From positions 992,001 to 1,056,000 of the forward strand of contig CAWIGG010000002.1 in NCBI GenBank assembly GCA_963835575.1: a stretch of 64,000 nt of DNA, read 5' to 3'. Of the stretch, positions 1 through 64,000 are shown one piece after another. The DNA comes from an uncultured Spirochaetota bacterium (GTDB lineage: Bacteria; Spirochaetota; Brevinematia; Brevinematales; JAOACQ01). Within the stretch, counting starts at the first letter, position 1; each line of letters starts with the position of its first letter. Under the pieces are notes generated by a model that did not search any database, was not told where the DNA came from, and saw nothing but the letters and a program-made list of their open reading frames with translations. The position numbers and the translations under genes were made by a program.

Positions 1-99
1 TTCTGCAAATACTAATGGGCTAACCGCAAAGAGCACTAAAAAGACCAGGACCATTTTTTTCAATCGAACTTTCGAGAGTACCTTAAGATTTTCTTTCAT
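1..99 (-). CDS. 5' end of a secreted protein (runs off the window edge)
   Basis: ATG at 99 with GGAGG RBS at 107-111; MKENLKVLSKVRLKKMVLVFLVLFAVSPLVFAE is a typical signal peptide. Confidence 0.6.
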   Translation of the reverse strand, partial: MKENLKVLSKVRLKKMVLVFLVLFAVSPLVFAE

Positions 100-249
100 A
101 TATATTCCTCCAGATTTAATTTGATTTACTGATCTCGCTCCGATTTGCTTAACTCGGAATTAAAGTTATCCGCCCACACATACGGCAGCCAAAGCTGAAA
201 CGTAAGAATTATAAGATTAAGCAAACAAAAAATAGATCAGTAATCACGA

Positions 250-951
250 TTATATCTGCTTGGCAGAACCGGAAGCGATTACAGATGGATTGAACCCTTT
301 CACTATCAGCCATACCGCTAAAACCATTTCCTGTAAGGCTATTGGAAAACTTAATAATACCTGTACCGCCGACATATTACTGATGAGACGGAACATAACT
401 AACATAGTTGATATTATGGTTAAAGTAATTCCAATAAGACCCCAGCCCGACAGCCATCGGGGAATAAGTTTTGTCTGATAAAACAGCGAATAATACATGA
501 GAGCGCCAATGCACCAGGCCAGTAACATTGTCAGGCTCACCCATTCACGTCCTGCGAGTAATAACGCGCCAATGGTTTGAAAATAAGATGTATCCGGAGT
601 TCCGCCTTTTACAAATTCCCGGCTTAATGTCAATAACAGCAGCAGGCTGATTACACCGACAATATCGAGAGCACCCTCCATAAGCCTGAAGCAAACCGAC
701 CCAAGAGCCAGACCTTCATTATGTTTTCTTAAGACCGGATACAGTGAAATTGCTATACCTGCGCATGCGAAAGCCATAATTAACACAAGAAGCGCTCCTA
801 TTATTACCTGGTTTTCATTTGAGGAAATTTTAATCAGATAATCCGGAGTACCCAGAATAGGTCCAGTAAAAGCAAGACTCACTGTGCCTGCAGCAGTTCC
901 AATAATAAATAACACTCCCGCGATTATCGCGATCTTTCTGTTTGAATTCAT
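250..951 (-). CDS. DUF4386-family integral membrane protein
   Basis: 233 aa, about 6 TM segments; N-terminal IAGVLFII, IPRWLSGWGLIG, and C-terminal E..LAVWLIVKGF typical of DUF4386. Confidence 0.8.
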   Translation of the reverse strand: MNSNRKIAIIAGVLFIIGTAAGTVSLAFTGPILGTPDYLIKISSNENQVIIGALLVLIMAFACAGIAISLYPVLRKHNEGLALGSVCFRLMEGALDIVGVISLLLLLTLSREFVKGGTPDTSYFQTIGALLLAGREWVSLTMLLAWCIGALMYYSLFYQTKLIPRWLSGWGLIGITLTIISTMLVMFRLISNMSAVQVLLSFPIALQEMVLAVWLIVKGFNPSVIASGSAKQI

Positions 952-1218
952 TTAGTCCTCCTTATTTTGGTTTAATTGGACTTCGATGACCGAAACCAAT
1001 GACATTCCTAAATCACGCACTTTTTTGAGCAATCCATGCAATGCAGACTGATCGGCCACCGGGCCGGTTAAAAGAGTATCACCGTTGTCTTCCAGAGAAA
1101 TGGTCAGGCCTTCAAACCAGTCTGTCCATTGATGATCAATATGATCCTTGATCCTGATCTGATAGGTCATGGACTGGCCCGGATCGATTCCTTGCTTGAG
1201 TTTGTTTGACATTACCAT
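952..1218 (-). CDS. Small conserved protein found beside MalT-like LuxR regulators
   Basis: YQIRIKDHI..WTDWFEGL..GDTLLTGPVADQSALHGLLKKVRDLG motif; start moved to ATG 1218 because of the AGAGGT RBS at 1221-1226. Confidence 0.7.
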   Translation of the reverse strand: MVMSNKLKQGIDPGQSMTYQIRIKDHIDHQWTDWFEGLTISLEDNGDTLLTGPVADQSALHGLLKKVRDLGMSLVSVIEVQLNQNKED

Positions 1219-1352
1219 ATACCTCTTATAGCCTGTCATAACAGACTTGTTGTAAACTTTCTTTACAATGGGGGTATAAATACTCCCATCGGACTCTTCA
1301 GAGTGTGAGACAGTAGTAATGCACAAAAAGTCTGACAATATTATAGATGCAG

Positions 1353-1419
1353 TAAGGTATGACTTTGAAGATACTAAAGTACTGTTTTGAGGTATGGTTT
1401 TAAGGTAGGGTTTTGTTTT
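1353..1419 (-). promoter_or_regulatory. Phased 13-bp direct repeats upstream of a TATAAT -10 box; candidate operator of the adjacent regulator
   Basis: Minus strand AAAAC-CCTACCTT / AAAAC-CATACCTC / AAAAC-AGTACTTT, a further CATACCTT, then TATAAT (1345-1340). Confidence 0.35.
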
Positions 1420-1454
1420 ATTTGTTCCAGTTTTGCGGGAAAACTGACGTTTTG

Positions 1455-4103
1455 CTACAGCAGGCCCAACTCGCGGGCGCGTACTGCGGCTTCTGAGCGG
1501 CTTTGAACTTGTAGTTTGTCAAAAATATTCTTATTATGGCCTTTAACGGTACTCAAGGCGAGGAATAGCCGCTGGCAAATCTCATGATTCGAAAGTCCCT
1601 GTGCAATAAGCCGGAGTATTTCTAACTCACGCTGACTCAGCGGCTCGATAAGGGGCTGGGAAGGGGGCAGATGAGAATTGTTTACTCTCTTCTGCTCCTC
1701 AGCCTTAAATGCAGCCAGCAGCTTACCGATATAATCCGGCATAATCCCGCGAGCAGCGGTTTTTGACAATAGCCTGGCCATCGGAATGCCTTCGTCGACA
1801 AAGATACGGATAAAGCCACCCGGTTCTGCCAAAGCCAGCACATCAATCAGCAGCTGGACAGCCTTGTCTTTTTCGCCATTTTCATACAAAGCGACCGACT
1901 GTAGAACCATCACCTTGAGCCGTTCATCTTTCCAATCCTTAGCTTCCATCTGCAAGCGTAATGGCTCCAGTAAGGCCAGTGCCGCGGACGGGTTTCCCTG
2001 GGCCAGGAGTACCCGGGCCTGGGTGGCGGGAAGTTTGTGTTTTTGAGCCAGATGAGAGGCTGCCGCTAGATTACCCTGATGCAGCAGCGTAAGCACTTGC
2101 GCGGCAGCTACCTCGGGCATCCGATAGACGAAGTTATTCTGGCGTACGGACTGATCGGCCTCCGCTAAAATTGCAGCCGCGCCGTCCACATTTCCCCGGG
2201 CTAGTTTCAGGCGGACAAGAAACAACTCACTGATAACGAATCTGTCAATAACACTATCAAACTGACGCGCCAGTTGAAGGCTCTGTTGCCCGTGCTGAAG
2301 CGCGGTATCCAGATCGTTCCATTCGTAATAAATGCGGGCCAGGCCAAGATGCACTTCGCAGGCATTGGGCTGCGGATGATCCCCAAACAATTGCAGAACA
2401 CGGCGGTAGGTCTCGGCTGCCGGATAAAGCTGGTTTTCTAATTCCTGTATTTGACCCAGACCGCTTGTGGCCAATATAATGGAAAAGATATCCCCTGACG
2501 CCTGGATAATTGATAAGGCTTCCATATATGCCTTGCCAGCCGCGGCACGGTTCCCCATGAGATGATGGGCAACTGCCATCGTCCAGACAGCAGTAAAACG
2601 GAATGGTAAGTTGTCAGGGTGCAGATACTCAAGAGCGCGGTGTGACTGGGCGATGATGGTTTCTACCTGATACTGAGTGAGGGCCAATGTAGCCCTAGCG
2701 GCAGCAATTTGTCCCATAAGGTTTCGGGTCATGTCGTCCGGCTCAGCGGCTTTCAAGGCTGCTTCAGCAGCTTGTAGTTTCTCTTCCACACCGGTTGTCT
2801 GGCCAATAACCAGTGACAATGCTGCATACCTTACCCATAACGAGGGCCTGGCGTCCAGTACCATTGTCGGTAGTGATGCCAGCCAGTCGAGTATAGCGGA
2901 AACCGTACCGCGAAAGTGCAGGGACATACCCCCTTTATCAATCAGCCGTTCAGCGCGTTCAATATCATTTGCAGCAGTAGCATGATGAAACGCTTCAAGA
3001 TCCAGGCCATTGCCTTCAAACCATATGCTGGCACGTATATGATATTTGGCCACATTTCCCTTCGGATCCTCAGTGGACGAAGAAGCATTCTGGAGCAGTC
3101 GCTGCCGCAGAAAGCCGGCGAAAAGATGGTGATATCGGTACCAACGCCGTTCGTTATCCAGGGGGACTATAAACAGATTTGCGCTTTCGGCATATTCCAG
3201 GGTTTCTTGTCCGGAAGAAGAGGGGGCAAGCAAAACAGCATCACAAAGCGGTCCGCACATGCGGTCGAGGATCGAAGTACACAGCAAAAATTCCTGGATC
3301 CTTTCGGACTGCTGATGCAGTACTTCTTCAACCAGATAATCCAGGACAAAATGGTGGCTGCCGGTGAAGGATTTTATGAATCCGGCGGCGTCTTTATGTC
3401 CATGCATTGAAATCGCTGCTAGTTGCAGACCGGCTATCCAGCCTTCTGTGCGGGTTTCCAGTGCGGTGATGCCTTCTACCGAGAGGTTCAGCCCCATCAC
3501 CTGGTTGAGAAAACCTGCGGCTTCGGAGGAAGTAAAACGCAAGTCAGCGGCGCGTAGTTCGGTCAATTGGCCCCGAGCGCGTAACCGGGCAAGCGGTAGA
3601 TCCGGATCCTCACGGGTAGCGATGACCAGGTGCATCTGCGGCGGCAGGTGCTCAAGCAGAAAGGCGAGGGCATTATCAAGTGGTTTGGCATTAATAACAT
3701 GGTAGTCGTCAAGGACGAAGATAAAATTGTCCGGTACGGTATTGATTTCATTGAGCAGGGCCGTTAAAATCGATTCGGTTTGTGGTGGTTGAGGGGATTG
3801 GAGTAATCCCAAGACACCTTCGCCAATATTCTTTGCAATCGTCTGCAAGGCAGCAACGAGGTAAGCCAGAAAAATTGAAGGATCTTTATCCCCTTCGTCC
3901 AGCGACAGCCACGCAACTGGCCGGCCGCAACCGGTAACCCATTCGCTGATCAGTGTGGTTTTGCCAAAGCCTGCAGGAGCAGATATAAGGGTCAGTTTGC
4001 GTTGCAGGCCCTCATTTAACCGCTCGATCAGGCGAGGACGAAGGACAACCTTAGCCCGAGGCGGAGTAATATAAAGTTTAGTAGTTAAAATTGATTTAGA
4101 CAT
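1455..4103 (-). CDS. MalT-like LuxR-family ATP-dependent transcriptional regulator
   Basis: Walker A APAGFGKTT, WLSLD, LDDYH, TEGW, YRYHHLF, TPR region, C-terminal LuxR HTH (LSQRELEIL..GLSNHEI). Confidence 0.93.
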   Translation of the reverse strand: MSKSILTTKLYITPPRAKVVLRPRLIERLNEGLQRKLTLISAPAGFGKTTLISEWVTGCGRPVAWLSLDEGDKDPSIFLAYLVAALQTIAKNIGEGVLGLLQSPQPPQTESILTALLNEINTVPDNFIFVLDDYHVINAKPLDNALAFLLEHLPPQMHLVIATREDPDLPLARLRARGQLTELRAADLRFTSSEAAGFLNQVMGLNLSVEGITALETRTEGWIAGLQLAAISMHGHKDAAGFIKSFTGSHHFVLDYLVEEVLHQQSERIQEFLLCTSILDRMCGPLCDAVLLAPSSSGQETLEYAESANLFIVPLDNERRWYRYHHLFAGFLRQRLLQNASSSTEDPKGNVAKYHIRASIWFEGNGLDLEAFHHATAANDIERAERLIDKGGMSLHFRGTVSAILDWLASLPTMVLDARPSLWVRYAALSLVIGQTTGVEEKLQAAEAALKAAEPDDMTRNLMGQIAAARATLALTQYQVETIIAQSHRALEYLHPDNLPFRFTAVWTMAVAHHLMGNRAAAGKAYMEALSIIQASGDIFSIILATSGLGQIQELENQLYPAAETYRRVLQLFGDHPQPNACEVHLGLARIYYEWNDLDTALQHGQQSLQLARQFDSVIDRFVISELFLVRLKLARGNVDGAAAILAEADQSVRQNNFVYRMPEVAAAQVLTLLHQGNLAAASHLAQKHKLPATQARVLLAQGNPSAALALLEPLRLQMEAKDWKDERLKVMVLQSVALYENGEKDKAVQLLIDVLALAEPGGFIRIFVDEGIPMARLLSKTAARGIMPDYIGKLLAAFKAEEQKRVNNSHLPPSQPLIEPLSQRELEILRLIAQGLSNHEICQRLFLALSTVKGHNKNIFDKLQVQSRSEAAVRARELGLL

Positions 4104-4297
4104 AGATTAATTATAAATCGACGTTAGAATTATTGCGATCATCTTTCTTTTCTCCTTTAGTTGTTATTCTGTTCAATTTTCACAACTAATTAAAAATTTA
4201 CATTAATTTTATGATAGTACTTTGGGACTATTTTCTCAAGTTATTCAATTAAATAAGACTCTTGTGTCTAAGGATTTCGAACACTTAGTGATTAAAA

Positions 4298-4480
4298 TCA
4301 AATGTAGCCTTCGATTTGCCTGATACACTCTTTGAGCGGCAACCCTTTAGATTGGTTTATTTCTACTTCACGTAGTTTCTGGATGATTTGTTCCGGCGTG
4401 AATTTTTTTTTGGCATTTTTTTGCCCTCCTGTTATTATATACTAACTTAACAGGTGGACCGAATTTTGGGGAGAAGGTCG
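4298..4480 (-). mobile_element. IS3-family (IS407-like) left-end remnant with truncated orfA
   Basis: IRL-like CGACCTTCTCCCCAAAATTCGGTCCACC starting at 4480; AGGAGG RBS and ATG 4416; reads MPKKKFTPEQIIQKLREVE..GLPLKECIRQI once one A is restored in the A9 run. Confidence 0.7.
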
Positions 4481-5040
4481 TTTTTTGAAGATAATACCAT
4501 TATCTTCAGCCTCGGCTCACTGGCTTAAAGGGGGGCACTAAAATGCGAGTGCGTTTAACTTCCAGGGAAAAAATCCCCGGCCAGGCCGAAATTCGACCGG
4601 CTTGGCAAATACGTCTGGATCGCTTCCTATTGCGGCATTACGGTTTTTGAGATCGTTTGAGGTATGTAACCGATTCTTATATCTTTACTTGAATATGGTG
4701 AAAAAAAGGGTATATCAGGTACTAAATTTGAAGACATTGTTACCGATTTTCGTTTTAAGGGGATTTTACCACAAAATACTTCTAAGCATTATTCGTTATT
4801 ATTCAACGAAATAGTAGAATGGACAAATAAATCTAAGCATATATGGTTAAAGTCTTATAATAAATAATGATTGCCAACTTAAGACAACAGCGGCTAAAAC
4901 GTTTCGGTGTTCACCGCTAACGGCGGCTCCACTCGCCCTGCCGTCGGTATGCCGTAGTAGCGCATCGCCGCACCGTTAAATTGACAGCAGGAGCGATAGG
5001 AACTACAATCTTTCTGTTAATCGCCGCACAGGAGGCCGCC

Positions 5041-5620
5041 ATGAACTTTTTCCGCAATTTCACCGCCCCGCTCTGGGAGATATTCTCCGGCAATCTTCTG
5101 CTTTTATTCTGCAGCCTGTTTTATCTTGCCTGGTGGGCTGTCTCCTACCGGCCGAATTCATCCGCTGGGCCGGTCGGCGGGTTATACCTCGCGGCCGCTT
5201 TTATCATGGGAGTCGCCGCGATAGCGCTGATGTCCGGCGGTGTTAGCGCGCTTTCCCAGAATTCAAAGGGTCTGCCGGTGAGGTTCATCCTGCTGGGCGG
5301 TGCCGCAATGTTTCTCGTTCTGATACCGGTCACAACCATAGCATTTCACCGGATAGTGACATCGGAACTGATCATAATCCATATCTGGGCGGTGCTGGAG
5401 CTGTGCATGCTTGCCGTGCTGTTACGGCACAGGGCGCTTCGGCGCGGGCCGTGCAGTGACGCTGGCGTCCCTTGTTTTAATCGCCTTCGCCGTCAGTCTG
5501 GTCTGCTACATCCTGCATTACCGTCTGGACGAGACGGCAGGCTACTGGAACGGCATGGTCCCGCTGATAACGGACGCGTTCGTGATGGCGGTTTTCCTGG
5601 CGGTTTTGGCGGTTTCATAA
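5041..5620 (+). pseudogene. Multi-TM membrane protein split by a +1 frameshift (possibly a sequencing error)
   Basis: AGGAGG RBS and ATG 5041; hydrophobic frame runs to ..LAVL, then continues as YGTGRFG..LAVS* if one T at 5422-5423 is removed. Confidence 0.65.
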
Positions 5621-5652
5621 GCTCTAAGAACACAAATATAAATTACAATAAG

Positions 5653-5855
5653 GGCAGTTCTAAAAACTCAAATATTTAGAACTGCCGCTATTGTATGAGT
5701 TCATGCTACCGCTCGAGTTCGCTGTCTGAAAAGAAAGCCGACCAGCGAACTCTATACGGTAGCGCCATTTGCATTCACAAGGAATTTTTTAACCGGGGCA
5801 GTTCCAAAACCTGTTGTGGAAATATCTGATAAATTTTTAGTTTTTGGAACTGCCC
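5653..5855. repeat. Composite palindromic element: GGCAGTTC hairpin, internal hairpin, GGCAGTTC hairpin
   Basis: GGCAGTTCTAAA/TTTAGAACTGCC (5653-5686); GCTACCG..GAGTTCGCTG/CAGCGAACTC..CGGTAGC; GGGCAGTTCCAAAA/TTTTGGAACTGCCC (5796-5855). Confidence 0.8.
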
Positions 5856-6405
5856 ATAAATTAATTACTATTTTCATAATGAATTTGGTCCCTTGATATA
5901 AATACTGCCAAATTGGGGTCTATATAAAAATTTCAATCAAATAAAACAAGGCTCATTCATAAAATTCTTTTTTCCACCGGGCGTAGCCCGCCTTCAATCT
6001 CCGTTCCCTTCCCCGTTCGTGATCTTAATGTCCCTCTTTGTGTTTAACCCCGTCATGCAACGAATTAAATCCTTGCAACTTAAAATATAACAAAAGCAAA
6101 GAAATTCAACCTTCTCTCCGTGCCCTCCGTCCCCCGGCGCCTGCCCTGGGCCTGCCGAAGGGTGCTCTCTGTGGTTTCCTGATTGCTTATGTCAGATTTC
6201 ACGTAAGCAACGGATTAATTAATAATGCCCCGTCATAAAGATAAAATCCGCGCGAATCCGCCTCATCCGCGTAATCCGTGTGCAGAATCGGATATTACAA
6301 TCAAGCTTCTTAAACATGAGCTTAAATATAATAATAGAAGATACGTTAATCCCTTCGTTCTTCCCGTCTTCCTTCTTCCTGTTAATATTTTCTCCCTCTT
6401 CTTTC

Positions 6406-6434
6406 TTGAAAAATAAATCCATGCCGCTTATAAT
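6406..6434 (+). promoter_or_regulatory. Sigma70-type promoter of tRNA-Ser
   Basis: TTGAAA-17 bp-TATAAT directly upstream of the tRNA. Confidence 0.7.
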
Positions 6435-6452
6435 AATGGACTTTAACAGTCT

Positions 6453-6540
6453 GGAGAGATGCCCGAGCGGTCGAAGGGGGCACCCTGCTAAGGTGTTGTA
6501 CCCCATAAGGGTACCGAGGGTTCGAATCCCTCTCTCTCCG
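6453..6540 (+). tRNA. tRNA-Ser(GCT), CCA not encoded
   Basis: Acceptor stem GGAGAGA/TCTCTCC with G discriminator; anticodon arm GCACC-CT-GCT-AA-GGTGT; long variable arm; T-loop GGTTCGAATCC. Confidence 0.96.
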
Positions 6541-6550
6541 CGTTTTTATG

Positions 6551-6583
6551 ATAGGGCAGTTCTGATTTTTAGGACTGCCCTAT
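6551..6583. repeat. GGCAGTTC-family hairpin, possible tRNA terminator
   Basis: ATAGGGCAGTTCT / AGGACTGCCCTAT. Confidence 0.6.
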
Positions 6584-6659
6584 ATTCATTCCGTTTGATA
6601 ATAAAATATGATGTCTTAAATCCGGTGGTTCCGGAATTGATATTGACTGGAGGATGAAT

Positions 6660-7301
6660 ATGAAGAAATTGATATCAGGATTAATATTTTTGGTACTTTT
6701 CTTTGCTCCGCTTGGTCTTTTCGGCATCGATATATTTGACGCGGCGACAAACAGCAATACGAACTCTGTGTCCGTTTACATAAAAAGCGGCGGGGATGTC
6801 AACGCGAAGGACAGCGCTTCCGGTGCGACGGCTGTCATCTGGGCGGCACAATACGGACGTACGGATGTCATCAAGCTCCTGACAGGGGCAAAGGCCGATG
6901 TCAACGCGGCTGACAGGGACGGCAAAACGGCATTGATGTGGGCGGCATTCAACGGTTATACAGACGCTGTAAAGTTTCTACTCGGCGCGAAAGCTAAAGT
7001 CAATACGAAAACAAAGTTCGGCTGGACGGCCCTGATGTCTGCCGCGGCCAGAGGCCGGACGGACATCCTGAAGCTTCTGCTCAAAGCCGGAGCCGATGTC
7101 AATCTCAAAACAAAGGACGGGTGGACGGCCCTGATGTCCGCGGCCGCCAATGGACAGATTGAAGCGGTCAAACTTCTCTTCACGGCCGGTGCCGGCGTCA
7201 ATGTAGAGGGAAAGGACGGCTGGACCGCGTTAAGGCTTTCAGTCAAAAACCATCATGATGAAATGACCGCGCTTCTTAAAAAGCTGGGGGCCAGGGAATA
7301 A
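6660..7301 (+). CDS. Secreted ankyrin-repeat protein
   Basis: Signal peptide followed by about 5 repeats of G.TALM.AA..G..D.VKLLL.AGADVN; the GGAGG RBS favours ATG 6660. Confidence 0.92.
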   Translation: MKKLISGLIFLVLFFAPLGLFGIDIFDAATNSNTNSVSVYIKSGGDVNAKDSASGATAVIWAAQYGRTDVIKLLTGAKADVNAADRDGKTALMWAAFNGYTDAVKFLLGAKAKVNTKTKFGWTALMSAAARGRTDILKLLLKAGADVNLKTKDGWTALMSAAANGQIEAVKLLFTAGAGVNVEGKDGWTALRLSVKNHHDEMTALLKKLGARE

Positions 7302-7313
7302 GCTTATCCTCAA

Positions 7314-7508
7314 TTATGATTCATAGCATAACGCGGACGGGCTGATTAATATTCCCCTGATTGAGTTATCATAGCTGTTGCAATTTTTTGCTTCCGCTTT
7401 GCATTCGTATTGAAGCCTGCTGTCTTCCCGGCTGCGGCAGTCAAAACTCTTTTGTACAAGGACCGAACTGATCGCCGACAAAGTAAATATATTTTCAAAT
7501 GAAATCAT
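7314..7508 (-). CDS. Small hypothetical protein (64 aa, 4 Cys)
   Basis: AAGGAG RBS at 7520-7515 before ATG 7508; no recognisable domain. Confidence 0.4.
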   Translation of the reverse strand: MISFENIFTLSAISSVLVQKSFDCRSREDSRLQYECKAEAKNCNSYDNSIRGILISPSALCYES

Positions 7509-7652
7509 ATTATACTCCTTACAAGTAATATAATAAACTATCCGGGAATTGTAAAATGCGCTCTTAAAATTTGTCATTTGTTATGGTATAGGATAGAATA
7601 ATGATATTGAAACCATCTGGCTTATTAATAACATTTCATAAAGGAAGGATCG

Positions 7653-10600
7653 ATGAGCATGAGCGATCTTTCGCCGCAAAATTCCAAGTCTAATGAGAAC
7701 GAAGGAATTATTTATTCCATCCATGTCCCGCTGATCATCGAAGCCTCGGCCGGAAGCGGCAAAACAACAATTCTTGTCAAAAGATATATCGCCGTTCTCA
7801 TCTACCTTCTCGCTGTCGAAAAGAGGAGCGCGTTTGAAGCCGTGAAAGAAATAGTAGCGCTGACATTTACCAGAAAAGCGGCCGGGGAAATGAAAGACAG
7901 GATCAGAAGGATTATTGAGGAAAAATTTTCGCTTTCCTACCTGATGGAAGCGCTGTCAAATCTGGAGACTTATAATAAAATCCGGATCACTGGCCATGAA
8001 TCCGTCTGCGCGGAAATTCTTATGCAGAAGGAAAGCCTTCAAAGCGCCCTGAGCTCCGCTTCCATTTCGACGATCCACTCTTTCGGGCTGAATATCCTCC
8101 GGTCCCATCCGGTGGAAACAGAACTGGACCCGTCCGCTTCCCCTCAGGACAATACGGGGACGGCTGATATGGGCATGACGGCCAAAGACGCTTTTTTTAA
8201 AACAATAAGGAAACTCATCGATTCGCGGAACAAGGATTTTTCCTTGTTGATCCAGGTCCTTGGTTATGAGAGCTGTGAAAAAATTCTGATGGATTTGATG
8301 AAAACGGCTGATTCCTATGGAATGGATGTCCTGCATGATATTATTAAAAGAAGCCGTTATCTGGAATATGAAACAGAAAATTCTATTGATGAATGGATGG
8401 AAAAGAAAGCAAAGCCCGTTCTTAAAAAAATTCCTGAAGCTCTCAATGGTATCAAAGAAAGTATCAGGAAAAACGCCCTGCCTGCCGTGGAAGAAACAAT
8501 CGGAAAAATTGAAAAAGCGTTAGAACTCAGTCAGGCATCGGATCTTTTTCATGCCGATGTTTATTATGATAAAGGAAGCAAGGTTGTCAAGGAAGCGGTA
8601 GAGGATTTGTACGGCAGTTACGCGCTGGAACTGCATAAGCCTTTATTTTCTTTTCTCTGGCGCGCTTTTAAGATTATTTATGATTCTTATGAGGTTTTAA
8701 AAAGGGAAAGAAAGGAAATCTCTTTCAGCGATATAGAAAACAAGCTTTTAAGCTCGTTTAATAATAACGGAGACCTGGTTGCTGATGTAAAAAAATCAAT
8801 CCGTTATCTCCTGATCGACGAATTCCAGGACACGAGCGATATACAGAAAGAGATATTCGACAGGCTGATTTATAATGAAAAAAGGGAATTGTCGCTCATT
8901 CCATTTATAGTCGGCGACCCGAAGCAGTCGATTTACGGGTTCCGGAACGCCAATATTGAGATATTCGAGAATACAAAAAATGCATTTAAAGAATATCAGG
9001 GCCGTTATCCGTCGGCTACTTATATTGAGCTTGATAAGAACTACCGTTCAGATGGGAACCTGGTCGCCGGATTTAACCGGATCTTTGAGGATATTTTTAA
9101 GGACGGAAATATCGCCTATCACATCCAGACAGCCGGCCGTGAAAACGGGCCGAAAGAAAGAGGCGTTTTTTTCGTTCCGGCGCGCGGCGGTAAAACGGAT
9201 GAAATTGTGCGTAATTCATGCCGCGACGCGGCATGCCTGATCGCTGAACTGGTCAATTCAGGCTCTTACAAGCCGATGGACATCATGGTGCTGATACGGA
9301 AGGGCACAAAACTTTCGCTGTTAAGAGAAAGCTTTGAGGAAATCCTGGGGGCGCAGGGAATACCTTATTTCAATATCGACAGCTCCAATATATTGGAGGC
9401 GCCTGAAATACAGGATATTATCATCTATCTTCAGGCGCTGGAAAACCCGTCCAGCAATTTCTATTTTCTGCCGCTCTTGAAAACGCCTTTCTTCAGAAAA
9501 ACCGATCCGGAAATAGCGGAGCTTCTGAGAAATAATCCCTCTTTATATGAGGCCCTTAACGGGACGAATGACCCGGAAATGGAAATATTCAATGATATAC
9601 GCCGGAAAAAAAACAGAGTCAATATCGCCGACCTGGCAGAAGAGATCATCGGCCGGAGCGGTTATTTTTCCTTTCTTACCACACTGCCGCATAAGAAGGA
9701 AGCCTCGACAAACGCGGTTGTATTTCTGGATTACCTCCGGAGGCTTCAGACTTCTGAAATGTTTAATTTGACAGACTTCCTGTATTATCTGCAGGAATAC
9801 GGCATAACGCTGGCAAAACCGCAGGTCATCGGAGAAAAAAGCAATGTCGTCAAGGTGATGACGGTGCATTCATCAAAAGGCCTGGAATCCAGGGCCGTGA
9901 TTTATATCGCCACTTCCGGCGGGGGGAACAGGTCTTCTGAAATTATAGTGTCCCGCGGCGGAAGGGACCGGTATCTGGGAATGAATATTTTTTGTCCCGA
10001 CCGGAATTATACCAGGCTTGCGGAATTTAAAAAGGGATCGGAAGCCGAAGAGGAAAAACGACTGGCTTATGTCACTTTTACAAGGGCGGAGGAACTGTTT
10101 TATTATATCGGTGCAGATAATCTGGCTGAAAGAAATGAAAAGGGAAAAATAGACAGGGACGAAAGGGATGGAAAAGACGGCTGGGGGAATTTCATCAACC
10201 TGAAAAAGGAATTTGTCTCGGGACGGATGATAAAGGTCCCGGAAATTAAGAGCAGAGTTAAATCGGAAAATAATATTGATCTGTTGAGGAAAAAGGTATC
10301 GGATAAATATGAGCTTCTCAAAAAGAATGAGGAAAAATTAAAGTATGCCTCTTTTCCGCTTTTTGTTACAATAACCCAGCTTCTCGATATAGAATTTCTT
10401 GAGGCGGCTTTTAAAAAACGCTATATTGACAAGTCTTTTCCGGTCGATGAGGCCCTGAATGAAATAGCGCATTCGGATGATGTGTTTCAGGAGAACGCGC
10501 GCGCCGACGAAGGCACTTTTCTTCACAGAGTTTTTCAATACTCGGACGATAGCTCTTATCCGGAATATATAGAACAGAATATAGAATATGAGAGCGGAGT

Positions 10601-11030
10601 TCAGCCGCTTAAAAAAGACAGTATTATTAAAAAAGCCGAAGCGTTTTTTACAAGCGCTTTTTATCAGAAGTATTATTCCAGCGCAAACCGGAGCTATTCC
10701 GAATGGGAACTCAATTATCCTTTTGAATACAGCGGCTTTTCTATTCTGATTAAGGGCGCGATAGACAGGTATATCCTGCTCGAGCCGGATTACGGCGTCA
10801 TTGTGGACTATAAATTGAAAGTGCATTCCGGAATGGACCGTTATGCCCGGCAGCTTAATTATTACGCTTTTATATTAACCGAACTGGGTTATCAGGTCCG
10901 GGAGCTCTATCTTTACGATATCGAAGAAGGGCTTGCCATATCAGTTGAGAAAAACACAAGCGATATAAAAAAGATCATTACTCAAAATCTTACACGGATG
11001 AAGCAATATTTTTTGCCTGCTATATTTTAA
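7653..11030 (+). CDS. addA: AddA/RecB-like UvrD helicase with C-terminal PD-(D/E)XK nuclease
   Basis: ASAGSGKT, TFTRKAA, STIHSF, IDEFQD, VGDPKQSIYGFR, NYRS, MTVHSSKGLE, YVTFTRA; nuclease GAID..IVDYK..QLNYY. Confidence 0.85.
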   Translation: MSMSDLSPQNSKSNENEGIIYSIHVPLIIEASAGSGKTTILVKRYIAVLIYLLAVEKRSAFEAVKEIVALTFTRKAAGEMKDRIRRIIEEKFSLSYLMEALSNLETYNKIRITGHESVCAEILMQKESLQSALSSASISTIHSFGLNILRSHPVETELDPSASPQDNTGTADMGMTAKDAFFKTIRKLIDSRNKDFSLLIQVLGYESCEKILMDLMKTADSYGMDVLHDIIKRSRYLEYETENSIDEWMEKKAKPVLKKIPEALNGIKESIRKNALPAVEETIGKIEKALELSQASDLFHADVYYDKGSKVVKEAVEDLYGSYALELHKPLFSFLWRAFKIIYDSYEVLKRERKEISFSDIENKLLSSFNNNGDLVADVKKSIRYLLIDEFQDTSDIQKEIFDRLIYNEKRELSLIPFIVGDPKQSIYGFRNANIEIFENTKNAFKEYQGRYPSATYIELDKNYRSDGNLVAGFNRIFEDIFKDGNIAYHIQTAGRENGPKERGVFFVPARGGKTDEIVRNSCRDAACLIAELVNSGSYKPMDIMVLIRKGTKLSLLRESFEEILGAQGIPYFNIDSSNILEAPEIQDIIIYLQALENPSSNFYFLPLLKTPFFRKTDPEIAELLRNNPSLYEALNGTNDPEMEIFNDIRRKKNRVNIADLAEEIIGRSGYFSFLTTLPHKKEASTNAVVFLDYLRRLQTSEMFNLTDFLYYLQEYGITLAKPQVIGEKSNVVKVMTVHSSKGLESRAVIYIATSGGGNRSSEIIVSRGGRDRYLGMNIFCPDRNYTRLAEFKKGSEAEEEKRLAYVTFTRAEELFYYIGADNLAERNEKGKIDRDERDGKDGWGNFINLKKEFVSGRMIKVPEIKSRVKSENNIDLLRKKVSDKYELLKKNEEKLKYASFPLFVTITQLLDIEFLEAAFKKRYIDKSFPVDEALNEIAHSDDVFQENARADEGTFLHRVFQYSDDSSYPEYIEQNIEYESGVQPLKKDSIIKKAEAFFTSAFYQKYYSSANRSYSEWELNYPFEYSGFSILIKGAIDRYILLEPDYGVIVDYKLKVHSGMDRYARQLNYYAFILTELGYQVRELYLYDIEEGLAISVEKNTSDIKKIITQNLTRMKQYFLPAIF

Positions 11031-11227
11031 ACCTGAGGCTGTTTAATTAGCCGACCTTTTTTATTTATTCTCATTTAAAACATAGAAAAAAATTCTGCAG
11101 AAAATAAGTCTTCAGGATTACAACCGCTGCCGAATTATCAGCCTGCTGCCGGCAGTCCTTAATATCTATATTGCTTTTTGCAATATTTTATTCAGTTCAT
11201 TATAATTCTTCCTATCAGTAGGAGTAT

Positions 11228-11889
11228 ATGCAAAAAATATCAGTGATTTGTTTATTACTATTTATCTATTTTCCATTGTTTTCAAGTACTTATTATTTTC
11301 AGGAAATTATTGGAAATGAAAAAAAAGTTTATTCGGTAATCGAAATTATCGATTCCAATCAAAACAGGCTGCTGATTCAGACTAATGATAGGGAATCGTT
11401 TTATGTTTATTGCACAGCAGATTATAAGACGGTTAGATTTGAATATTTTAATAGTAATGAAAACCGCTCAATTACGTCTGATATAAACAAAAATAATCTC
11501 TATTTACATATAAACCGAAACGGTATAAAAGAGGAAAAATATTTAAAATTGACGGATGCCCATGGTACCAATCCATAGATTTCGGATTATCAGATTTTGT
11601 TTTATCAGCCAATGACTCACGGGAATTCTGGATTGTAAACCCGACTGATAGTTCAGTTATTAAGATGATAGCTTATAGAGGAAAAGAGGAACTCTTAAAA
11701 ACCGGGGATTTTACGGTTCCGGCTGTAAAGGTAAAGGTGACCCTTCCCGGGTTATTATCTATTTTCTGGAGCATGGATTATTGGTATAATTATAACGATG
11801 GAACGATTATTAAAATTGAGGGAAAATCAAAAGGGCCTGGAAGCATGGATTCTCTGACTGAATTGATAAAAATTGAGAAAGAAAATTAA
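11228..11889 (+). pseudogene. Secreted hypothetical protein split by a -1 frameshift (possibly a sequencing error)
   Basis: Adding one C to CCC at 11559-11561 joins ORF 11228 to ORF 11665 via PWYQSIDFGLSDF.. Confidence 0.65.
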
Positions 11890-12609
11890 ATGATTAAATT
11901 GATTTCAGAAAGAAGAATTCAAGAAGACTGGAAGATTTCTGTTATTTTGTTTATTTTGCTTTTTATATTATTTGATATTTTGGTTTTATGCAGAATACCA
12001 TCCTATTTATTTGGAATTATAATATTTTTACATTTAATAGGAACTCTTATTTTAGTCAAAAAAAAATATTGGACTGAAATCGGTTTTAACAAACCGGCAG
12101 GTTTGAAGTATATTGTTATTGGCTCTCTTTTAGCGGTTCTATATGTTATTCTCGTATTCCTGTTTTTAAAACTGTTATTCGGCTTTACAGACGGCAACTA
12201 TTTATTTTTGATGGCAAAAAGTCAATTGGCCTTCGGCGTTATCAATAAAACAAATGCCTGGACTTATTTTCCGATGGCCGCCATCGGTTATATGATAACC
12301 AGCCCTTTATGCGAGGAACCGTTTTACAGAGGTTTGCTGTTCAACAGTTTCAGAAAATCATTTTCTCCGGCTTTATCAATAACTCTGCAGGCGGTCTTTT
12401 TCGGGTTAATTCATGTCCCATATTTTTTAATGTTCTCTTTTAAACCGCAAATCCTATTTTCGATACCTTTTATTATGATAGCCGGGCTGATTAACGGCTG
12501 GGCGTCTCATAAGACCCATTCCATCTGGAGCTGCAGTATAGTTCACGCTGCCGGTAATTTTATTCATATTCTATTTATATATTTATTTATCATACCGGTA
12601 ATCGGATAG
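11890..12609 (+). CDS. CPBP (Abi/CAAX) intramembrane glutamic endopeptidase
   Basis: EEPFYRG, FGLIH and HAAGN motifs in a multi-TM protein. Confidence 0.9.
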   Translation: MIKLISERRIQEDWKISVILFILLFILFDILVLCRIPSYLFGIIIFLHLIGTLILVKKKYWTEIGFNKPAGLKYIVIGSLLAVLYVILVFLFLKLLFGFTDGNYLFLMAKSQLAFGVINKTNAWTYFPMAAIGYMITSPLCEEPFYRGLLFNSFRKSFSPALSITLQAVFFGLIHVPYFLMFSFKPQILFSIPFIMIAGLINGWASHKTHSIWSCSIVHAAGNFIHILFIYLFIIPVIG

Positions 12610-12770
12610 AAAGAACATATGAAAGCATCTAACTAAAGCAAGCTGGTACATAGAGCGGATTTCGCCCCTGAATTGTTATTCCAGATCGTAAAAAAACCGT
12701 TTTAAAAGCCGCGTAAATTATAATATGTGTCATTTTCCTGCGGCATTGAATTAAAAGGGGAATTTTTTAT

Positions 12771-13020
12771 ATAAAAAAGTGGTTAGTATTTTTAATTCTC
12801 ATCATATCCGTAATCCCGGCATTCGCTTCTTCTGGACCTGGAGAAAAATTGTTACTCGCGGCATAAAATGGGGGATGTTTCTTTTCTTGCAGAATATAAA
12901 GGTGATGTCAATGAGGCAAGCGAAGAGGAGCTTGAAATTCAGGTCCAAAAAGACACCGGGCAGATAAAAGATTTGATCAATGGCAATCTTGAAAAGATGC
13001 GGAAGTATTTTGTTTCGTAA
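12771..13020 (+). pseudogene. Decayed secreted ankyrin-like gene
   Basis: ATA in place of ATG; signal-like KKWLVFLILIISVIPAFA; KLLLAA*NG, then frameshift in a G5 run to DV..EYKGDVN. Confidence 0.4.
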
Positions 13021-13044
13021 ACGGATGATTAATCCTGCCATTTA

Positions 13045-14256
13045 TTAATACACTGGAATCAGTCCGAGGTTTTCACCCGTGATGCATCGGCCTCCCTTCG
13101 GGGTCACAAGGAATGTGTTTTCAATCCCCACCATGCCGATATCTTTAATTCCCTTTTTAGGCTCAAGCGCAAAAGCCATCCCTTCCTCGATCGGTTCTTT
13201 AAACCCCTCGGCGATGACCGGCAACTCATCAATCTGAAGACCGATCCCATGGCCGAGGAACTTTACCGTACGGTTTCCATAACCCATAAAGTTATTCAGG
13301 AAATCAGGATCAAGCTTATTAATAATAGTTTTATAAATTTCTTCCGGTACTGCGCCGGGTTTCAGCATTGCCGCGGCCTCGTTCTGTATTTCAACACATT
13401 GACGGTGGGCGCTTATGACTTCTTCAGGAAGCTTCCTGCCGAACATATATGTCATGGTTTTGTCTGTATGATAGCCGTCCACCCCGCACCCGATATCGAT
13501 AAAGACCAGGTCGCCCTTTTTCAGCTTTCGTTCGCGGCTTCCCAATAACGGGACTGCCGGGCCCATCCCATAATTGCCGCCCGGGCCGTTAAAATAAGTC
13601 GGATAGACAGAGCTTTCACCGAAGCCGATCTGTCCCAGGACCAGTTCAGTGTCGAACATACCGAACCGGGCCACGCCATGATGTCCTTCCCTGATCATGA
13701 TGGAATAAATCTCCGCGGACAGGTCTGCCTCGTTCATACCTTCCTTGAGGATTAAGGGCACAATATCTTCCAGCACCCGGCGGTGTATTTTGCCTGCCTT
13801 TTCCATCAGGGCAAGTTCATATGGGCTTTTAACGGCCCTCACGGCGGAAACCTGCATATCGAGGGATTTGACTTCCTTGAAAGGAAAATATTTCCGGAAA
13901 CGCTGGTAGAGCGCCAGCGGCACTATCTCTGTCTCCATGTAAATTGTTTCAGAAATATTACCGGCTGCCGCCGCTGCGTCGCGGAATCCGGCCATCTGCC
14001 TGATATCCGTGAAGAGGGATTCATCCATCGCCCGTTCATAGCTCCGGCGCACCCAGTACACAGCGCCGCCGCCGCGCCTGATCAACAGCATGCCGTCCTG
14101 CATTGTCCCGGTAAAATAATACTGGTTGATCTTGCAGAAAATGACGGCCGTCTCCCAGTCCGGATTTGACGAATCCATAATTGCCAGAAAGCGGCTCATG
14201 CGGGTCTGCAGTTCGGATAGAGGGACTTTGTTATTAATATTCATTATATTTTCCAA
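13045..14256 (-). CDS. M24 family Xaa-Pro peptidase
   Basis: Creatinase-like N-domain; IDIG..GYHTDKT, GHGIG..DE.P, LEPK, GIENT metal ligands. Confidence 0.9.
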
Positions 14257-14286
14257 TAAATATTATTTATAGATTTTCTTAAATAT

Positions 14287-14446
14287 TCCGCTAAGCCACG
14301 CGAATACACGCTAATATGATTAGATTATTATTCTATTTCAATAATATTTACATTGAAGGTATGCTGGTTGAAGTCAATTAAGTGTTTAATGATTTATATC
14401 TTTCCTTTTTTATTCGCGTCAATTCGCGTGAATTAGCGGATTACCA
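14287..14446. repeat. Intergenic inverted-repeat element; inverted shorter copy at 28500-28578
   Basis: CCGCTAAGCCACGCGAATACACGCTAATA ... TTCGCGTCAATTCGCGTGAATTAGCGGATTACCA. Confidence 0.65.
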
Positions 14447-14452
14447 GACTAT

Positions 14453-15247
14453 TTATAATTCCTGATGGAAAATCTGGTCTTCGGAGGGAAAAATTCCTCC
14501 CTTGACTTCCTCAATATAGCTTTTAACAGCTTTCTTGATGACACGGTACAAATTGGCGTATTTTTTATTATGTTTAAATTCCGTTTCATTGTCCATTCCC
14601 AGCATGTCGGTGATAACAAGGACCTGGCCGTCGGTATACCGGCCGGCGCCGATGCCGATTGTCGGGATTGAAATGCTTTCCGTAACGGTTTTAGCCGCTT
14701 CTTCAGCCGTGCCTTCGATGACAAGCGCGAACGCTCCGGCTTCTTCCAGCGCTTTCGCGTCGGCCGTCAGGATTTCCGTCTCATTTTTTGTTCTGCCCAT
14801 GATCCTGTGCCCGAAGCGCCGGACGGACTGCGGTTTGAGGCCTATATGCCCCATTACGGGTATGCCGATCTGAGTGATCGCGGAAACAACCGGCGCCAGC
14901 GCCGAGCCTCCTTCCAGCTTGACGGCGTTCGCGCCCGCTTCCTTCAGACATCGGCCGGCGTTATGCACGCTTTCCTCAAGCGACGCGCCGTAGCTTAAAA
15001 ACGGCATATCAGCGATGATAAAGGATTCCGGCGCGCCCCTCCTTACCGCTTTTGTATGGTAAATCAATTCATCCATTGTGACGGGAAGCGTGTTCTCATG
15101 GCCGGAAAAAACCATGCCGAAAGAATCGCCGACAAGGATGATGTCCATATTCAATTCCTGGAGAATGCGGGCCGTCAGGAAATCATAGGCTGTGAGCATC
15201 GCTATTTTCTCTTTATTTTTGAGGGACAGGATTTTACTGACTGTCAT
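14453..15247 (-). CDS. panB: 3-methyl-2-oxobutanoate hydroxymethyltransferase
   Basis: MLTAYD, ILVGDS, ADMPF, AVKLEGG, GHIGL.PQ, IGIGAG..DGQVLV..D. Confidence 0.97.
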   Translation of the reverse strand: MTVSKILSLKNKEKIAMLTAYDFLTARILQELNMDIILVGDSFGMVFSGHENTLPVTMDELIYHTKAVRRGAPESFIIADMPFLSYGASLEESVHNAGRCLKEAGANAVKLEGGSALAPVVSAITQIGIPVMGHIGLKPQSVRRFGHRIMGRTKNETEILTADAKALEEAGAFALVIEGTAEEAAKTVTESISIPTIGIGAGRYTDGQVLVITDMLGMDNETEFKHNKKYANLYRVIKKAVKSYIEEVKGGIFPSEDQIFHQEL

Positions 15248-15264
15248 ATTGCGCCTCTTTAATT

Positions 15265-17901
15265 CTAATATTTTAAAATCAGCCTGTTGACCGGTGTTAT
15301 CACGGCCAGGCCTATGATAATAAGCCAGAGCTTATAATCAAGGATCGGTACTGTATTGAATATAATATTAAACGGTCCGATATAGATCAGGCAGACGATC
15401 ATGGAAAGCGTGACGACTGACGAAATATGAAGCAGGGGATTGGGTTTGAAAAACTTCTCGAAAAGAGTGCCTTCCCTTAAAATAAAAATGGAAATCTGCG
15501 GAGAAAGCAGTGTCACGGCGAAAGCCGCGGTCTGGGCCGCCGCTTTATCTTTTGTAAGCCGGTAAGTGATGATATAGCCCATCATAATGCAGAGGCCGAA
15601 AATAAAGCCGTCCAGGACCATATGGAACCGGTCCCTGCTGCTGATGAGAGGGTCGGATGCCTTTACGGGCTTTCTATTCATGATGCTTTTATCGGAAGGG
15701 TCAACGCTGATACCGACGCTGGGCAGGGTTTCCATAATGATGTTGGACCAGAGGATCTGGATCGGGCCCAGGACCGCCGGGAACCCCAGGACCGGCATCA
15801 ACAGCACGGCCATGGCTTTACCGATATTATTAGTGATCAGATAGCGCACAAGCTTTTTTATGTTCTGAAAAAGGGTCCTGCCTTCTTTTATCGCTGCGAC
15901 AATGACGTTAAAATTATCATCGGCAAGGATAATATCCGCCGCTTCCTGTGAAACCTGGGTGCCGGCCCTTCCCATAGCGATCCCGACATCCGATTTTTTT
16001 AAAGCCGGCGCGTCGTTCACGCCGTCGCCCGTCATGGCGACGATATGGTCTTTCATGCGGAGTTTGTCGACAATCCTGAGTTTATCGAGCGGAGCTACCC
16101 TTGAATAAACGCGGAGGTGCTCGACCTGGGATGAGAAATCATTTTCGGAAAGGGCTTCGAGCTCCCTTCCTTCAATGACTTCGCTCTGGTCTGACGCTAT
16201 GCCGACGCTTTCGGCTATTGAAAAGGCCGTTTTCTTGCTGTCGCCTGTGATCATCACGACCTGGATATTCGCGTTATGTGTTTCTTCTATAACATGCCTG
16301 ACTTCGTCTTTCGGAGGGTCGTAAAGCGACGCGGCGCCCAGAAATGTCAGGCGGAAAATCATTTTACTGTTGAGTTTGTATTCTGCGCCTTCATTGATTT
16401 TTTTTGCGAACCCGATAATCCGGAAGCCTTTTTCGGCGCGGGTCGAAAGCTCTTTGAGGATGGACTGTCTGCGGTTTTCGTCCAGCGGTTTTATTTTTCC
16501 CTCCGAGTGATAAAAAGAACAGAATGAAAGGATTTTATCCGGCGCGCCTTTTAAATAAATGCCTCTCCTGCCGGAAGCGTCTGTTATGAGGCTCGCGGAA
16601 TACATATTTTCGGACGAAAAAGGAATGCTGTCGTCGATCAGGTGCTTTTCGAAATGGGCCGGCTTATAACCCATAATGATGCCCGCTTTGATCAGGGATG
16701 TTTCCGTCGGGTCTCCCATTTCCTTGATTATTGTCCCGTTTTCTTCTATCACCCTGGCGCTGGAGCATTTTACCGATGTCAGGAATATGTCATGAATAAT
16801 TTCTGTTTTTCCTTCGGCTATCATTTTCAGCAGATCGGAATTCACCAGGAATTTATCCTCTATATAATATTCCCTGGCCGACATATTATGCTGGGTGATC
16901 GTACCCGTTTTATCGGTGCAGATATAATCAACGCTGCCCAGTGTTTCGACGGAGGAGAGCTTTTTTATAATGACGGATTCTTTCGCCAGCCTTTCAACGG
17001 CAAGAGAGAGCGCGATGGTGATCGAAGCCGGAAGGCCTTCGGGAAAAACAGCCACCATGATGCTGATGGCGATAAGAATGGCCTCTTTTATTTCCATGCT
17101 TCTGAGAATGCTGACCAATAGGACCAGTACGGCCGAGAAGAAAGCAAGCCCGACGAGGAATTTGATTTCCCTGATCATTCTTTTCTGCAGGGGCGTTTTT
17201 TCCTCTTCCGCTTCCTGTATATTGACCGCGATCTTTCCCATTTCGGTCAGAATTCCGGTACGGATGATGAGGGCCTTGCCTGTGCCGTTCAGCACCTTGC
17301 TTCCGGCAAAAAGGATATTCTTCATCTCATAAGGCTTAAGGTTCTTTTTGTTAATTGCCCTGTTGTTTTTGGATATCGGCTCGCTCTCTCCGGTCAGGTG
17401 GGCTTCGTCGACAAGCGCGCTCTGCGACTCGGTGATGCGGCAGTCGGCCGGTATGATATCCCCGGCTTCAAATACGATCAGGTCGCCGGGTACGAGGAAT
17501 TTTGACGGGACAATATCGAAATCCCCGTCACGGATTACTTTAAACTGGGGCGACAGGATTTTTTTCAACTCCTCGACGGCTTTTTCAGCCTTATTATCCT
17601 GAATGATGCTGATTATGGTGTTGATGACGACAACTCCCATAATGGCTATTGCCTCGATAAAGTCTTTAATGGCAAAGGCAAAAATGGACGCGCCGATCAG
17701 GATCAGGCCCATCGGCTCGATCAGGCTGGCGATAAGCTTTTCAATAAGGCTTTTCTTCCGCGCTTCATGAATTTCATTCAAGCCGTACTTTTTAAGCGCG
17801 TCCCCGGCCGCTTTTCTGGAAAGTCCGTTCTTTGTGCTGGACAGTTCATCGAAAACCTTTTTTACGTCAAGGGTATAAAAGAAGGAAATATCATTTTTCA
17901 T
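15265..17901 (-). CDS. Cation-translocating P-type ATPase (P2A, Ca2+-ATPase-like)
   Basis: TGES, PEGL, DKTGT, KGAP, MITGD and TGDGVNDAPALK motifs. Confidence 0.95.
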   Translation of the reverse strand: MKNDISFFYTLDVKKVFDELSSTKNGLSRKAAGDALKKYGLNEIHEARKKSLIEKLIASLIEPMGLILIGASIFAFAIKDFIEAIAIMGVVVINTIISIIQDNKAEKAVEELKKILSPQFKVIRDGDFDIVPSKFLVPGDLIVFEAGDIIPADCRITESQSALVDEAHLTGESEPISKNNRAINKKNLKPYEMKNILFAGSKVLNGTGKALIIRTGILTEMGKIAVNIQEAEEEKTPLQKRMIREIKFLVGLAFFSAVLVLLVSILRSMEIKEAILIAISIMVAVFPEGLPASITIALSLAVERLAKESVIIKKLSSVETLGSVDYICTDKTGTITQHNMSAREYYIEDKFLVNSDLLKMIAEGKTEIIHDIFLTSVKCSSARVIEENGTIIKEMGDPTETSLIKAGIIMGYKPAHFEKHLIDDSIPFSSENMYSASLITDASGRRGIYLKGAPDKILSFCSFYHSEGKIKPLDENRRQSILKELSTRAEKGFRIIGFAKKINEGAEYKLNSKMIFRLTFLGAASLYDPPKDEVRHVIEETHNANIQVVMITGDSKKTAFSIAESVGIASDQSEVIEGRELEALSENDFSSQVEHLRVYSRVAPLDKLRIVDKLRMKDHIVAMTGDGVNDAPALKKSDVGIAMGRAGTQVSQEAADIILADDNFNVIVAAIKEGRTLFQNIKKLVRYLITNNIGKAMAVLLMPVLGFPAVLGPIQILWSNIIMETLPSVGISVDPSDKSIMNRKPVKASDPLISSRDRFHMVLDGFIFGLCIMMGYIITYRLTKDKAAAQTAAFAVTLLSPQISIFILREGTLFEKFFKPNPLLHISSVVTLSMIVCLIYIGPFNIIFNTVPILDYKLWLIIIGLAVITPVNRLILKY

Positions 17902-18264
17902 TCTTTGTCCTTATTGGGAATAATCAGCCACAGAATTTCACAGAAAAACACGGAAATTAATAATAAATCTTTTTATACAAAAACTAATAATAAAGAGCCC
18001 AATAAATCAGAATATTTCAGGATTTCGAAGGATTCTCAGGATTTTATTAAATGCTGCGGTTCTTATCTTCTGAACAACATTACATTTTTAAATCCTGTAA
18101 AATCAGGATTTATCCTGGAAATCCTGATTAATTGGGGTAATAAAACCAGCCTATCTTCAAATTATTCAGTGCAAGCACAAAAAAATAATAGTTTTTACAT
18201 CGGTACAATTCCGTGTCTAAAAATTATATTATATTCAATATTTTAATGGGATTTTTCAAATTTA

Positions 18265-19167
18265 TCAACTATGGCTCTGGCAGAGGGTGTCGGCATTATG
18301 GTATTTTTCCGTTTCCGGCTGGAAGAGGGTGTGCGTCACGCCGAATTCCGCCAGCTCGCAGCGGAGCGCCTCGAATAAAATCTCGATCTTTCCGAGACTG
18401 ACCCTGCTGTCCAGCACGAGGTGCGCAGAAAAAAGAAGGTCCTGTGAAGAGGGCTGTATGATATGGATATCGTGGATGCTTTTAATTTCTTTATGCTTGA
18501 GTATCCGCCTGACAATGCCCTTCAGATTATTAGGCGCCGCGTCCATCAGGCTGAAGAAAGTTTTTTTGAAGATCCCCAGGGATTGATAAATGATAAATAA
18601 AGAAAACAGTATTGTAATGATCGGGTCAATAATGGGAATATTTAGAAATAAGATCAGGACTCCTGCTATAACAACGCCGATCGAGAAGCCCGCGTCGCTT
18701 AAAAGATGCAGGTAAGAGGCGGCTATGTTCATATCTTCATGCCTTTCCTCATGTGTGTGATCTTTATGTTGATGTTTTGCGCCACGGAGTAAATAAGCCG
18801 ATGCGGCGTTAGCGAAAAAGGCGGTAAGCGCGGCAATGATCATGTATATACTGCCGACAGGCGACGGATTGAGGATTTTTGTCGCGGCTTCCCAGATGAT
18901 AAATCCCATGGTGAATAATAAAAAAATGGAATGGACAAAACCGGCCATCATTTCTGAGCGGATATAGCCGTATGTCATTGCCCTTGACGCTTTCTTTTCA
19001 CTGAATATAAAGGCGATCAAAGCGATGATGAGCGTCAGAACGTCCCCCAGGTTATGGAGAGCGTCGGCTATGAGAGCCGTGGAATTGGCAAGATTACCGA
19101 AAATGATCTCGCCGATGACAATGAGGCTGTTGAGAGCGATTACCGTAAAAAATTTAGGCTTATTCAT
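18265..19167 (-). CDS. Cation diffusion facilitator (CzcD/ZitB-like Zn/Co/Cd exporter)
   Basis: ALIADALHNLGD, His-rich loop, YLHLLSD, IHDIHI. Confidence 0.93.
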   Translation of the reverse strand: MNKPKFFTVIALNSLIVIGEIIFGNLANSTALIADALHNLGDVLTLIIALIAFIFSEKKASRAMTYGYIRSEMMAGFVHSIFLLFTMGFIIWEAATKILNPSPVGSIYMIIAALTAFFANAASAYLLRGAKHQHKDHTHEERHEDMNIAASYLHLLSDAGFSIGVVIAGVLILFLNIPIIDPIITILFSLFIIYQSLGIFKKTFFSLMDAAPNNLKGIVRRILKHKEIKSIHDIHIIQPSSQDLLFSAHLVLDSRVSLGKIEILFEALRCELAEFGVTHTLFQPETEKYHNADTLCQSHS

Positions 19168-19173
19168 AATGTT

Positions 19174-19530
19174 TTACTTGATAGCGGTCAGACTGTCCAC
19201 AATCTGGAAAAATTCATTCAGGCGGAATGTATAGAATAAATCTTTAATGTCCCTGTTAAGGCCGACAATGTAAAGACGACCGTTCAGGTCATTCAGCCTT
19301 TTATAGGCCAGAAGAAGCTTGCCGATGCCGCTCGAGCCGATAAAGATCATCTCGGAAAAATCAATAATGATTTCTTTTTTACCGTCGTCTATGATGGTGG
19401 TGAGTATATCCTTGAATTCCCTCGCGTCCGGATCGGTGACAAGATTTTCCTTGATTTTCAGAAGAGTTTTGCCTTTGTATTCGGAAAGTTCATATTTCAT
19501 AATTTTCCCCCGGTATTTCCCATATATCAT
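19174..19530 (-). CDS. STAS-domain anti-sigma factor antagonist
   Basis: IIIDFSEMIFIGSSGIG.LL motif. Confidence 0.88.
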   Translation of the reverse strand: MIYGKYRGKIMKYELSEYKGKTLLKIKENLVTDPDAREFKDILTTIIDDGKKEIIIDFSEMIFIGSSGIGKLLLAYKRLNDLNGRLYIVGLNRDIKDLFYTFRLNEFFQIVDSLTAIK

Positions 19531-19652
19531 CCATATAATATTTTACGATATTTTTAAAAGAAATGCAAATCCATTTTATTTAAGAGCAGTGCTAAAAACC
19601 GACAAAATACATTTATTTTGAGAGCAACTATCAATATAAATTAAGGATTTCA

Positions 19653-19703
19653 GGCACTTCCAAAAACTTCTATTTAACAATTATGGTAGTTTTTGGAAGT
19701 GCC
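19653..19703. repeat. GGCA(G/C)TTC-family hairpin just 3' of purH
   Basis: GGCACTTCCAAAAACT / AGTTTTTGGAAGTGCC. Confidence 0.7.
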
Positions 19704-19704
19704 C

Positions 19705-21252
19705 TTAATGCCTGAAATGGCGGACGCCGGTAAAGACCATGGCGATCCGGTGTTCATCAGCCGCCTTGATGGAATCTTCGTCCTTTACAGAGCCGCCCGG
19801 CTGGATGATCGCGGTTATGCCGCTCTGGGCCGCGCTGTCGACGCTGTCGCGGAACGGGAAAAACGCGTCGGAGGACATCACGGAGCCTTTCGGGTCAAAA
19901 CCCGCTTCCTTCGCCTTGATGAGGGCCAATCGGGCGGAATCCACCCGCGACATCTGCCCGGCGCCGATGCCGATGGTCTGCTCGTTTTTAACATAAACAA
20001 TGGCGTTGGACTTGACGTATTTGCCTATTTTCCAGGCGAATTTCAGATCGCGCTCTTCCTCTTTAACCGGCTTTTTTTGCGTGACGATGTTCCATTTTTC
20101 CAGGGCCATTCCTGTATTGTCCCAATCCTGGACTAGCATCCCGTTCTCAATACGCCTGTAAGAAAGGCCGCGCTTCTTCCAATCCGAGCCGTTCAGCCTG
20201 ACGATCCGCAGGTTCTTTTTTGACTGGAGGATATTCAGAGCATCCTCTTCATAATCCGGCGCGATGATGATCTCATAAAAACGCTCCGCTATTTTTTTGG
20301 CCGTCACGGCGTCCATGAGTTTATTCACTCCGATAATGCCGCCGAAGGCCGATGCGCTGTCGCAGGCCAGGGCCCTGTCGTAGGATTGCTCAAGGGTCAT
20401 ACCCAGCGCAGCGCCGCATGGGTTCGTGTGCTTGATGATCACGGTAAAGGGGGAATCGTCCGCGAATTCCCTCAATATGTCCAGACAGCCGTCGGCGTCC
20501 ATAAAGTTATTGTAGGACATCTCCTTTCCCCAGACTATGGAGGCGTTTATCGTTGAAATATTATCGTCCACATAGCTCCTGTAAAGGCGGGCGTTCTGGT
20601 GCGGGTTTTCGCCGTAGCGCAGCGTCTGCTGCTGCTTTAATGGCAGGGCGAACTCCGCCGGAAACGGCCTCTTCGTGAGGCGGTTGAAGCAGGTGGAGAT
20701 AAGCCCGTCGTAATACGCCGTGTGGCTGAAGGCCTTCGCGGCGAGCTCCAGGCGCGTTTCGCGTGAAAGCTGTCCTTTTTCATCCAGCTCTTTCATCACT
20801 TTATCAAAATCATTATTATCAACAATAACCGCGACGTCCTGGTAATTTTTGGCGGCCGCGCGGATGAGCGCGACCCCGCCGATGTCGATTTGTTCGATGA
20901 TCTCCTCGAACTTCGCGTTTTTATTCTTGACCGTCTCTTCAAAAGGGTAGAGATTGACGACAATAAAGTCGATGGGGGGGATCTTGAGTTTTTCGATCTC
21001 TTCGAGATGGCTTTTCTTCGAGCGCATCGCGAGGATACCCGCGTGGATTACCGGATGGAGGGTCTTGACACGGCCTTCAAGTATTTCCGGAAAGCCCGTA
21101 GCGGAAGAGACTTCCGTTACGGCAATGCCCTTATCCTTTAAGTATTTATATGTCCCGCCGGTTGAGAGGACCTCGTAATCTTTTTTCTGGAGGTAGGAGG
21201 CCAGTTTTTCGATGCCTTCCTTATAATATGAACTGAAGAGCGCGCGTTTCAT
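19705..21252 (-). CDS. purH: Bifunctional AICAR transformylase/IMP cyclohydrolase
   Basis: [42 protein letters not shown]-terminal RHFRH. Confidence 0.98.
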
Positions 21253-21463
21253 AATGGCTCCTTTAAAATATTATTTTCGCTAAACCGCGAAGGGTATTTT
21301 GAGTAAAATCCGATTTGTAATGGATATAATTATATCATAAGAAATTGGATTTGTTAAGGAAGTTCAAGGAGAGATTTATTATTTCAATATGAATATTAAA
21401 ATGGAATAAAACCTCTTCCAGAAGAAGGGGGAAAGGCGGCACGCTGCGCTGTGCCACACAAGG

Positions 21464-21847
21464 ACATGTCCGTCGGCGATAAATATTGGCAGAGAGTAAA
21501 CTTTTCTGGACGCTGATATATAATCATTTTCTTTTTTATCTATGATAAAAGCACGCTTTAGCTGCGAGGGCTTGTTTTGCATCCGCTCCAGGCCACACAC
21601 GCGGAACTCACACACTCATTGTAAGTATTTTATAAAAGAATCAATCAATAAATCTGTCTTGATTCCAGAATTGCCGACAATGGGTGTGTTCAAACATTCC
21701 GTGCGTTCAAGCTGGCCTGTCGCGGGCAAAACTACGCCCTCTACGCCAATGCTTTTAAATTTCAAATCCTAAATTATCTGAGTGACGCATCCAGAAAAGT
21801 TTACTCTCTGCCACCAGCAGGAAGCGAACGCCGGCGGACGGAAATGT
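21464..21847. ncRNA. Candidate long rod-shaped structured RNA (unknown family)
   Basis: Seven or more nested helices, including a perfect 24-bp stem 21487-21510/21790-21813; no credible ORF. Confidence 0.45.
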
Positions 21848-22006
21848 AAAAAATAATAATAAATAAAAAGGAAATTAATAATAAAAATAACGGGCATCAT
21901 GTTTTACAGAACTATATGTCCGGTCTGCTCCGATAAAGAAGAGGACCCGGCGGGACGAAAACGAAGAAAAAAAATAAATAATAAATTAAAAAAAAATACA
22001 GAAAAC

Positions 22007-22035
22007 GTGATATATATACGATAATTAATTATAAT
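22007..22035 (+). promoter_or_regulatory. Putative sigma70 promoter with upstream A-tracts
   Basis: GTGATA-17 bp-TATAAT preceded by long A-tracts. Confidence 0.5.
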
Positions 22036-22059
22036 ACTAAAAACAGGAAGGAGTAAATC

Positions 22060-22209
22060 ATGTTTAACAGTAAAGCTGTAAGTAAGAAACCGGCGGCGAA
22101 AGTTTCAAAAGCCGTAGCCGGCAAAAAAGTTTCCAAACCCAAAGCCAAGGTTGTTAAGAAACCGGCAGCGAAAAAACCGGCGGCTAAAAAAACCGCAAAA
22201 AAGAAATAA
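22060..22209 (+). CDS. Histone H1-like Lys/Ala/Pro-rich small basic protein (49 aa; absent from the ORF track)
   Basis: AAGGAG RBS; MFNSKAVSKKPAAKVSKAVAGKKVSKPKAKVVKKPAAKKPAAKKTAKKK; 19 Lys and no acidic residues; own terminator. Confidence 0.85.
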   Translation: MFNSKAVSKKPAAKVSKAVAGKKVSKPKAKVVKKPAAKKPAAKKTAKKK

Positions 22210-22241
22210 TTAATATTTAAGAAACGTAATTTTGTTCATCC

Positions 22242-22278
22242 GGCACCCTGGGTCTCAAGACTCAGGGTGTTTGCTTTT
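22242..22278 (+). terminator. Intrinsic terminator
   Basis: GCACCCTGGGTC-TCAA-GACTCAGGGTGT followed by TTGCTTTT. Confidence 0.7.
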
Positions 22279-22287
22279 GACGAGCAA

Positions 22288-22364
22288 TGTCGGGGGTTTA
22301 CGATATTTCTTTCTTTTCGAAAATAAAGAAATATCGTAAACCCCCGGCAGCCTGTAGGAAAAAA
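22288..22364. repeat. Long hairpin whose right arm recurs at 23635-23667
   Basis: CGGGGGTTTACGATATTTCTTT / AAAGAAATATCGTAAACCCCCG. Confidence 0.7.
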
Positions 22365-22516
22365 TCCCCATACATTCATTAAAAAAGAAGGGCAAAATGG
22401 TCCGTCAAAAACATGTTTAATTTCATGTTCCTGAAAATAACATGGCAGGGATCAGGGCGTTAATTTGTTAATCTATCGACAAATTGCTATAATATTAAGA
22501 CAGGAAGTAAGAATTT

Positions 22517-23014
22517 ATGAAAAAAACTAAAATCTATCTGGACACATCGGTTATCAACTTTCTTTTTGACGATGACGCTCCGGAAAAGAAGGATATTACT
22601 ATACATTTTTTTGATAAATATGTCCTTAATCACGTTTATGAAGTTTACATATCTCCGGTAGTAATAGATGCAATTTAGCGGACAAAAGATGATTCTGTCA
22701 GAAAGCTTTTAATGGACCAGATAAAAAAATATAATCTGACAATAATCGATATTGCGGTTGAAAGAAATAACATTGACGAATTGGCGGAATTATATATTGA
22801 AGAAAAAGTTATTCCCAGAAAGAAACTGGATGACGCGCTTCATATAGCTGTATCGACCGTGTTTGAAATGGATGTTCTTCTTTCCTGGAATTATAAACAT
22901 CTTGCGAATATCAATCGTGAGCGTAAGATTCTTGCGGTGAATTTTAATCAAGGGTATAATCAATTACTACGTATATGTACACCATTGGAGGTTATGGATG
23001 AAAAAGATGATTGA
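22517..23014 (+). pseudogene. PIN-domain (VapC-like) toxin with an in-frame amber stop
   Basis: MKKTKIYLDTSVI..; TAG at 22676-22678; the same frame continues to DALHIAVS..LLSWNYKHLAN..ICTPLEV. Confidence 0.85.
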
Positions 23015-23165
23015 CTCTAAAGCTATGCTGGAAGTCTGGAAATGGAAGGAAGAAGCGGCAAATGAAGTCAAAGACCTGCCGCTTAAGAAAGCTCTTCTCA
23101 AGCGGCTGCATGATTCGGAATCGGTAAGTAATAAGCTTGGTTTGAAATCTGTCCGTATAAAGTGA
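22998..23165 (+). CDS. Small protein, putative antitoxin partner (55 aa; absent from the ORF track)
   Basis: GGAGG RBS, overlaps the PIN gene end; MKKMIDSKAMLEVWKWKEEAANEVKDLPLK.. Confidence 0.65.
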   Translation: MKKMIDSKAMLEVWKWKEEAANEVKDLPLKKALLKRLHDSESVSNKLGLKSVRIK

Positions 23166-23785
23166 ATTGTGCTGATTCAGGATAATAATAAACTTTGATT
23201 AACATATTAAAATTATGATAATAGAAGAAACCGCGGATGGGTATTTGACAGCACAGACAAGAATTTCTGTGATACCGCTGGTACAGCCGGAAAAGCCTGT
23301 CGGTAATTCCTGTATTAAAAAGGAATATTTAATCATAAATGAATAGAATATTATCCATAAAAAAAGCAATGCAAAATATCCGTTCCCGAGGCCATTTTCC
23401 CCTGGCCATAATCTGCACATCAAATATCTCAATATAAAGTCGTGTCATCCGCTATTATAATAGAAGAGAGGATGTACATGTTTTTGACAGGATGTCAAAA
23501 CCGCCGCATAAAGCTATGGACAGCGTAATAAGGCGGCTATTATATTAATGAATTGATTGTTAAAAGCCGGATAACACACATACAAACAATCCGACTACTT
23601 CAAATGAAAATGGCCTCGACCTGTTTTCTTTCTTTATCGTAAACCCCCGACAGCCTGTCGGAAAAAAAAGCCGTTATCCAATTACTATGAAATAGAAGAA
23701 TAAAATTATACAAAGAGCCTCTTCTATATTATAATTATACATCTTGATTAAAAAAATTTGTTATTTTATTTTAGGAGCAGTATAA

Positions 23786-25021
23786 ATGGAAAAGAAAAAA
23801 ATAAAAATGGATAAAAATGTCATTTTGACCGGGTTCACATCCTTTTTTACCGATATTTCTTCGGAAATGGTCTATCCCTTACTGCAGGGCTTTGTGGCTG
23901 TTGTCTTGAAAACGCAGGCCGTATTCCTGGGCCCGGTTCTCGGTATTATAGAAGGGATAGCCGAATCAACCGCCAGCCTCCTGAAGGTGTTTTCAGGTTA
24001 TTTTTCCGATAAGATGCAGAAAAGGAAACTCCCGGCAATAGCCGGTTATACACTGTCTTCTTTTGCCAAGCTACTGTATTTTATTCCATCCTGGTTTTCC
24101 ATTCTCATGGCGCGTTTTTTTGACAGGGTCGGCAAGGGGATCAGGACGGCCCCCCGCGACGCTCTGATTTCGGAATCAACGCCCAAAGAGATCAGGGGCA
24201 GGGCTTTCGGATTACAGCGGGCCATGGATTTCGCGGGGGCTTTTATAGGAACGCTCCTCTGTTATATCATTATTAAATATATTTTCCCAAGTGTTGATAA
24301 GATGGACAATGTGAAGGATTTCTTTCCGATTTTCGCCGTTTCGATAGTTCCGGCGTTTATCGGGGTCATCTTTCTCTTTTTTGTTGCGGAAAAGAAAAAA
24401 CAGGGCCCGGATAAATCGCAAAATGAAAAGCCCAGGCCCAACCTGGATATCAGGAAATATGACAAAAATCTGCAGGTGCTGTTCCTGGTGCAGTTCATAT
24501 TTACTCTGGGTAATTCTTCAAATCAGTTCCTTCTGTTGAGAAGCGTCAACCTCGGTTTTGTCCTTTCCACCGTTCTGATCATGTATATTATCTTCAATCT
24601 GTCTTCCACGCTGCTGTCTTCTGTTTTCGGCACGCTATCCGATAAAATTGGAAGAAAAAATGTATTGGTCATGGGATATACGATTTATGCCATAGTCTAT
24701 ATCGCTTTCGGCTTTATCAGCAAGGAAACGGCTTTCCTTCTCTGGATATTCTGGCCGGTTTACGGTATTTATTACGCCATGTCCGAAGGAGTTGAAAAGG
24801 CCTTTGTCTCGGATATATCGCCCGGTGAGTCCAGGGCGACGGCGCTCGGTTTTTACAATACGATCCTGGGCATCGGGCTCCTGCCGGCCAGCGTCATCGC
24901 GGGATTTTTATATCAATGGCATCCGGCATATCCTTATATATTCGGCGGGATCATGGCTTTCATAGCCGTGTTTGTTTTGTTCTTTTTTGTAAAAGAAAAA
25001 CAACCTGCCGGTTCAAAATAA
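23786..25021 (+). CDS. MFS transporter
   Basis: About 12 TM segments; DISSEMVYP, SGYFSDK..KRK, DRVGKGIRTAPRDALI. Confidence 0.93.
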   Translation: MEKKKIKMDKNVILTGFTSFFTDISSEMVYPLLQGFVAVVLKTQAVFLGPVLGIIEGIAESTASLLKVFSGYFSDKMQKRKLPAIAGYTLSSFAKLLYFIPSWFSILMARFFDRVGKGIRTAPRDALISESTPKEIRGRAFGLQRAMDFAGAFIGTLLCYIIIKYIFPSVDKMDNVKDFFPIFAVSIVPAFIGVIFLFFVAEKKKQGPDKSQNEKPRPNLDIRKYDKNLQVLFLVQFIFTLGNSSNQFLLLRSVNLGFVLSTVLIMYIIFNLSSTLLSSVFGTLSDKIGRKNVLVMGYTIYAIVYIAFGFISKETAFLLWIFWPVYGIYYAMSEGVEKAFVSDISPGESRATALGFYNTILGIGLLPASVIAGFLYQWHPAYPYIFGGIMAFIAVFVLFFFVKEKQPAGSK

Positions 25022-25109
25022 GTGATAGATTGGCAAATTCAGTAATAATTATTCTCAAAAAATTTCGTGAAACCTTTGGTAAAATAGATATATGAAAAGT
25101 CAAAGTTTC

Positions 25110-25271
25110 ACCACGAAGAACTCGAAGAGCACGAAGAAAAGAAATGGTTTAGTAAAAATATTTTATTGATTTTATATTTTCTTTTACCGAAATAAAGAAC
25201 CTAAACATTAATAAAACAAGAAATTTTATCAATAATTAATAAAACTTCGTGTTCTTCGTGAACTTCGTGGT
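25110..25271. repeat. Intergenic element with short tandem-repeat inverted termini
   Basis: ACCACGAAGAACTCGAAGAGCACGAAG ... CTTCGTGTTCTTCGTGAACTTCGTGGT. Confidence 0.6.
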
Positions 25272-25460
25272 TAATAAAATAGTATTCACACATAAAGTCG
25301 AGCCTATTCGCTGCTGGTTTCTATAAATCCTGATCTATTGAGGTCTGCTCAATAATGAATATTGAAATTATCATCTTTTATTTAACATAACCTTTATTTT
25401 TTTTCCTCTGTTCTTTAAAATAAGCAGCATCAAAAGAAAATTAAGGAGAACAATCTTACA

Positions 25461-27617
25461 ATGGCTGAATTAAGGTGGAACCCTCTTTTAAGAACATGGA
25501 CTATGGTCTCAGTCGACAGGTCGGCGCGCCCGCAGATGCCCAAGGACTGGTGCCCATTCTGTCCGGGTTCCGGCAGGGTCCCGGATGAATATGACGTATT
25601 GAAGTATGATAATGATTATCCTGTATTAAGCCCCAATCCGATAAAAATTGAGGATATGGATTCCCATGTCTATAAAAAGGAAGAAGCGGAAGGAAAATGC
25701 GAGGTGATCCTTTACTCGCCGGACCACAAGAAGAGTTTATATCAGCTGTCTGTGGAGCATATCAAGAAGCTTGTCGACCTCTGGGCCGAGCGCGTGGAGG
25801 AAATTTCCAAGGACAGGAAGGTCCAGTATGTATTTCCCTTTGAGAATAAAGGGGAGGAAGTCGGCGTGACGATGCCGCATCCCCATGGCCAGATTTACGG
25901 CTATCCTTTCATTCCGTTGAAGATCAAAACCGAACTGGACAGCGCGAAGGAGCATTTTGAAAAAAGGAACAGGTGCCTGATCTGCGATATGAATGAAGAG
26001 GAAAGTAAGGAGAAAAAAAGGGTCATTTTTGAAAATAACGATTTTATCGCTTATGTCCCGTTTTTTACCGACTATCCTTACGGCGTATTTATTGTTTCCA
26101 AGCTCCATAAGGGCTCCATTACCGACCTTGATGAAAAGGAAAAAATGTCGCTCGCACAGATCATAAAGGTGATAACGGGGAGTTTTGATATGATCTTCAA
26201 CCGGCCCTTTCCCTACATGATGGCAATTCATCAGACGCCGGTCAATTCCAAGGAATATAAGGACAGCGAGAAATATTATCATTTTCATATCGAGTTTTAT
26301 ACGCCGCTTTTCGCGAAAGACAAGATCAAATACAACGCCTCTTCCGAAACAGGGGCATGGGCCGCCGCCAATGTCGTCAGCGTGGAAGAAACGGCAAAAC
26401 AGATGAGGACCGCGAAATTAAAATACCTTTCAAAGGGCTACAACACGTTTTTACGCAAGGAATTGATCCGGGAGTTTGTGGCCTTATACGGCGGCAAAGA
26501 GAGCGACGTTTATGTCTTCTCGGCGCCCGCGCGCGTTAACCTGATCGGGGAGCATATCGATAATCACGGAGGTTTTGTCCTTCCGGTGGCGCTGGATATG
26601 TATATTACAATGGCGATAAGAAAGCGGAAGGACGGGCGGGTCATATTCCGCGACCTGAATTTTCCTGAGACCGCTGAAGCGAGTATCTTTGAGGACGTCG
26701 TTAAGAATAAGGAAGTGCCCTGGGTCAATTATCTTCTGGGTGTGCTTAAAATAATTAAAGAAAAAGGGTACAAGATTGATGCCGGGTTTGAAGTGCTCTT
26801 TTTCAGCGAAATACCGAGCGGCGCGGGCGTTTCATCTTCGGCAGCCTTTGAGGTTGTTTTTGCTTACGGTCTTTCGGAGATATTCACGCTGGGGATCAGC
26901 AAAAAGAACCTGGCCATACTCTGCCAGAAAGCGGAAAATGACTTTGTCGGCGTGAAGTGCGGCATCATGGACCAGTTCAGCATCGCGATGGGCGAGAAGG
27001 GAAACGCGATCCTTCTCAACTGCGCCAATCTGAACCATAAATACATCTCCCTTTTTCTCGGGGATTACCTGATGGTCCTGACCAATACGAACAAGCAGAG
27101 AAAGCTGACGGAATCCAGGTATAACGAAAGGCTTGCAGAATGCGCTGAAGGCTTGAAGGACATTCAGAAAGTATTGAATATCGATAATCTCTGCAGTATC
27201 GATTCCGAGCAATTTAAAAAGGTCAAGGACGCGATCTCCAACCCGACTGTCAGAAAAAGGGTCCGGCATGTCGTGACAGAAAACGAAAGGGTCAAGCAGG
27301 CCGCGCAGGCCCTTGAAAAAGGCGAGCTGAAGGCCTTCGGCAAGCTGATGGAAAAATCGCACTCATCGCTCCGGGACGATTATGAAGTAACGGGGTTAGA
27401 GCTGGACACTCTCTTTGAAAAGGCCAGGAAATTCAACGGCTGCATCGGCACAAGGATGACCGGCGCCGGTTTCGGCGGCTGTACGATCAGCCTGGTTCAT
27501 AAGGACAAGATCGAGGAATTCAAGGAGGCCGTCGGCAGGGGCTACAAGGAAGAAACAGGCCTGACTCCGACTTTTTACATCTGCGAATCGGGCGAAGGCG
27601 TGAAGAGGATCGATTGA
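25461..27617 (+). CDS. galT: Fused galactose-1-phosphate uridylyltransferase (GalT) and galactokinase (GalK)
   Basis: N-terminal CPFCPG, FENKG and HPHGQ; C-terminal APARVNLIGEHID, P.GAGVSSSAA, CGIMDQ, RMTGAGFGG; single uninterrupted 718-aa frame. Confidence 0.92.
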   Translation: MAELRWNPLLRTWTMVSVDRSARPQMPKDWCPFCPGSGRVPDEYDVLKYDNDYPVLSPNPIKIEDMDSHVYKKEEAEGKCEVILYSPDHKKSLYQLSVEHIKKLVDLWAERVEEISKDRKVQYVFPFENKGEEVGVTMPHPHGQIYGYPFIPLKIKTELDSAKEHFEKRNRCLICDMNEEESKEKKRVIFENNDFIAYVPFFTDYPYGVFIVSKLHKGSITDLDEKEKMSLAQIIKVITGSFDMIFNRPFPYMMAIHQTPVNSKEYKDSEKYYHFHIEFYTPLFAKDKIKYNASSETGAWAAANVVSVEETAKQMRTAKLKYLSKGYNTFLRKELIREFVALYGGKESDVYVFSAPARVNLIGEHIDNHGGFVLPVALDMYITMAIRKRKDGRVIFRDLNFPETAEASIFEDVVKNKEVPWVNYLLGVLKIIKEKGYKIDAGFEVLFFSEIPSGAGVSSSAAFEVVFAYGLSEIFTLGISKKNLAILCQKAENDFVGVKCGIMDQFSIAMGEKGNAILLNCANLNHKYISLFLGDYLMVLTNTNKQRKLTESRYNERLAECAEGLKDIQKVLNIDNLCSIDSEQFKKVKDAISNPTVRKRVRHVVTENERVKQAAQALEKGELKAFGKLMEKSHSSLRDDYEVTGLELDTLFEKARKFNGCIGTRMTGAGFGGCTISLVHKDKIEEFKEAVGRGYKEETGLTPTFYICESGEGVKRID

Positions 27618-27695
27618 CAGATAAAATATTTGCTGTAATATCTTGCCGTCATTGCAGTAAATGATGGGCGATGTGCAAAGACGGAATACAAAAAG

Positions 27696-27842
27696 CGTCA
27701 TTGCGAGTGGATGGTTTTCTCCTTTGCCGAAAGCTGGCGTACGAAGCAATCTGTCTGCATATTAAGATTATTTAATGTGTTAACAGATTGCTTCACACTA
27801 ATGCCAGTGGCAGGAGAGATAATCCGGATGTTCGCAATGACG
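27696..27842. repeat. GTCATTGCGAG..CGAAGCAATC palindromic element, copy 1
   Basis: Outer IR CGTCATTGCGA/TCGCAATGACG; inner IR GAAGCAATCTGT/ACAGATTGCTTC. Confidence 0.8.
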
Positions 27843-27917
27843 GATTCTAATTATAGATAATCTTTGAAAGTGTTTTTTTAAAATATAATATTCCTGCCTA
27901 TTTTATAGGAGGTCCTT

Positions 27918-28463
27918 ATGATAAAAAAAATATCTGTTTACGCTCTTATTTTAACGGCCGTATTTTTCTGTTTCTCCTATCCTAAAGTAAAAAAAGGAGG
28001 CGCTATGGATTTAAAAATGACAAGTCCCGCTTTTGTTGAAGGCGGGATGATCCCCGCCAAGTATACCTGCGCCGGCGAGAACATATCCCCGGCCCTGGAA
28101 TGGTCGAATGTCCCCGTGAATGTGAAAAGCTTCGCCCTTATCTGCGACGATCCCGACGCCCCGGCGGGCACCTGGGTGCACTGGGTCATCTATAATATTC
28201 CCGCCTCTGTACAGAAGCTCGAGGCCGGCGTGCCGGATGAAAGGGAATTGACCAATGGCGCGAAGCAGGGCATGAACAGCTCCAGGCACATCGGCTACGA
28301 CGGCCCCTGTCCTCCCGGTGGAACGCACCGTTATTATTTCAAGCTCTATGCCCTCGACGCCCTGCTGGGCCTCGATGCCGGCGTGACAAAGGAAATGCTG
28401 TTGAAGGAAATGGAAAAGCATATCGCGGCCAAAGGCCAGCTGATGGGGAAATACTCGAGATAG
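27918..28463 (+). CDS. YbhB/YbcL (PEBP/RKIP-like) protein
   Basis: NISPALEW, DDPDAP, WVHW, GYDGPCPP, HRYYFKLYALD. Confidence 0.95.
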   Translation: MIKKISVYALILTAVFFCFSYPKVKKGGAMDLKMTSPAFVEGGMIPAKYTCAGENISPALEWSNVPVNVKSFALICDDPDAPAGTWVHWVIYNIPASVQKLEAGVPDERELTNGAKQGMNSSRHIGYDGPCPPGGTHRYYFKLYALDALLGLDAGVTKEMLLKEMEKHIAAKGQLMGKYSR

Positions 28464-28644
28464 GTAATATTGGTTTAAATAAATCGAAATCCAGGAACTT
28501 GGTAATCCGCTAATGCATGCGAATTGAGTTTAAGGGTAAATCCAGATCTATTAGCGTGTATTCGCGTGGCTTCGCGGAAGACTTTTTAAGCAATCCGCTA
28601 ATAAATGCGGAGTATCTTCGTGCCTTCCTGTGAATTGAATCCTG

Positions 28645-28836
28645 TTATTTCTCTTTCAGCGCCATCCGCGTCAATACTGTCCCGACAAAAACACCTTTGC
28701 CGATGCAGTACAATCCTATGCCGCTTGCCCAGGTGTCCGAGCCGGAGGCAAAACCGCATTTGACTATGATCCAGACGCCGCCTGTAACGCAGAAAAGAAA
28801 AGCCAGGATTGCCGCTATTATGGTGAAAATCTTCAT
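28645..28836 (-). CDS. Small two-TM membrane protein (63 aa)
   Basis: GGAGG RBS at 28847-28843 before ATG 28836; two hydrophobic segments. Confidence 0.6.
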   Translation of the reverse strand: MKIFTIIAAILAFLFCVTGGVWIIVKCGFASGSDTWASGIGLYCIGKGVFVGTVLTRMALKEK

Positions 28837-28910
28837 AATTTTCCTCCGCAACTTTTTCCTAAAACTCCCTTGTAATTTTACCGCACAAAGAACACCAAGA
28901 ACCACCAAAC

Positions 28911-29051
28911 GTCATTGCGAGTCATAGACCTGAACTTTGCCGCTATTCACAGTACGAAGCAATCTGTCTGCGCATAATGGTTCCTTGTTTATTAAACAGA
29001 TTGCTTCGTACGAATTATCGGCATTGTATATATAGATGTTCTCGCAATGAC
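28911..29051. repeat. GTCATTGCGAG palindromic element, copy 2, nested in a CACAAAGAACAC/GTGTTCTTTGTG element (28884-29122)
   Basis: Same outer and inner IRs as copies 1 and 3. Confidence 0.8.
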
Positions 29052-29144
29052 ATTTTTAACTTAAAAAAAGAGCACTAAGAATGCAGCTTGGTGAATCTTA
29101 GTGCCCTTGTGTGTTCTTTGTGGTTAGAAATATGTTTATTCTAA

Positions 29145-30907
29145 TTAATCAATTTTCGTTTCTTTACCCAGATCGAAATTGATGGATTTGTATCCCCTGT
29201 TCAGGGCGACAGTAATGGGCATCTGCTTTGCAACCGGCCCCCAGAGCTGTCTCGGGCCGGGGCTTGTGAAATGGTCTTTTTCGGCCCATGTGGCCCTTCT
29301 TCCGGCAAAATAATGGAACGCCGGGGAATCCATCTCGACAAGGCCTTTCTTGATCACCATCTCATTCTTGCCGTGCCTTTTTTCTATCGTCAGGAGCCCT
29401 GTCAGCGGAAGTGCGATGACCTTCCCGCCTTTGTCCAGATCGGTAATGGAGGCGATATAGCCCGTCATACCGTCCAGGACCAGCGAACCGGCCGCGAGGC
29501 CCAGGTTGAACGTATACGCCGCGTCAAAGAGCGTCGGCGCGCCGCAGCGGCCTTCGTAACCGAAGAAATGGCTGTTTGTCGCGAATTTTGAATCCGCGAA
29601 CTTTTTATACTCGGTTTCAGTCATGGCGAGGTGCCTGACCTCGTCCTGATGCCGCTTCATTTCCTTCAGCTTTTCCTCCGCCATCTGGATCAGGAGCCTT
29701 TCAGTCGGGATCTGGGAAACCTGAAGGTTGCCGTGCGAATCCCTTTCGAGCAGAAGCATCTTCTCGATTTCTTCGGGCAGGGAGGCCATCAGCTTGGTCG
29801 ACTCCGCCGTAAGCTTTTTGTAGAGAAATTCCTTTTTATCATGAAAATCGGTGATCTTATCCATATCCTCGCTGAATTTTCCCATCAGCTCGTTCAATTC
29901 GGCGATCAGCGCTTTTATTTCCGGAATGAACTCGATCAATCCTTCCGGGACGATGACGACTCCATGATTGATCCCTTTCGACGCCCTTTTCGCGATCACT
30001 TCGCAGATCTGATTGACGATCCCCAGAGAGACATATTCTTTGCCTCGACTTCCTCGGATATAAGCGTGACGGCCGGTTTTGTCTGAAGTGCGACTTCAAG
30101 CGCCACATGGCTTGCCGAGCGTCCCATCAGCTTGATAAAGTGCCAGTATTTATGGGACGAAGGAGTGTCCTGAAGAATATTGCCGACCATTTCGGCGTAG
30201 ATCTTTGTCGCCGTGTCGAACCCGAAGGAGATCGGCAGTATTTCACCGATCTGAAGGTCGCCGTCGATTGTCTTCGGAACGCCGATCACCTGCACATCGT
30301 CATCGTAAAGAAGTTCTGCCAGTATGGCCGCGTTGGTGTTGGAATCGTCGCCGCCGACCACCACAATGCCGTTTATTTTGTTGTCCCTGGCCGTCTTTTT
30401 GACGCCGGCGAACTGTTCGTCTGTTTTAATCTTGGTCCTGTCGGAGCCGAGGAAATCAAAACCGCCTGTATTGATGATATCCGGAATATCCTCATCCTTG
30501 ATCTCGAAAACAGTCCCTTCGATCAATCCTTTCGGCCCGTTCCTGACGCCGAGGAGGGTGTTATTTTTGCCGAGGACTTTTTTCAGTCCGGCTATGACAT
30601 TATGACCGCCGGCCGCCGGCCCGCCCGAAAAGAGGACGGCGACGCGCATGCCTTTAATATTGGAAGTACTGTTGAACCCTTCCAGGACTTTATTTTCCGT
30701 CTGGGTGACGGTTTTGGGGAACTCTTTATTGACATTTTCCACATCCGCTGTGCCGAGGACCCGGGATGTCTTTTTAAAAAAGGCCGGTGTGATCTGGCCG
30801 TTTTTTAAAAATATAGGGGAGACCATCGCCGGTATTTTCCGGATTTCCTGTTCGAACATGGAACGGTGGTCTTCCATATCTTTTAATTGCTGAATCAGTT
30901 CTGACAT
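29145..30907 (-). pseudogene. pfp: PPi-dependent phosphofructokinase (long clade) split by a -1 frameshift, probably an assembly error
   Basis: FSGGPAAGG, GGDDSNTN, PKTIDGD, MGRSASH in the 5' ORF; PEGL and FGYEGR in the 3' ORF; one extra base at the C4 run 30021-30024 joins them (SLWGIVNQICEVIAKR). Confidence 0.88.
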
Positions 30908-31128
30908 AACTTTTCCTCCCGAAATGACTGTTGTATTTTGAAGCGATATATTTTAAAAGCGGCAGGCAAAATTATCAAATAAAATCCTGGCTTTAATAAA
31001 TATTTATATCATTATTTTATAATTTGTCTAAATTAAAAGATTTGATTTATAATCTCTTGAATAAAAAGGAAGGGATTATGCCGCTTATAAGAGAATACCC
31101 GAAGGTGAAATTCCGGGGCCGGAAAAAG

Positions 31129-31190
31129 CCGTTAGCTGTCAGCTATTAGCAGCTAACAGCCAGAAGCTAAAAGCTAAAAGCTAAAAGCTG
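31129..31190. repeat. Heptamer tandem repeats (AAAGCTA-like) with inverted copies
   Basis: GTTAGCTGTCAGCTATTAGC then AGCTAAC AGCCAGA AGCTAAA AGCTAAA AGCTAAA AGCTG. Confidence 0.6.
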
Positions 31191-31237
31191 CCCTTGCCCT
31201 TGTGATAGTTCCAAAAATGATATAATATGGTAAGGCT

Positions 31238-32095
31238 ATGGAATTAAAATATTTAATTTTTGTAATAATCATTTCGCTTTTACTCTTGAGCGCCTGCAGG
31301 GAATCTATGACCGACAGATTGATTTTTTCTCCGGCATATGCTGATAAATATAACTTTTCAAATATAAAAGCTCCGGAAAGCGAATGGGGCTTTTTCAGCA
31401 TCACGAACATTCCCGCGCAAAGTCCAATATATGCCCTCTGGATCAACGGGAAAAAAGACGGACCGGCAGTTCAAAGCGGAAAAACGGTCTTTTATCTGCA
31501 TGGCAATAATACCTGCATGGATAAAAGCGGCGTCAACGCGGGCAATCTGTTTTATGATGCCGGCATTGATTTTTTTACGATTGAATACAGGGGTTATGGT
31601 CAATCCGGGGATTTTTTCCCTACGGAAGAAAGCATCTATTCCGACGCGGAGGCCGGCCTGCGGTATTTAAAGACGGAAAAAGGCATTGATACAACCGATA
31701 TTATCATGACCGGTCATTCCCTCGGCTGCGCTCCGTCCGTTGAAATGGCCGTCAGGCACCGTTTTTATAAAGTGATGTTAATCTCCCCTTTTACCAGCGT
31801 CAACGACGCCGTTCAAGACCTGACCCATTCCCTGGCTCAAAAAAACTGGTATACCGATGTCATTTTTGATAATTTTTCCAAAATTAAACAGATAAAAAGC
31901 CCATTGATCTTTATTCATGGATTGAATGACGATCTCCTACCCTGTGTCTTTTCTAAAGTCATGTACGCTTTCGCCAATGAACCGAAAGAGATACTGATAA
32001 TAACCAATTGCGGACATCCGGATAGTGAAATCTTTTATAAAATAGGTAAATACCATATGAAAGATCTGGTCTATTTATTAACAAATAAAATGTGA
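31238..32095 (+). CDS. Alpha/beta hydrolase lipoprotein (ABHD17/BEM46-like)
   Basis: Lipobox LSAC; LHGN, EYRGYG, GHSLG, IHG..DD, GH. Confidence 0.88.
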   Translation: MELKYLIFVIIISLLLLSACRESMTDRLIFSPAYADKYNFSNIKAPESEWGFFSITNIPAQSPIYALWINGKKDGPAVQSGKTVFYLHGNNTCMDKSGVNAGNLFYDAGIDFFTIEYRGYGQSGDFFPTEESIYSDAEAGLRYLKTEKGIDTTDIIMTGHSLGCAPSVEMAVRHRFYKVMLISPFTSVNDAVQDLTHSLAQKNWYTDVIFDNFSKIKQIKSPLIFIHGLNDDLLPCVFSKVMYAFANEPKEILIITNCGHPDSEIFYKIGKYHMKDLVYLLTNKM

Positions 32096-32101
32096 TGAGG
32101 C

Positions 32102-32935
32102 TCACTTGAACATAAGCCCGATCAGCCGGTCCAGGATCGGTGAAGGTATCATGGTCGTCAAATTGTCAATCAGGATACTTTTTGAAATGATATAGCGGGC
32201 CTTCGGGTTTTTCTTAAGGAATATTTTATAGATTATCCCGGCGGCCTCATCGGAAGGCAGGCCCTGGTTGCCTCCGGCGATGAATTTTCCGGCGCCTGAT
32301 TGATAGCCTTTTTTATACCTCTCATTGACCTTCGGCAGGAGCTCTTTTTTAATCCTCTTCCAGCTGTTATTCCAGATCGGAGTGGCCACAGCGCCCGGTT
32401 CGAGGATGACAGTTTTTACCCCGAAAGGCCTCATTTCTCTCCTTAAGGATTCCGTAAAGCCCTCCAGAGCGAATTTTGAGGAGACATAAGGGGAAAAGTA
32501 GGGTAGTCCGATCCTACCGGCAAAAGAGCCGTTGATGATGATTTTTCCTTTGTCCTTGATCAGCAGGGGGATCAGTTTCTGCGTCAGGGAATAAAGGCCG
32601 AAATAGTTCACCTCAAAAACCTCACGGACGCCGCTGAGAGGCATATTCTCCACAGGGGCAGCCAGCACCATCCCGGAATTATGGATGAGGGCGGAGATTA
32701 TAAATCCTTTTTTTGAAAGATTTTTTACCGATGCCGCGAACGCCCCGATCTCCTTTTCCTTTCTCAGGTCCATTTTCTGCGTGATCAGGTTATTTTTAGC
32801 CGGGAATGGGGGATTAACCAGATAGGAAGCCAGGACAGTATAGCCTTCATCTAAAAAAACGCGGCAGAGGCTTTTTCCGATCCCGGTATCGCAGCCTGTA
32901 ATGACAATAAGATTTTTCTCATTATTTTTGTTCAT
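32102..32935 (-). CDS. Short-chain dehydrogenase/reductase
   Basis: ITGCDTGIG, YVSSK (YxxxK), LRREM, EPG. Confidence 0.93.
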   Translation of the reverse strand: MNKNNEKNLIVITGCDTGIGKSLCRVFLDEGYTVLASYLVNPPFPAKNNLITQKMDLRKEKEIGAFAASVKNLSKKGFIISALIHNSGMVLAAPVENMPLSGVREVFEVNYFGLYSLTQKLIPLLIKDKGKIIINGSFAGRIGLPYFSPYVSSKFALEGFTESLRREMRPFGVKTVILEPGAVATPIWNNSWKRIKKELLPKVNERYKKGYQSGAGKFIAGGNQGLPSDEAAGIIYKIFLKKNPKARYIISKSILIDNLTTMIPSPILDRLIGLMFK

Positions 32936-33290
32936 AAGGCCTCCTTACCGATAAAAAACATGGTTTTTAAAATTAATAAGTGTTAATATAATATATTATG
33001 CGGTATAATATTAGTCAAAAAATATATTAAAATATATGAGGGAAATTCCATTAAATAAAATGCAATAATATTGAATAAAAATTTCAAGAAAAGACGTCTG
33101 CAAAGGTAATATATAAAGACCTTTGCACAGTAAACTTAAGATAATTCGCTGCCTGATAAAACTTTAGGCAATAAATTGCCGCTTTAAACTGGACTTTTTC
33201 ACGGTTTCTATTTAATTATCCGTTAATGGTTTGCGGAAACCGTGCAAAAGTCTTATATAATAAGAACAGGAATAAAATTGGAGGTTTTCA

Positions 33291-33827
33291 ATGGCAAAGG
33301 ATATTTTTGCAAAAATGGTGGTCATTTTTATTCTGTCCATTTCTATGGGTTTAAGCTGTTCGAATAATTCCGGCAATGACTCAAAACAAACAGATAGTCC
33401 TTATGATCTTGTGATCTATAATGCCACAACAAGTCCATCTCTTCCGGTCACTTTTAAGACAAATGACAGGACATCCGTCAGCTTTACGGCATTTATATCG
33501 AATAAAGGAGCATTTATTACAAATTCATTGTTCATTATCGCAACCGTCTTTGTGACACACATATCCGGGATGAGTTATGCGGATATTGAAAAATGCTACC
33601 CATTAATAGCTAATGGAGTTCAATATAACATGCAGACGGGAGCCGTTCTTTCCATAACAATACCAGAATTTCCGCCGTTTGACATTTCCCAATTCACTGC
33701 GCCCGGCACAAATTATTATTATATTTTAACTTCTATAGATGATATTAATAATTACGAATATCCGGATAAAACTCCCGATGATAACGTCTATCAGTTGAAT
33801 TCTACGCCTGTTATTGTGACAGAATAA
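33291..33827 (+). CDS. Hypothetical lipoprotein (beta-rich, possibly CARDB/Ig-like)
   Basis: GGAGG RBS; lipobox LSC; DLVI..ISNKG..PG.YY..D..N....PDDN pattern. Confidence 0.6.
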   Translation: MAKDIFAKMVVIFILSISMGLSCSNNSGNDSKQTDSPYDLVIYNATTSPSLPVTFKTNDRTSVSFTAFISNKGAFITNSLFIIATVFVTHISGMSYADIEKCYPLIANGVQYNMQTGAVLSITIPEFPPFDISQFTAPGTNYYYILTSIDDINNYEYPDKTPDDNVYQLNSTPVIVTE

Positions 33828-33909
33828 ATATTTTACGAATGGTTTAAATTATTTCCAGGACTTAAATGGATTTTGGAGCTGTTTTTTAACAAATAATTGG
33901 AGTGATTTT

Positions 33910-34818
33910 ATGAAAAAGAAAATGAACGACTTAATTATTCTCAGTCTGGCGATTATTTCTTTAATGATGATGCTGTTTATATTAACGAATTGTACCATTG
34001 CTCCCGGCTCTTCCGGCACATCCGGCCCGGCCCCTGTTTACGGCCATACAAACAGGGTCGCCGTGATAGGCGACAGTATTTCGGCCGGGATTAATTCCGA
34101 TTATTTTTTACAAGGTAAAACTAATGCAACTTATGGATGGGTAGATATGCTGAACGGCGAAGGCTATACCGGTATTCCGGCCCCGGATCCGAATATTCAT
34201 GCAATCTGGCCTGATACGCTTGTTATCCTCAATAATTATGCGGGATCGGGATTAACGGCCGTGTACTGGAATAATTCTTCCGTTCTGGCGCCTGTCATCA
34301 GCTTCAATCCGGATATCATTATCGTCTTTATCGGGGCCAATGATGTTCTCAATTCTGTAAGGGATAAAAGCCATCCCGGCATAATACCGGACAGCGATAT
34401 GATAGCGCTGACCAACAATATAGGCGGGATATTGGATAAGCTGACAAATAGTCTCACAAACGCCAGGCTTGCCCTGATTGATTATTACGATTTTCTGGAC
34501 GGCCGCAGTAGAGACCTGACAAATTCTTCCACTTTAAGTATGTTCAACTATTTTTCAAATATGTCGGAATACACTACCAATGGAAACTTAATGATGTCTA
34601 ACCTGGCCCTTGGATATGGAGCAAAATTCATTGACATATATCCCGGATTTTTGAACCATTGCTACGGCAGTCTCCTGGGCGGGTCCCATTCATTGCCTGA
34701 TTTTGTCAATTTTGGATTATATACTTTCACGAATTATATAGATCCTCATCCGACAACAGCGGGTCACGGCAACATATTTGTCACAGTCCTGAATGTTATT
34801 AAGTATATGACGAATTGA
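33910..34818 (+). CDS. SGNH/GDSL hydrolase lipoprotein
   Basis: GDSIS, AGSG, IGAND, DPHP blocks; lipobox-like TNC. Confidence 0.9.
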   Translation: MKKKMNDLIILSLAIISLMMMLFILTNCTIAPGSSGTSGPAPVYGHTNRVAVIGDSISAGINSDYFLQGKTNATYGWVDMLNGEGYTGIPAPDPNIHAIWPDTLVILNNYAGSGLTAVYWNNSSVLAPVISFNPDIIIVFIGANDVLNSVRDKSHPGIIPDSDMIALTNNIGGILDKLTNSLTNARLALIDYYDFLDGRSRDLTNSSTLSMFNYFSNMSEYTTNGNLMMSNLALGYGAKFIDIYPGFLNHCYGSLLGGSHSLPDFVNFGLYTFTNYIDPHPTTAGHGNIFVTVLNVIKYMTN

Positions 34819-34819
34819 T

Positions 34820-36673
34820 TCAATAGCTCAATCCGTACCCATAGGGATAAAGCACATCGATTTTCGTATCCCCTGTATTGGCGTTCCAGAATTTGTCGTC
34901 CTTCGGCCATGTGAAGGGGAGCTTTCCCGTCGGGTTGTAATCGCCGAACAGGACATCCGCTACGCCCTGTCCCTCCGTGCCCGGGAGCCATGCCGCGAGC
35001 AACGCCTGACATTTTTCATCAAATAAAGAAGTAACGACGGGCCTCCCGGATAGAATGACAACGATGGTCGGTATGTCCTTGTTCTGAAGCTGGTCAATCA
35101 AGTCCATATCATCATATTCAGGGATCGGCGTTGTGCTGTCGCCCAGCATTTCGGCATATGGCTTTTCACCGATCACAATAAGGAACGCGTCAATATTTTT
35201 TACTTTTCCGCTGGAAATGTCTTTTAAATCCGTTACATATGTCACTTCCGTTTTTTTGGAAACGGTATTTTTTACTGCCTTGAGGATTGTCGTGCCTGTC
35301 TGCTGGCTTGTCAGCGATCCCTGCCAGTTGATAGTCCAGCCGCCGCATTGAGCGCCGATATTATCGGCTTTGGGGCCGAGAACGACCAGGTGCTTGATGC
35401 TTTTTGCAAGCGGAAGCGCCTTGTTTACATTCTTGAGCAGGACGATGGATTCCCGGACGGCCTGACGGGCTATTTCGCGGTGTTTTTTTGAACCGAATTC
35501 TCTTACAGCGCCGATATTTCCATGCGGGTGGTCGAAAAGGCCCATTTCATATTTAACCCTCAGGATCCTCGCCGCCGCGTCATCAATCCTTTCGGGACTG
35601 ATTTTCCCTTCTTTTACCGCTTTTTCCACAGTCGCTATGAAGAGCTCATATTTGTCCGGCACCATTACCATATCGATCCCGGCGTTGATCGATTCCGTTA
35701 CCTGGTCTAAATATTTGCCTGGAAGATCCTCGATGGCCTGCCAGTCCGATACCAGAAAGCCGCCGAACTGAAGCTCACCTTTCAGGACATCGGTCAGCCA
35801 TTTTTTATTTCCATGCATTTTTTCTCCGTTAACGCTTGAATAGGAAACCATAATCGATTCGGCGCCGGCTTTAATAGCCTCTATATAAGGTTTTAAAAAT
35901 ATACTGCGTAAAACATCTTCTTTTACCCTTGCGTCGCCCCTGTCCAGGATTCCGGTTATTCCGGTCCCGTAAAATGTTCCCCCGTCGGCCAGGTAATGCT
36001 TGGGGCAGGCAAGAACGCTGGAAGAGTCTGAATTATCGGACCCTTGGAAGCCTCTGACAGCCGCCGAACCCAGAAGGGCGACCAGCTCGGGGTCTTCGCT
36101 GTAGCTTTCATAAGTCCTTCCCCATCTTTTGTCTCTGGCAACGGCCACGCAGGGAGCAAAAACCCAGTTGATGCCGAGAGACGCGCTTTCCAGTGCTGTA
36201 ATCCTGGCCGCTTTTTCAACAAGGCCGGGATCGCGCGTCGCGCCCATTCCGGCGTTATGCGGAAAAACAACCGCTCCGAGGATTCTTGCGTTGCCATGAA
36301 CGGCGTCAATACCGTACAGGATGGGAATTTTAAGCCTTGTCTGCAATGCGTATGATTGATAATAGCTTGTATAATTAACCCAGTCGGAGGGACCGTTCCC
36401 TTCGGCAGGCGATGTATTTCCGCCGCTCAGAAGCGATCCGATAAAATATTTTTTTACATCGGCAGGATTCTGCATATAGGAAGTATCGACCTGCGTCATC
36501 TGGCCGATCTTTTCCAGAAGCGTCATTTTAGCCAGGAGAGTTCTGACCCTTTTGTCAATGATATCATCAGCATAGGACAGAAGCGCAGAAATTTGAAATA
36601 TAAATAACAATAATGATAAGATTACCAGCCGCTTTCCGGTCTGTCTGGTCCGATGCCGTTTTTTATTAACCAT
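34820..36673 (-). CDS. Glycoside hydrolase family 3 beta-glucosidase
   Basis: EKIGQMTQ, IDAVHG, RWGRTYESYSED, PKHY, VSDW, GEKPYAE, AWLPG.EG. Confidence 0.95.
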   Translation of the reverse strand: MVNKKRHRTRQTGKRLVILSLLLFIFQISALLSYADDIIDKRVRTLLAKMTLLEKIGQMTQVDTSYMQNPADVKKYFIGSLLSGGNTSPAEGNGPSDWVNYTSYYQSYALQTRLKIPILYGIDAVHGNARILGAVVFPHNAGMGATRDPGLVEKAARITALESASLGINWVFAPCVAVARDKRWGRTYESYSEDPELVALLGSAAVRGFQGSDNSDSSSVLACPKHYLADGGTFYGTGITGILDRGDARVKEDVLRSIFLKPYIEAIKAGAESIMVSYSSVNGEKMHGNKKWLTDVLKGELQFGGFLVSDWQAIEDLPGKYLDQVTESINAGIDMVMVPDKYELFIATVEKAVKEGKISPERIDDAAARILRVKYEMGLFDHPHGNIGAVREFGSKKHREIARQAVRESIVLLKNVNKALPLAKSIKHLVVLGPKADNIGAQCGGWTINWQGSLTSQQTGTTILKAVKNTVSKKTEVTYVTDLKDISSGKVKNIDAFLIVIGEKPYAEMLGDSTTPIPEYDDMDLIDQLQNKDIPTIVVILSGRPVVTSLFDEKCQALLAAWLPGTEGQGVADVLFGDYNPTGKLPFTWPKDDKFWNANTGDTKIDVLYPYGYGLSY

Positions 36674-37037
36674 ACTTTTCTCCTCAAGTTTGCATTTTTT
36701 TAATATATCTTATTACAGAAAATCCTGAAAATAATTGTATTTTATGAACTTTCAACGTTGTTCTGTATTATGCATCTTTTGCAAAAAAACCGCCTTATCT
36801 TAATGACAGAATAATAAACTGTCAATAAATGGAATATCACTTATGATTAAATGAAAACGGCCTGATTTTATCAGGAAAGAATTTTTTGTTCTTACAAATC
36901 ATAAAAAATATTTTTTATTTTCTTTTCAAAAAATGATTAAAAAAGACGTAGTATATATAGAACTGGATTTCTATTTTTTATTTAATTTAAGATTTTAATA
37001 GTTATCATTTGTATAAAAATTGAATAGGGGGCCGGCT

Positions 37038-37685
37038 ATGAAAATAGGTATCATTGACAGCGGCGCTGACAGAATATTCGCGAAAGATTATTCTCTGATT
37101 ATTAAATCCGCTTTTGTTTTTAAAGAGAACCCGGAAAAGATCAGTCTGCAGGCTTTTGAGTATAATAACAGAGATATTTCAGAATGGCTGAAGGGCAGAA
37201 GCGACATTCTGTCTGATGAAATCGGCCATGGAACGGCCGTTCTATCCATTATCTCTAAAAAATATCCCGACGCGGAATATTACATAGCCAAAATGATCGA
37301 TTACAAAAATGACTATTATTCACGCTGTCTTTTGGAATCACTGCGCTGGATGGTGGAAAAGGCGGCTCCGGACATCATCAATATAAGCTACGGCACAGTA
37401 GACAGCGGAGTGAGAGAGGAATTGTACCAATTAACTAAGAGAGGAAAAGAAAAAGGAATAAAAATTTACGCGGCGGGAAGCTCCTATCTCAGTTATCCCG
37501 CTGTTTTTGATACTGTAATCACCGTGACGGATACAAGGACGATCGACAGCAAATGCCACTGGATCATGCAGATGGCCGTGGACAAGATCGTCAGTGATGA
37601 ATATGTGGAGATATGGCGCAATAATGAGTGGATAAAGGACCATGTTTATCCCGGCTGGGCCAGCGCCATGGTGGTAGAAGACTGA
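37038..37685 (+). CDS. Minimal S8 subtilase-like protein lacking the canonical catalytic Ser motif
   Basis: IGIIDSG, GHGTAV, IINISYG, AAG, YPA; C-terminal YPGWASA where GTS/GNS is expected. Confidence 0.65.
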   Translation: MKIGIIDSGADRIFAKDYSLIIKSAFVFKENPEKISLQAFEYNNRDISEWLKGRSDILSDEIGHGTAVLSIISKKYPDAEYYIAKMIDYKNDYYSRCLLESLRWMVEKAAPDIINISYGTVDSGVREELYQLTKRGKEKGIKIYAAGSSYLSYPAVFDTVITVTDTRTIDSKCHWIMQMAVDKIVSDEYVEIWRNNEWIKDHVYPGWASAMVVED

Positions 37686-37757
37686 GAATCATTATAAAAG
37701 AGTCCCGGGTGATTGCCGACACTGAAAAGAAATTTGAATATGCGAAAGTAGATTAAA

Positions 37758-37777
37758 TATGGTGATGTCATAGATAT
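37758..37777 (+). repeat. Left 20-bp direct repeat of the DUF3800 cassette
   Basis: TATGGTGATGTCATAGATAT; 19/20 match to 38952-38971. Confidence 0.75.
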
Positions 37778-37881
37778 AGGAAGAAATAAATCGTGAACTA
37801 TAAATTTTGTTTAAAAAATAAATATTAGAATATATTAGGAATTTTGGCAAATTAGTTGCACCTACTATATTAGCAAAACAC

Positions 37882-37910
37882 TTGACATCGTTTAAAGATA
37901 ATGGTATATT
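37882..37910 (+). promoter_or_regulatory. Strong sigma70 promoter
   Basis: TTGACA-17 bp-TATATT with extended -10 TG. Confidence 0.75.
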
Positions 37911-37916
37911 ATTTAA

Positions 37917-38031
37917 CGTTCATTATTTATATTTTCTATAAAATATCCGATAATGAAAAAAAGCGTCTGGAAGGAGCCGCAAAGCGTCTCTCAGAAAGGC
38001 TATATTGCCTTACATCCAGTCGCTTTTTTTT
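37917..38031 (+). ncRNA. Candidate DUF3800-associated structured RNA
   Basis: 5' AU-rich hairpin, then a three-way junction closed by AAAAAAAGCG.CTGGA/TCCAG.CGCTTTTTTT and ending in T8; lies between the promoter and the DUF3800 gene. Confidence 0.6.
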
Positions 38032-38058
38032 ATATTCCATTATTTATAGGAAGAAATT

Positions 38059-38946
38059 ATGTTTCTATGTTATATTGACGAATCAGGCACACCAGAAGTA
38101 CCAGGGAATTCAAAATATTATGTATTAGCAGGAATTGCTATACCAATCACAAAATGGAAAGATTGTGAAAATGATATAAATAGAGTAAAAGGCAATTACG
38201 CACTTCAAAATGATGAAATTCATACAGCATGGTTGAGTCGCAAATATATTGAACAAAGTAAAATTCCAAATTTTGAAACTTTAAATTATCATCAAAGAAG
38301 ATTTGAAGTAGAACAAATAAGGAATAATGAATTATTAAAACTTCAAAGATCAAGAAAAAATAAGTTATACATACAAACAAAGAAAAATTACAAACAAACT
38401 AATGCCTATATCCATTTAACATATAATGAAAGAATAGACTTTTTAATTGATATAGCTAAATTAATTTCCGGATGGGGATATGTAAGATTATTTGCCGAAT
38501 GTATTGATAAATTTTATTTTGATCCAGCTAAAACAAAACGTAGTATTGCAGAACAAGGATTTGAACAAGTAGTGTCTCGTTTTGAACATTATTTATCATT
38601 ATGTGGCAAGTCCACAAAAATATTTGGGTTACTTATTCACGATAATAATGAAACAGTTGCAAAAAAACATACTGAATTAATGAAAAACTTTCATGCCAAT
38701 GGAACATTTTGGACTGGTATCAATAATATTATTGAAACTCCTTTATTTGTTAATTCAGAACTAACAAGCATGATTCAGATAGCTGATCTTTGTAGTTATA
38801 GTTTGCGTAGATATTTAGAAAATGCAGAAACTGATTTATTTAAACTAATATTTACTCGGGCTGATACTCACAATGGAAAATGTGTAGGAGTTAGACATTT
38901 TACAAATGCTTCTTGTACTTGCATAATCTGTCAATCTCATAAATAA
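38059..38946 (+). CDS. DUF3800-domain protein (RNase H-like fold)
   Basis: N-terminal YIDESG, EIH, C-terminal IQIADL..Y; ends in H..CTCIIC; visibly AT-rich. Confidence 0.88.
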   Translation: MFLCYIDESGTPEVPGNSKYYVLAGIAIPITKWKDCENDINRVKGNYALQNDEIHTAWLSRKYIEQSKIPNFETLNYHQRRFEVEQIRNNELLKLQRSRKNKLYIQTKKNYKQTNAYIHLTYNERIDFLIDIAKLISGWGYVRLFAECIDKFYFDPAKTKRSIAEQGFEQVVSRFEHYLSLCGKSTKIFGLLIHDNNETVAKKHTELMKNFHANGTFWTGINNIIETPLFVNSELTSMIQIADLCSYSLRRYLENAETDLFKLIFTRADTHNGKCVGVRHFTNASCTCIICQSHK

Positions 38947-38951
38947 AGAAT

Positions 38952-38971
38952 TATGGTGATGTCTTAGATAT
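38952..38971 (+). repeat. Right 20-bp direct repeat of the DUF3800 cassette
   Basis: TATGGTGATGTCTTAGATAT, 5 bp after the stop codon. Confidence 0.75.
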
Positions 38972-39028
38972 TTTTTGTTTTTATATTGATATTTTTGTTA
39001 TTTAAAATTATCAAATCAATCTCCAATC

Positions 39029-40018
39029 TCAAATCTTTACCCACACGCCTTTTCCACCCGATTTAAACAGAGCGTCGAGGACCTTCATATTATTGACCGC
39101 GTCTTCCGGCGGGATGGGAACTTCCGTATCCTCTCTCACGGCCTTCGCGAACGCGTCGAACTGAAGAAGGTAATGGTCCGAAGCCTCCGTTTTGATGATC
39201 TCCGCCGGCTTTCCCCCTCTTGCCAGGATGATGGAAGCGGGCTTGCCGGGTAGAGGATTAAATGGAATTTCAATGATCAGGACGCCTTCGCTGCCATGAA
39301 CTTCCACTTTCTGCCAGTTGTAAGTCTGCGTTGAAACTGTAAAGACCGTCCTGGCGTCCTCAAAGTCCAGAATTCCCGACGAGAGGACATCGGTCCCGAA
39401 ATCCTCGTCAAAGGCGTTCAGGCCGGCCGCGCGCCAGGGTTCGGATTCCAGGAGGAAGCGGGACGAGGAAACGGCGTAGCAGCCGATATCGAGGAGCGCG
39501 CCCCCGCCGTAGGCCTTGATGTTCCTGATGTCGTCGGGGTTTTTATTATTGTATCCGAAGAAAACGTATATCGACTGGACCTTTCCGATCCTTCCTTTTT
39601 TGACAATCTCCAGGGCTTTAATCCACTGCGGATGGAACCGGTACATGAACGCTTCCATGATTTTAACATCCTTTTTACGGGCATAGTCAACGGCTTTACT
39701 TGCCTCATCAGCGTTCATGGCTATGGGCTTTTCGCAGATGATGTGCTTTCCGGCATCAGCGGATTTTTTGATCCATTCCAGGTGGAGGTGGTTGGGCAGC
39801 GGAATGAAGACCATCTCAATGGATGGATCGCCCAGCAGCTCTTCATAGGATGAAAACCACCGCGGTATGCCGTATTTTTTCGACGCTTCCTCTGCTTTTT
39901 CAGAGGAGCGGGATGCGACCGCATAAAGTTCTACAAGCTTCGATTTTTTAACAGGCGGAAGTACTCTTGAGATAAAATGGCTGGAAACTCCCAGGACCCC
40001 CATTCTGACAGGTTTCAT
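39029..40018 (-). CDS. Gfo/Idh/MocA family oxidoreductase
   Basis: PLPNHLH, GKHIICEKP, EAFMYRFHP, GGGALLDIGCY. Confidence 0.95.
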   Translation of the reverse strand: MKPVRMGVLGVSSHFISRVLPPVKKSKLVELYAVASRSSEKAEEASKKYGIPRWFSSYEELLGDPSIEMVFIPLPNHLHLEWIKKSADAGKHIICEKPIAMNADEASKAVDYARKKDVKIMEAFMYRFHPQWIKALEIVKKGRIGKVQSIYVFFGYNNKNPDDIRNIKAYGGGALLDIGCYAVSSSRFLLESEPWRAAGLNAFDEDFGTDVLSSGILDFEDARTVFTVSTQTYNWQKVEVHGSEGVLIIEIPFNPLPGKPASIILARGGKPAEIIKTEASDHYLLQFDAFAKAVREDTEVPIPPEDAVNNMKVLDALFKSGGKGVWVKI

Positions 40019-40080
40019 ATGCGCCTCCTCTATTTTTGGCGGGCTATCGGACAGCCTTAATTACATCTTTGACCGCTTAT

Positions 40081-41037
40081 TTAATCGACAAATTTTTTTA
40101 TAAGTCCGACGACTTCGGGACCGAGATAATCGTGATCCTTGCCTTTGAACATAAAGACCGTGACATCGACTCCGGCATTACGCATTTTATCAGCATAGGC
40201 GTTTCCTTCGTCGCGAAGCGGATCGAGCTCGCAAGTGACGACTAAAGCCCTCGGCAGGCTGGCAAACGATGAAGCCTTTATCGGATGTGCATAAGGATCA
40301 TTCGCGTACTTTTCCGGGTCGCCGGTATACAGCCTCTCGAAACTCTCCATACTCTTCTTCGTCAATATCGATCTGCCTGCATTTTTCACACGCGATGGAA
40401 AAGGCTTGTCATTATCATCAGTTCCGACCGGCGGGCACAATAAAATCTGTCCTTCTATCCTGGCTCCGGATTTATCGCGGGACATCTGGGACAGAACAGC
40501 GGCAATTTGTGCGCCCGCGCTGTCGCCGGCAACGTAGACCTTATGAGGATCAATACCGAGTCTTTTATAATTTTCAGACGCCCATTTCAGTACGGCATAT
40601 GAGTCGTTAATCCCCTGAGGGTAAGGATGCTCGGGAGCAAGCCCGTAATCAACGGATATGACGACTGTATTGCATTCCTTCGCGATCCTTCGTGTGAATC
40701 CGTCGGTCATCTCGATTCCGCCGAGAATAAATCCGCCTCCATGCATATAAATGACAACTTTCGAGGAAGCAAGAACGCCGATCGGTGTATAAATCCTGAT
40801 GGCGACATTTCCATTTGGACCGGGAACAGACATATCTTCGATGTTTTTCAGTTTTATGTCTTTGGATTGCAGGGATATATTGCTGTTTTTTTTCATCACC
40901 GTAAGATTTTCTTCTATATGATCCATCATATACCTGACATAAAGCGGAAATATGAGAAAATTAAAGGCAATAATACATAAAAAAATAATACAAACAATAA
41001 TTGAAGGAATCAATATTAATTTGGTTTTTGTTTTCAT
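40081..41037 (-). CDS. HSL-family esterase/lipase with N-terminal membrane anchor
   Basis: HGGG, DY.LAPEHPYP, GDSAG, DPLRDEG, H. Confidence 0.93.
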   Translation of the reverse strand: MKTKTKLILIPSIIVCIIFLCIIAFNFLIFPLYVRYMMDHIEENLTVMKKNSNISLQSKDIKLKNIEDMSVPGPNGNVAIRIYTPIGVLASSKVVIYMHGGGFILGGIEMTDGFTRRIAKECNTVVISVDYGLAPEHPYPQGINDSYAVLKWASENYKRLGIDPHKVYVAGDSAGAQIAAVLSQMSRDKSGARIEGQILLCPPVGTDDNDKPFPSRVKNAGRSILTKKSMESFERLYTGDPEKYANDPYAHPIKASSFASLPRALVVTCELDPLRDEGNAYADKMRNAGVDVTVFMFKGKDHDYLGPEVVGLIKKFVD

Positions 41038-41198
41038 ATTTACTCCTTATGAACAATATCAGTATTGGATATTTAATACCTGAAATTTCATCTATTAAAA
41101 ATAATAAACAAAATCCGATTAAAAAGCAAAAAGATTCAGGGCAGTTCAAAATAAAATTTCAAACTTTTCATAAAAACAATCCGGTTTTATCACCGTCT

Positions 41199-41227
41199 TT
41201 GACATTTCATAGTGGGTTTCTTATAAT
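41199..41227 (+). promoter_or_regulatory. Perfect consensus sigma70 promoter
   Basis: TTGACA-17 bp-TATAAT. Confidence 0.75.
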
Positions 41228-41247
41228 ATAGCCCATTTTTCAGCAGG

Positions 41248-41424
41248 TTGTACAGATTTATGCTGCTGCTGAGTTCTCTTGTTGGTGTCCTTCGGCTTTA
41301 TTTGGGAACTAAGCTTGTCGAACCACGAACTCCGAATGACAACGAATGGGCAGCAGCGTATTTTAGATCACAGAAAAATAAATCATTAGTGGCAGTTCAA
41401 AAATTTTACGATTTTTGAACTGCC
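41248..41424. repeat. Composite palindromic element related to 5653-5855
   Basis: TATGCTGCTGCT/GGCAGCAGCGTA stem plus GGCAGTTCAAAAAT/ATTTTTGAACTGCC (41391-41424). Confidence 0.6.
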
Positions 41425-41442
41425 TAATACAGGAGTTTCTCT

Positions 41443-42594
41443 ATGCTTAAGCGACCGGTCCGATTATTTCTCATCATTATCCAGTTTCTTTTAATTTCCG
41501 CCCTGCAACTCCATGGTTTTCAGCTCAAACTTCTCAAAAGCTTCGAGAACTGGGGAATGCCGAAGTCGATCATGGCGTCCCCGAATGGGAAATACGCCGT
41601 TTCCATGAACCTGGAAGACTGCAGTATCTGGATTATGGATACACAAACACTTAAGATAAAACAGAAGGTCAATTTCAAGAAAACCGCGGCCAGGGGATGG
41701 AATTATGACAGAAAGGTTACGATCCCGTCCGTGGCCGAAAAGCCTGTGGAGTGCGATTTTACGGACAACGGCCGTTTTATCTGGCTGTCTTTCCATAACG
41801 GCTCCTCCGTCGTCGTCTACGACACGGAAATGGATACGATGAAGAAGGACATGGCGCAGGAGCTCGCGGCCAAGTTCGGTTATGAGCTTCAGGAAGCGCA
41901 GGTGGAGGACCTGGAAAATAACACGAAAACCACCGTTTACCTTCCGAAAATAAAAGTCGGCAAAACGCCCAAGACCGTCAGGCCTACGGCAGATGGAACC
42001 AAAATCCTGGTCTCCAACTGGCACGGCAGCTCCGTCTCCGTGATCGACAGGAAGCTCATGAAAACCATAAAAGAAGTCAAACTCGGCGGCGGGCATTATA
42101 TTCCCCGCGGTTTGATCATTACGTCGGACTCAAAGACCGCCTATATCGGCGAAATGAGCGGAGATGCCATTACGGAAGTCGATCTGGATACTTATAAAAT
42201 AACAGGGGATTATCCCATCACCGGCTGTCCCGGCTACCTCGTGATCACAAAGGACGATAATTACATTTACTACACGACAAATGAGCCGGATGAAAAGGGA
42301 GCAATCATGATCGCCAAGGTCTGGAAATGGAACACGAAGACCAAAAAGAACGAGGCTTTTGTCCGTGTCGGGCTTCAGGCACGGACCCTTGCCATCACGC
42401 CGGACAATAAATACCTGATCGACGGCGCACAGCATTCCGGCGAGCTCTATGTCCTTGACGCGGATACTCTCAAGATCGTCGCAAAATATCTCTTCGCGCG
42501 GCCGGTGGGCCTGTCTGTCACGCCGGACGGGACACAGCTCTGGGTGTCGAGCTACGGCGGGGGGTATCTGCGGGTGTATCAGATTATAGAATAG
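41443..42594 (+). CDS. Secreted YncE/YVTN beta-propeller protein
   Basis: Signal peptide; repeated P..i..sPDG..l.Vs....vsViD blades. Confidence 0.85.
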   Translation: MLKRPVRLFLIIIQFLLISALQLHGFQLKLLKSFENWGMPKSIMASPNGKYAVSMNLEDCSIWIMDTQTLKIKQKVNFKKTAARGWNYDRKVTIPSVAEKPVECDFTDNGRFIWLSFHNGSSVVVYDTEMDTMKKDMAQELAAKFGYELQEAQVEDLENNTKTTVYLPKIKVGKTPKTVRPTADGTKILVSNWHGSSVSVIDRKLMKTIKEVKLGGGHYIPRGLIITSDSKTAYIGEMSGDAITEVDLDTYKITGDYPITGCPGYLVITKDDNYIYYTTNEPDEKGAIMIAKVWKWNTKTKKNEAFVRVGLQARTLAITPDNKYLIDGAQHSGELYVLDADTLKIVAKYLFARPVGLSVTPDGTQLWVSSYGGGYLRVYQIIE

Positions 42595-43052
42595 CTGATT
42601 AACTGATAGGAAAAATTATAATTCCCACCGGCTGCAATTCTACCCCTCGGAAGAAAAAACCGCAACGGGAAATATCATTCCATATTTTTGAAATAACCAG
42701 CGTTATTACTTAAAATGAGGTGTTGATTATTAATTGGACCATCATTATGGCAGTTCTATTGAGAAAATTGAACAAATATTATTTTCTTGTTCGTTTTGTT
42801 TTTTTATTGGCGCAGAACCAGTTAATAAATATGGCTCATAATGATTATGGATATGCTTCATTAACTTACGGAATAGGGAACCAGAATTAAACTATTCGGG
42901 ATATGTTCAAATATTTTTCATGGTATTATCATAATTAGAAAGGCAGGGTATTATATTTCTTTATTGAAATAATCATTCTGAAAGACGGCTTTTTTTTATT
43001 CCGCATATTACAGCCGGCCGTATTGATACTTATCATGCTTTAAGGGGGCAAT

Positions 43053-44615
43053 ATGAAGACAAAATCTTTTATTGGTATCATCATTAACCTGTTTGTTTTA
43101 CTGGCGCTGTTATCCTGCGGGCAGAAAGCGGCGTTGAAGGGAGAGAAACCGCAGGAAGAAGCGGTCACTATTGAAACAAACCAGATTTTTACCACCGAAG
43201 ACACCGTGGAAAGTTCGAATAGAATGAAGGTCCTAATACTGCCTCTTATTGACCGGTCGGACCATACAAAATATCCAAACGCGAAAATCGTTAACACCAT
43301 TTTGATGAATGAATTATACGCTTTTCTTTACATTGAGCCTTCCTTCGCCGTACCTGAAAAAACAACCCTGACCGAGATGGATTCCTCTTTTTTGTATCAA
43401 AAGAATCTGGATCCGAAGGAAATCTACAACCAATATCAGGCTGATATTGTGATTTACGGCGATTACAGCCTGATGGGCATTAAATCCGACCCCCAGGCTC
43501 AAATCCATCTCAATATCTGGCAGAAACCGACGGGAAAGATTGTCACCAACCTCTATAAAACTCCAATTGACACCGATATTTTTGATACGATTGAAACAAT
43601 GCTTTCTCAAATCATCAATACCACGCTGGATGAGGATATCAAAATCGCCTTTCTGAATTTCGGGAATATAAAAGTCGGGAACGGCGCTTATTCCCTGATT
43701 ATTAATAATAAAATGGCTGCGAAAATTACCAACGACAACTTCGCGATGAATCTGAAAATCGTGCCGAACGCTGTTTATATGGTCAAGTTAAGAAATTTAT
43801 CCGATAACAAAATAGTATTAAACACACCGGTTATAGTCAAACCGGGAGAATCGACCAATATCAGCTATTCCGCCCTGGGAAATATCATATGCACTATGCG
43901 GAAAAAAATACCCGGTGAAGACTATCAAATTTTTCTGGACGGTAAAAAAATACTACTGAATGAAGTACTTTCCAACATCCCTGCTGGGAGGGAATATTCT
44001 GTCAAAGTGGTTGATAGCCATGAAAATGAATATACTGAAAAATATTATTTATCCGACGGACAATTCAAGAATCTGATTTTACCTCAAAAGAAAATGTTAT
44101 TGTTTGATATAACCAATGAAAAAATTACTTCTTATTCTGTATACCATGGCCTTCGCAGCAAAGTAGAAATAAACACTAATAGGAATGAAATAACAGAAGG
44201 AAGAAATTCTTTTTCCGCGGATTTTAACGATCCTTATGACAACGTAAATAATGCGTATGCCGGTATTCAGGTGCATCTTAATTACGACAAAATGGACTGG
44301 ACCGGTATGGATACCTTTAAAATATGGATTTTCGGCAGGAAGACGGACATATCCTATTTTATGACTCTAGTTGATAAATGGGAAGAGCAGTTTATATACT
44401 GGTTTACTGATGACTGGAAAGGCTGGAAACAGATAACTATACCCCTCGATCATTTTTGGTTTCGCACCAGGTATCAGTCTTCTACTGCGAAAATAAATAA
44501 TAAAATTGATTATCCTCTGTCGGCTTTAGAATTTCAAATGAACTTATGGGATAGAAGTACCAGCGTTGGGGTTTTCAGATTGACTATCGGTGAAATGGAA
44601 GTCACCAGGGAATGA
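43053..44615 (+). CDS. Lipoprotein with C-terminal CBM11-like carbohydrate-binding domain
   Basis: Lipobox LSC; C-terminal DWTGMDTFKIWIFG..DDWKGWKQITIPLDHF. Confidence 0.6.
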   Translation: MKTKSFIGIIINLFVLLALLSCGQKAALKGEKPQEEAVTIETNQIFTTEDTVESSNRMKVLILPLIDRSDHTKYPNAKIVNTILMNELYAFLYIEPSFAVPEKTTLTEMDSSFLYQKNLDPKEIYNQYQADIVIYGDYSLMGIKSDPQAQIHLNIWQKPTGKIVTNLYKTPIDTDIFDTIETMLSQIINTTLDEDIKIAFLNFGNIKVGNGAYSLIINNKMAAKITNDNFAMNLKIVPNAVYMVKLRNLSDNKIVLNTPVIVKPGESTNISYSALGNIICTMRKKIPGEDYQIFLDGKKILLNEVLSNIPAGREYSVKVVDSHENEYTEKYYLSDGQFKNLILPQKKMLLFDITNEKITSYSVYHGLRSKVEINTNRNEITEGRNSFSADFNDPYDNVNNAYAGIQVHLNYDKMDWTGMDTFKIWIFGRKTDISYFMTLVDKWEEQFIYWFTDDWKGWKQITIPLDHFWFRTRYQSSTAKINNKIDYPLSALEFQMNLWDRSTSVGVFRLTIGEMEVTRE

Positions 44616-44657
44616 ATTTGTACGCTTTACCATTATAATCAGCAAGGAAAATTTTAT

Positions 44658-44772
44658 ATGCTTTTTTCTGCACTTAAAGGCCGGGTTTCCGGAACCATGA
44701 CGGTAGTTGCGACCGCTTTTCTCTGGAGCATAGCCGGCCTTTTTATCAAGATGATAGATTGGAACCCCTTTG
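44658..44772 (+). pseudogene. 5' fragment of an EamA/DMT transporter
   Basis: AFLWSIAGLFIKMIDWNPF is a typical EamA first helix; homology is lost at the 62-bp repeat. Confidence 0.55.
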
Positions 44773-44854
44773 AGAGTGATAGGAAAAATAATAATTCCCA
44801 CCGGCTACTATTCAATCCCTTGGAAGAAAAAACCGCAAATATACATCGAATGAA

Positions 44855-45143
44855 TTGAAAGACTATTTATCTAAAACAAGTCCAAATATTATCAGAAGTA
44901 TGAGTAGAAAGGATAATTGCTGGGATAATGCAGCCGCTGAGTCATTTTTTAAGACGCTAAAACAGGAATTATATAAGTTAAGGGATAATGTCAATTTTGA
45001 AGAGTTGAAATACATGCTTTTTAAATATATTGATGGATATTATTATACTCAGTGTAAGCAGTCATCATTAAGTTATAAAACACCGTTGGCGTTAAGACAG
45101 GCCATGGCTATTTAGCCTGTCCACAAAATAGGGTAAGTCCGCA
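44855..45143 (+). mobile_element. IS3-family 3' remnant (integrase core C-terminus plus right IR)
   Basis: SMSRKDNCWDNAAAESFFKTLKQE..YI..YY..SSLSYKTP; IRR TGTCCACAAAATAGGGTAAGTCCGCA ending in CA at 45143. Confidence 0.85.
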
Positions 45144-45388
45144 CCTCCTTTTCTTTGATTTGCTTTTTCCACATATTTCTTATCACAAATTAACAAAACT
45201 TTTTTTATTTCTGGGTTAATAACCATTTGTTCCATAAAAGCAATTGCATAATTTCCTTCTATTAAATCCCATTTATCCAATATTACATTTACACCAGATC
45301 CTACCAATTCAGAAGCTAATTGAATTACCCATTTTTGATGATCATCTGAAGTCCAAGAATATGAAATAAACACTTTCGGATTTTCCAG
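45144..45388 (-). pseudogene. SEFIR/TIR-domain gene truncated by IS3
   Basis: ENPKVFISYSW..H..WV..LA..L...GV.VILDKWDL..G....FME..KVLLICD..Y..KA..RKGG, cut exactly at the IS end; start codon position reads CTG. Confidence 0.8.
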
Positions 45389-45621
45389 ATAATTTCCTTT
45401 TACATTTAAGAATAAAGTATAATCGCTTTATTTTAATAAACATAAATATAAGTGTCAATATAAGAACTTCATGCTCACGCACCCTCTGCGTCTCAGTGGT
45501 GAAATAGATATTTTTACTAACAAACTGTCATAAATAAAAATAAATCCTCAAAAACTTGTGGTGAGCCTGCCGAATCCATCCGCCTCATCCGTGAAAATCC
45601 GTGTGAACAATCGGCTATTAC

Positions 45622-45651
45622 AAGAAAAGCCCGGCTCTTTCGAACCGGGCT
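45622..45651 (-). terminator. Intrinsic terminator
   Basis: Minus strand AGCCCGGTTC-GAAA-GAGCCGGGCT-TTTCTT. Confidence 0.75.
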
Positions 45652-45673
45652 CTTCAATGAAATTATGTTGAGA

Positions 45674-46855
45674 TCAATAATGGTTGACAGCAGTTGCGCT
45701 GATGTATAGCACATCATCCGCCGTGCCCCAGATTCCGTCAGGACCGGCATTGGTGTAATCGTATTCTTTCGTAAACCAGTAAGTGCTGACAGGGTCGTTG
45801 AATTCATGTCTGGCGTACAGCATGACATGATCGTCGGCGGTAAACCAGATATGATCGGGGCCGGCTCCGTCATAGATCTTCAGAGTCGACCAGCTCCAAT
45901 GCAGAGGAATGATTTTGTCTGCCGAAAAGGTTTCTATGTAATAACTTGCCGCGTTCGGCTGCAGGGTGTCGTTATACATTCCCAGGAACATATTAGTGAC
46001 ATTAGGCTCGGGTATCTGGTCATCGCCTGTGAACCAGACTCCGTCAGGTCCCGGACTGACATAGCACACTCTTTTTATCTCATTTCCGGCGCTGTCGTAA
46101 GTATCATGATAATAAGAGGAAATAGTGTTGTCGCTGTAATAATAGACGACTTCGTTAGTTCCGTACAGCTGGTAGGTTGTCAAAGCATCGTCGGCAGTCA
46201 GCCAGTTGCCGTCAGGGCCGGGATCGCCCACCCAATGGCCGCCGCCGAGTGGTGAGCCGTCAGCATAGTATCCGTTTATGTTCCCGGACTGATTATATTG
46301 AAAATGCCCGAAGTATCCGGTTACTCCCGTGAAGTTTGTCCACAGATCACTTGCTGCTAATGTTCCATCCGCATTGTAGTATTTGATCAGCCTGCAGGCA
46401 GGCATGGGCAGGGAAGGAGCGGATGAATTACTTCCGTTGTTTACTGAGATGGATACGCTGCCCCCCAGCATGACATTGATAGTGTAATTATACCCCGCAG
46501 CCAGTGTGAACATAACGCTGGATGTGTTGGTTATGCCGGAAGCGTCCCAGTCATGAACGGTAAAAGCATATTGACCGGTGCTTAACCCCTGGAAAGTGAA
46601 GACGGACGGTTCCCCTTGAAACCAGTTTGTGGAATAAACACTCGAACCGTTAACCAGCGTCATTTCCGCACCGGTAACGGCGTTCGAACTGACCGTTATC
46701 GAGCTTTTAGCTCCCGCCCCCTGCAGATTAACCGTTAAAGAAGCTGTACCTGTATTTCCCAGCCCCAGGTCCCGGGCCTCATTTTGTGGCTGTACGGAGC
46801 ACCCGGCAGCCAGCAAGACAATTGCCGCAAAAGAAAGAAACAAAAGTTTTCTCAT
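45674..46855 (-). CDS. Lipoprotein with four GPDGxWxTxDD repeats
   Basis: Lipobox AAGC; GPDGNWLTADD, GPDGVWFTGDD, GPDHIWFTADD, GPDGIWGTADD. Confidence 0.75.
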   Translation of the reverse strand: MRKLLFLSFAAIVLLAAGCSVQPQNEARDLGLGNTGTASLTVNLQGAGAKSSITVSSNAVTGAEMTLVNGSSVYSTNWFQGEPSVFTFQGLSTGQYAFTVHDWDASGITNTSSVMFTLAAGYNYTINVMLGGSVSISVNNGSNSSAPSLPMPACRLIKYYNADGTLAASDLWTNFTGVTGYFGHFQYNQSGNINGYYADGSPLGGGHWVGDPGPDGNWLTADDALTTYQLYGTNEVVYYYSDNTISSYYHDTYDSAGNEIKRVCYVSPGPDGVWFTGDDQIPEPNVTNMFLGMYNDTLQPNAASYYIETFSADKIIPLHWSWSTLKIYDGAGPDHIWFTADDHVMLYARHEFNDPVSTYWFTKEYDYTNAGPDGIWGTADDVLYISATAVNHY

Positions 46856-46920
46856 GAGAATTCCTCCTTATATAAAATATCTTTTGAAAATTAGTTGATA
46901 ATTCCGTTTTTTAATCTATA

Positions 46921-46980
46921 GGGCAGTTCCAAAACCTGTTTTGGAAACATCTTATCGATTTTAAGATTTTGGAACTGCTC
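46921..46980. repeat. 60-bp GGCAGTTC-family element, close copy of 5796-5855
   Basis: GGGCAGTTCCAAAACCTGTT.TGGAAA.ATCT.AT..ATTTT.AG.TTTTGGAACTGC.C shared, including the loop. Confidence 0.8.
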
Positions 46981-47143
46981 TATTTATAATACGATCCTAT
47001 CATCTTATTTTTGAAAATTTTTAAAAATAAATTTTAATCGAAAAAAATGGATGAAATGCTTATTTCTTTGCAAAGATCCCGAAAAGGAAAATTATTACTT
47101 GGCACTGTCTTAATCCCCGCAAAAGAGTTTGCCCCGCTTAACG

Positions 47144-47179
47144 AAAAAGGCGGCGAGAGATTTATCTCCCGCCGCCTTT
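47144..47179 (-). terminator. Intrinsic terminator of hppA
   Basis: AAAGGCGGCG.GAGA / TCTC.CGCCGCCTTT with a U-tract on the minus strand. Confidence 0.75.
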
Positions 47180-47200
47180 GTATTGTCAATAATGACTTGC

Positions 47201-49630
47201 TTAGCTTTTCTTGGGGATTCTCATGGCATAGAACGACCGCCACACGAAAACGAGCGCAACCAGAAGGAAGAAAGCCCCGACATAGGGAGCCGTCTTAGCA
47301 AAGCTCGGAACAATGGCGATTTCCATGGCCAGGAGTCCGAATAATGTGGTGAACTTGATGATCGGGTTGAGAGACACCGAAGAAGTGTCCTTAAAGGGAT
47401 CGCCCACTGTGTCGCCGATGACTGTCGCGTTATGGAGCGGAGTGCCTTTTTCATTAAGGTCGACTTCCACGAATTTCTTGGCATTGTCCCAGCACCCGCC
47501 GGCGTTGGCCATAAAGATGGCCTGGAACAGACCGAAAACCGCGATCGAGATCAGGTAGCTCACAAAAAAGGAAGCGGCATTCGGGTTTGTTTTATCAGAA
47601 GCCGAGAAGCATGCGAACGCGAGAGCAAAGGAAAAGATCGCAATAAAGATATTGATCATTCCCTGCTGGGCATACTGCGTGCAGATCTTAACAACTTCTT
47701 TCGAGTTGGCTATAGAGGCGCTCTTTGAGCCGCCTGTCAGCTTGATGTTCTTTTTAATATATTCAACAGCCCTGTATGAACCGGTTGTAACGGCCTGCAT
47801 GGAAGCGCCGGTGAACCAGAAGATCACGATGCCGCCGCAAATGAAGCCCAGGATCGTGAAGGGGTTCAGAATGCTTAATATAGTTGCAATATTGCCGTCT
47901 CCAGCAGGATAAAAAGATTTCTGCAGTAAAAGAATGATTGAGAAGATCATTGTGGAAGCCCCGATGACGGCTGTGCCGATCAAAACGGGTTTTGCCGTCG
48001 CCTTAAATGTGTTGCCTGCCCCATCATTGGCTTCAAGATAATGTTTTGCCTTTTTAAAGTCAGGCTTGAAGTTGAAGTCCTTTTCAATCTGTTTTGCAAC
48101 GCCGGGTGTGGATTCGATCAAGGACAGTTCATAAATGGACTGGGCGTTGTCTGTCACGGGGCCGTAGCTATCCACAGCAATTGTAACAGGGCCCATTCCC
48201 AGAAGACCGAAAGCCACAAGGCCGAATGCGAACACAGATGAATAACCCATAATTTCCGGCGGAATATTGATGCTGGCGATATATGCAATGAACATCAGGC
48301 CGGCAATAACCAGGCCGATCCAGAAAGCGCTGAAGTTCCCGGCGACAAGTCCTGAAAGGATTGTCAGGGACGCTCCGCCTTCCCTGGAAGCTGTGACGAC
48401 TTCTTTGACGTGCTTTGATTTGGTGCTTGTAAAGATCTTTGTAAATTCAGGGATCAAAGCCGCTCCAAGAGTGCCGCAGCTGATGATGATGGAAAGGACC
48501 AGCCAGAGATTATTTGGTAAAGACGAAAGCTGCCAGTAGCTGACTGAGAACGTGACAAGTATGGAAAGGATTGAAGTGATCCAGACCAGTGATGTAAGAG
48601 GTTTCTCGAAATCGATGTCGTCCTTTCCTTTATATATGAGGCTTGAGAAAAATTTATTGATCCAGTAAGCTACGATGGATGTGATGATCATCAGAACACG
48701 CATAATGAAGATCCAGATGAGGAGCGTGATCTGATAACCCGGCAGAACGGCAAGGACAATAAATGTGATCAAAGCCACGCCGGTCACGCCGTATGTTTCA
48801 AAACCGTCGGCGGTCGGGCCTACGCTGTCGCCGGCGTTATCACCGGTACAGTCGGCGATCACTCCGGGGTTCCTGGGATCGTCTTCCTTGATCTTGAATA
48901 CGATTTTCATCAAATCGGAGCCGATGTCGGCGATCTTGGTAAAGATACCGCCGCAGATACGGAGTGCGCTCGCGCCCAGCGATTCACCGATGGCAAAACC
49001 GATAAAGCATGCTCCGGCATATTCCCTGGGAATGAAAAGCAATATGATCAGCATCATAATAAGCTCTACTGATACAAGAAGAACGCCGATGCTCATACCG
49101 GACTGCAGAGGGATATTCAGCAGTTTGATCGGCTTTTTTTCAAGAGAAGCAAAAGCCATGCGGCTGTTGGCCAGAGTGTTGATCCGGATGCCGAACCAGG
49201 CCACGCCGTACGAACCGAGAATACCGACTACGGACCATGCTAAAATCAGGAGAACGCCTCCGAAGGGGTTTCCCTGAAGGAATCCGAAATAAAATCCGAT
49301 ACATGCGGCGATAAACACCTCGAGAATGATCAGGAATTTGCCCTGCTGTATCAGATAGGTCTTCGCGGTCTCAAAAATTGTCTCCGCGACGGCCAGCATA
49401 GATTTGTGAGCTTTCAAGCTCTTTACGCGAAGGTACTGATAAACCCCGAACACCAGACCGAGGACGCAGACAGCCATACCCAGTATCAATAAAATATAAT
49501 TGGGGTTGGAGCTGAGATCGGGAATTTTCAGGGTCGCTTCGCTTGCCATAAGCGGAGAAGCAAGGGTGAGCAGAAGCACAGCTAACGGCAGAGTCTTAAA
49601 CAGACTTTTGAATTTCGATTTGAAATCCAT
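47201..49630 (-). CDS. hppA: Membrane-bound ion-translocating pyrophosphatase, K+-independent divergent type
   Basis: GGIFTKIADIGSDL, EDDPRNPGVIADCTGDNAGD, DSYGPVTDNA, GNTFKAT, GDTVGDPFKDTS; 809 aa. Confidence 0.95.
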   Translation of the reverse strand: MDFKSKFKSLFKTLPLAVLLLTLASPLMASEATLKIPDLSSNPNYILLILGMAVCVLGLVFGVYQYLRVKSLKAHKSMLAVAETIFETAKTYLIQQGKFLIILEVFIAACIGFYFGFLQGNPFGGVLLILAWSVVGILGSYGVAWFGIRINTLANSRMAFASLEKKPIKLLNIPLQSGMSIGVLLVSVELIMMLIILLFIPREYAGACFIGFAIGESLGASALRICGGIFTKIADIGSDLMKIVFKIKEDDPRNPGVIADCTGDNAGDSVGPTADGFETYGVTGVALITFIVLAVLPGYQITLLIWIFIMRVLMIITSIVAYWINKFFSSLIYKGKDDIDFEKPLTSLVWITSILSILVTFSVSYWQLSSLPNNLWLVLSIIISCGTLGAALIPEFTKIFTSTKSKHVKEVVTASREGGASLTILSGLVAGNFSAFWIGLVIAGLMFIAYIASINIPPEIMGYSSVFAFGLVAFGLLGMGPVTIAVDSYGPVTDNAQSIYELSLIESTPGVAKQIEKDFNFKPDFKKAKHYLEANDGAGNTFKATAKPVLIGTAVIGASTMIFSIILLLQKSFYPAGDGNIATILSILNPFTILGFICGGIVIFWFTGASMQAVTTGSYRAVEYIKKNIKLTGGSKSASIANSKEVVKICTQYAQQGMINIFIAIFSFALAFACFSASDKTNPNAASFFVSYLISIAVFGLFQAIFMANAGGCWDNAKKFVEVDLNEKGTPLHNATVIGDTVGDPFKDTSSVSLNPIIKFTTLFGLLAMEIAIVPSFAKTAPYVGAFFLLVALVFVWRSFYAMRIPKKS

Positions 49631-49880
49631 TCTATTCCTCCAATAAAAATTATTTTGTATAGATATTTGTGATAATTATTTCAGGTAATGTTGTGTATTC
49701 ATTAATGATGGAGAAAATTAACCGGATTATTCTATATCCTTTAATAAGTTATGTCAAGGAATGAAGCAGATGCTTAATTTCAATAATAGAAAAGGATTAT
49801 ATGATCGGAGAAAGATTGTTAAAAAAAATTAGCGGGTTAAAAATACAGATTTTTGTTTTTTTGAAGTGCTAAATACTAGA

Positions 49881-50034
49881 AGCCGTCATTGCGAGAATAC
49901 CGGTCATATACTGTGCCGATAATCCCCGTACGAAGCAATCTGTCAATTCTATACGGTTCCTTTGTTCGTAGACAGATTGCTTCGTACTATGAATAGTGGG
50001 CATAGTTTAAATCTTGTGACTCGCAATGACGGCT
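49881..50034. repeat. GTCATTGCGAG palindromic element, copy 3
   Basis: AGCCGTCATTGCGAG/CTCGCAATGACGGCT; GTACGAAGCAATCTGTC/GACAGATTGCTTCGTAC. Confidence 0.85.
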
Positions 50035-50140
50035 TTTGTAATAAACTCATAAAAAAATAAAGGATTTTGTAAGCTCAGGGTTTCTTTCTTCCCGTCTTCC
50101 TGTGAAATTATTTCCTGATAAAACGGAAAACCTCATAAAT

Positions 50141-50169
50141 TTGACAAAAAATATGTTAATATTTATTCT
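50141..50169 (+). promoter_or_regulatory. Putative sigma70 promoter of the hydrogenase operon
   Basis: TTGACA-17 bp-TATTCT. Confidence 0.55.
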
Positions 50170-50260
50170 TTATGATTAATTTTCAGGTCGGTATAGATGG
50201 GGATGGGCGCCTATTTATTCAACAGTGCCTATTTCTTTAGCATAAGGAGAAATATAAGAG

Positions 50261-51700
50261 ATGAATAGCCAGATAATATTATTGTCGGCGGTTTTTATCC
50301 CGTTTTTCGGTTCGCTCATCCTGCCGCTGATCGGTCATTTTTCAATCAAAGTCCGGAATTTACTTTCGCTTCTTTTTGTGTTTTCCTCATTTGTTCTCTG
50401 CGGTTTCATGCTGCCCTCAGTTCTCGCCAATCAGGCCATTACTTTTACGCTGAACCTGGATATGGGCTTCCTGGGGAATAATCCCGTTCTCTTCAGGGCG
50501 GACGGCCTGGCGGTATTTATGGTGATGGTTTCGTCCCTGATCGGTTCGATCATTGTCCTGTATTCATTCGGCTATATCAGCCACTATAAAAACCAGAATG
50601 AGTACTACCTGATGGTGGTCATCTTCCTGGGCTCCATGATGGGTATTGTCTTTTCGGCGCATCTGATCTTCCTTTACCTGTTCTGGGAAGTGTCGGCAAT
50701 CTGCAGCTGGCGTCTGATCGGCTTCTTCCGGGAAAAAGACATTGTCCTGAAAGCGGACAAGGCCTTTCTGGTCACATTCGCCGGTGCTGTCATCATGCTG
50801 ATCGGCTTTATCATGATCTACCGGCAGTTCGGCACTTTCGACCTGACGCAGATCAAGCAAGGCTCCGTTATCTCAAACGCGGCCGTTGTTGTGATCCTCT
50901 TCGGCATACTGACAAAATCGTCGACCCTGCCTTTTCATACATGGCTTCCCGACGCCGGTGTCGCGCCGTCGCCTGTGACTTCACTTCTCCATGCCGCGGT
51001 ACTGGTCAAGATCGGCGTGTATGTGTTCGCACGGCTCTTTTTCGTAACGTTCAGCCTGGAAGCATTCTGGCATACGGCTGTGCCGATAATCGCGGCGGTC
51101 AGCGCCCTCGTTGCCGCCGGAGCGGCCATTATTGAAACGGATTTAAAAAGGATCATCGCCTATTCGACGATCAGCCAGATCGGCTTTATTTTCCTTGGTT
51201 TATCGACCGGCAGTATGCTGGGAATGGCCGGCGGTCTTCTATATATATTGATGCATGGGCTGGCAAAGGGAGGACTGTTCCTCTGCGCCGGGATCGTGGA
51301 GCAGAACGCCAAGTCCAAGGATATCACCAAGCTCGGAGGCCTGATATCAGTGATGCCCATAACGGCAATAACATTCATCGCGTGCGCCTTTTCGATCATG
51401 GGCATACCGCCGTTCGGCGGCTTTTTCTGCAAGTATATGGTGATCGGCGGAGCCGTGGAAGCGGGCCAGAACTGGATCGCCCTTGTCTTCATACTGGGGG
51501 CCGTTCTGACGGTCATCTATCTTCTCCGCGTTTTTGTCAGCGTATTCATGGGGCCGCTCAAGCTGGAATCGGTCAAGGAAGGCTCTTCCACTATGCTGGC
51601 CAGCGTGATACTTCTCGCAGTACTGTCTCTCGCGGGCGGAATATTCATCAATTTCCCGGCTGATTTTGTCCAGACTATTATCAAGGGGGTTATCGGCTAA
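50261..51700 (+). CDS. Hydrogenase membrane subunit, NuoL/MrpA-like antiporter module 1
   Basis: FWE, PFHTWLPDA..AP.PV..LLHAA..VK.G, LKRIIAYSTISQIG, GIPPFGGF..K. Confidence 0.9.
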   Translation: MNSQIILLSAVFIPFFGSLILPLIGHFSIKVRNLLSLLFVFSSFVLCGFMLPSVLANQAITFTLNLDMGFLGNNPVLFRADGLAVFMVMVSSLIGSIIVLYSFGYISHYKNQNEYYLMVVIFLGSMMGIVFSAHLIFLYLFWEVSAICSWRLIGFFREKDIVLKADKAFLVTFAGAVIMLIGFIMIYRQFGTFDLTQIKQGSVISNAAVVVILFGILTKSSTLPFHTWLPDAGVAPSPVTSLLHAAVLVKIGVYVFARLFFVTFSLEAFWHTAVPIIAAVSALVAAGAAIIETDLKRIIAYSTISQIGFIFLGLSTGSMLGMAGGLLYILMHGLAKGGLFLCAGIVEQNAKSKDITKLGGLISVMPITAITFIACAFSIMGIPPFGGFFCKYMVIGGAVEAGQNWIALVFILGAVLTVIYLLRVFVSVFMGPLKLESVKEGSSTMLASVILLAVLSLAGGIFINFPADFVQTIIKGVIG

Positions 51701-53563
51701 ATGGATAACAATTTACTTCTCATACCCATATTTCTACCCGCTCTTCTCGCTTTAATAATATTTCTAATACCCAGAAAGGATAAATGGATCAAGGAAGCCG
51801 TCACCCTGATCGGCGTAGCTGTAAACCTCGCGGTCTGCATCGTCTTTTTCGGGAAAGAGATGGTCCTGAACATGCCATGGGTCGCCATCGGCAGTTTTAA
51901 AATTGATTTTCTCTTGAGGCTCTATCATTTCAGCTCGTTCATCATACTGGCCGTGTCCGGTTTTGCCTTTATGATCGCCCTTTATTCAACGATATTCATG
52001 CGCGGGAAGGAGAACCTCCGTCTTTTTTACGGCTTTCTTTTGATCAACGTCGGCCTGGTGAACGGCGCGGTCCTGGCCAACCATTTGATCCTGATGCTCT
52101 TTTTCTGGGAAGGGCTCCTTATCGCCCTATTCGCTATGATCATGTCCGGCGGAAAAAGCGCGTTTCCCACGGCCGTCAAGACGTTTGTCCTGAACGGCGT
52201 CGCTGACTTCGGCATGATCCTGGGCATCGCGCTGGTCGGCTTTATCATGAAAGGGAACCTTGCCATGGATGTCATTTCCAAAACTCCCATTCCCCTCAAC
52301 GATTTCTGGGGGATATTCGCTTTTATTCTCATAATGACAGGCGCCATAACCAAGGCGGGCTCCATGCCCTTCCATACCTGGATACCCGACGCGGCAATTG
52401 ACGCTCCCCTGCCGTTTATGGCCTTTCTGCCGGCTTCTATTGAAAAGCTGCTCGGCATTTATTTCCTGGCGCGTGTCACGCTGGACCTCTTCGACTTCAA
52501 GGCAGGCTCTGTCATGTCTATCGTCGTAATGACCATCGGCGCCGTGACGATCCTCCTGGCCGTGATGATGGCGCTCATCCAGAAAAATTTCAAGCGTCTT
52601 CTTTCCTACCATGCCATCAGCCAGGTCGGCTATATGATCCTCGGCATCGGTACGGCGATCCCTGTCGGCATTGTCGGCGGGCTCTTCCATATGATCAACC
52701 ATGCCATGTATAAAAGCTGTCTTTTTTTAACGGGCGGTTCCGTGGAAAAACAGGCCGGCACGACGGAGCTGAAGGACCTGGGCGGGCTGGGCAGAAAGAT
52801 GCCCATCACGTTCATCTGCTTTATCGTCGCGGCAAGCGCCATTTCCGGAGTTCCGCCGTTCAACGGCTTCTTCTCGAAGGAGCTCGTGTTTGACGGCGCC
52901 CTCGAAACAGGCCATGTCGTATTTTATATAGCGGCTTTACTCGGAGCATTCCTGACGGCGGCCTCATTCCTCAAGCTGGGACACGCGGCTTTCCTCGGCA
53001 AACAGAATAAGGACTACAGCAAGGTCAAAGATCCCGGCTGGCCGATGCTTGTCCCGATGATCGTGATCGCGCTCGGCTGCATACTTTTCGGCGTTTATAA
53101 CCCGCTTCCGCTGAACGGCCTGATCCAGCCGATACTGGGCGCGAGGCTCGAGCACAGCTACGCCGGACTTCCCGGCAACTGGACCCTTGTCATTATTTCC
53201 GTTTCAGTGCTGGTCCTCGCTTTCCTGAACCACCTTTACGGCGTGTGGAGGACGAAATCCGGCATCGGAGCGGTGGACCATATTTACCATGCGCCGGGGC
53301 TTAATACTATTTATAAATGGGCCGAGAAACGCTATTTCGACCCCTACAATATCGGGATGATCATCGTGAACGGCGCCTCCAGAGTTCTATGGTGGATAGA
53401 CAGGGGGATCGATTGGATTTATAATAAATTTTTCGTTGGGGTTGTTTCAGCCTTCTCGTTTGTGATTAGAAAAGCCCATACAGGCAGTTATTCGCTCTAT
53501 CTTTTATGGTCGCTGGCGGGCCTGGCGGTCATCATTGTCATTTTTATATTTCAGTTGCGTTAG
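51701..53563 (+). CDS. Hydrogenase membrane subunit, NuoL/MrpA-like antiporter module 2 with C-terminal extension
   Basis: FFWE, KAG.MPFHTWIPDA, KRLLSYHAISQVGY, GVPPFNGFFSK; long C-terminal lateral helix region. Confidence 0.9.
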   Translation: MDNNLLLIPIFLPALLALIIFLIPRKDKWIKEAVTLIGVAVNLAVCIVFFGKEMVLNMPWVAIGSFKIDFLLRLYHFSSFIILAVSGFAFMIALYSTIFMRGKENLRLFYGFLLINVGLVNGAVLANHLILMLFFWEGLLIALFAMIMSGGKSAFPTAVKTFVLNGVADFGMILGIALVGFIMKGNLAMDVISKTPIPLNDFWGIFAFILIMTGAITKAGSMPFHTWIPDAAIDAPLPFMAFLPASIEKLLGIYFLARVTLDLFDFKAGSVMSIVVMTIGAVTILLAVMMALIQKNFKRLLSYHAISQVGYMILGIGTAIPVGIVGGLFHMINHAMYKSCLFLTGGSVEKQAGTTELKDLGGLGRKMPITFICFIVAASAISGVPPFNGFFSKELVFDGALETGHVVFYIAALLGAFLTAASFLKLGHAAFLGKQNKDYSKVKDPGWPMLVPMIVIALGCILFGVYNPLPLNGLIQPILGARLEHSYAGLPGNWTLVIISVSVLVLAFLNHLYGVWRTKSGIGAVDHIYHAPGLNTIYKWAEKRYFDPYNIGMIIVNGASRVLWWIDRGIDWIYNKFFVGVVSAFSFVIRKAHTGSYSLYLLWSLAGLAVIIVIFIFQLR

Positions 53564-53575
53564 GAGGACATAAGC

Positions 53576-55009
53576 GTGCAAGCCTTATTTATTCTTGTCC
53601 CGTTAGCGGCGCTCATCATACTGAACCTTCCTTTTAAACAGGCTTTCAGAAAAAGCGCCATAGTCGTAGCGATACTGATCGCTATATTCCAGATGGTTTT
53701 AGCTCTCAGTTCAGGGGTCATGCTCTGGACAAACATCATAGAGTTTTTTAAATTCAAATTCGTAACGGAACTCAGCATAGATTTTTTGAGCCTGGTAGTC
53801 CTCTTTACAATCGGGCTGATAGCTTTTACAGCGCTTATTGTCAGTCAATCTTCCTATAATAAAGACAAGTTCAATCTGATCAATCTGATCCTGATACTTA
53901 TGATGGGAATGAACGGCGTTGTAATGGTCAGGGACCTGTTTTCCCTTTATGTATTTCTGGAAATAACCGCGATTTCATCTTTTATTCTGATAGCTCTGGA
54001 AAAAGGCATTGAAGGCTTCGAGGGCGCATTTAAATATCTGGTGATGTCCGCTGTGGCGACCATATTTCTTTTGACAGCAATCGGTCTTGTGTTTCTGACG
54101 ACCCAAGACCTTACTTTTAACACCGTGGGCAATTATATAAAAAGCCTGAACGGGAAATTTCCTCCTCAGATGATTACCGCCCTGATACTCTTCATTACAG
54201 GTCTAGCGATAAAGGCCGGTATTGTTCCCTTCCATGGCTGGCTTCCGGACGCGTATATGTCCGCTCCTGCTTCTGTTTCAATCCTCTTAGCGGGCATCGT
54301 GACGAAGGTGGCCGGAGTTTATACTATTATACGGCTTGTGAACGATGTGTTCAACAACATGAGCGTTATCAACAGCATCCTCATGGCCTTCGGCGCGCTG
54401 TCCATCGTGGTCGGCGCGTTGGCGGCGATAGGGCAGAGCGATTTTAAAAGGGTCCTCGCTTATTCCAGTATCAGCCAGATCGGCTATATTATCCTGGCCG
54501 CAGGAATAGGAACGCCCCTTGCTTACGCCGGCGCGCTTCTGCACTTTTTTAATCATGCCACTTTTAAGTCCCTCCTTTTCGTCAACTCCGCCGCGGTCGA
54601 AACGCAGACGGGGACAAGGGACATCAATAAACTGGGCGGGCTTGGAAGTAAAATGCCTGTCACAGCCGGCACGTCTGTGGTCGCTTTTCTTTCAACAACG
54701 GGGATGCCGCCTCTCGCGGGCTTCTGGAGCAAATTGATCATCATAGTTGCCGCATGGACCGCGAGTTATTATATTTATAGTATCATAGCGGTATTAGCGA
54801 GCATATTAACACTCGCGTATTTTCTCATTCTGCAGAGGAAGGTGTTTTTCGGAAAAACCGCTGCCGGATTGGAAAATATAAAAGAAGGCAATATCGGTTT
54901 CACTCTTCCCGCGCTTATTCTTGCCGCCATAACTGTTATTTTAGGTCTGGCATTTCCTTTTATTGTACAATTACTGCAGACAAACGGCTTGCTTAAAATA
55001 ATGATATAA
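53576..55009 (+). CDS. Hydrogenase membrane subunit, NuoN/MrpD-like antiporter module 3
   Basis: VFLE, AFKYL, KAGIVPFHGWLPDAY, KRVLAYSSISQIGY, GMPPLAGFWSK. Confidence 0.9.
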   Translation: MQALFILVPLAALIILNLPFKQAFRKSAIVVAILIAIFQMVLALSSGVMLWTNIIEFFKFKFVTELSIDFLSLVVLFTIGLIAFTALIVSQSSYNKDKFNLINLILILMMGMNGVVMVRDLFSLYVFLEITAISSFILIALEKGIEGFEGAFKYLVMSAVATIFLLTAIGLVFLTTQDLTFNTVGNYIKSLNGKFPPQMITALILFITGLAIKAGIVPFHGWLPDAYMSAPASVSILLAGIVTKVAGVYTIIRLVNDVFNNMSVINSILMAFGALSIVVGALAAIGQSDFKRVLAYSSISQIGYIILAAGIGTPLAYAGALLHFFNHATFKSLLFVNSAAVETQTGTRDINKLGGLGSKMPVTAGTSVVAFLSTTGMPPLAGFWSKLIIIVAAWTASYYIYSIIAVLASILTLAYFLILQRKVFFGKTAAGLENIKEGNIGFTLPALILAAITVILGLAFPFIVQLLQTNGLLKIMI

Positions 55010-55023
55010 TTGGAGAAAGTAGA

Positions 55024-55539
55024 ATGAAAGAGATAGTTCTTATTATTATATTCGTGAGCCTGGTCGTTGCGGCCCTGATGTCGGTTATGATAAGGAGCCT
55101 GATCAAGGCCGCCATAGCCCTGGCTGTCACGAGCGCGGTCCTTGCTATAATTATGTTCCTTCTGAACGCGTGGATAGCGGCGGTGATCGAGCTGTCCGTC
55201 TGCGCGGGAATGATCACGGTCGTTTTTATCAGCGCGATCAGCCTTACCAAGCCGCTGACGGATGAGGAAATCGTCATTGAGGCGAAGCACCGGGTGAAGC
55301 GTTTTATTTATCTTCCGTTCATACTCATAGCCGCGATGGTCCTGCTTTACATCGGCTGGCAGAACCATATCATCAATTTCGACTTCATTCCGAAAACCGC
55401 CGTAACGCCGCATGACTTCGCGGAACAGAGCGATATTATCTGGAATAAAAGGCCGGTCGACATCCTGGGGCAGATTATCGTTATTTTTTCAGGGGTTTTC
55501 GGCGTCGTAGTTTTATTTAAGGAGCGTACCGTAAAATGA
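55024..55539 (+). CDS. NuoJ/MbhD-like membrane subunit
   Basis: Multi-TM; AAVIELSVCAG, W..R..D..GQ. Confidence 0.75.
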   Translation: MKEIVLIIIFVSLVVAALMSVMIRSLIKAAIALAVTSAVLAIIMFLLNAWIAAVIELSVCAGMITVVFISAISLTKPLTDEEIVIEAKHRVKRFIYLPFILIAAMVLLYIGWQNHIINFDFIPKTAVTPHDFAEQSDIIWNKRPVDILGQIIVIFSGVFGVVVLFKERTVK

Positions 55540-55847
55540 ACGTGGATATGAGTTTTGTTATATTCAGCGCCATTGTTTTACTTCTTATTACAGGGCTGTA
55601 CTGCCTGATCGTCACGCAGAACCTCATCAGGATACTGATAGGACTGGAGATACTGACAAAGGCCGTCACACTGCTGTTGATCGCGGCGGGATATCTGACC
55701 AACTGGGCCGCGGTGACCCAGTCGTTTGTCATCACGCTGATCATTATCGAGGTCGTTGTCATTGTCGTCGCGTGCGGGATCGTGATCGGCGTCTGCCTGC
55801 ATAATAAGAACCTGGACACGCGGAACCTCAGGAAATTAAAGGAATAA
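55536..55847 (+). CDS. NuoK/MrpC-like subunit
   Basis: 3 TM segments; NLIRILIGLEI, I.IE. Confidence 0.85.
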   Translation: MNVDMSFVIFSAIVLLLITGLYCLIVTQNLIRILIGLEILTKAVTLLLIAAGYLTNWAAVTQSFVITLIIIEVVVIVVACGIVIGVCLHNKNLDTRNLRKLKE

Positions 55848-55857
55848 GGATATCATT

Positions 55858-56178
55858 ATGGTTAATATACTCATGCCTCCTATCGCTTTTCTCATCATAC
55901 TTCTGCTTTCGTTTATTTTTTCGGGGATCTTCCAGGGCTTATCGGCAAAAGGCAAAGAGACCGCCGGTAAGGAAAAATCCTATGCCTGCGGCGAGGATGT
56001 GGCCACGAACAAGGCACAGCCCGATTACAGCCAGTTTTTCCCGTTCGCTTTCTTTTTTACCATTATGCATGTTCTGGTGCTGATGATCGCGACGGTCACG
56101 AAGGGAATAATCGGCCTGCCGCTTCTCTATCTGGCCGCCGGCGTGATAGCCCTGTTTATACTTTTCAGGAGGTCATAA
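55858..56178 (+). CDS. NuoA-like membrane subunit
   Basis: K.KSYACGE loop, Y.QFF.FA.FF. Confidence 0.75.
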   Translation: MVNILMPPIAFLIILLLSFIFSGIFQGLSAKGKETAGKEKSYACGEDVATNKAQPDYSQFFPFAFFFTIMHVLVLMIATVTKGIIGLPLLYLAAGVIALFILFRRS

Positions 56179-56609
56179 TGTCTCTGGTCAGGAAAATAAT
56201 GACATGGGCCAGGATAAAGTCGCCCTGGATCATTCATTTCAATACAGGCGCGTGCAACGCCTGCGATATAGAAATACTGGCGGCGCTGACGCCCAGGTAC
56301 GACCTGGAGCGCTTCGGTGTCCAGCTGAAAGGCACGCCCAGGCATGCCGACGTGCTGGTGTGCTCGGGACCTGTGACCCTGCAGACAAAAGACAGGCTTT
56401 TGAGGATCTATGAGCAGATGGCCGAGCCGAAGTTTGTCGTGGCGGTCGGCACATGCGCTTCCTCGGGAGGCGTATTCAACGGCTGTTACGGCGTTAAGGG
56501 CGGCATCGATACGATCATTCCCGTGTCCGCCTACATACCGGGATGCCCGGTCAGACCGGAGGCGATCATAGACGGTGTGGTGAAACTTCTGGCAAAGATC
56601 AAAGGTTAA
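56178..56609 (+). CDS. Group 4 [NiFe]-hydrogenase small subunit (NuoB-like)
   Basis: CNACDIE, PRHAD, GTCASSGG, PGCP.RP. Confidence 0.93.
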   Translation: MSLVRKIMTWARIKSPWIIHFNTGACNACDIEILAALTPRYDLERFGVQLKGTPRHADVLVCSGPVTLQTKDRLLRIYEQMAEPKFVVAVGTCASSGGVFNGCYGVKGGIDTIIPVSAYIPGCPVRPEAIIDGVVKLLAKIKG

Positions 56610-56625
56610 AAGGGGAGGCATAGTT

Positions 56626-57096
56626 ATGGAAAGGGCCGAGAATATCAAAGAGATATTAATAAAAAACTTCGGTATTTCAGACGATAAAATCAGGATACAG
56701 AGACAGCGGAGGATCTACGCTGAAATCCCCTCTGAAAAAATACATAAACTGATGGAATTCTTAAGGGACAATCAGGATTTTACATTCCTCTGCACCATCA
56801 CCGGCCTGGATGTGGGCGAAAATTTCCAGGTGATATACCATCTGGCGGATAGTCAGGGGACTTTGCTCAACCTCAAGATACACACCCCGCGTTCCCATCC
56901 TGTGATCAAATCCGTTACGCCTCTCTTTAAAGGCGCGGTCTTTTATGAAAGGGAGCTCAAGGACATGTTCGGCATCGAAGTGGAAGGCGTGCCTCCCGGA
57001 AGAAGGTACCCTCTTCCCGACGGCTGGCCGGAAGGCCAGTACCCGCTCAGAAAGGACTGGAAGCAGGAAGAAGAAACCAAGGCGCAGGAGGCGTAA
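56626..57096 (+). CDS. NuoC-like subunit
   Basis: ITGLD, YERELKDMFG, YPLRKDW. Confidence 0.9.
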   Translation: MERAENIKEILIKNFGISDDKIRIQRQRRIYAEIPSEKIHKLMEFLRDNQDFTFLCTITGLDVGENFQVIYHLADSQGTLLNLKIHTPRSHPVIKSVTPLFKGAVFYERELKDMFGIEVEGVPPGRRYPLPDGWPEGQYPLRKDWKQEEETKAQEA

Positions 57097-57097
57097 A

Positions 57098-58315
57098 ATG
57101 GCAAAAGTTGTAGTGCCCATCGGTCCCCAGCATCCGGCCCTGAAGGAACCGGCAAGTTTTACCCTTTATCTTGAAGGAGAAAGGGTCGCCGCGACGAATG
57201 TCGCCCTCGGTTATAACCACCGCGGCGTTGAAAAGGCATGCGAACAGCGCACTTATATACAGAGTATGTACCTCATCGAAAGGGTCTGCGGGATCTGCTC
57301 GCATTCCCATTCCACAGCTTTTTTGCAGGCGGTGGAAGAGATCGCGGCGCTCGAGATCCCAAAAAGGGCCGCTTATATCAGGACGCTCGTCGGAGAGCTG
57401 GAAAGGATCCACAGCCACCTCCTCTGGCTCGGCGTGGCCGGGCATGAACTCGGTTTTGACACGCTCTTTATGTATAGCTGGCGCGACAGGGAGGTCGTGA
57501 TGGACATCCTGGCGATGCTCACCGGGAACAGGGTCAATTACGGGATAAATACGATCGGCGGCGTCAGAAGAGACATTTCGAAAGAGCAGATCGAGGATAC
57601 GCTTAAAGCCGTTGATATACTGGAAGAAAGAACAAAATATTACATAGAGGTAGCGACGCAGGAAACGACCCTTATCGGCAGGCTTGCCGGGGTCGGGAAG
57701 CTTCCGAAAGATCTGATAGCCCAGTTCGGCACGACAGGCCCGACGGCAAGGGCCGCCGGAATAAAAAAGGACGTCAGGAAAGACGATCCCTATGCCGCGT
57801 ACGCCGAATTGAGTTTTAACGTCGTTACGGACGACCATGCCGATGTGCTGGGAAGGACCATTGTCCGCGTGATGGAGCTGATGGAAAGCTACAAGATCAT
57901 CCGCCAGGTCCTCAAGCAGCTTCCGGACGGTCCCATATCCGTACGAGCACCGAGGAAAATACCCGAAGGCGAGGCCATCAGCCGGTACGAAGCCCCGCGC
58001 GGCGAGGATTTTCATTATGTTAAAGGCAACGGCTCCGAAAAGCCTGAAAGGGTAAAGGTCCGAGCCCCGACGCTGGCTAATCTCGCCGCCATATCCTATA
58101 TGCTGGACGGCGGATACCTGGCCGACGTGCCGATCGTCATCGCGGCCATCGACCCCTGTTTTTCATGCACCGACAGGATGATCGCGGTCAATGACCTTGA
58201 GACAGGGAGGAATTCCCTGATGGATTGGGAAGGCCTGCGGAATTACAGCTTAGAATGGTACAGAAAAAACCGCGGCCTTGACATGGGTAAAATTAAAGCA
58301 ATTTCCAAAAAATAA
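57098..58315 (+). CDS. Group 4 [NiFe]-hydrogenase large subunit
   Basis: ATG 57098 after AGGAGG; GPQHP, HRGVEK, L1 RVCGICS.SH, L2 DPCFSCTDR, then a cleavable C-terminal extension. Confidence 0.93.
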   Translation: MAKVVVPIGPQHPALKEPASFTLYLEGERVAATNVALGYNHRGVEKACEQRTYIQSMYLIERVCGICSHSHSTAFLQAVEEIAALEIPKRAAYIRTLVGELERIHSHLLWLGVAGHELGFDTLFMYSWRDREVVMDILAMLTGNRVNYGINTIGGVRRDISKEQIEDTLKAVDILEERTKYYIEVATQETTLIGRLAGVGKLPKDLIAQFGTTGPTARAAGIKKDVRKDDPYAAYAELSFNVVTDDHADVLGRTIVRVMELMESYKIIRQVLKQLPDGPISVRAPRKIPEGEAISRYEAPRGEDFHYVKGNGSEKPERVKVRAPTLANLAAISYMLDGGYLADVPIVIAAIDPCFSCTDRMIAVNDLETGRNSLMDWEGLRNYSLEWYRKNRGLDMGKIKAISKK

Positions 58316-58477
58316 TTTTTTGGAAATTGCCTGAATAAAAATATTTTTGGGTAATTAAAATGATGCAGTCCCTCACCATTTTGTTAGCTCAAAAGGATAG
58401 CCAGGCAAAATGGTGAGGGACTGCAAGACTCTGAACTATATCGGAAGTTCTAAAAAATCACATTTTTTAGAACTTCC
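58298..58477. repeat. Triple-hairpin composite element inside the operon
   Basis: GCAATTTCCAAAAAAT/ATTTTTTGGAAATTGC; perfect 20-bp TGCAGTCCCTCACCATTTTG/CAAAATGGTGAGGGACTGCA; GGAAGTTCTAAAAAAT/ATTTTTTAGAACTTCC. Confidence 0.85.
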
Positions 58478-58496
58478 ATAAGGAAGGTAATAGATA

Positions 58497-59456
58497 ATGG
58501 CCGAAGTTCTCACCAATCTTTTTCAGATGATCGTTTTTCCGGGATTTATATTCCTCGGTATTTACGGGATTATCGTTGAATTCATCGACCGGAAGCTCTA
58601 CGCGCGGTTCCAGAACCGTGTCGGCCCGCCCTGGTTCCAGCCCCTGGCCGATTTTATCAAACTGCTCGGCAAGGAAACGATCATCCCCGCTGAAGCGGAC
58701 AAAAGGATGTTCAAAATGATCCCTGTTTTCGCGCTGGCCGCCGTCTGCACGGCGTTCCTCTATATACCGGTCTGGAACAGCCAGTCGCTTTACCCATTCA
58801 AAGGCGATGTGATCGTCGTGCTTTATCTGCTGACTATACCGACATTGACATTCTTCCTGGCGGGATGGCACTCAAGCTCGCTTTTCGCGGCGCTAGGCTC
58901 GGTGAGGACGCTCACACAGCTCTTCGCCTATGAAGTGCCGCTCTTTATGGCCATACTTGGGCCGGCAATCCTCGCGGGAAGCGCAAGCGATTGGTCGCTC
59001 AGCGGTATTTCCGCTTTTTACGGAGCGCATCCGCTCTATATCCTGATCAATATACCCGCTTTTATCGTGGCGATGATCGCTGTGCAGGGAAAATTAGAAA
59101 GGGTGCCGTTCGATATGCCCGAGGCCGAGACGGAAATCGTGGCCGGCGCATTTACCGAATACAGCGGAAAGCTCCTGGCGATCTTCAGGATGTCCATAGA
59201 CATCGAGATGGTTGTCGCCGCGGCGCTATTGTCGGCGGTCTTTTTCCCGTTCTTTATCACCGGCAATGCCATCCTTGGATTCGCTCTGTTCATAGTCAAG
59301 ACTTTATTCATCGTTTTCATTCTATCGGCGGTACGCGCGGCGCTGGCCAGGCTCCGTATCGAGCAGATGGTCGCCTTCTGCTGGAGGATACTGACTCCGA
59401 TCGCGCTCGTCCAGCTCTTAGCTAACCTGATTTTAAAAGAGGTCCTGAAAATATGA
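58497..59456 (+). CDS. NuoH/HycD-like membrane subunit
   Basis: DRKLYARFQNRVGP, QPLADFIKLLGKE, PFDMPEAETE, EYSG. Confidence 0.93.
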   Translation: MAEVLTNLFQMIVFPGFIFLGIYGIIVEFIDRKLYARFQNRVGPPWFQPLADFIKLLGKETIIPAEADKRMFKMIPVFALAAVCTAFLYIPVWNSQSLYPFKGDVIVVLYLLTIPTLTFFLAGWHSSSLFAALGSVRTLTQLFAYEVPLFMAILGPAILAGSASDWSLSGISAFYGAHPLYILINIPAFIVAMIAVQGKLERVPFDMPEAETEIVAGAFTEYSGKLLAIFRMSIDIEMVVAAALLSAVFFPFFITGNAILGFALFIVKTLFIVFILSAVRAALARLRIEQMVAFCWRILTPIALVQLLANLILKEVLKI

Positions 59457-59800
59457 AAAAACCCGGCAAGATGCTCCCTTTCATGATGAAAATGCTTGTA
59501 ACAAAACCGGCGACGGTTTTATATCCCTATACAAAGGTGGAAATGCCCCTGAATTTCCGCGGCAAACTCAAGTTCGACGCGTCGAAATGCATCGGCTGTA
59601 AGATGTGCATGCGGGACTGCCCCTCCGACGCCATCGTCATAGAGAAAACCGGCGAAAAGCAGTACGAGGCGGTCGTCTATCTTGACAAATGCATCTACTG
59701 CGGCCAGTGCGTCGACAGCTGCCCCAAAAAGGCGCTCTGGAACACCACGGAATACGAGTTGGCCAACTACGACCATGAACACCTGAAGGTGAAAATCTAA
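59453..59800 (+). CDS. NuoI/HycF-like 2x[4Fe-4S] subunit
   Basis: CIGCKMCMRDCP and CIYCGQCVDSCP. Confidence 0.93.
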   Translation: MKKPGKMLPFMMKMLVTKPATVLYPYTKVEMPLNFRGKLKFDASKCIGCKMCMRDCPSDAIVIEKTGEKQYEAVVYLDKCIYCGQCVDSCPKKALWNTTEYELANYDHEHLKVKI

Positions 59801-59802
59801 TA

Positions 59803-60342
59803 ATGCGGCCGCTAAGAAACAAACCGCTCAAAAACCCTGAGGAATCACTGTTTCAAAACATTATCCATGGATGCCTGACAGGCACAAAAAAGTTCGCCGT
59901 AATGGGGATCGGCGCCCTCCTCAATTCCGACGACGGCGCGGGCGTCGTCATCGCGGAAAACCTTCTCAAACTTTTCAAAAACAAACCTTCCGAAAAATAC
60001 CGGATTTACAGCGGCTGTACCGCCCCGGAGAACTTTACCGGAGAGATCAAGCGCTTTTTTCCAGACCATCTGCTGGTCGTGGACGCGGCGGACTTCAAGG
60101 CAAAGCCCGGGAGCGTACAGATCATCGATATGGACAAGATAGGCGGGGTTTCATTCAGCTCGCACATGCTTCCCATTAAAATAATGATCGATTATTTGAA
60201 GAAGGAAATAGGGTGCAGGGTCACGCTTCTCGGCATTCAACCGGACAATATTACATACGGGGAGAAGATGACGCCGGCTGTCAGGAAGACGGTGAAGGAA
60301 CTGACGGAGATTCTGAAGGAAGAAATAGAAAGGATTATCTAA
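59803..60342 (+). CDS. hycI: Hydrogenase maturation endopeptidase
   Basis: MGIG..L.SDDGAG, APEN, VVDAA, SSH.LP, LGIQP. Confidence 0.88.
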   Translation: MRPLRNKPLKNPEESLFQNIIHGCLTGTKKFAVMGIGALLNSDDGAGVVIAENLLKLFKNKPSEKYRIYSGCTAPENFTGEIKRFFPDHLLVVDAADFKAKPGSVQIIDMDKIGGVSFSSHMLPIKIMIDYLKKEIGCRVTLLGIQPDNITYGEKMTPAVRKTVKELTEILKEEIERII

Positions 60343-60537
60343 TCATATCAGAACTTATCAATAAACCATTCTTTATTAAAATACCAAATTCAGCAGGATT
60401 TAACTGGATTAACAGGAAGATTGTTTTAGTTAAGTCAAGAAAAAAACAATCAAAATATTTAAAAAACCTCAGTAGTTCGATATAATAAAGGCGGAAGAAA
60501 ATGGAGGTGTTGCTCGCGGAATATTTCCGCAGGGTTT

Positions 60538-61812
60538 CTAACCCACTTTTGCCACCCCGTTTTCTTCCATTTTCCTTATATTTTCAGACTCATAGTCCTT
60601 TAATATCCGAAATATCTTACGGACTAATGCTCTGGCAACCCTTTTATTCGCTTCGAGCCTGCTCATTCCATTTTTTATCAAATTCCTGTGCATGCCGGAA
60701 ATATGGTGGTCCGGATTCCAGTGAACAAAGTTCTTGGCCGCGTTCATAAAAGCGTTTTTCAAACGGCGGTTATAATCGTGAGTATGTTTCATCTTCTTTC
60801 TTTCACCCCTATTTTTCTTTCCGGTTTCATCTTCCACCATACCGAATCCCGCATATAACGCCAGGCTGTCCTCTTTAACAAAACGATTGATATGAATAAT
60901 CTCGGCTATCATCGTAGAGGCAGTGATCACGCCGATTCCTTTCAACCCATTGCCATTGGATTCGTCATAGGCTAAAACCCGGACAGCTTCCCTGGATTCA
61001 GCCAGATTATCCAAAATCTTCTTCATTTCTTCCTTATGGCCTTTCAAAAGAATAATATTTTCAGCAGATTGCCGGATCATCATGGAAATGGGGCCCGCTA
61101 CACCCAAGATTCTTTGGGCTATTACCTGTAAGCCGGCGATGGTCTTATCCCGGCCTCTATAAGAGCCTCCACCCATCAGCTCTTTCATTTTCTCCGCACT
61201 TAATCTCCTCCATTGGCTTAAATCGGGACAATTACACAGCAAATTCAGTACTCCTGCGCTATTCAAAACATTATGTCTGTTATCCGTCTCCATATTCTTG
61301 CCGCTTAAGAACAGGTAAACATCCGGGGAAGCCTCGCATAAAAGCTTCCACAGCCCGGATATTTCCTCTGTGATCCTGCCGCTTACACTTTCATATTTCC
61401 GGGTTATCGTCTGTAATTCGCTGTCAACAGGATAGACCCTTCTCCATTTTTCCAGAGAACCGTTCATTTCACGCTCTAAAGCCAAAAGAGCGGCGGCATG
61501 AGCATCCTTTTCGTTGTTCTTTCCCGCCGGGAGCTGGCTTTTCCTCTTTTGTTCAACATCCCTTGCTTTAAACGAGTAATAGGTCATCGATTCCTTACGA
61601 AGCACTTTCTCTAAGGGCTTACTCTGCCCGTTGCTTCCCTCGATGGCGATAATCGGGTCATTTTTCGACCGAGTCCATTCGATCAGATTATCAAGGCCGC
61701 TTGTGGTAACCGGAAAGGCTTTCCGTTCCGTTTTCCAGTCTTCCGCTTTGACATACATACACACATACTGTTGTGAATCGGGATCAATCCCGATAGCATC
61801 CCGGATTAGCAT
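60538..61812 (-). CDS. IS110-family DEDD recombinase/transposase
   Basis: IGID, IAIEG, GKNNEKDA RuvC-like domain; GIG.ITA...IAEI..I.RF....LALYAG C-terminal domain; GGAGG RBS. Confidence 0.9.
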   Translation of the reverse strand: MLIRDAIGIDPDSQQYVCMYVKAEDWKTERKAFPVTTSGLDNLIEWTRSKNDPIIAIEGSNGQSKPLEKVLRKESMTYYSFKARDVEQKRKSQLPAGKNNEKDAHAAALLALEREMNGSLEKWRRVYPVDSELQTITRKYESVSGRITEEISGLWKLLCEASPDVYLFLSGKNMETDNRHNVLNSAGVLNLLCNCPDLSQWRRLSAEKMKELMGGGSYRGRDKTIAGLQVIAQRILGVAGPISMMIRQSAENIILLKGHKEEMKKILDNLAESREAVRVLAYDESNGNGLKGIGVITASTMIAEIIHINRFVKEDSLALYAGFGMVEDETGKKNRGERKKMKHTHDYNRRLKNAFMNAAKNFVHWNPDHHISGMHRNLIKNGMSRLEANKRVARALVRKIFRILKDYESENIRKMEENGVAKVG

Positions 61813-61822
61813 TTTTTCCTCC

Positions 61823-62008
61823 AGCAGATTAAAATATCAGACCGTTCCATTTCGGCACCCTTGTAATGAGCGACAGGATTATTCAAGGGAATATCCTGGC
61901 AATTGTTTTAAGAGACCAAAACGGTCCTTGTGGAGTTGGCAATCTTCCTGTGTGCCTTGGTTTCAAACCAGAAGGCAGGCGGGTAGTGAGCAACAACTTC
62001 CACAAGGA
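61823..62008 (-). ncRNA. Candidate IS110 bridge/seek RNA
   Basis: TTTACA-16 bp-TAGAAT promoter (62039-62012), then two stem-internal loop-hairpin domains. Confidence 0.6.
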
Positions 62009-62389
62009 GGTATTCTACTGAAGAATTATTTTTTGTAAACTTTTTCTCCAAAATATAGCTTACAAGGCAGGAAGAAGGGAAGGGGTACGGGAGTTAACCA
62101 CAGATTGCACAGATTGCACAGAAGGAAATCGGGGAATAGGGGCTACGCCCGGTTATACAAAGGAAATCAAATAAATGGAGTTCTTTATAATTTTATTAAA
62201 GTTTATTGAGTTGATATAATTAAATGGGGATTACACTGATTGAAGGTATTTTTCTGCTTTTGCGAGTAAAAAAACGCCTTTGCGAGAGACATTATTTCAC
62301 GCAAAGTCGCAGCCGTAGGACCGGCACAACAGGCATTGCGGCGGCGAGGAGCGCAACAGCTATGCCTTGTTATATGGCGTTTTACCTGC

Positions 62390-62785
62390 CTATCGGTATA
62401 ATTCGTAATAGTTTCTAGGGTTTATTATTTTTGTATTTTTATAATTTATTAAATCTAATAAATCTTTATCGCCGGTAAGGATTAAATCAGCTTCAATATT
62501 ATCAGCCAATAATAATACAGGATTATCTTTTATATCTCTGCTTTTTTTATACAATAATCCTTTTGGTTCAACAATTTCACTTATTTGCTTAAGGAATTTT
62601 AACAGACGTATGATTTCATCTTCCGGTACATGGAATTTATTCTCTAATTTGGTTTTCAATTCTGTCAAAATCCATTCGGATAAATAAATATCATCATTGT
62701 CAATACATAAATCAAAAACTTTTTTAGCAAGTCCATCTGTTAAAAAGGAAGATAGCAGCACATTTGTATCAATTACAATCTTCAA
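62390..62785 (-). CDS. PIN-domain toxin (VapC-like)
   Basis: IVIDTNVLLS, E, RD.KDN, ADLILTGDKDLL. Confidence 0.92.
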   Translation of the reverse strand: MKIVIDTNVLLSSFLTDGLAKKVFDLCIDNDDIYLSEWILTELKTKLENKFHVPEDEIIRLLKFLKQISEIVEPKGLLYKKSRDIKDNPVLLLADNIEADLILTGDKDLLDLINYKNTKIINPRNYYELYR

Positions 62786-63006
62786 GATAGTTCTTTATCA
62801 TTGTAAATATCTTCATCAGAATAGAAACCTGCTTTTTCAGCATAAGGAACTAAGCTATCCCTGATATTATAAAATTCATCATGTAAAAGATACTTATCAA
62901 GAGCTTTATTTATTATTTCGCTTTTAGTCAAGTGTTTTTTCCTGGAAATTGATTCCAGTTTTTTTTTGAGAATTGGATTAATACTTACTGTTAATATCTG
63001 TCTCAT
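62782..63006 (-). CDS. Ribbon-helix-helix (CopG-like) antitoxin
   Basis: ILTVSI...L...L....TKSEIINKAL; 4-bp overlap with the toxin gene; AAGGAG RBS. Confidence 0.88.
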   Translation of the reverse strand: MRQILTVSINPILKKKLESISRKKHLTKSEIINKALDKYLLHDEFYNIRDSLVPYAEKAGFYSDEDIYNDKELS

Positions 63007-63024
63007 ATAGAACTCCTTCCTAAC

Positions 63025-63061
63025 TGTATTACAGTATAATACAAATTATAATTGAAGTCAA
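63025..63061 (-). promoter_or_regulatory. TA promoter with palindromic operator
   Basis: TTGACT-17 bp-TATACT; TGTATTA-5-TAATACA (63025-63043) overlaps the -10 box. Confidence 0.65.
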
Positions 63062-63621
63062 TTGAATTTTAAAAAGTCAGGCAGGGAGGCGAAAAGTCAT
63101 ATGTGAAGCCCGCGGGACTTAGAGCTTTGCTTGGTTCGACAAGCACATCACATCGCTTGTCGAACGGGTTTGGTGAGCCCTGCCGTTGTAAATAGATTTT
63201 TTTCACAGGGAGACGGGAAGATATTTTGTTCAGAGTTGAGTTATAGGTTAAAAACAAATCTATTTTCTTCCCGCTTCTTGTCTAAATAAACCACTGAGAG
63301 CACCCTTCGATGAACTCAGGGTAAACTCCGGACACGGAGATTTCTGTATTTACAAGACTTTGTAATTAAACATAAGCGTATTTTAATACCCGATTGTTTA
63401 CAAGGATGATGCGGATAACACGGATTTTCGCGGATCAGATGATTTCTTCCGGTATCATAAAGCTCACAAACAATAACAACATATCAGACGACATTTTAAT
63501 TATAAAAATTCCAGTCTTGACAGTAAAGTATTGCTTTATTAAGATGAATATAAGAAACTTCGTGTATTTTATAAAAAATGAAATGCGTTTATATGGATAT
63601 AAGTGCACGCTCGCCCTCTTT

Positions 63622-64000
63622 TGCCGTCCGGCAGGTTTAGTGACCCACCCCCCTGACTACCTTCAGTATAGCCTTTTCAGATTTTCAGGTCAAAGATTTT
63701 AACTCATTTTTCTTGATAAAATTATTTAACCTGAAACTTTTACCTTCAATAACTATTTTAACCGAACCATCTATCAATCGGTCCATAACAGCGCTGCCGA
63801 TCAATGGATTGGAGAAAACGGAAGGCCATTCCGAAAGATCCCGGTTGCTTGTTATGATAGTCGATGCCTTTGTATAACGGCCATAGATTATTTCATAAAG
63901 GTCATCCTGCTGCTGCTGGTTCAAATCCTGGAGCCCGAAGTCATCCAGTATTAGAAGTTCGATTTTACAGATGTTTTTCAACTTTAAGATGTGACTTCCA
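63622..64000 (-). mobile_element. IS21-family element, right end
   Basis: istB 3' end followed by IRR-like GGTGGGTCACTAAACCTGCCGGACGGCA ending in CA at 63622. Confidence 0.75.
63685..64000 (-). CDS. istB: IS21 helper AAA+ ATPase, 3' part
   Basis: LLILDDFG (Walker B), STIITSN, W..VF, AVMDRL, GKSFR; frame is open to the window edge. Confidence 0.92.
   Translation of the reverse strand, partial: GSHILKLKNICKIELLILDDFGLQDLNQQQQDDLYEIIYGRYTKASTIITSNRDLSEWPSVFSNPLIGSAVMDRLIDGSVKIVIEGKSFRLNNFIKKNELKSLT

Follow-up and report, generated by a model that had tools for sequence, protein, structure and literature searches.

The rod and its surroundings in the window

The window analysed here is a stretch of 64,000 nucleotides, and the genome to which it belongs is designated G000. 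A fold-back stretch of about 385 nt, referred to as the rod, lies at window positions 21460-21850 in the non-coding spacer beside purH, about 80 nt from the -35 box of that gene. Its other neighbour is an ORF for a 49-aa Lys/Ala-rich, histone-like protein (22060-22209, plus strand), which is preceded by a promoter-like site (22007-22035) and followed by a terminator-like hairpin (22242-22271). In a PIN-like gene at 22517-23014 (plus strand), codon 53 is followed by an in-frame stop that interrupts the gene, and its second part had no Pfam match. A near-perfect palindrome of 62 bp occupies 22288-22349 and recurs in part 1.3 kb further on, at 23635-23667; the rod copy at 908.7 kb of contig C4 has a similar unit ahead of it. 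A small hairpin module at 21890-21925, after the A-rich tail, resembles modules flanking other copies. The parts of the locus are as follows.

19705..21252, minus strand: purH (AICARFT/IMPCHase), adjacent to the element but no part of it; its promoter-like site spans 21357-21329
21438..21455, plus strand: leader mini-hairpin, the approximate left end; variant forms precede the other G000 copies
21468..21478, plus strand: left arm of H1, the GC-rich outer helix ('shell'); at other sites of the genome the same shell is found around different cargos, or empty
21487..21513, plus strand: left arm of H2; subfamilies A and B differ in sequence here, with full compensation
21514..21546, plus strand: 5' AT-rich bubble; the segment is 41-43 nt in 9/9 copies, its sequence less conserved than the arms
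21550..21622, plus strand: 5' arm of the family-wide core; motifs CTTG, GCTC, AACTC and TTG-AA are kept
21623..21676, plus strand: AT-rich apex without pairing in the consensus; 26/26 aligned cores have one, 53-63 nt long and 75% AT
21677..21756, plus strand: 3' arm of the core; motifs ACAA, YTCRRACA, TCRC and CTACG are kept
21757..21786, plus strand: 3' AT-rich bubble
21787..21839, plus strand: right arms of H2 and H1
21840..21890, plus strand: A-rich tail, common to 9/9 full copies and also to shells with other or no cargo

The helices, from the outside inwards, are these.

21468-78/21829-39: outer helix H1, 11 bp with one G.T
21487-510/21790-813: long helix H2, 24/24 Watson-Crick, extendable to 27 nt at 96%
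21547/21750: helix AAAAGCA/TGCTTTT
21566, 21574/21726, 21736: helix GAGGGC..GTTTTGC/GCAAAAC..GCCCTC
21589/21713: helix CAGGCCA/TGGCCTG
21601/21697: helix GCGGAA/TTCCGT
21610-22/21677-89: 13-bp helix with one G.T
21638/21659: apical helix GAATCAA/TTGATTC

All eight helices named in a preliminary description of this DNA were found exactly where it had placed them. Folding of 21460-21850 gave -151.6 kcal/mol (z -12.2) for the plus strand and -161.3 kcal/mol (z -11.8) for the minus strand, and 0/100 shuffles were equally good in either case. Read on the minus strand, the CTACG motif in the 3' arm of the core contains GTAG, located at the base of the inner stem. The predicted fold of the plus strand bears side hairpins in the AT-rich bubble, so the rod is not strictly unbranched, as it had been described. 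The apical helix exists in the window copy but is missing from the consensus of nine paralogues, in which an apex of about 55 nt is unpaired. The A-tracts said to follow the rod are indeed an A-rich stretch, but a part of the element, since they are common to all nine copies. When copies were compared by eye, reading frames of 76-78 aa within the rod were not kept between them, which speaks against a small ORF there; a promoter in the apex was likewise rejected, as the conserved TTG-AA had no conserved -10 with it.

The rod had been thought to match no known RNA family, and the searches agreed: a covariance-model search over the rod gave only an overlapping 19.3-bit chance match to a snoRNA, and Rfam 15 had no match at 15 loci of homologues and shells. 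The suggested kinship with 6S RNA was contradicted. RF00013 had no match over the rod at E up to 10, and the true 6S RNA of the genome, which is single-copy, lies at G000:C2:1753226-1753420 (49.6 bits). 6S RNA is, like the rod, a long rod with a central AT-rich bubble, but the 6S RNAs of this family are G.U-rich and conserved in sequence, and the rod is neither. Furthermore, 6S RNA is expected to be vertically kept in one or two copies per genome, whereas the rod has nine copies here and 0-34 matches in relatives. No description of the rod family was found in the literature searched; the supplements of PMC2864571 and PMC5737381 hold motifs that are not all in Rfam and could include a relative.

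Copies, range and junctions of the rod family

G000 carries nine full copies of 355-414 nt, which form subfamilies of five and four, plus several partial copies. Identity was 73-80% within a subfamily and 52-59% between the two, and no near-identical recent copies were present. The genes beside the copies are unrelated (an XRE regulator, DUF362, nucleotidyltransferase-HEPN, PIN, DUF2207, a CBM2 protein and others), and all four gene arrangements around them occur. Each copy consists of a leader mini-hairpin, H1, H2, AT-rich bubbles, a core with two 71-nt arms, an AT-rich apex of 54-56 nt and an A-rich tail. Three copies have small extra hairpins inserted in their arms, and the copies of subfamily A contain a TATAAT-like word in the 5' bubble. 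The orientation of 19 full and partial copies relative to local GC skew, which is weak, was with it in 8 and against it in 11. One DNA sequencing run revealed no joint across the rod, and no piece spanned it.

The shell, comprising leader, H1 and tail, was also found around two other cargo types or empty, in which case it is a single palindrome. The element is therefore modular. Shells with the two other structured cargos lie at G000:C6:164591-164916, C2:1501116-1501390 and C5:369500-369700. These cargos recall TwoAYGGAY-like hairpins; they had no Rfam match. At G000:C2:1356630-1357530, two empty shells oriented alike enclose about 800 bp with a putative small antitoxin and PIN-like gene pair. 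Two 3'-half copies (L046:2937-3069 and L047:2970-3122) have a DUF772 (IS1182-like) transposase gene some 400 bp away, and this IS may have cut them. Other repeats of the genome include a MITE-like element with an end 16-mer found 58 times, a CRISPR-like repeat found 52 times and an IS-like end found 34 times.

We then searched other genomes for the rod. When the window sequence was searched against 60 relatives by a BLAST-type method, only short chance matches came back, so that homologues had to be sought with a covariance model. The model of the core (R1) matched in 6 of the 11 other family genomes and in 0/23 other genomes of the order, and across 151 genomes of the phylum its matches were confined to family members. 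A broader model (R2) matched in 8 of these 11 genomes (34, 13, 9, 6, 5, 5, 1 and 1 matches) and in 0/31 other genomes of the class; four equal-scoring R2 matches in G004 sit in repeated cassettes. Among 151 genomes from the phylum of a Pedobacter record, a set that carried no positive control, R2 had no match. The rods of L094 (G004:C3:583000-602571) and L095 (G009:C17) lie inside repeated RHS-like/polymorphic cassettes and were probably duplicated along with them. A pattern scan of metagenomes yielded at least 120 loci, with eight true members among the loci listed; several of the eight were nearly identical to family copies, all had the usual apex size, and none was a gene-carrying form. A pattern scan of a collection of genome contigs gave five matches, all chance and with no rod structure, and viral contigs gave no match in one scan and eight chance matches in further ones.

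The rod had been proposed as a candidate new ncRNA in the purH spacer. This view is only partly supported: selection on structure was confirmed, but the rod is multi-copy and lineage-mobile, and it is not tied to purH, since the spacer upstream of purH has no rod in 8/8 relatives that have purH. Among 23 loci from relatives and metagenomes, both flanks were syntenic in G000 for only three, and at all three of these junctions the rod present in G001 or G003 was missing in G000. In a tree of 59 cores, which left out three G000 cores bearing insertions, the six G000 cores included formed a clade with support of 100/94, and 28 G002 cores formed a second with 85/93. This clustering by genome is the pattern of a repeat amplifying within lineages. 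Different rod subtypes lie directly after the stop codon of the same gene in G002:C2:1060408 (L283) and in G004 (L085), which may reflect either an old common insertion or one site used repeatedly. We consider it very probable that the rod family is a dispersed mobile repeat.

The junctions were scored in G002, the genome with 34 copies, after two atypical copies had been excluded; two more had no scorable left end. The left end in G002 is sharp and consists of a short G run (about 1-6 nt) followed by the outer stem. In 15 of the 30 scored copies it adjoined the stop codon of an ORF in the same orientation, at a distance of -1 to +3 nt, and three further left ends lay at most 2 nt from the -35 box of a divergent promoter-like site. 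No right end (0/31) was within 4 nt of a convergent stop, and the median distance to the nearest stop or -35 feature was 1.5 nt for the left end versus 99 nt for the right. The right end is blurred by a tail and neighbouring palindromic repeats, so the comparison of left with right is an imperfect control. Three copies begin within another copy that lacks its remainder, and other kinds of apex, as well as a form lacking one, also occur in G002. TAA, TAG and TGA are all represented among the abutting stops. In our reading of the C-terminal sequences, these stops are native gene ends; in one case this is supported by G004, which has the same C-terminus, and by a match of equal length in G000. 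Among the G000 copies the pattern is less marked, as only 4 of 17 shells or copies are at most 45 nt (about the leader length) from an upstream stop, and the window copy is not among them.

Covariation and strand asymmetry

The preliminary description had suggested selection on structure, and this was borne out by covariation. Compensatory (two-sided) changes were found at 39 of 90 consensus pairs among the nine paralogues, with 15 and 13 distinct ones inside the two subfamilies. In a model-fitted alignment of 26 cores from seven genomes, 53/54 pairs co-varied, a value reached by 0/500 shuffles, and 419 two-sided cells were counted versus 11 one-sided cells, the latter by manual tally. The 26 sequences were also aligned with MAFFT only, blind to structure; 38/39 pairs co-varied, with 296 two-sided versus 13 one-sided cells (manual tally). 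The bases conserved in sequence were mostly unpaired or helix-closing (CTTG, TC, AACTC, TTG-AA, ACAA, YTCRRACA, TCRC and CTAC). Specific bulge bases and the apex length were kept across the seven genomes, and the outer arms varied between genomes while the inner bulges were conserved.

G.U pairs made up 1-2% of the 1367 cells in the 26 cores, 19 on the plus strand and 33 on the minus strand. Five 6S RNAs of the family had G.U in about 59 of 295 cells (about 20%), with 22 one-sided and 14 two-sided cells by manual tally; this contrast is not like for like, as the rods are more diverged (column identity 59% vs 79%), the 6S set is small, and covariance-model searches are biased towards well-paired matches. 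When G.U was counted by folding only, the values were 4.0% (plus) and 5.9% (minus) for rods, 7.7% for tRNAs of the genome and 15.6% for 6S, placing the rods close to tRNAs and well below 6S. Three mid-helix G.U pairs had been taken to favour the plus strand, with two C.A pairs weakening the case. A plus-strand preference could not be upheld, given 13 G.U versus 19 A.C among the paralogues (p 0.38) and the 19 versus 33 cells above. The minus strand folded lower than the plus strand in 24/26 cores, was purine-richer in 23/26 and showed GC skew in 25/26. PMC5027507 reports the same strand asymmetry for attC sites, whose active form is folded ssDNA.

These near wobble-free, co-varying stems suggest that the rod likely acts as folded single-stranded DNA. 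A passage of PMC5737381 states that comparative methods cannot easily separate ssDNA motifs from RNA motifs, and we think it somewhat more likely than not that the pairing acts mainly as DNA. For the discovery of ncRNAs the rod is a caution: its very strong covariation arises from paralogous mobile copies, and it is told apart from a true rod-shaped RNA of the same organisms by its scarcity of G.U pairs.

Known systems and possible routes of spread

The rod was compared with known repeats and recombination sites. It resembles REP, REPIN and BIME repeats, as described in parts of PMC3116915, PMC8266576 and PMC3733652, in being non-coding, extragenic, dispersed and hairpin-forming in ssDNA with conserved bulges, and also in having a fixed-length spacer, in often lying flush with gene ends and in forming mosaic clusters. 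A conserved minus-strand GTAG at the 5' base of its inner stem may correspond to the one that GTAG-REPs carry at the base of an imperfect hairpin, but it is internal to a longer rod and is found on one arm only. The rod is a nested structure of 270-410 nt, whereas REPs are 20-60 nt units or simple doublets. The two arms do not repeat a single REP word, and the stem sequence is free, as 38/39 pairs vary. Copy number is low, there is no RAYT linkage, and the abutting stops are TAA, TAG and TGA rather than a TAG supplied by the tag. By analogy, the rod seems to work most like REP/REPIN/BIME repeats, with presumed recognition through its bulges, failing on doublet architecture and RAYT linkage.

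Integron attC sites lie just after a stop codon, and the rod copies of G002 often start right at one. Structure kept over sequence, extrahelical bases and a purine-rich bottom strand that folds better are further likenesses to attC (parts of PMC5027507). However, the attC R boxes RYYYAAC/GTTRRRY were found at the ends of 0/9 G000 and 0/34 G002 copies on either strand, and the rod exceeds attC sites several-fold in length, lies behind core genes instead of cassettes and does not occur in single-orientation arrays.

A mobiliser was sought, and none was found. Y1 transposase (PF01797) was detected in 2 of 7 R1-positive genomes and in four R1-negative ones, and reverse transcriptase (RT) in 3/12 family genomes, with seven RT genes in G000. 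G002, the richest genome with its 34 copies, had neither detected. Y2 transposase was found in 0/12 genomes, where the control genomes gave no signal either, and GIY-YIG genes were present in 12/12 and hence non-discriminating. No rod arm was near a Y1, RT or GIY-YIG gene in 47 loci, of which 15 were RT loci. According to sequence reading, the only mobile genes recurring in 39 stretches around copies were of the IS21 type.

Several routes by which the rods could have arisen and spread were weighed against this evidence. Selection might act on rods as RNA: they would be structured ncRNAs present in many copies, or 3' UTR elements by which transcripts are stabilised or terminated, and mobility would be of secondary importance. 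Internal-loop bases conserved amid strong covariation fit such a role, as do the TATAAT-like word of subfamily A and the G002 copies that start at the stop of a co-oriented gene, none having been scored in the reverse arrangement; stop abutment with fixed orientation is also compatible with an RNA 3' UTR. We consider selection as RNA unlikely, because G.U is nearly absent on either strand, unlike in 6S, with no wobble bias to the plus strand, because all four gene arrangements are present at lineage-specific sites with copy numbers from 0 to 34, because left ends also abut the -35 boxes of divergent promoters, outside those transcripts, and because Rfam gave no match. It is quite unlikely that rods need no dedicated enzyme, with template switching from arm to arm keeping the pairing and host recombination in palindrome-rich spacers spreading them. 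This would agree with the finding that none of the mobilisers searched (Y1, Y2, RT and GIY-YIG) tracks the family, with mosaic joins to other hairpin repeats, and with two-sided changes far exceeding one-sided ones, as arm-to-arm copying would yield. Such copying, however, should erase the bulges, but bulge bases and apex length are kept across seven genomes; moreover, the left ends are sharp and polar.

Spread via an RNA intermediate and reverse transcriptase, SINE- or retron-like, would account for Watson-Crick stems in cDNA, the variable G run at the left junctions of G002 and the A-rich right tail of G000, a genome with seven RT genes. This route is highly unlikely, given that RT was detected in only a quarter of the family genomes and not in G002, that G002 copies have no A tail and that no rod arm lies beside any of the 15 RT loci; the A tail is also alignable between copies and thus inherited. 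MITEs, including the ERIC/IRU-type rods, are non-autonomous, dispersed and fold-back. A classical MITE, whose terminal inverted repeats would come from a DDE insertion sequence, would fit the inverted terminal arms of H1, the dispersed copies, the many IS families in G000 and the empty shell, whose single palindrome is readable as an unoccupied target. The preliminary description had named multiple copies with target duplications as the sign of a MITE. The rod is multi-copy, but a direct repeat at a consistent position was absent from 9/9 G000 copies. The rod also lacks terminal repeats conserved across genomes, its outer arms being unconserved and its inner bulges conserved; its ends are asymmetric and polar, and none of 16 G000 shell right ends examined closes a transposase gene, and no IS with these ends was seen in G000. 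The chance that a classical MITE explains the rod is very slim, and this reading is largely refuted.

The rods occur in multiple copies at lineage-specific sites, with genome-specific expansions, Watson-Crick covariation around conserved bulges, exchangeable modules and polar junctions. Our preferred explanation, to which we give a probability of about 65%, is that the rod is a dispersed, non-coding, modular, non-autonomous hairpin repeat of one bacterial family, REPIN-like, likely folding as ssDNA and likely copied by a putative enzyme supplied in trans. Under this explanation, supercoiling or replication would melt the AT-rich apex and bubbles, and the purine-rich minus strand would fold. 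A protein may then recognise the conserved bulges rather than the stem sequence, so that stems could drift as long as pairing holds. Finally, the left end would be cut and joined again to DNA close by. Recurrent deletions at this end would consume the neighbouring spacer until DNA that cannot be lost is reached, which would place left ends on native stops or on the -35 boxes of divergent promoters; leftward deletion would also truncate older copies to the left. One such process would account for all three junction types, and we put this deletion ratchet forward tentatively, at less than even odds. It is doubtful that the rods constitute a new class, namely a polar, structure-encoded ssDNA mobile element of 270-410 nt that is read by its bulges like attC, has an exchangeable shell and apex, and is moved by a putative host or other enzyme, its left end trimming exactly to stops or -35 boxes and thereby replacing native terminators.

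The rod family bears on the question of how long palindromic repeats spread without a linked transposase, a gap also stated for CGTC repeats by Di Nocera et al. in part of PMC3733652. It offers a defined substrate with invariant bulges, one favoured strand and a sharp left end, and G002, with 34 copies and no detected Y1 or RT, suits the identification of the enzyme. The family would matter only modestly if it proved to be no more than a neutral REP-like repeat in an uncultured lineage.

Two further loci hold Y1- or RAYT-like sequences. At L058:229-3228 (G000:C5, Y1 match at 410121-410348), a PF01797 domain lies in frame within a 1208-aa restriction-modification-like frame. This frame is flanked by repeated short peptides resembling translated palindromic repeats, and G022 has a similar frame of 1183 aa. 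At L059:1453-2001 there is a RAYT-like gene of 182 aa, and a short palindromic repeat is apparently translated in frame both there and in the next gene.
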